The notes under the pieces: model-generated
Told to the model about the DNA's origin: nothing
The model's input: only the letters and a program-made list of their open reading frames with translations
The model's database searches: none
Made by a program: the position numbers and the translations under genes
In this document: piece after piece, positions 1 through 19,261 of the stretch
How the letters are laid out: each line of letters opens with the position of its first letter
Position numbering within the stretch: the stretch's first letter is position 1
DNA from: Promethearchaeota archaeon
GTDB lineage: Archaea; Asgardarchaeota; Lokiarchaeia; Sigyniarchaeales; SOKP01
Assembly: GCA_048940445.1 (NCBI GenBank)
Contig: JBHLON010000047.1
Span: 1 to 19,261, forward strand
Direction: 5' to 3'
Length of the DNA: 19,261 nucleotides

Positions 1-545
1 CCAACTCCATCTTCTGGCTTTAATATAATTGGAGTATTGAATTGTCTAAATTTATTAATTATGAAGTTAACACTATACTGTTCATGCTCAAAAGGAATTA
101 AAAATGTTGGTGGAGTATTCATTTTATTCTCTTGAAAAAAGGTGAAGGTTTTTAATTTTGAACTTCCTATTCTAATTCCTTTTAAATTAACACTTAAAAC
201 TGTACTATTATTGTCCAAGGCAATTTTTGTTAACGAATATAGAATTTTTGAAAATTCGGGTGCAATAATAAAGCAGAATTCATTCTTTCTAACACAATCC
301 TTAAACTTCTTAAAAAATTTATCAGATTTCTGAATTACATTTATAAAATCGGCTTCTATATATCTTGATAATAATGCGATGCGAGAGTCTAAAAATGTTT
401 CAATTTCATAGTCCAGATTTTTAAAATCAGCCACAATTGACCTTAGCATTCCATATCCTTCAGCAAAAAGAGAATCTGGAATTTCAACTTGATTAAATCC
501 TCCTCCAGTGACAAATTCTATGATAAAAATTCTGTTTTTCTTCAT
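1..545 (-). CDS. ATP-grasp ligase, MfnD (tyramine--L-glutamate ligase)-like; N-terminal part, truncated at window edge
   Basis: Not in the ORF track. Manual translation from ATG at 545 stays open to base 1: MKKNRIFIIEFVTGGGFNQVEIPDSLFAEGYGMLRSIVADF...CFIIAPEFS...SSKLKTF...TPPT...PIILKPEDGVG. The EF..G / EG..ML / IIAPE / KP.DG.G pattern fits this ATP-grasp family. Confidence 0.75.
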   Translation of the reverse strand, partial: MKKNRIFIIEFVTGGGFNQVEIPDSLFAEGYGMLRSIVADFKNLDYEIETFLDSRIALLSRYIEADFINVIQKSDKFFKKFKDCVRKNEFCFIIAPEFSKILYSLTKIALDNNSTVLSVNLKGIRIGSSKLKTFTFFQENKMNTPPTFLIPFEHEQYSVNFIINKFRQFNTPIILKPEDGV

Positions 546-678
546 AACTTTTTGAATATTTTTTGATCAGAATTTTATAGATCTAGTTGTAATTAAAACA
601 TTTTTATAGATTAGTTTTAAAATGATGATTTAATATTTTAATTAACTTAAATTTAACAAAAACCTATTGAAGGAGAAA

Positions 679-1920
679 ATGTCTACTTTTTTTACAGAAG
701 AGTTAATGCAAAGAATTCGTTATTTGCATTTTAAAATTAAAAAATTAGAAGAAGCTTTAGAAAAAGAGGAAGAACATTTCAGTGTTGATGATTTGAATCT
801 TATTTTGGAATATACTAAAATATTAAATATAAATTATCAGAACCAAAATCAATACGATATATTAAAAAAATTAGATATTACTTCCTCATTCTTTGACCCA
901 CTTGAAAATAATCGTGAAATTGACATAAAAGATATAATGTTTGAATGTGCTCGTGTTTTATGGGTTTTATCTAGAGCCTATTCACAGTTATCAGAGAAGT
1001 TTGAAGAAGATGAGGAATGGGAAAATGCTATTATTGCAATGGCTGAAAGTAGTAAATATTATAAAACATCGGCTTATTTCAGCGCTGCAGTAACCCAGCA
1101 ACCAGATCTGGGTAGTTCTCTAAACTCAGAAAACCTTGAGTTAAATTCAGAAGAAACTCGTATATTAGCACAAAGCATTGCGGCATTATGGGAAGAACAT
1201 AAGAGTAACATTTATTTTGCCTCAAAACTTTATGCTGGTTTAAGTGCATTATCTAAAAGGGTTTTTTATTTAAAGAAGCATGATGAAAAAAAGAAATATC
1301 AATTGAGAGCCCAATTTCATTTTGATATGGGGAAATCATGCTATTTAAAGGCACTTGCTTCATTAGAATCATCGATTACGTCTATCAATAAAGAAAAAGT
1401 TAAAAAATTACAGCAAAAGGCTAATTTTTACTTTATTAAAGCTAAAGAAATTTGGGACGATATGCTCAAATTAATTGCAGGTTTATCTGAAGATGATCAG
1501 GAAAGTATTAAATTGAATCTATCTATTGTAGAGGATCAAATAAAAAATAATGAAGTAGAAACTTTGCAATATGAAGAAATCAAGAAAATTCAAGATCCTG
1601 AACCTATTGTGATAATTCCTGAAAATTTAGCACCGTTTGTTCCAAAAAATGTAATATATCTTACCAAATTTGTACCTAAAGATTTAAACATAAAGAGATT
1701 TAAATCTTTCCAAAGAAAGAAGTTAGAACAAAAAATTCCATATAGTAAGCGAGAAAAATTAAATGATAAGAAGGCGGGAATCGTTAGAACGATAAATGAA
1801 TTGAAATCTTTAAGGGAAAATAATGAAATCGATTTAGAAAAGTTTGCTGAACTTATGGAAAGATATTCTACTAAACTTAAGATGATTGATACTGCAATTG
1901 AGAAAATTACTAAACAATAA
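679..1920 (+). CDS. Helical protein; putative Bro1/ALIX-like domain with C-terminal steadiness-box-like module
   Basis: Long ORF. ATG at 679 follows AAGGAG (670-675), so it is preferred over TTG at 667. Contains FFDP...DIMFECARVLWVLSRAYSQLS and a C-terminal GIVRTINELK...EIDLEKF. The gene is secure; the domain call is by eye. Confidence 0.6.
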   Translation: MSTFFTEELMQRIRYLHFKIKKLEEALEKEEEHFSVDDLNLILEYTKILNINYQNQNQYDILKKLDITSSFFDPLENNREIDIKDIMFECARVLWVLSRAYSQLSEKFEEDEEWENAIIAMAESSKYYKTSAYFSAAVTQQPDLGSSLNSENLELNSEETRILAQSIAALWEEHKSNIYFASKLYAGLSALSKRVFYLKKHDEKKKYQLRAQFHFDMGKSCYLKALASLESSITSINKEKVKKLQQKANFYFIKAKEIWDDMLKLIAGLSEDDQESIKLNLSIVEDQIKNNEVETLQYEEIKKIQDPEPIVIIPENLAPFVPKNVIYLTKFVPKDLNIKRFKSFQRKKLEQKIPYSKREKLNDKKAGIVRTINELKSLRENNEIDLEKFAELMERYSTKLKMIDTAIEKITKQ

Positions 1921-1929
1921 GTTTTAACA

Positions 1930-2403
1930 TTATTTATTAAAATATAATTTTCGGTTTTTTTCTAATTCAAATATCCTTTCAGTCTCCTCTTTAAAAATTA
2001 GATCGTAGACTTCTTTAAATATCACCCCTAATAGTAATGTTTCGATAAATATTATAAGAACTGTTATTAAAATCTGTAAATTGTGTAAATCTATAAATAA
2101 TAAAAAAATAAATGCAATTAGGTTTGGAATAATTAATAAAGATATTATGCCAATTCTCCTTGCAAAATTTAATATATTTTTAATGCCTGATTTAAAAATA
2201 AATTTTAGTCGTAAGGCTTCTATTAAATAATATAAACAGAAAATCATATTAATACCTGTTATAAATATAATAAGGTCTCTTTCGGAAGGCTCTAGGGCAA
2301 TATATGGTTTTAAAATAATTGAAACAAATAGAAATGCAAATGAAAAAAAGAATAAAACAAGCGTTAGTGATAAAAACCCATCATGAAAATCTTTATAATC
2401 CAT
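1930..2403 (-). CDS. Hypothetical membrane protein (about 4 TM helices)
   Basis: 157-aa ORF with four hydrophobic segments and a charged C-terminal tail. Confidence 0.75.
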   Translation of the reverse strand: MDYKDFHDGFLSLTLVLFFFSFAFLFVSIILKPYIALEPSERDLIIFITGINMIFCLYYLIEALRLKFIFKSGIKNILNFARRIGIISLLIIPNLIAFIFLLFIDLHNLQILITVLIIFIETLLLGVIFKEVYDLIFKEETERIFELEKNRKLYFNK

Positions 2404-2492
2404 AATATTAGTAATTTATAAGTTAATTAGGATATTGCTAGGTATATTTTTTTTTTAAAAAAAGATTAAAAAAGCAATTTATTTTAATTATT

Positions 2493-2777
2493 ATGTCTGA
2501 TCAGATTAAATTACTTCTTTATATAAAGAACATGTTATCAGATCTTATTTATATCAATAGTATTATAGCCACTGAATTAATTAAAGTTACTGAAAATGTT
2601 GCTGCCCAAAGATATGACCAAGATTTTCTGAAACAAAGTCGTTGTGTTGAAGAACATAATAAGTTAAACAAAGGTATCCTTGATGTATTAGAGAAATACT
2701 ATAAAGCACCGGATGAAAATGAAAGATTGAAAAATCTAATGAATCATGCATTAAAACATAATATCAATAATGAATAA
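2493..2777 (+). CDS. Hypothetical helical protein
   Basis: 94-aa ORF; its stop overlaps the start of the next gene, suggesting an operon. Confidence 0.75.
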   Translation: MSDQIKLLLYIKNMLSDLIYINSIIATELIKVTENVAAQRYDQDFLKQSRCVEEHNKLNKGILDVLEKYYKAPDENERLKNLMNHALKHNINNE

Positions 2778-3222
2778 AATGACAGATCCTAAAGATAATT
2801 TTGATAATTTTGTTGAAAAACTACAACAAGAAATAAATGAGAAAGAGATTGAAGACTTTAATGAACAAATTGTCAGCTTATGCCGTAATCCTCCAAATTG
2901 GGGTCGCCCTCTTAACAAAGAGGTTACTATTTCTCATTCAGGTCTTGACCAACATAAAAATCTGATACAATTCTTTTTAAAAATAGAGGGTGAAAAAATC
3001 ATAAAAGCAAATTTTATCACTGATGGTTGTGGGGTTACTGTAGCTATTGCTAGTCAAATAACCTTATTAATAGAAGGAAAAACGCTAGATTTTGCTAGCA
3101 ATTTAAGAGGCAAAGACATAGATAAAGCACTAAAAGGTTTACCAAAGGGTCATAAACAACATGCCAACTTAATTGTAAAAATTCTAAAAGAATTAATTAT
3201 TAAATATCAAAATTCGAAGTAG
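2770..3222 (+). CDS. IscU/NifU N-terminal-like Fe-S scaffold family protein, degenerate
   Basis: NPPNWG, FFLKIEGEKIIKANFITDGCG..VA.AS....LIEGKTL..A, LKGLP..H.H pattern. The start may be ATG 2770 or 2779. Confidence 0.8.
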   Translation: MNKMTDPKDNFDNFVEKLQQEINEKEIEDFNEQIVSLCRNPPNWGRPLNKEVTISHSGLDQHKNLIQFFLKIEGEKIIKANFITDGCGVTVAIASQITLLIEGKTLDFASNLRGKDIDKALKGLPKGHKQHANLIVKILKELIIKYQNSK

Positions 3223-3232
3223 GGATATTTGC

Positions 3233-3952
3233 ATGGGGGACTTAAAGATAGAGAATATAGATATACCTATAATGTCAGCAAACATTAATTTAAAAGCATC
3301 AATCTACTTTAAAGAAAAAGATCATAAGGCTCCTTTTGTAATTAATCTCCCAGGATTATTAGATCATCGAGAAAGTTATTTTGTAAGATATTATAGTGAG
3401 AAATTTGCTGAAGCAGGTTATTATGTCTTATCTTATGATTACAGAGCTCATGGAGAAACTAAAAAACAAACAGGTCACAAATCATGGTATAGATTAGTGG
3501 TAGATATTTTTAAGGATATAGGAGTAGTAATTGAATGGGTTATCAAAAATCAATCTAAAAGACTTTTGAACGAGGATATTATACTCTTTGGGAGAAGTTT
3601 AGGTGGAGCCATAATTTTGACCTATGGATTTGTCGATGAGCGCGTAAAAAAATTAATTTCGCTTTGTACGCGATATGACTATAGTAGTACAAGTGTTAAA
3701 TTTTCAGACGATATTATAAAAAGGATTAGCCCAAAATATTTTCTTAAGAAGATGGATAATAATGGTGATAGGATTTTAATCGCTCATTGTAAAGATGATA
3801 ATAGGATCCCTTTTGAAAACGTTTATCTGATAAAAACCCATTTGGGATTAGAAGATAGCAATGTTCTCATATTTAATGAGGGAGGACATTCTTTTAAAGG
3901 TCACAGAGAAGAATTACTTCAATATTGTTTAAAGTTTATAAAGAATTTATAA
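3233..3952 (+). CDS. Alpha/beta-fold serine hydrolase
   Basis: YDYRAHGET, nucleophile elbow GRSLGG, acid in HCKDD..IP, catalytic His in GGHSF. Confidence 0.9.
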   Translation: MGDLKIENIDIPIMSANINLKASIYFKEKDHKAPFVINLPGLLDHRESYFVRYYSEKFAEAGYYVLSYDYRAHGETKKQTGHKSWYRLVVDIFKDIGVVIEWVIKNQSKRLLNEDIILFGRSLGGAIILTYGFVDERVKKLISLCTRYDYSSTSVKFSDDIIKRISPKYFLKKMDNNGDRILIAHCKDDNRIPFENVYLIKTHLGLEDSNVLIFNEGGHSFKGHREELLQYCLKFIKNL

Positions 3953-4000
3953 TAAGAGTGATTAATTAAAATAATAATTTAATTCTAGTGAGAGATGCAT

Positions 4001-4903
4001 ATGGAAAAAGTTTTAATTGCGGGTCCCGGAAGTCAAATTCTTGGTGTAAAAATTGCTAATGAATTACAAATTCCAGTAATAAATACCGAATTTAAAAACT
4101 TTCCCGATGGTGAGAATTATCTAAGAATAAACGTGGAAGATGATGCAATTATCAAAGGCAATGAAGTAATAATCGTTCACTCTACGGGACCAAGCTCAAA
4201 TAGTGATCAAAATAAAAGGTTATTTGAACTTTTCATGATAATTGATTCAGCTAAGATAATGAACCCTAAGAAGATTTCTGTTGTAGTCCCTTATTTAGCA
4301 TACGCTCGTCAAGATAAAATATTCAGAACAGGAGAGTGCCCATTTGCTGAGATTGTTGTGAAGCTTTTAAATTCATTTAATATAGATGAATTTTATACTG
4401 TAGATGTACATAATCCCCAAATTTTGAAACATTTTTCATGTAAAGCCATAAATATCGATTCTATGAAAATCTTAGCTGATTATGTAAAATCATTAGATAT
4501 TGAAAATATTGTAGTCGTATCTCCCGATAAAGGAGCTATAGAAAGATCTAAAGCATTTGCAAAGCACTTTGGTGAGAATACACCCGTAGAATATTTTGAG
4601 AAAGAAAGAGATGTTAGAACAGGAGAGATAAAAATGTCAGGTAAACTTAATTTGAGAAATAAAGATGTTGTTATTGCTGATGACATCATTTCCACTGGAG
4701 GTACAATGGCAAAAGCAATTAGCTTAGTAAAAAAAAGTGGAGCACGGAAAATTTACGCTGTCGCAACTCATGCTTTAATGTTACAACAAGCAAAATTTAA
4801 CATTTTAAATGCTGGTGCCGATGATATAATCGGCACAGATTCAATTGATAATGAATTAGCAAAAGTCTCATTACTCAAAGCAATATCTAAATATCTAAAA
4901 TAA
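4001..4903 (+). CDS. prs: Ribose-phosphate pyrophosphokinase
   Basis: FPDGE, PYLAYARQDK, VDVH, VVSPDKGA, DDIISTGGT and ATHA motifs. The start may be ATG 3995 or 4001. Confidence 0.97.
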   Translation: MEKVLIAGPGSQILGVKIANELQIPVINTEFKNFPDGENYLRINVEDDAIIKGNEVIIVHSTGPSSNSDQNKRLFELFMIIDSAKIMNPKKISVVVPYLAYARQDKIFRTGECPFAEIVVKLLNSFNIDEFYTVDVHNPQILKHFSCKAINIDSMKILADYVKSLDIENIVVVSPDKGAIERSKAFAKHFGENTPVEYFEKERDVRTGEIKMSGKLNLRNKDVVIADDIISTGGTMAKAISLVKKSGARKIYAVATHALMLQQAKFNILNAGADDIIGTDSIDNELAKVSLLKAISKYLK

Positions 4904-5446
4904 ATAATAATTTTTTAAGATCTTCAAAACAATTTTCCTTATTTTCCTACTTAGTGTCTCTTTTGTTGAATTATTTAAGATTTTATAATCTGCTTTTAAT
5001 AATACTTCTCTGATACCAAACTCAGTTTCTCTCTCCTCTCTTGCTAGTATGTTAGACAGCACTCTTGGATCATCACTTCTTGAGCGGTCTAGAATCCTTT
5101 TGCGCCTAATTGCATTTTTAGTGAAGATTTCAATTAAAGGAAACTTCCAATTCTCCTTAAATACATCCACTTCCACCACTGATCTAATTCCATCAACAAA
5201 CACAACTTCAGTTTCCAGATTTTTTATTAATTGAACGCATCTTTTAGCAATGATTCCTCTACCATATCTCTCTCTTAATTGCCTAGCAATTTTCCCTAAA
5301 TTCTCATCCGTTGGTTCAATATTTTTACTTTTTGCTTCATTTCTTACAACATCACCCATATTAATTACTATACCTAAATCTTGGATTGCGCTTATAGCTG
5401 TTGATTTACCTGATCCAGGAAGTCCACAAAATCCTAAAACTTTCAT
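4895..5446 (-). CDS. Archaeal P-loop kinase, UPF0200 / dephospho-CoA-kinase-like family
   Basis: Walker A GLPGSGKS, MGDVVR, LRE.YG, DGIRS..E and R.RSDD. Its 3' end overlaps prs convergently by 9 nt. Confidence 0.85.
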   Translation of the reverse strand: MKVLGFCGLPGSGKSTAISAIQDLGIVINMGDVVRNEAKSKNIEPTDENLGKIARQLRERYGRGIIAKRCVQLIKNLETEVVFVDGIRSVVEVDVFKENWKFPLIEIFTKNAIRRKRILDRSRSDDPRVLSNILAREERETEFGIREVLLKADYKILNNSTKETLSRKIRKIVLKILKNYYLF

Positions 5447-5550
5447 TAATTAGTTCAAATTATCTTGAAGAATAATTTAAAAACTATATAAAAGAATAAA
5501 AATCTTTAAACTATAATTAATTTGTTAAAAAATTATTTCATGGTTAAAAG

Positions 5551-6765
5551 ATGAACCCTAAACAAGGAAAGCCCGATGAAGAAAATAATGAATTATTACA
5601 TACTAAAAACTTGACAGGGTCATCTTCAACTGCTAAATTGATAGAAGAATATGGCATCAATCCGATTAAAACTCCTGTAGTATTAAAGCTAAATGCGTAT
5701 AAAAGAATGGTTGGATATGCAATAAGATATGCAAATAATAAATTAGCAACAAGAAACTGGCGTGAAGTTTATGGGATTTTAATTGGATCTATTGAAGAAA
5801 ATAAAAGAGTTATCGTAAAAGATGCTATTCCCATGGTGGCAGGTGACCGAGCCGGAGTGAAATATGAAAGCAAACAATATGTTGATATGGCTCAGATTGA
5901 TGAATCTATATTCGAAAAATCTATTCAAGACAAAAAAAGTGATTTTATAATTGGATGGTGGCATTCTCATCCCGGTTTCAAATTTTTCTTTAGCCCAGTA
6001 GATTGCTTAACTCAATTGGGCTATCAAATTCCAAATCCGTTTGCCGTAGGTTTAATTTTCGATCATTGTGAATTAAAGTCATCTGATTTTTTTCTCGGAA
6101 TTGCAGCATTAAGAATATTAAATCCAGATAAAGGCATGTTCTCCACATACGATTTTACAGATTTGTCTTATGAATACGATGAAAAAAAGATGTTTAAAAA
6201 AGTAGAGCCTATATTCACTGATTTAGATAATAAGATCGAAAAAGTTTTAAAAGAGATAACATTAATAGATGAAATTTTACGTAAAAGATACTTAGCTCAA
6301 CTTCAGAGGAATTATGGTTTAATCTTGGTGCCTAAAAGTGACATTAAAGTCACGGATAATGAAGAAGAGGCTGAAGAAGATGAAAAATACCTGTATGAAT
6401 GGGATCCTGAATTTTTTAAAAAAAGCTATAGAATACCAAAATTTAGAGAAAAAGTAGAAGAACGAATTAAAGAATATGAAGATAAATTGCTTGAAATTAA
6501 AGATGATAATTCTAAGTTTAAACAAAGGAAGGAAAAATTTAAGAAGAAGATTCAAGCATTATTGTCAAAACCTAATGATTGGTATAATAAAATAATAGAA
6601 GAATTTACTAAACGAATAGAAATAATCTCTCCTTATTTTGAATATTTAGATACTGATGAGCGAAAAATAATCGAGCATTTCGAATCTAGGAGTTTTGAAT
6701 ATCAAACAATTTTAGATGATTTAAATAAGCGCTCAGAATTTAATAGAAATTTTGAATCTATATAA
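5551..6765 (+). CDS. JAMM/MPN+ metalloprotease (Rpn11/CSN5/BRCC36-like) with long helical C-terminal extension
   Basis: EVYGILIG (catalytic Glu) and GWWHSHPGFKFFFSPVD (H-S-H-x7-S-x2-D). The C-terminal half is charged and coiled-coil-like. Confidence 0.9.
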   Translation: MNPKQGKPDEENNELLHTKNLTGSSSTAKLIEEYGINPIKTPVVLKLNAYKRMVGYAIRYANNKLATRNWREVYGILIGSIEENKRVIVKDAIPMVAGDRAGVKYESKQYVDMAQIDESIFEKSIQDKKSDFIIGWWHSHPGFKFFFSPVDCLTQLGYQIPNPFAVGLIFDHCELKSSDFFLGIAALRILNPDKGMFSTYDFTDLSYEYDEKKMFKKVEPIFTDLDNKIEKVLKEITLIDEILRKRYLAQLQRNYGLILVPKSDIKVTDNEEEAEEDEKYLYEWDPEFFKKSYRIPKFREKVEERIKEYEDKLLEIKDDNSKFKQRKEKFKKKIQALLSKPNDWYNKIIEEFTKRIEIISPYFEYLDTDERKIIEHFESRSFEYQTILDDLNKRSEFNRNFESI

Positions 6766-6895
6766 ATGAATGAAATTACCATTTTAGAAATAAATAATAT
6801 AAATAATTTAAACAAATTTTATATTTATTGGTATATAATTACTAATTAGACTTCTTTTTATTCATTCCTAGTAATTTTATTAAGAAGGTTCTTAA

Positions 6896-7213
6896 ATGGC
6901 TAATGATACGACTCTAGTAATAAAAAACCGCTCTGATAAAGATAGAACGATTAAAGATGCCATTTTCGCTTTTTCAGGAGGAACCAAATCTTTAATGATA
7001 AAAGGAGAAGGAAATGAAATCTCAACAGCAGTTGAAGTAGCTGAAATTTTAAAGCATAGAATGTATCCAAGTATCGAAATTGCAAATATTTCGTTAGGAA
7101 GTCGTCCCTATTATAATCATAAACGACGTGGTTATAAAAATAGACAAAAACCGAAACAAAAAAAAGATTTAATCTCTAACATAGAAATAACTCTTTCAAA
7201 ATTAAATTTGTAG
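6896..7213 (+). CDS. Divergent Alba-family nucleic-acid-binding protein
   Basis: IKGEGNEISTAVEVAEILKHR..P.IEI.NI.LGS...ISNIEITLSK matches the Alba pattern IKARG.AIS.AVDVAE...S.IEI.L. Confidence 0.85.
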   Translation: MANDTTLVIKNRSDKDRTIKDAIFAFSGGTKSLMIKGEGNEISTAVEVAEILKHRMYPSIEIANISLGSRPYYNHKRRGYKNRQKPKQKKDLISNIEITLSKLNL

Positions 7214-7220
7214 TTGTATA

Positions 7221-7385
7221 ATGTCATTTGATAAATTAGGTCCATTATTAGGAGAAACTAGAACTTCTGCGATATGTGAAGTTTGTAAGAATTTTATTTA
7301 TAAAAGAATTTATTATGATGAGAATTCTGAAAAGAAAGAAAAAGTAATTTTTGTATGTAAAAACTGTTTAAATAATAATAAATGA
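7221..7385 (+). CDS. 54-aa zinc-finger microprotein (CxxC-x23-CxxC)
   Basis: Not in the ORF track. MSFDKLGPLLGETRTSAICEVCKNFIYKRIYYDENSEKKEKVIFVCKNCLNNNK*. It starts 7 nt after the Alba stop and ends directly against the stop of the convergent gene. Confidence 0.75.
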   Translation: MSFDKLGPLLGETRTSAICEVCKNFIYKRIYYDENSEKKEKVIFVCKNCLNNNK

Positions 7386-8222
7386 TTAATTTGAAGCTTT
7401 TTGCATTATAATTTCATGCTTTTTTCTTTTCTCAAGAAACTTAACCCAATCAAAAGTCATAATAAAGTACATTATATTTAAAGTAACTATAAGTAATACA
7501 GCTTCAGTTATCACACTTGATGTATCTCCTAAGTCTACACCAGAAACACTTACTCCAAATGTAATTAGAATTGGAAGCATGGCATAGAATAATGTAGTAA
7601 AATTTTTGCCCATCCATGCTGTAATTAGGCATTTAGGAAAATTTATAGGTTTTTCTGCCATACCTAAAGCAATCCACAGAGGGTCATCGGGAATAGGTAA
7701 TGCAGCAGCGAAAAAAATATAAAGATACATAGTCTTAGGATGTTCTAATATAATTTTACTAAAGCCTTGTACATTTTTCAAAGTTTTACTTACAGTTTTC
7801 TTCTCTGCTATTTTTTTAGCACCTTTTCCGATTAGAAGACTCACAAATTCTCCTAAAGCACTACCTAAACCACCAATTAATGTGATGCCTATTATTTCTA
7901 ACCAGAAATATCCATCTAATAATACTCCTCCCAATGTTAAGCCTAAACCCAGATAATTTGAGTATATCCAATTTGAAAAAGAAAAAAGGATAAAAGGATA
8001 AGGAACAGGAAAACCTACACTAGCATTTCCTAATAAACAAATGAAAAATGAAATAATAAGTAAGAAAAGATAGTTTGTTCCTTCTATTAGAATTGCTATG
8101 CTTCTTCTTGCCTGAATAATAGCATCTCGTACTGAGGGAACTGTTAGAAATAAAATAAGATATAGAATAGTGGCTAAATAAAAGAAAATGAACACTATTG
8201 ATAACTTTTTTGGAACTGCCAT
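7386..8222 (-). CDS. DedA/VTT-domain membrane protein
   Basis: Multiple TM segments with GFPVPY, GSALGEFVSLLIG and FAAALPIPDD...I.LG motifs. Confidence 0.85.
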   Translation of the reverse strand: MAVPKKLSIVFIFFYLATILYLILFLTVPSVRDAIIQARRSIAILIEGTNYLFLLIISFFICLLGNASVGFPVPYPFILFSFSNWIYSNYLGLGLTLGGVLLDGYFWLEIIGITLIGGLGSALGEFVSLLIGKGAKKIAEKKTVSKTLKNVQGFSKIILEHPKTMYLYIFFAAALPIPDDPLWIALGMAEKPINFPKCLITAWMGKNFTTLFYAMLPILITFGVSVSGVDLGDTSSVITEAVLLIVTLNIMYFIMTFDWVKFLEKRKKHEIIMQKASN

Positions 8223-8236
8223 ACCATATATTACCG

Positions 8237-8632
8237 CTATCTCCTAGGAGCCTTAAAAATTTTGGTATTTAATCCATTATTCGCTTTTAGTATAATTTCT
8301 AAGTTGCTAGATATTTTTCCAATCAAATTTACCTTATTCGGCATTATGGAGTTTTCTAGAACTAATATTAATTCGTCTGATTTTGGATTGTAGATGATAT
8401 CTCCCTTCTCTACTTCTTTTTTAGATTTTGGATTCATTCCTTTAAAGATTTCCACGCCTGGAAGAATCCAATACTTTTTTGATCCAAAACTAAATCTCCC
8501 TCTTAATATAATGGGTAATTTATCTAATATAGCATCAGCAGATAAAGGAGCAAAATATCTATCAATATTTCCTTCTAAGCTACCAATTCCAAAAAGATCA
8601 ATCTTAATGGGTATTTGTCCACTATCAGACAT
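8237..8632 (-). CDS. Cyclophilin-like fold protein (small archaeal family)
   Basis: R.FAPLS.DAI...LPI...and V.KGDI.Y.P....L...N.IGKI pattern. Confidence 0.65.
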   Translation of the reverse strand: MSDSGQIPIKIDLFGIGSLEGNIDRYFAPLSADAILDKLPIILRGRFSFGSKKYWILPGVEIFKGMNPKSKKEVEKGDIIYNPKSDELILVLENSIMPNKVNLIGKISSNLEIILKANNGLNTKIFKAPRR

Positions 8633-8705
8633 GGTTTATATATAAAATCAATTTTGATATTTATATTATTTCAAATTTTCTTAATTGTTAATTATTCACC
8701 TTAAT

Positions 8706-8720
8706 AAAAAGATTTAAATA
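8706..8720 (+). promoter_or_regulatory. Archaeal BRE/TATA promoter for the candidate ncRNA
   Basis: Purine-rich AAAAAGA followed by TTTAAATA (8713-8720). This places a transcription start at about 8743-8744, the first base of the terminal helix. Confidence 0.55.
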
Positions 8721-8742
8721 GTCTTTTCATCATTTAATTTAT

Positions 8743-9226
8743 TGGACAATAGTATTGCATAGGATTTTGATACAAATAATACGGTCCACCATAGAAAAAG
8801 TTGTGACCATCTAATAAAGAAGATTTAAGCAATGATTTTTTTTTTGATACTTAAGGATTTAATGACGACATTGAATCCAATTGCTTAGTATTTTTGAATA
8901 ACGTTCATTCATCAAGAGTTTATATACGTTCTTGTAAATTATAATAAGCATCTATAATCATAAAAGCACCCGGGTAAATTAACACTCTGGAGCATTTAAC
9001 AAGATAATAAGTATTTTTTCCGTTGAGTAATTTATACTGAGGAGCAATTATAAAATGAGTTCTTGTGGTATTGAGTGGTTTTTTTGATACTCGAGACAAC
9101 AAAACGAAAATGCTCTTTAAAGAATTCCGTTTTCCCAATAGAAGCTTTGATCCAGGAGGGAATTCATAGGAATACATGTTTCCTTTGAAACATTTCTTCG
9201 GAGGTTATCGGAGCTACTATTGTCCA
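8743..9226 (+). ncRNA. Candidate large structured non-coding RNA of unknown family (~485 nt)
   Basis: Perfect 12-bp terminal pairing TGGACAATAGTA (8743-8754) / TACTATTGTCCA (9215-9226). Several internal helices include G-U pairs, and there is a C(UUCG)G loop at 9196-9201. A TATA box lies upstream and a T-tract downstream. No credible ORF covers the region. Confidence 0.65.
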
Positions 9227-10095
9227 CCTTTTTTTTCTTTATTTATTTTATCAAAATATTTTAAATCTTCAGGAGTATCAATATCGTAAAATTTATTTCT
9301 TGAATTTAATTTTATAGGAATAATTTTTCGATTTTGCGCAAGGTAAATATTCAGAGCTTCACGTATTTCTCGTAAAGTGTTACTCATAGAAATTTTAAAC
9401 AAAATTCCCATGAACTTAAAATTAAAAATGACAATTGGGACAACTAATTTTATAGGTTGTTCTTTTGAAACAAAATTTAAGTTAATTTTTTCAATTTTCT
9501 TAACCTTAAATTCACTTTTGCTATCTTCTGATTTTATAATAGATACAAATTTAGGAATAGTTTTTTTACTTTTTCTATTATAATCATCTAAATTATTTAG
9601 TTCTTGGAAGAAAATACACGGTTCAGTAGAAATCATATCTATATTATCATTAATAAAATCGAAAACTTCTTTTAATAACCCTACTTCGAAAACAGTGTCT
9701 CCCGGAAAAACAATAAATGTATTATGTTCTGCATAAATACATTTATTCTGAATTATAGAAAGTAAGGAATAAAGAGGGCCCTTCTTATACTGATTTCCAG
9801 CATGAACAATATTAACTTTGATATCTGATCTATTTTTAAATAATAACTGTACACAAGATTCAATTTTTTCTTTTAAGTAACCAGTAATTATCACTAAGTC
9901 TTCAAGATGTAATGTTAAAAGATTTTTAATTAAATTAGAGAGAATAGACTCATTATTTAGCGACTTTAATTCAATTACTGGTTTAGGTATGCTTTGAGTA
10001 AGAGTTCCATATCTAGTTCCCTCACCTGCGCATAAAATCACAGGGATTATCTTTTTTTCCTTAATTTTCTCTTGTGGTGACAATTGGATTTCCAT
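9217..10095 (-). CDS. Nucleotidyltransferase (NTP_transferase / GT-A fold) family protein
   Basis: VILCAGEGTR..LT..IPKP, IITGY, GPLYS, PGD.VF and C-terminal DIDTPEDL. The start is uncertain; ATG 10095 overlaps the end of map. Confidence 0.85.
   Translation of the reverse strand: MEIQLSPQEKIKEKKIIPVILCAGEGTRYGTLTQSIPKPVIELKSLNNESILSNLIKNLLTLHLEDLVIITGYLKEKIESCVQLLFKNRSDIKVNIVHAGNQYKKGPLYSLLSIIQNKCIYAEHNTFIVFPGDTVFEVGLLKEVFDFINDNIDMISTEPCIFFQELNNLDDYNRKSKKTIPKFVSIIKSEDSKSEFKVKKIEKINLNFVSKEQPIKLVVPIVIFNFKFMGILFKISMSNTLREIREALNIYLAQNRKIIPIKLNSRNKFYDIDTPEDLKYFDKINKEKKGGQ
9229..9248 (+). terminator. Oligo-T archaeal terminator after the candidate ncRNA
   Basis: T8 run (9229-9236) followed by CTTTATTTATTT, 2 nt after the terminal helix. 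It lies inside the last codons of the convergent gene. Confidence 0.45.
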
Positions 10096-10978
10096 CCATG
10101 TCTATAATAATTGTATGTTCTTGTTGGGCTACAGGTTCACCTGTTCTTTCGATCAATATAGGATAATTATCAAGAATTTTTTTTCGTAAAAACCTTTCAA
10201 TTATATTTTTAATTTCTTGTTTTTCAATACCATTTTTTTCCAATAATCTAGGAGAGAAAGGAAGTCGTTTTGTAATTTGTTCTATTTTTTTCATAAGATC
10301 TAAATCTTTGTAAGATAAATCTTTTTTGACTTTTCTTACAAACCTATAGATATATGATTCTTTTCCATTTACGACTTTACCTACTCCTGAGGTTGCAAAT
10401 GGCTCGCATGCATAGGAATCACCTACTTTTAAAACTTGATCATGATTAGTATCTCGAAAATTTGGTATGAATGGGCCAGCATGTAGATTATATCTCTTTA
10501 ATTCATGACCACCAAGATTAACTATTGGCCTTAATCCATGAGTTATGATCTTCTCTGCTATTACTTCACCTAATTCATATAACTTGATTCCTGGTCTAAA
10601 TTTACCAATTGCTGCTTCAAGGCCCTCAGTAGCTGCATCAATGTAATTTTGAAGTATTTTATCATTATCAATATTAATAGTAAAAGCAGAATCCGCAATA
10701 TAGCCATCAAAATGAGCTCCTAAGTCAATCTTCAGTAATCCTTTAACAGGTACTAACATATTGTCATCAATAGTAGGACTATAATGAGCTGCAATTTCAT
10801 TTAAAGAAATATTTATAGGAAAGGCTAATTCACATCCTTGGTTTAAAATTTCATCTTCACATTTAGTAGCAAGCTCTAGATATAAAAGCCCTGGTTTTAC
10901 AATTTTTTGAGCCACTTTCTTTGCTGCAATTACAGCCTTGCCAGCTTTAATATATGACTCAATCCAATCTTCATCCAT
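10061..10978 (-). CDS. map: Methionine aminopeptidase, type II (archaeal)
   Basis: AFP.NIS.N..AAHYSP, KIDLGAH.DGYIADSA, NL.GH, LHAG, EPFAT and AQ.EHT, plus the type II helical insertion. Confidence 0.97.
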   Translation of the reverse strand: MDEDWIESYIKAGKAVIAAKKVAQKIVKPGLLYLELATKCEDEILNQGCELAFPINISLNEIAAHYSPTIDDNMLVPVKGLLKIDLGAHFDGYIADSAFTINIDNDKILQNYIDAATEGLEAAIGKFRPGIKLYELGEVIAEKIITHGLRPIVNLGGHELKRYNLHAGPFIPNFRDTNHDQVLKVGDSYACEPFATSGVGKVVNGKESYIYRFVRKVKKDLSYKDLDLMKKIEQITKRLPFSPRLLEKNGIEKQEIKNIIERFLRKKILDNYPILIERTGEPVAQQEHTIIIDMDGNPIVTTREN

Positions 10979-11009
10979 AATTAATTTATAATTTGTGATT
11001 AAAATTAAA

Positions 11010-12329
11010 TTAAGGGGTTAATCGATCAGGTGTTCTTGGATACATTACTGCTTCTCTAATATCTTCTAAACCACATAAAAACGTTACCCAACGTGCTATT
11101 CCCAATCCAAAACCTGCATGCGGGGGCATACCAAAACCGAAAGTATTGAGATGTGATTCAAATGAAAGTGGATTTAATCCTTTTTCCTCAAGCGCTTGAA
11201 TAAGCTTTTCCTTATTATGAACTCTTGTTCCACCGGAAGTTAATTCAAGCCATCCCATTTGTAAATCAAATGATTCACTATATTTTGGATCATTTGATGG
11301 CATAATATAGAAAGGTTTTATTGACATTGGCCAATGAGTTATATAATAATAACCTTCTATTATTTCTCCCAGTTTGCGGTATGCTTCTGTAGAAATATCT
11401 TCACCCCATTCTATAGCGATTGAAAACTTATTTTGTAGTAGGTCCAAAATTTCATCATAAGTGTATCTTGGAAGTGGTAATTCTGGAATTTTGGTCTTGT
11501 CTTCCATTTGAAGAAATTTTAAAGCCCCCATTTTATTTTTTCTTATATTAATGATAACAGAATATACTAATTCTTCTAAAATTGTTAGCACATCATACAT
11601 ATCTACAAAAGAAATTTCCACATCTAAAGTGTAAATCTCACAAATATGCCTTTTAGTACGACTCTTTTCTGCTCGAAAGCATGGACTTATTTCAAAAACT
11701 CTCTCATAAACACCACTTAATTGTTCTTTATATAATTGAGCAGATTGCGTTAAAAATGCTTCTTTATCGAAATACATGATTGGAAATAATTCTGTTCCAC
11801 CTTCAGTAGCAGAACCGATTATCTTTGGAGTTGTTATTTCAGTAAAGTCTCTCTTAAGTAAAAAATCTCTGCTAGATCTAATAACTTCTCCCCTTATATC
11901 AAAAATTGCTTGATTTCTCAAAGATCTTAGATCTAAAGCTCTATTGTTTAATCTAAGATCTAGCTCCGAATTTGTTTCACCAGTCATATCAATAGGGAGC
12001 TTTTCAGGAGTTTCATTTAAGATTTTTAATTCAGAAGGGATAATCTCAATTCCTCCAGGTGCATTTTTGAATTTTCTTACAATCCCTTTCACCATTATGC
12101 AATACTGATAACTTAATTTTGTTTTTTCAAATAATTCATCACTCACTACCCCTTTCTTGAGGGTTATTTGACGTTCACCATACTTATCTTGGAGATTTAT
12201 AAATTTTAAACCTCCAAGGTCTCGAAAATTTCTTACCCACCCCCCTATTATGACTTCCTTATCAGCCAACTTTGGAGTTATATCTTTAGTATATTGGGTT
12301 TTCCTCCAGTTTCCTAATTCATCCAGCAT
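11010..12329 (-). CDS. aspS: Aspartate--tRNA ligase, archaeal type, probably non-discriminating (Asp/Asn)
   Basis: GWV...RDLGG OB fold, ATEGG.ELF, QLYK, FRAE, SGG.R.H and PPHAGFGLG motifs. The start may be ATG 12329 or 12350. Confidence 0.93.
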
Positions 12330-12421
12330 TTTATATATTCTTTTTATCATAATTATATTCTAAATTAAATTTGAAAAGGAAATTAACAATAAATTTTTTG
12401 TTATCTTATAAAGGATTAACT

Positions 12422-13930
12422 ATGCCAAATTTAATTTGGAAAGGTAAAAATCAGCATTTAAATTCATCAAGTTTGAAATATAATTTTAAAGATTCTTTCC
12501 AAAAAAGCAAGTCTCAAATCTCTTCTACACTTGATAGATATAATCATAATTTTAAAGAAAGGAATAATAAAAAAGTTTGGAATAATCTTCTATTTTGCGG
12601 AGAAAATGAGCAAGTAATGAGATTTTTGCTAAATTATTTTTCTGGTAAAATTAATCTTATTTATATTGACCCTCCTTTTGCTACAGGAGGAAGTTTTTCT
12701 TATAAAATATACATTGGACCAAATAGTTTCAATGTATCTGCAAAAGCTTATTCAGATACATGGAAAGAAGGCATAGAATCATATTTAAACTTTTTATATG
12801 TTCGATTGATTCTAATGAAGAAATTACTTGCAGAAAATGGTAGTATTTATTTACATTTAGATTGGCATGTGAATCATTACGTAAAAATTATTTTAGACGA
12901 AATATTTGGAAATGAAAACTTTAGAAATGAAATTATATGGTCATATCCAGCAGCATCAGTTCAAACAAGAAGATTTTTTATTAGATCTTATGATACTATT
13001 TTATTTTATACAAAGTCTGAAAATTATGTTTTTAACGATGACCCGAATATTTATATGGAATATTCAGATCGTGTTAAGAATGCATTAAAAAGGGATGAGA
13101 ATGGAATTTTTTATTATAGAGGAGGAAGTCATGATGGTAAAAAACTATCACGAAAAGTATATGTTGAAGAAAATGGTATTTTTCCCAGAGACGCCTGGAA
13201 TGATATTCCATATATTAGAGCAAATACAACGGAATATCAAGGTTTTTCTACTCAAAAGCCTGAGAGATTATTGAAACGGATCATATTAGCATCATCAAGT
13301 GAAAATGACCTTGTTGCGGACTTTTTTTGTGGAACTGGCACAACTCTTATAGTAGCAGAAAAACTTAGTAGACATTGGATTGGTTGTGATTTAGCAAATC
13401 ATGCCGTTCATATTACAAGAAAGAGATTACTTGACATTTCAAAGAGTAATGACATTTTTAGTTGGAATGAACCTTATGGCAGTTCTTATCAACCCTTTGA
13501 AGTAATAAGCTTGAATAATAAATGTAATAATAATTTCATTCCTAAAAGCTTTATAAGTGAAAATATCGGGAATAATCTAAAAATAAAAGATAAGCCAGAT
13601 TTTGATATAGATTTTTCAATAGATCATAAAAAGGTATGTATTGAATTAAAAAGTTATAGTTTACCCTATATTAAGTCAATATCAAAAAAAATGAGAGCCA
13701 GAGTTACTTCATTTTATGACCTAATTGATTATTGGGCAATAGATTTTAATTATGATGAGAACGGTTTTAAAAATGAATGGTATTCATATAGAACACCAAA
13801 AAATCGGGAAATTGATTTAGTCTCGGCACCGTACACATATGAGAAATCAAATAAATATCATATCCAAGTAAAAGTTATTAATATTTTTGGGCAAGAAAGT
13901 ATTAAAGATTATATTATTAATATTAAATGA
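12422..13930 (+). CDS. Site-specific DNA amino-methyltransferase, beta class, type III Mod-like
   Basis: LIWKGK N-terminus, LIYIDPPF (motif IV), TQKPERLL.RII, DFFCGTGTT (motif I) and C-terminal DYWAIDF...VKV..IFG. ATG 12422 is preferred over TTG 12371. Confidence 0.92.
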   Translation: MPNLIWKGKNQHLNSSSLKYNFKDSFQKSKSQISSTLDRYNHNFKERNNKKVWNNLLFCGENEQVMRFLLNYFSGKINLIYIDPPFATGGSFSYKIYIGPNSFNVSAKAYSDTWKEGIESYLNFLYVRLILMKKLLAENGSIYLHLDWHVNHYVKIILDEIFGNENFRNEIIWSYPAASVQTRRFFIRSYDTILFYTKSENYVFNDDPNIYMEYSDRVKNALKRDENGIFYYRGGSHDGKKLSRKVYVEENGIFPRDAWNDIPYIRANTTEYQGFSTQKPERLLKRIILASSSENDLVADFFCGTGTTLIVAEKLSRHWIGCDLANHAVHITRKRLLDISKSNDIFSWNEPYGSSYQPFEVISLNNKCNNNFIPKSFISENIGNNLKIKDKPDFDIDFSIDHKKVCIELKSYSLPYIKSISKKMRARVTSFYDLIDYWAIDFNYDENGFKNEWYSYRTPKNREIDLVSAPYTYEKSNKYHIQVKVINIFGQESIKDYIINIK

Positions 13931-13931
13931 A

Positions 13932-15290
13932 TTATTTCATTAATTCTCTCAATAACATTGTTGCGTAAGATCCTCGTTGAAGTGAGAATTCTAATCTTAA
14001 TTTCATTTTACCTTGAAAAACTTCATCTTTAGTGAATTCTAAAAGTTTCAAACCATTAGGTTTAACGATCATTGATCGAAAAGCACCTTTAAATTCAAAT
14101 TCTCTTAATAAGTTATTGTTAAATACCTCTTCATCTATTTGCTCCATCATATATATTTCTTTAATTAATTCATTCATTAGTGGAAATTTACTTAAATCGG
14201 TATCATATCCTATTAATGGGATTACAATAGCAGCATGGTTTAACCTTAAGGCTTCTTTTAAGTGTCTATCATAAAGTCCTCCATATTTATATACTATCTG
14301 AGTACATTGTCCATTTACATCATCTAAAATACTAATTAGATCCCCTTTAATCGGTTTTAGCAACGGATATCCTTTTTTGATTCTTAATGATAGCATTTTA
14401 TTAAATAGATAGGATTGAAAAGAACTAATTAATAATTTTTTCAAATAATTAGGTAATTTATTTACCGCTCCTTTATAATCTCCCTTGTTCTCAATTAAAT
14501 GCTTAATCATTATCTTTTCATAATTTAAGCTAGCAGGAAAATCATTGTAAGCCTTTTCAAGATCACCAGTTTTCGCTAATTCATTTCGTACATTTTGTGA
14601 TATATCCATCTCTGTAGAATATGTATTAACTACGTATTCATCAAAAGCTTCTTTGAATTTTCCCTCTAATAAAAATTTACCAATAAGATGGGAATTGGGC
14701 CTAAAAGTGCCAAATCTTTGGAGCCCAAAATAGTTGGGAAAACCTTGATTTTTAAGTACTTTAAAGATTTTTTGAATTCTGTTTAAAGGATTATTTGCAT
14801 TTTCAATATTCCTAATTATAATTACAAAATGATTGCCCCAATGGCTTCCTAATTTTACAGATCTTCTTGATGAATGCACATTTCTTAGAAAAATGTCTCT
14901 AATTTTTAAATTTCTAAGTCTATCTACATAATCTCCCTTTATGGAAAACTTTTGAATACTTATAGAACATTTGTCCTTTAATCCCGAATAAGAAATTAAG
15001 TCTGCAGGTATATTTAAAGCATCACTTAGAAGTTCAATAGCTTCAAAAGTTTCTTTATTTATTTTGATTAGATTAAACGTTGTATACTTGTCTTTTGAGT
15101 CTTCTGAAAACGACCTTGTATCATCATACTTTAAATGAAGAACATAGCCTTTTTCATCGATTTCTTTGACAATAAAGTCCTTGGAAGAATTTTTATATAG
15201 TCCCTGAATTCCTTTAATTTTTGAGCTGGAATAAATATCTATAGATACAAACTTCTCAACCTCTTTTTCATCATTGTTTTTGAATGTTAT
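13932..15290 (-). CDS. truD: tRNA pseudouridine(13) synthase TruD
   Basis: The frame is open upstream of the track's GTG (14879) to a stop at 15321-15323. The extension carries K.SKDFIVKEI and the catalytic YSGLKDK. Downstream are GNHF.I.IR, FPNYFGLQRFG and F.L.RGSYAT..LRE. The start is uncertain because no canonical start codon is in frame. Confidence 0.93.
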   Translation of the reverse strand: MTFKNNDEKEVEKFVSIDIYSSSKIKGIQGLYKNSSKDFIVKEIDEKGYVLHLKYDDTRSFSEDSKDKYTTFNLIKINKETFEAIELLSDALNIPADLISYSGLKDKCSISIQKFSIKGDYVDRLRNLKIRDIFLRNVHSSRRSVKLGSHWGNHFVIIIRNIENANNPLNRIQKIFKVLKNQGFPNYFGLQRFGTFRPNSHLIGKFLLEGKFKEAFDEYVVNTYSTEMDISQNVRNELAKTGDLEKAYNDFPASLNYEKIMIKHLIENKGDYKGAVNKLPNYLKKLLISSFQSYLFNKMLSLRIKKGYPLLKPIKGDLISILDDVNGQCTQIVYKYGGLYDRHLKEALRLNHAAIVIPLIGYDTDLSKFPLMNELIKEIYMMEQIDEEVFNNNLLREFEFKGAFRSMIVKPNGLKLLEFTKDEVFQGKMKLRLEFSLQRGSYATMLLRELMK

Positions 15291-15333
15291 CGTCGATTTA
15301 TCACGTCTGTTATGTACTTTTTATGAAATTTAT

Positions 15334-15699
15334 TTAAAGTAACTTCAAATCTCCTGTTATTACATCAATTTCCTTCGAAATGACTGGTCCAATTCCTAAT
15401 GCTGTGGTTGTTCCCGGTGGTAATTGTGTTAAACCCGCATCTTTAACTAAAAAATAAGGAATTTCGACTTTTCTAAGTTTATTTACTATTTCATCTAACA
15501 TTTCTAAGCTATTAATTTTTAAAACAACCTTTTTCTGACCCGAATTTTTCCAACTTTTCCATAATGGTTTATTAGTTGTTCGCACTAAATCTGCTGCTGA
15601 AACAGATGCATGGCAAGATTGAACACATTTTTTACCAGTTCCCATTTTTAAATCGGTTCTTATTAAAATAACCTGTTTGTATTCTTCCACATTGTTCAC
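15334..15699 (-). CDS. pth2: Peptidyl-tRNA hydrolase Pth2
   Basis: KQVI.IR.DLKM..GK...[26 protein letters not shown] and D..TG.LKLL; GTG start. Confidence 0.97.
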
Positions 15700-15732
15700 C
15701 CTAGGTTTAATATAAATTCTAAAATCTATTAA

Positions 15733-16242
15733 TTACTCAAATTCTATTCGAATAGTCTGTCTCGTTAATTCTAAAACTAAATCTTCCAATTCATCTTTAG
15801 TAAATAAAATTCTTTCTTGATCCCTAAGATTAAGAACTGCTTTAAATTCAATATCCCCTGTCGCTAAAAAGATTTCATTTAGTGTGATTAATTTACTTGG
15901 AGCAATAAGAGCCTCAATAACAGGTCGAGGGTTATTAGTCTTTTCTATTAAAATGAGTTCATCAATTTCGTAAGCTTCTTTAATCCAATTAATTAACTCA
16001 TCAGAAAATCTTATCTTATCTTTTCGATCTACAACAATTATAACTACATCCTCAAAATCAATTGCTTTATAAAAAGAGATATTTTTCAAAAAACTAAATT
16101 CTTCCTTTTCTTCCAACTCTAACAATTTTTTTGCTAAATCTAACTCAAACTCAGTTAATTCACCTGAATCGAGCTTTTGTTCACAACTATTGCATAAAAA
16201 GCCTGAAATAACACATGTTTGACACGCTGGAAGATTTTTCAT
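15733..16242 (-). CDS. Archaeal NusA-like/KH-related protein with N-terminal Cys4 motif
   Basis: LP.CQTC..SG.LCNSC..KL..G.LT N-terminus of the archaeal NusA-paralog family. The start may be ATG 16242 or TTG 16272. Confidence 0.65.
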   Translation of the reverse strand: MKNLPACQTCVISGFLCNSCEQKLDSGELTEFELDLAKKLLELEEKEEFSFLKNISFYKAIDFEDVVIIVVDRKDKIRFSDELINWIKEAYEIDELILIEKTNNPRPVIEALIAPSKLITLNEIFLATGDIEFKAVLNLRDQERILFTKDELEDLVLELTRQTIRIEFE

Positions 16243-16284
16243 TATGTAATAACTAATTTTTTTGTTATTCAATAATTTATTTAA

Positions 16285-16479
16285 TTAAAGTTCGATTATG
16301 TCGCACTTTAAGCTGCTTAAAAGTGTATCTGCTGTATTAGGGTCTGTTTTAAATGTATAGAGATATTTCTTAGTCCTAAGCTTCAATTTTACAATATCTT
16401 TAATTCTTTTCACTCTGCAATGAATAGCAAACTCTGCTAATTCTAAAAATTGATCACTTGACTTTATTTCCTTAGGCAT
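16285..16479 (-). CDS. rpl38e: Ribosomal protein eL38
   Basis: MPKEI....FL..A......RVKR....VKLKLRTKKYLYT matches the eL38 signature. Confidence 0.92.
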   Translation of the reverse strand: MPKEIKSSDQFLELAEFAIHCRVKRIKDIVKLKLRTKKYLYTFKTDPNTADTLLSSLKCDIIEL

Positions 16480-16685
16480 ACTCTCTCATCTAATAATTAA
16501 AACACTTAGAATTCAATTATAATAATCTATTAATTATAAAATTTTAATTTTTTCATTAAGATACAAAAATTTTAATTCTTAAAACTATTTTTCCATTTAC
16601 CTTTTTAGTTAAATATAATGCAACTAACTAATAAGGTTATAACAAATTCTATAATAAAAGCTTAACAAAGTTCGCAGAGATTATT

Positions 16686-16850
16686 ATGGCCCCAATTGAT
16701 GACCCCTATAAAAGACGTATCGCTCGTTTCCACTTGTTAGAGAAAAGCGTATGCAGAAGCTGTGGAGCTCTTAATCCCATTAGGGCAAGAAAGTGTCGAA
16801 GATGCAGAGGTAAAGACCTTAGATTAAAAAAGAGAGAACTGGTCAAATAA
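16686..16850 (+). CDS. rpl40e: Ribosomal protein eL40
   Basis: Not in the ORF track. MAPIDDPYKRRIARFHLLEKSVCRSCGALNPIRARKCRRCRGKDLRLKKRELVK* carries the C..C.A.NP..A.KCRRC...LR.K signature. Confidence 0.96.
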   Translation: MAPIDDPYKRRIARFHLLEKSVCRSCGALNPIRARKCRRCRGKDLRLKKRELVK

Positions 16851-16986
16851 CAAGATTCATTTACTTTAAATCTTAAAATCTCTTCTATTAAGCTTTATTT
16901 TACCTATTATTTATTTTCGTAAACTTTTTTAATTTTATGACTTAGAGATCATTATATAGAAAACAAATTTATAAAAAATTTAATAT

Positions 16987-16991
16987 GGTGA
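16987..16991 (+). promoter_or_regulatory. Shine-Dalgarno site of the thermosome gene
   Basis: GGTGA lies 9 nt upstream of ATG 17001. Confidence 0.55.
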
Positions 16992-17000
16992 AAATGTAAT

Positions 17001-18695
17001 ATGGCACAATTAGGAGGTCAACCCATAATCCTGTTAAAGGAAGGGACCGAACGCCAACGCGGAAAGGATGCAATGGAGAATAATATCGCAGCAGCGAAAG
17101 TAATTGCTGAAGCTGTTAGAACTTCATTAGGTCCAAAAGGCATGGATAAGATGCTTGTTGATCAGTTTGGTGATGTAGTAATTACCAACGATGGAGCTAC
17201 AATTTTAAAGGAAATCGATGTGCAACATCCAGCAGCCAAAATGATGGTTGAAGTTGCCAAAACCCAAGATTCTGAAGTAGGTGATGGTACAACTACTAGC
17301 GTCATCCTTGCTGGAGAGTTATTAAAACGTGCAGAAAAACTTTTACAACAAAAAATTCATCCGACAGTAATAACAGAAGGTTTTCGCAAAGCAGCTGATA
17401 AAGCAATCGAAATTTTAGATAAAATGTCAATTAAGAGCGGAATTGATGATTATGAAGGCCTAAAGAATGCAGCAATGACTTGTATGTCCAGTAAAATTGT
17501 ATCTGAATCAAAAGAAATGCTAGCTGAACTATGTATTGACGCAATAAAGTCTATTGCTGAACAACAAAATGGAAAATGGAAAGCTGACATTGAAAAAGTT
17601 CAGATTCAGAAGAAAGAAGGAGAAAGTATAGATGATACTAAATTAATTAAAGGAATCATATTAGACAAGGAAGTTGTTAGCCCAGGAATGCCGAAAAGCA
17701 TTAAAGATGCAAAAATACTTTTATTACAAAGTGCAGTAGAAATTGAAAAAACTGAATTTGATAGTAAACTTCAAATTACCAGCCCAGAACAAATACAACA
17801 ATTCTTAGATGAAGAAGAACACATGCTAAGAAATATGGCTGAAAAAATTAAGAAATCGGGAGCTAATGTGTTAATTTGCCAAAAAGGAATTGATGATATG
17901 GCTCAACACTTTTTAACTAAAGCAAACATTTTAGCTGTAAGGAGAGTCAAGAAATCAGATATTGAAAAGCTATCCAAAGCCACTGGTGGCGCGATTTTTA
18001 CTAACCTTGATGATATTAAACCCGAAAAGCTCGGTTATGCCGGTTTAGTTGAAGAACGAAAAGTAATGAATGATAGCTGGATTTTTATTGAAGAGTGCAA
18101 AGATCCAAAGTCCGTTGTTATATTAATTAGAGGTGGAACCGAATTAATCGTTGACGAAGAAGAGAGAGCAATTCATGATGCGCTATGTGTCACTCGAGAT
18201 ATTATCGAAGATGAGAAAATCGTAGGAGGAGGCGGTGCCCCAGAATTAGAAACCGCAATCCAATTACGCAAATATGCTCAGACATTAGGCGGCCGTGAGC
18301 AACTAGCTGTAGAAGTTTTTGCTGATTGCCTAGATATCGTACCAAAAACCCTCGCCGAAAACGCAGGTCTAGACCAAATCGAAGTTCTCATGAAATTACG
18401 AGCTTCCCATCAAGCAGGTAATAAGTTCGCAGCTCACGATCTAGATAGCGGTGAAATAATCAATGACATGATGAAAATAGGCGTCGTTGAACCAACCGCC
18501 GTTAAAATTCAAGCTATTAAAAGCTCAACCGAAGCTGCTTCAATGATTCTCAGAATCGATGATGTTATCGCCTCTGCAAAGCAAGCGGGTCCTCCAGGTG
18601 GAATGCCTCCAGGAGCTGGTGGTTATCCAGGTATGGGCGGTATGGGAGGATATCCGGGCGGTATGGGCGGTATGCCTCCAGATATGGAATATTAA
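17001..18695 (+). CDS. ths: Thermosome (group II chaperonin) subunit
   Basis: [39 protein letters not shown] and ILRIDD motifs; Gly/Met-rich tail. Confidence 0.98.
18588..18680 (+). repeat. Low-complexity coding repeat in the thermosome tail
   Basis: GGTATGGGCGGTATG occurs at 18630-18644 and 18660-18674; the segment encodes [31 protein letters not shown]. Confidence 0.8.
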
Positions 18696-18703
18696 GCAAT
18701 AAA

Positions 18704-18730
18704 TTTCATTTTTTTAACTTTATTTTTTCT
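18704..18730 (+). terminator. Oligo-T terminator after the thermosome gene
   Basis: Consecutive T-runs directly downstream of the stop codon. Confidence 0.5.
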
Positions 18731-19010
18731 ATATTCTTACAAATTAAGATTAAGTTTAATAATTAGTTGCACCCTTTTTATCGGCTTAATCTTAAATTGA
18801 GCTTCATTTTTGAATTGATCTATTTTTTTATTCATTTTTATTTCATTGATATTTTTTTATTTACATTTTAGGAAAAAATTTGATTATTAAATAAAGATTA
18901 TAATTTGTTTTATACCCTCTATCACAGTTTTGTAAAAAATCTGTTTATTTAAATACCAGACCCTCTTATTATCTAATTAAAAATTGGTATTCCATTAAAG
19001 GGAAAAATAA

Positions 19011-19253
19011 ATGTGGTTTAAAGATAAGAAGAAACCCGCAAAAGAAAAAAGGTTGCCTACCTTTGCTTATTATATCATAGCTGCTCTTATAATAGCAGTA
19101 ATTTTTGCTTTTGGAATAAGTGGAGTTATTGATAATTATATGATTGACTTAAATTACTGGGATGTAGTAATTCGATGGTTTTTTCCTTTACTTCTTGGTG
19201 GTTTGGCAATAGCAGCAGCAATTTTGTTAATTTGGCATGGGGAAATGGGTTAA
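19011..19253 (+). CDS. Small hypothetical membrane protein (2 TM helices)
   Basis: 80-aa ORF with a basic N-terminus and two hydrophobic segments. Confidence 0.7.
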   Translation: MWFKDKKKPAKEKRLPTFAYYIIAALIIAVIFAFGISGVIDNYMIDLNYWDVVIRWFFPLLLGGLAIAAAILLIWHGEMG

Positions 19254-19261
19254 CAATATAT

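Follow-up and report, generated by a model that had tools for sequence, protein, structure and literature searches.

Among the hallmarks of the membrane-scission pathway in eukaryotes are Bro1/ALIX proteins and the ESCRT-I headpiece. The link between ALIX and TSG101 joins two separate proteins—a PSAP motif binds the UEV domain—and the eukaryotic Bro1 protein brings no steadiness box to it; to our knowledge, no eukaryotic protein combines a Bro1 domain with a steadiness-box-type hairpin. On the ESCRT-I side, the steadiness box (SB; PF09454; TSG101, 6VME; yeast Vps23, 2F66, 2F6M, 2CAZ and 2P22) is a C-terminal antiparallel hairpin of about 55–60 residues, preceded by a UEV domain and a coiled-coil stalk. 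SB hairpins of Asgard Vps23 and Znr_CC_PH_SB proteins have been described, and the SB has already been related to the CdvA hairpin (both in Makarova et al. 2024, PMC10936438); the short proteins behind an earlier claim came from other lineages (PMC10307638, supplement). In the parts of the literature covered by our search, we found no paper on a Lokiarchaeial Bro1 domain or a Bro1–SB fusion, and a 'TPR + SB' entry in Figure 6B of PMC10936438 could correspond to the family described here. The present analysis concerns a stretch of 19,261 nucleotides from a Promethearchaeota archaeon (hereafter the window) and, within it, a gene whose product is predicted to join a Bro1 fold to an SB-type hairpin. 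Its parts and the two flanking genes are listed below, with residues numbered throughout on the 417-residue form that starts from a TTG at 667.

679..1920, + strand: gene of the Bro1-fold and hairpin protein, 413 residues from the ATG at 679
679..1647, + strand: Bro1-fold domain, residues ~5–327 (Foldseek, VIA-align), including a small β-hairpin at residues 74–86
1603..1644, + strand: conserved extended segment DPEPIVIIPENLAP, residues 313–326, inside the stretch that aligns to solved Bro1 structures (pLDDT ~87–90)
1648..1746, + strand: basic, K/R-rich linker, residues 328–360, probably flexible (pLDDT 43–52 over 331–360)
1747..1818, + strand: hairpin helix 1, residues 361–384 (AlphaFold2), with GIVRTI aligned to AIEDTI of TSG101
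1819..1833, + strand: hairpin turn, residues 385–389 (ENNEI, leading into IDL..F; AlphaFold2)
1834..1914, + strand: hairpin helix 2, residues 390–416 (AlphaFold2)
1930..2403, − strand: multi-pass membrane protein of 157 residues with no family match; convergent neighbour, given as context with no partnership implied
3..545, − strand: protein with a pre-ATP-grasp domain (PF18301); divergent neighbour, given as context

The open reading frame (667–1920, + strand) is opened by the TTG at 667, giving 417 residues, and closes with a stop codon at 1918–1920; the protein ends in ...AGIVRTINELKSLRENNEIDLEKFAELMERYSTKLKMIDTAIEKITKQ. Translation likely starts at the ATG at 679, because the homologues are 413 residues long. 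More than 700 homologues were found, mostly of 409–417 residues, all of them annotated as hypothetical and all from Lokiarchaeota/Promethearchaeota, and searches of Pfam and NCBIfam with the protein and with its parts returned no family match, only noise (DUF5788, TopoV_HHH and Tsi2). The pre-ATP-grasp gene is syntenic in all 11 related loci (tblastn) and the gene of the membrane protein in 10 of the 11. ESCRT genes were found neither in the window nor adjoining the gene, here or in the 11 related loci, and we therefore dropped an operon argument: the conserved neighbours are the pre-ATP-grasp protein and the small membrane protein, both on the opposite strand.

The larger part of the protein, residues 1–327, is a genuine but divergent Bro1 domain. 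In a Foldseek search of the PDB, the best 21 matches were all Bro1 domains (E of 2e-6 to 4e-4), followed by a gap to an E of 7e-3. VIA-align gave Z scores of 21.3–22.8 to 16 Bro1-domain entries, with those of HD-PTP, ALIX, yeast Bro1 and BROX among them, over 274–299 aligned residues at an r.m.s.d. of 3.6–4.6 Å; the next fold scored a Z of 12. The likeness to the eukaryotic proteins (ALIX/PDCD6IP, 2OEW and 3C3O; Bro1p, 1ZB1; HD-PTP/PTPN23, 3RAU and 5MK0; BROX, 3R9M and 3UM3) resides in the N-terminal 327 residues and extends over nearly the entire Bro1 domain, its extended C-terminal segment included (model 1..327 against about 19..361 of the Bro1 chain), whereas sequence identity is only about 10–14%. 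The Pfam BRO1 model (PF03097; gathering threshold 35.1 bits) has no match in the protein or in a scan of the whole genome; among relatives below that threshold, one distant protein (P0152) scores 33.3 bits and another (L151) 19.5 bits. Sequence searches of the PDB with the protein, the family alignment, the hairpin alignment and P0152 found no ALIX, Bro1, TSG101 or Vps23; what they returned was limited to coiled coils and a TPR-like stretch.

At the end of this fold lies the stretch DPEPIVIIPENLAPFVP (residues 313–329), which a sequence-only reading of the locus had taken for a Pro-rich linker ahead of the hairpin. The sequence is indeed there; its role as a linker did not hold, as the segment belongs to the Bro1 fold: in the VIA-align comparison, residues up to about 327 match the extended C-terminal segment of Bro1 domains with solved structures. 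Across 21 diverse relatives, P313, P318, E319 and P326 never change and N320 almost never. What follows differs from ALIX, in which a V domain (ALIX_LYPXL_bnd) and a proline-rich tail come after the Bro1 domain: beyond residue 327 there is only a linker of 33 residues, in which AlphaFold2 places a single short helix (341–350), and one hairpin, and Pfam finds no V domain in the protein.

The hairpin occupies the last 57 residues, antiparallel and modelled on its own at a pLDDT of 97.1, and is encoded at 1747–1914, in keeping with the 1750–1920 first proposed for it. The TSG101 string quoted in that proposal proved exact: it corresponds to residues 30–73 of 6vme_B and also matches the yeast Vps23 structures 2f66, 2caz and 2p22. 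The gapless alignment drawn between the two stands as well, with 11 of 44 residues in common when counted by eye, and a Foldseek comparison with 6vme_B gives 24% identity over 55 columns. Against 350,542 PDB chains, the hairpin model alone ranked 2f6m_C, 6vme_B (TSG101), 6vme_I, 2caz_A and 2f66_A at the top; hairpins of the ESCRT-I headpiece (2f6m, 6vme, 2caz and 2f66) made up nine of the ten best matches, with TM scores of 0.87–0.94 and r.m.s.d. of 0.6–0.9 Å, at E values of 0.3–0.7 that, with a query this small, are not significant, so that only the ranking is informative. On this ranking, the solved structure closest to the modelled hairpin is the Vps23/TSG101 hairpin of the ESCRT-I headpiece, ESCRT-I hairpins being preferred to other hairpins.

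Profile comparisons reach the same relatives. As reference we used a set of Asgard proteins composed of UQ_con/UEV, coiled coil and Vps23_core, plus one Vps28, whose own best PDB match is TSG101 (6vme_B, E of 0.0074), with yeast Vps23 next. With hhalign, the family hairpin alignment (A2) matched 30 Asgard Vps23_core segments with a probability of 96.7% (P of 3.9e-10, score 48) over 54 gapless columns and a curated subset of them (A5) with 97.0% (P of 1.2e-10; scores of 48–50 across the two comparisons), in the same register as the earlier TSG101 alignment; the register of helix 1 follows from hhalign and from the alignment of the Asgard SBs to TSG101. The Znr_CC_PH_SB hairpin of the organism's own family (A4) was matched with 93.8% (P of 1.7e-7). 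In the hhalign alignments, the turn falls on the 'G-x-I' turn seen in SB and SHOCT-like hairpins, and the register common to the family and the SBs reads small residue-I-x-x-(T/L)-(I/L)..L, a turn G/N-x-I-D, then (F/Y)..L..(K)Y..(K)L. Searches in the opposite direction agree. An HMM of the Asgard SBs run against the 7,338 open reading frames of the genome ranked Znr_CC_PH_SB first (3e-12) and the Vps28 N terminus second (8.8e-6), two accepted carriers of an ESCRT-I SB, and third the hairpin of a paralogue of 504 residues (2.3e-4, HMM positions 9–66), with noise beginning at an E of about 0.2. When a full-length family profile was run against 151 Asgard genomes, its hairpin part (348–416) matched independently at E values of 3e-7 to 9e-6, and these matches include the UEV–coiled coil–SB Vps23 proteins of three loci (L044, L029 and L036; 3e-7 to 8e-6).

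The tail could in principle be an unrelated coiled-coil-like extension whose SB match is an artefact of composition or heptad periodicity. In favour of this stand a proteome rich in K and E as well as AT-rich, Pfam matches of the family hairpins that are all below threshold and spread across 39 families, and a family hairpin profile that misses TSG101 and Vps23 in the PDB sequence search. Controls weigh heavily on the other side: reversed profiles scored 15.7 and 18.6 and 30 column shuffles 6–15 (P of 0.002 to 0.76) against 48 for the real comparison, although composition is kept in all of them and periodicity too in the reversal. The reciprocal HMMER matches, the full-length gapless alignments in a single register and the agreement of the structural ranking also argue against chance, which we regard as very improbable. 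That the resemblance to the SB exceeds chance at the family level is confirmed. As judged by profile comparison, the hairpin is homologous to the C-terminal hairpins of Asgard Vps23 (UEV–coiled coil–SB) and of Znr_CC_PH_SB. The sequence-only reading, of a steadiness-box-like hairpin fused to a Bro1-like domain, was thus borne out for the hairpin by profiles (hhalign, the SB HMM and the reciprocal search) and by structure (Foldseek), and for the fusion by a Bro1 fold that Foldseek and VIA-align both recognize.

The signal is unevenly distributed within the family. The Asgard-SB HMM does not find the window protein itself at E < 50, and among the homologues listed, the close short forms reach about 0 bits at most. 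Pfam Vps23_core (PF09454; threshold 26.8 bits) has no match in the protein even at E ≤ 10, touches one of 21 family hairpins (E of 0.043) and, across the whole genome, finds Znr_CC_PH_SB alone, and weakly. The hairpin profile run against its own genome recovers itself, the paralogue and weak unrelated matches, with neither Vps28 nor Znr_CC_PH_SB among them, and its hhalign comparison with Vps28 is not significant. The short-form clade, to which the window protein belongs, has diverged most (for example, LRENN against LY.NN in relatives), and by these profiles it is the least SB-like; the SB signal originates in the long forms and in distant relatives, and the window protein is linked to it by transitivity.

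This unevenness bears on a rather unlikely yet substantial alternative, that the hairpin is a generic SHOCT-like oligomerisation module, so that the Bro1-like protein would form homodimers or homo-oligomers with no physical link to ESCRT-I, and that its likeness to the SB reflects a very simple shared design of helix, G-x-I-s-x-x-E-F/Y turn and helix. ALIX itself dimerises through its V domain. Like SHOCT (PF09851), SHOCT-like and CdvA (PF18822) hairpins, the window hairpin is a short helix-turn-helix at the extreme C terminus with the pattern L..L...G.I(S/T)..E(F/Y), and for the short-form clade the hhalign scores are equal, at 23.7–26.1 against SHOCT-like hairpins and 22.5–25.6 against SBs (P of 6e-5 to 4e-4). 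Below threshold, SHOCT and DUF1707 together touch six of the 21 family hairpins (SHOCT alone four, best E of 0.0036), compared with four for Vps23_core, Mod_r and CdvA together (CdvA alone two). Unrelated proteins end in hairpins of the same type (a Ribophorin I homologue, an IFT52-GIFT protein and a CDC48_N-CDC48_2-hairpin-Zn ribbon protein), and the lack of ESCRT genes nearby is also in line with a generic module. The SB and SHOCT-like profiles score 45.2 with each other, so that 'SB-like' may denote a wide class of hairpins and not membership of ESCRT-I. Against this, the SBs outscore the SHOCT-like set for the whole family (48 versus 37) and for the long and distant branches (38 versus 29 and 43 versus 33), and the SHOCT-like match of the family (36.9, P of 2.4e-8) was obtained with a set, built from PF09851 matches, that itself overlaps SB-type proteins such as the family of L078 and L152. 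Per-column similarity is 0.17 to the SHOCT-like hairpins and 0.43 to the SBs; helix 2 alone is 27 residues long, whereas the SHOCT model has 28 positions in total; and the SHOCT threshold (27 bits) is not reached by the window protein, which has no match. The ESCRT-I hairpins at the head of the structural ranking and the two SB carriers at the head of the proteome search likewise speak against a generic module. The suspicion that the segment scores only as SHOCT-like is half borne out: the family as a whole scores higher with the SBs, and the short-form clade scores equally with both, at about 22–26.

The full architecture occurs in all 25 genomes of the organism's Lokiarchaeial family, and a sample of 125 further Asgard genomes yielded it in none; another family has a related Bro1-like protein with a different C-terminal module. 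Because the fusion is found in one Asgard family only, the suggestion that it is ancestral lacks support. Its companion, a bypass of ESCRT-II, is speculation: the genome keeps Vps22 and Vps25, alongside Vps28, Znr_CC_PH_SB, two ESCRT-III proteins and Vps4. A fused UEV–coiled coil–SB Vps23 was not found in 40 genomes of the family, and a UEV (PF05743) scan of the organism's own genome gave no match. Weak coiled-coil matches to Mod_r/Vps37 (PF07200) in that genome were set aside because they also occur in 11 of 14 control genomes. We rejected the complementary pattern—Bro1–hairpin protein present, fused Vps23 absent—as proof of replacement, since a single lineage amounts to a single event. The family also includes long-form paralogues (HhH–Bro1–hairpin, 500–770 residues), one of them in the same genome (C20:33392-34906), which share the Bro1-like domain, the conserved PEN segment and the C-terminal hairpin at 42–52% identity over the whole shared length and differ in carrying a K-rich linker and, at the N terminus, a helix-hairpin-helix module (HHH_5). 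Their hairpins are the more SB-like, with 12–23 bits to the Asgard-SB HMM, compared with about 0 or less in the listed short forms.

On balance, the gene probably encodes a two-module ESCRT accessory protein of Asgard (Lokiarchaeial) archaea, its Bro1 domain directed to ESCRT-III and its SB-type hairpin serving for assembly with ESCRT-I-type partners. The analysis establishes both folds, the similarity at profile level and the distribution across lineages; every binding step is inferred. The Bro1 domain would dock onto an ESCRT-III subunit of the Snf7 type, and the hairpin would pack side by side with other helical hairpins, its likeliest partners being the SB hairpins of the genome's ESCRT-I-type proteins (the Vps28 N terminus and Znr_CC_PH_SB). 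A single polypeptide would then hold the link from ESCRT-I to Bro1 that eukaryotes build between TSG101 and ALIX. A complex prediction with the hairpin (A2), the Vps28 N terminus (A3, 1–115) and the Znr_CC_PH_SB C terminus (A4, 25–104) returned a score of 0.00, 'no answer', which weighs neither way.

The flexible basic linker might instead let the hairpin fold back on its own Bro1 domain and regulate access to the ESCRT-III-binding surface, for which autoinhibition by the proline-rich tail of ALIX is a loose analogue. The 33-residue low-confidence linker between the modules would allow it, and hydrophobic stripes that appear, from sequence, to be wider on both helices than a two-helix hairpin requires (L23/Y24 and L37/x38, A2 numbering) would be compatible with it. 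The hairpin is, however, confidently modelled alone (pLDDT 97), and the same hairpin type is carried by many unrelated N-terminal domains, so that a portable intermolecular module fits better; we consider such autoinhibition improbable.

Returning to the two-module accessory protein, a stronger version of it, unlikely as matters stand, starts from the absence of a fused UEV–coiled coil–SB Vps23 in the Lokiarchaeial family sampled. The Bro1–hairpin proteins would here take the place of Vps23 in an ESCRT-I-type headpiece with Vps28, beside or alternating with Znr_CC_PH_SB, and couple ESCRT-I directly to ESCRT-III. If this were true, they would mirror the eukaryotic TSG101–ALIX connection in a prokaryotic and covalent form, and the HhH-bearing paralogues might tie the same machinery to nucleic acid.

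Taken together, every genome sampled from one Lokiarchaeial family carries a full Bro1 fold fused to an SB-type hairpin, which shows that both modules existed and were recombining in Asgard archaea, the closest prokaryotic relatives of eukaryotes. The architecture provides a concrete, testable hypothesis for the route by which upstream ESCRT factors may reach ESCRT-III in this Lokiarchaeial lineage, and as these are small, soluble proteins with orthologues in cultured Lokiarchaeia, pull-downs and structures are feasible.

The sequence-only reading of this gene had described a Pro-rich linker and a TSG101-like C-terminal hairpin fused to a Bro1-like domain, and had proposed that the protein could assemble into an ESCRT-I-like core and recruit ESCRT-III directly, as an ancestral bypass of ESCRT-II; its sequence observation is confirmed and its interpretation is supported in part. 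The C-terminal end of the encoded protein, P0001, is exactly as reported, with DPEPIVIIPENLAPFVP at residues 313-329. The source of the window is an Asgard archaeon, judging by neighbouring genes for Alba, a thermosome subunit, PTH2 and TruD (Pfam scan) and by closest homologues labelled Lokiarchaeota or Promethearchaeota. P0001 is numbered here from a TTG at 667, but translation probably begins at the ATG at 679, since homologues are around 413 aa in length.

Features of the window around the gene
3-545, minus strand: pre-ATP-grasp gene, divergent, conserved neighbour
667-1920, plus strand: open reading frame of P0001, 417 aa
679-1920, plus strand: Bro1-hairpin gene, from the likely ATG start
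1930-2403, minus strand: gene for a 157-aa membrane protein, convergent, conserved neighbour

The order of the pre-ATP-grasp, Bro1-hairpin and membrane-protein genes is kept in 10-11 related genomes from several genera, with the stop codons of the latter two 9 bases apart. No ESCRT gene adjoins the Bro1-hairpin gene in the window or in related loci. Elsewhere in the window, 5551-6765 (+) encodes a 404-aa JAB/MPN (JAMM) protein whose C-terminal extension is long (Pfam scan), and the long intergenic stretch 8632-9217 contains a single ORF of 85 aa (8920-9177, -), which matches no family. The TruD frame at 13932-15320 (-) is open for 462 codons, the first ATG, GTG or TTG leaving a 315-aa product that aligns with Pfam TruD positions 115-412; with no common start codon within its N-terminal 147 codons, the frame is suggestive of either an atypical initiation codon or an error in the sequence.

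As a single query, P0001 gave no meaningful match to Pfam, NCBIfam or PDB sequences. Its close homologues (more than 700, about 74% identical) are all annotated as 'hypothetical', and only 57 family clusters, forming three groups, were retrieved when 1.8 billion representatives were searched exhaustively.

Groups of the Bro1-hairpin family
Short forms: about 410 aa, P0001-like
Long forms: 500-770 aa, N-terminal HHH_5 helix-hairpin-helix in most of those tested, K-rich linker in some
Distant branch: about 400 aa, 23-28% identity

The C-terminal hairpin is kept in every full-length member. A long paralogue of 504 aa is encoded in the same genome as P0001 (C20:33392-34906 (-), also L082 and L013:1432-2946 (-)); it combines an N-terminal HHH_5 module with the Bro1-like domain of the family and with a hairpin closer than that of P0001 to the steadiness box (SB), the C-terminal hairpin of the ESCRT-I subunit Vps23/TSG101 (Pfam Vps23_core). 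The product of the same-strand gene that follows it (L013:807-1349) has 180 aa, and two membrane helices are predicted at its N-terminal end.

Structure prediction decisively places the N-terminal domain of P0001 in the Bro1 fold. For an AlphaFold2 model from a 21-sequence family alignment (mean pLDDT 85.7), the best 21 Foldseek matches in the PDB are all Bro1 domains (yeast Bro1, HD-PTP, BROX and ALIX; E 2e-6 to 4e-4), and the next match lies only at E 7e-3. VIA-align superposes model residues 1..327 on nearly the whole Bro1 domain (Z 21.3-22.8, 274-299 residues aligned), the next fold reaching only Z 12. The fold thus agrees with the Bro1 family, whereas the sequence of P0001 stays below the Pfam BRO1 threshold and ESCRT-III binding is putative; P0152, a relative from the distant branch, reaches 33.3 bits, the cut-off being 35.1. 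Since the superposed range extends to residue 327, residues 313-326 (P313, P318, E319 and P326 invariant, N320 nearly so), previously read as the Pro-rich linker, are part of the Bro1 fold. The actual linker is the basic segment 328-360, of low model confidence, and it joins the Bro1 fold to the hairpin; the proposed fusion itself stands. P0001 is not of the ALIX type, as it lacks both the V domain and the proline-rich tail.

Several comparisons relate the family hairpin to SBs. The TSG101 string quoted in the earlier reading is exact (residues 30-73 of 6vme_B) and also retrieves yeast Vps23 core structures from the PDB. As a reference we used 30 segments matched by Pfam Vps23_core in 151 Asgard genomes; the proteins checked combine UQ_con/UEV, coiled coil and Vps23_core and are Vps23 orthologues, apart from one Vps28, and the reference profile finds TSG101 best in the PDB (E 0.0074), then yeast Vps23. 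Profile-profile alignment (hhalign) of the family hairpin with this set gives a probability of 96.7-97.0% (P 1e-10 to 4e-10) in an ungapped alignment of 54 columns and recovers the register proposed from sequence (GIVRTI = AIEDLL = AIEDTI). Chance resemblance is very improbable: the true score is 48, against 15.7 and 18.6 for reversed profiles and 6-15 for 30 column shuffles. When an HMM of the reference set (the SB HMM) scans the complete set of 7,338 ORFs in the genome unfiltered, P0001 itself has no match below E 50. That search ranks first a 704-aa protein of the Znr_CC_PH_SB type (3e-12), then the Vps28 N terminus (8.8e-6) and the hairpin of the 504-aa paralogue (2.3e-4, full-length alignment), with noise from E of about 0.2. 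Reciprocally, in a six-frame search of the 151 genomes, the hairpin part alone of the full-length family profile (positions 348-416) matches at E 3e-7 to 9e-6 targets that include the UEV-CC-SB Vps23 proteins of three loci (L044, L029 and L036). A hairpin-only model (58 residues, pLDDT 97.1) ranked against 350,542 PDB chains places 2f6m_C, 6vme_B (TSG101) and 6vme_I first to third and 2caz_A fifth; nine of the ten best matches are ESCRT-I headpiece hairpins (TM 0.87-0.94, rmsd 0.6-0.9 Å), of which only the ranking is informative because E values of 0.3-0.7 are not significant for so short a query.

Homo-oligomerisation through a generic SHOCT-like hairpin is a possible but less likely alternative, and the family groups bear on it differently. 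Short forms score 22-26 against SBs and 24-26 against an Asgard SHOCT-like set (hhalign), whereas long forms score 38 against 29 and distant forms 43 against 33. In bits against the SB HMM, the close short-form homologues listed reach about 0 or less, and long and distant forms 12-23. The two reference classes themselves share a mutual score of 45.2, and sub-threshold Pfam touches by family hairpins fall on SHOCT or DUF1707 six times and on Vps23_core, Mod_r or CdvA four times. The SB-like assignment holds for the family by profile, reciprocal search and structure ranking. In the short-form clade SB and SHOCT-like scores are equal; judged by sequence scores, this clade is the least SB-like, and the hairpin of P0001 itself is diverged. 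SBs have been described as portable helical hairpins on many Asgard multidomain proteins, related to the CdvA hairpin (Makarova et al., PMC10936438). The safest statement is that the family hairpin belongs to this class, within which it is nearest to Vps23-type SBs; it agrees with SBs in structure and profile but not at the Pfam threshold, and headpiece assembly, the defining SB function, is here predicted at most.

The same hairpin type ends two other proteins of this genome, both from eukaryote-signature families: a Ribophorin I homologue (C61:111013-112869 (-), L080, 618 aa; E 5.6e-4 against the Asgard SB HMM) and an IFT52-GIFT-domain protein (C27:670-2028 (+), L081, 452 aa; E 0.008). The hairpin profile also matches a 284-aa protein with CDC48_N, CDC48_2, an SB-like hairpin and a zinc ribbon (L152:1294-2148 (-)) in G058, a genome of another Asgard family.

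The full architecture occurs in every genome sampled from the window's own family (25 of 25, with 1-3 copies each), and the family profile found it in no other Asgard genome among 125 searched. In one other family, a Bro1-like protein of about 511-521 aa (Pfam BRO1 E 4.9e-4) ends in a different C-terminal module; its G058 copy (L151:1804-3339 (+), 511 aa) carries an acidic repeat and that module in place of the hairpin. By this distribution the fusion seems confined to one lineage and not ancestral as had been proposed. The window's own genome encodes Vps28, Znr_CC_PH_SB, Vps22, Vps25, two ESCRT-III proteins and Vps4. A search of this genome for a UEV domain found none. Across 40 genomes of its family a fused UEV-CC-SB Vps23 was likewise not found, and a Vps23 query there matches, through its SB part, only the Znr_CC_PH_SB hairpin. 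The 704-aa protein (C69:28880-30994 (+), or L008:8881-10995) is assigned to Znr_CC_PH_SB because it lies between ribosomal protein L35Ae and the second ESCRT-III gene, a context also present at the Lokiarchaeum GC14_75 locus (PMC10936438 supplement).

We found no published description of the Bro1-hairpin family in the literature searched; in one study (PMC10307638), 'Bro1' appears only as the top domain assignment for a few proteins, short among those looked at, in Hod-, Njord- and Thorarchaeia. The fusion of a Bro1 domain to an SB-class hairpin is a new combination of known modules, the two folds being joined in P0001 by a flexible basic linker. An intramolecular regulatory role for the hairpin, on the same chain as the Bro1 domain, is improbable. 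For Bro1 domains the binding target is the C-terminal helix of Snf7/CHMP4, and the ESCRT-I headpiece is built by side-by-side packing of SB hairpins. By analogy with these binding roles in known families, we lean towards P0001 being an adaptor, in which the Bro1 domain would engage ESCRT-III and the hairpin would assemble with further hairpins, with Vps28 and Znr_CC_PH_SB supplying the preferred partners.

Follow-up and report, generated by a model that had tools for sequence, protein, structure and literature searches.

As far as we know, rRNA, RNase P RNA and SRP RNA make up the large stable RNAs so far described from archaea. The element analysed here shares with SRP RNA (RF01857) and RNase P RNA (RF00373) a single-copy gene, a TATA promoter, a closing helix (P1) and a U-tract terminator, but it carries neither an Alu or S domain nor the P4 and CR-I motifs, and both of these RNAs have their own genes at other places in this genome. 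Telomerase RNA, 7SK and Y RNA are flexible scaffolds with a conserved closing stem and short motifs, variable length, a fast-evolving interior and U-rich sites. The architecture they share with our element is a matter of analogy only, with no sequence similarity and, in a genome that is 93% complete, neither a reverse transcriptase (RVT_1) nor a Ro60/TROVE gene found, although a very divergent reverse transcriptase may have escaped the search. The element further resembles OLE, GOLLD and ROOL (10.1101/2024.12.08.627333) in being a large stand-alone RNA of unassigned function found by comparative genomics, even though it is archaeal, far less conserved in its interior and without an Rfam match. 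With Sm-class snRNAs it has in common a purine-flanked U-tract near +95 and a genome that encodes Sm-like proteins; unlike in snRNAs, however, the tract comprises 6–12 U and often lies in a hairpin loop, P1 closes the whole RNA, and no spliceosomal motifs were seen.

In the window (the whole 19,261-nt stretch of Promethearchaeota DNA that was analysed), a predicted ncRNA gene lies between a divergent cyclophilin-like gene and a convergent nucleotidyltransferase gene (Table 1). The first-pass annotation had placed a candidate structured RNA in a 584-nt gap between genes. Upon re-reading of the sequence, every segment it quoted was present at its coordinates, including the TATA box at 8713–8720 and the perfect 12-bp inverted repeat 8743–8754/9215–9226. 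The gap, however, is not strictly gene-free, given that the convergent nucleotidyltransferase reading frame ends at 9217 with its stop codon within the 3' strand of P1, and the T8 run said to follow the helix does exist (9229–9236) but is separated from it by two C residues (9227–9228). Among 2000 dinucleotide shuffles, 14 contained a perfect 12-bp repeat whose arms were separated by 300 nt or more, and a chance origin of the closing repeat is unlikely. The element as a whole also folds better than shuffled sequences, with z = -3.03 on the + strand and -2.76 on the - strand.

Table 1. Predicted features of the element and its flanking genes (positions in the window).
Feature	Position	Strand	Remarks
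A-rich BRE-like segment	8703–8712	+	precedes TATA box
TATA box	8713–8720	+	six of its eight positions do not vary among 32 homologues from across the family
Predicted ncRNA, ~487 nt	8743–9230	+	no conserved ORF; single copy
P1 closing helix, 5' strand	8743–8754	+	paired with 9215–9226
CAWUGG motif (CAUAGG here)	8758–8763	+	nearly invariant; no fixed cis partner
Stem with U10 tract (8836–8845) and clade-specific hairpin (8855–8878)	8826–8887	+	from helix counts and U-tract position
Middle helix (8906–8918/8982–8994)	8906–8994	+	77–79% paired; better formed in homologues than here
Hairpin with U7 loop (9079–9085), then conserved GACA and AAAC	9061–9096	+	present in genera g1, g18 and g22
Long interrupted 3' hairpin abutting P1; outer stem 9144–9151/9207–9214	9144–9214	+	28 homologues
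P1 closing helix, 3' strand	9215–9226	+	overlaps the neighbour's stop codon in many loci
U-tract terminator	9229–9236	+	U run of at least 4 within 16 nt of P1 in 84/85
Cyclophilin-like protein (PF04126, below cut-off)	8237–8632	-	divergent neighbour
Nucleotidyltransferase (PF00483), preceded by MetAP	9217–10095	-	convergent neighbour

Several other genes of the window deserve mention in their own right. A 278-aa membrane protein without a Pfam match (7386–8222, -), which by its motifs we take to be DedA/VTT-like, is a neighbour in 77 of the 85 loci described below. Next to an Alba gene lies a 404-aa JAB/MPN-domain protein with a long, helical-looking C-terminal part (5551–6765, +), and a 417-aa ORF at 667–1920 (+) has no Pfam match. 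Based on sequence motifs, the ORF at 12371–13930 (+) is putatively DNA methyltransferase-like; it sits between AspRS and a putative TruD-like ORF (13932–14879, -), likewise assigned by motifs, which may start further upstream than listed.

Searches among relatives yielded 85 homologues of 349–638 nt, with complete elements in 12 of the 13 genera of one Lokiarchaeia family, which we infer to be GTDB SOKP01. The flanks are mostly kept: the cyclophilin-like gene adjoins the element in 81 of the 85 loci, and the nucleotidyltransferase or MetAP gene does so in 83. Within the genus, BLAST matches were obtained in 36 of 36 genomes, many of them weak, yielding 28 full elements. R1, a covariance model built on the 3' 190 nt, matched 92 of 131 family genomes, with one copy each and one exception, while tracking the neighbouring genes recovered far more divergent versions in the remaining genera. 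In the thirteenth genus, the one locus examined holds the 5' part only, that is, the promoter, the 5' strand of P1 and CAWUGG, with no closing strand within ~900 nt (L214; G114, contig C87), and this copy is interrupted or decayed. The same genome has a second cyclophilin-like locus on contig C151. In another locus (L250; G147, contig C108) the 5' region is shortened and lacks CAWUGG. Downstream of the nucleotidyltransferase gene in L219 (G053, contig C2), a tandem array with a 22-nt repeat runs into an assembly gap.

Among the Asgard families searched, we found the element in this one only. R1 matched 0 of 19 genomes from other families of the same order; a promoter-plus-5' model (R2) gave only generic promoter matches outside the family; and the 5' pattern had 11 matches in 265 non-family genomes, none with a closing strand and nearly all in long ORFs. 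A loose TATA pattern told us nothing beyond the location of five further loci. In other Asgard families, loci beside cyclophilin-like and MetAP genes lacked the element, and the family that has it is apparently not the one with the cultured Lokiarchaea. It was not found in the viral contigs searched, and bacterial contigs gave pattern matches without the 5' part, except for one contig in a MAG titled Nanopelagicaceae bacterium (L285), which has a full element with Loki-type neighbours and is probably misbinned. Several records titled Hermod-, Thor- or Hodarchaeota (L252, L255, L319 and similar) share the gene neighbourhood of the element. Two TATA-led hairpin RNAs from other Lokiarchaeia families, L344 (G060, contig C1, near 429034, -) and L337 (G049, contig C84, near 652, +), have long C/U-rich, anti-Shine-Dalgarno-like unpaired stretches and no Rfam match, and are distinct from the element's family. 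We found no description of this RNA among the largely non-subscription papers searched for Asgard and archaeal noncoding RNAs.

No ORF shared across the homologues was found on either strand, and the CAU within CAWUGG is never replaced by CAC among the 85; a protein-coding gene or leader peptide was rejected on these grounds. An nhmmer search of the genome itself returned a single match, consistent with a single-copy gene, and this together with the fixed synteny led us to reject a MITE or other mobile element. From the sequence comparisons we conclude that the interval 8743–9230 (+) is a real, undescribed noncoding RNA gene outside every class tested, and that it is very probably transcribed. 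The earlier proposal of an undescribed large archaeal RNA on the + strand is thus supported by conservation, synteny, P1 covariation, the lack of an Rfam match and the presence of separate RNase P, SRP and 5S RNA genes in the genome.

The conserved TATA box and U-tract also bear out the suggestion of a promoter and terminator of its own, that is, a predicted transcription unit. In the 32 diverse homologues, positions -2 and -4 relative to the TATA box are purines with a conservation of at least 90%, and the spacing from TATA to the first G is 22–24 nt in 71 of the 85 homologues and 26–28 nt in 14, the latter being largely those whose P1 extends outward. From this spacing we infer a start at 8743/8744. 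U4-tracts serve as archaeal terminators that are also read by Loki aCPSF1 (PMC8716108).

Evidence for a single long RNA comes from P1, which is 10–15 bp long across homologues and, in contrast to the bulged-C stem of Y RNAs, has no conserved bulge. Within the first ten pairs, pairing among the 19 distinct haplotypes amounts to 97.4%, compared with 88.9 +/- 1.2% in column shuffles, and 0 of 5000 shuffles, which leave relatedness uncontrolled, reached the observed pairing. Double-sided changes occur at five positions (1, 2, 4, 6 and 10), in separate genera. In an RNAalifold analysis of the full genus alignment, only P1, the outer stem of the 3' hairpin and two stray pairs were recovered, with no double-sided changes among these close relatives. 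In five g18 sequences, inner pairs of P1 are lost and the helix reaches further outward, to 12 bp. Although other pairs would maintain the helix, positions 3 and 7 do not vary in any of the 85 homologues, suggestive of sequence-specific recognition. The oppositions within P1 (7 G-U versus 2 A-C) favour an RNA on the + strand. Since the folding scores are similar on both strands, folding alone leaves the strand unfixed; it is set by the G-U pairs in homologues and by the layout of promoter and terminator. Of the two arguments first offered for the + strand, G-U pairing is backed by the homologues, whereas the UUCG loop is not conserved.

These data also bear on the idea that there is no functional long RNA, but rather a promoter for a short RNA that stops at the internal U-tract, together with a terminator serving the convergent operon in both directions, or else a DNA element such as MITE ends or an origin. 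Indeed, the internal U10 is a candidate terminator, and the 3' domain alone can fold as a terminator-like hairpin before T8, competing with the inner half of P1 (a loose pattern for such a mimic hairpin was present in 57 of the 85 homologues). Moreover, P1 and the stop codon of the neighbouring gene overlap in 40 of the 85 loci. Yet the reading frame runs through P1 in 21 loci and falls short of it in another 21, and because P1 is kept in the 21 genomes where it lies beyond the frame, the coding overlap does not explain it. Covariation between ends 350–640 nt apart requires one molecule, the G-U wobbles favour RNA on the + strand, and a single copy at a fixed locus, with none in viral contigs, speaks against a DNA element. 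We consider this alternative very unlikely. At 9217–9226, the last codons and stop of the nucleotidyltransferase gene are antisense to the 3' strand of P1 and the U-tract, and a KKGGQ-type tail is present in 40 of the 85 loci. A 9-nt match of the 3' strand of P1 to 23S rRNA does not covary between genomes, and pairing between the two was rejected.

For the interior, we scored each helix by the percentage paired in the 7 nearest and the 28 genus homologues, and by this measure the secondary structure drawn in the first-pass annotation is only partly right. Its closing helix (100/96%) was confirmed, and the hairpins at 8855–8878 (100/39%) and 9071/9094 (98/59%) hold in near relatives; the stem 8826/8887 scores 79/45%. 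By contrast, the stems 8990/9115 (62/54%) and 9122/9165 (61/48%) are not conserved, and the proposed C(UUCG)G loop at 9196–9201 is a stem strand in the MFE fold, its hexamer occurring in 8 of the 85 homologues. The stem 8765/9213 (77/71%) is replaced by 9143–9151/9207–9215 (100/95%), and the true partner of 9207–9214 is, judging by these pairing counts, 9144–9151. This outer stem and the two inner stems of the 3' hairpin (9163–9166/9186–9189 and 9169–9171/9181–9183) are 95%, 92% and 93% paired in the 28 homologues, with changes that include U-G to C-G and U-A. A 3' hairpin stands directly before the 3' strand of P1 in most homologues inspected, its long form (9144–9214) being found in g1, g18 and g22, and 9136–9141 can alternatively pair with the 3' strand of P1. 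In the base stem of the hairpin 9061–9096, 5 of 6 pairs are kept in 27–28 of 28 homologues. For the middle helix, pairing probabilities were averaged and pairs counted over 48 homologues.

It is mainly the ends that are conserved, and the interior cannot be aligned family-wide. This matters for the possibility of a structured particle or ribozyme made of RNA alone, on the lines of OLE, GOLLD or ROOL. The size, the stand-alone gene and the multi-branch folds of the homologues (z from -1 to -4.9) would suit such a particle, but the GC content of ~30%, the mean pairwise identity of 43% (across three genera), the unalignable interior and the few conserved nucleotides make it a distinctly unlikely reading.

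We then considered whether the element is a known class that has diverged or been permuted past recognition, such as an RNase P/MRP paralogue, SRP RNA, tmRNA, 5S rRNA or a snoRNA. Its closing helix and size do resemble those of RNase P or SRP RNA, and the 5S gene of this family is truly circularly permuted and mostly missed by Rfam. However, cmscan against Rfam gave no match over the element at E<=5, and 20 diverse homologue loci gave only two unrelated weak matches at E<=10. The genome encodes a true RNase P RNA on contig C134 (122 bits) and a full-length SRP RNA on contig C101 (75.7 bits). The CR-I pattern of RNase P was found in 0 of the 85 homologues and a loose CR-V pattern in 12, and the SRP54 motif of SRP helix 8 in none; with no RF00373 match either, RNase P/MRP RNA and archaeal SRP RNA were both rejected. 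As for snoRNAs, box C near the 5' end was seen in 0/85 and box D near the 3' end in 3/85, K-turn-like counts were 1.33 versus 1.21 in shuffled sequences, and for H/ACA RNAs neither an ACA in the last 12 nt (0/85) nor a conserved rRNA complement was found, an internal GACA after one hairpin being confined to three genera; C/D box and H/ACA RNAs were rejected on this evidence. Comparing doubled, that is circularised, elements with known RNAs by BLAST and ARAGORN was negative. Pattern tests on the 85 homologues thus agree with the original remark that hallmarks of RNase P, SRP, tmRNA and tRNA are lacking, and its alternative, a known class in very divergent form, fell short in every defining feature that could be tested. 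We give it only a slight chance. In both strands of its P4, the RNase P RNA (L001:1501–1825) presumably differs from the sequence typical of archaea.

The absence of 5S matches had also suggested a supersized 5S RNA, an idea rejected when a permuted 5S rRNA gene was found on contig C59 (~79500–79690, +, core near 79530–79660), to which the element has no similarity. In this gene the 3' half comes first, and helix I is capped by a tetraloop and flanked by a long stem; further examples are L158, L174, L175 and L177. The break point differs by genus, lying in helix III here and before loop C in g18. With RF00001, matches are obtained in no more than 36 of the 126 family genomes, and almost all of them score below the cut-off.

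Closer to tRNA, P1 stacked on the 3' hairpin, with a GG-containing loop right after its 5' strand, might mimic the acceptor/T stack and D-loop, or UGGW might bind the NCCA end of uncharged tRNA in the manner of T-boxes and RNase P, making the element a sensor of translation or starvation. The order of 5' stem strand, GG-containing loop, large interior, hairpin and 3' stem strand is that of the tRNA-like domain of tmRNA, P1 is kept near 12 bp by register shifts, and UGG is present in 83 of the 85 homologues and followed by U or A in all. Against this, the present genome has AGG instead of UGG, a T-loop was found in 1/85 and the T-box motif in 6/85, ARAGORN reported nothing on the window element and 0/85 even when circularised, and no discriminator or CCA is conserved. 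Pair 3 of P1 is A3-U in 85/85, and the flank after P1 may be A, U, C or G, for which reason the CCA-like end suggested by this genome was rejected. The element has no T-arm, G3-U70, CCA end or tag frame, and SmpB was not found in the 93% complete genome; tmRNA was rejected accordingly, and a tRNA-related role in general strikes us as unlikely.

The CAWUGG motif lies from a few to ~16 nt after P1. By position, C, A and the first G are found in 85/85 and U and the final G in 84/85, with W between A and U. No consistent cis partner was found for it. A short, nearly invariant motif of this kind could be the seed of a trans-pairing guide or small regulatory RNA acting on a conserved RNA or DNA target with the help of SmAP. 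However, no conserved complement was found in 16S, 23S, RNase P, SRP or the 13 tRNA sequences tested, nor in the cognate 16S/23S flanks. Start codons show no excess of the complement (8/2175), and Shine-Dalgarno or start-codon mimicry was rejected. Given also that C/D and H/ACA boxes are lacking and that six nucleotides are short for a guide, we regard this role as rather improbable.

The U-tract is a further recurrent feature. In 48 of 59 non-redundant homologues a tract of at least six U starts between +60 and +125, and the 52 U runs versus 1 A run starting at +75 to +124 show it to be position- and strand-specific. The tract near +95 is often part of a hairpin loop, the stem below it varying by clade. 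It is absent from 11 of the 59, genus g20 included. The strict Sm consensus RAU4-6GR is present in 24 of the 85 homologues, and a looser tract of at least five U at +70 to +135 in 56. The genome has three LSm-domain matches, with SmAP loci on contigs C131, C94 and C26. Single-stranded, U-rich RNA is a ligand of SmAPs, and in Archaeoglobus these proteins are also associated with RNase P RNA (PMC3710371).

The reading that we favour, at a probability of roughly 40%, is that of a stand-alone housekeeping RNA serving as a flexible RNP scaffold recognised at P1/CAWUGG. A transcript running from ~8744 to 9230 would fold such that P1 stacks on the 3' hairpin, and P1 together with CAWUGG would form the site recognised by a dedicated protein. 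The U-rich loops would be bound by SmAP, which may in addition keep the internal U-tract from terminating transcription, and the 300–550 nt interior would, by analogy, be a fast-evolving tether for lineage-specific partners. The conserved ends, the variable length (349–638 nt) and the single-copy, syntenic position in a housekeeping gene cluster are in favour of such a scaffold, even though the occurrence in one family only limits how housekeeping the RNA can be. On the other hand, U-rich loops are common in RNAs of 30% GC, the strict Sm consensus and the U-tract are each missing from part of the homologues, the tract differs from snRNA Sm sites in its frequent placement within a hairpin loop, and the copies L250 and L214 lack CAWUGG and the closing strand, respectively. 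A bolder extension of the scaffold reading, which we hold to be quite a long shot, is that the RNA forms the core of an undescribed Asgard RNP, with a Sm-like ring on a scaffold RNA carrying a conserved functional 5' motif, as a prokaryotic parallel or relative of Sm-class RNPs with snRNP- or telomerase-like architecture.

A further conserved RNA of 350–640 nt across one Lokiarchaeia family is a novel element in the lineage nearest to eukaryotes. Its conserved ends, variable interior and U-rich loops, together with the presence of Sm-like proteins, make the existence of Sm-based scaffold RNPs in Asgard archaea directly testable.
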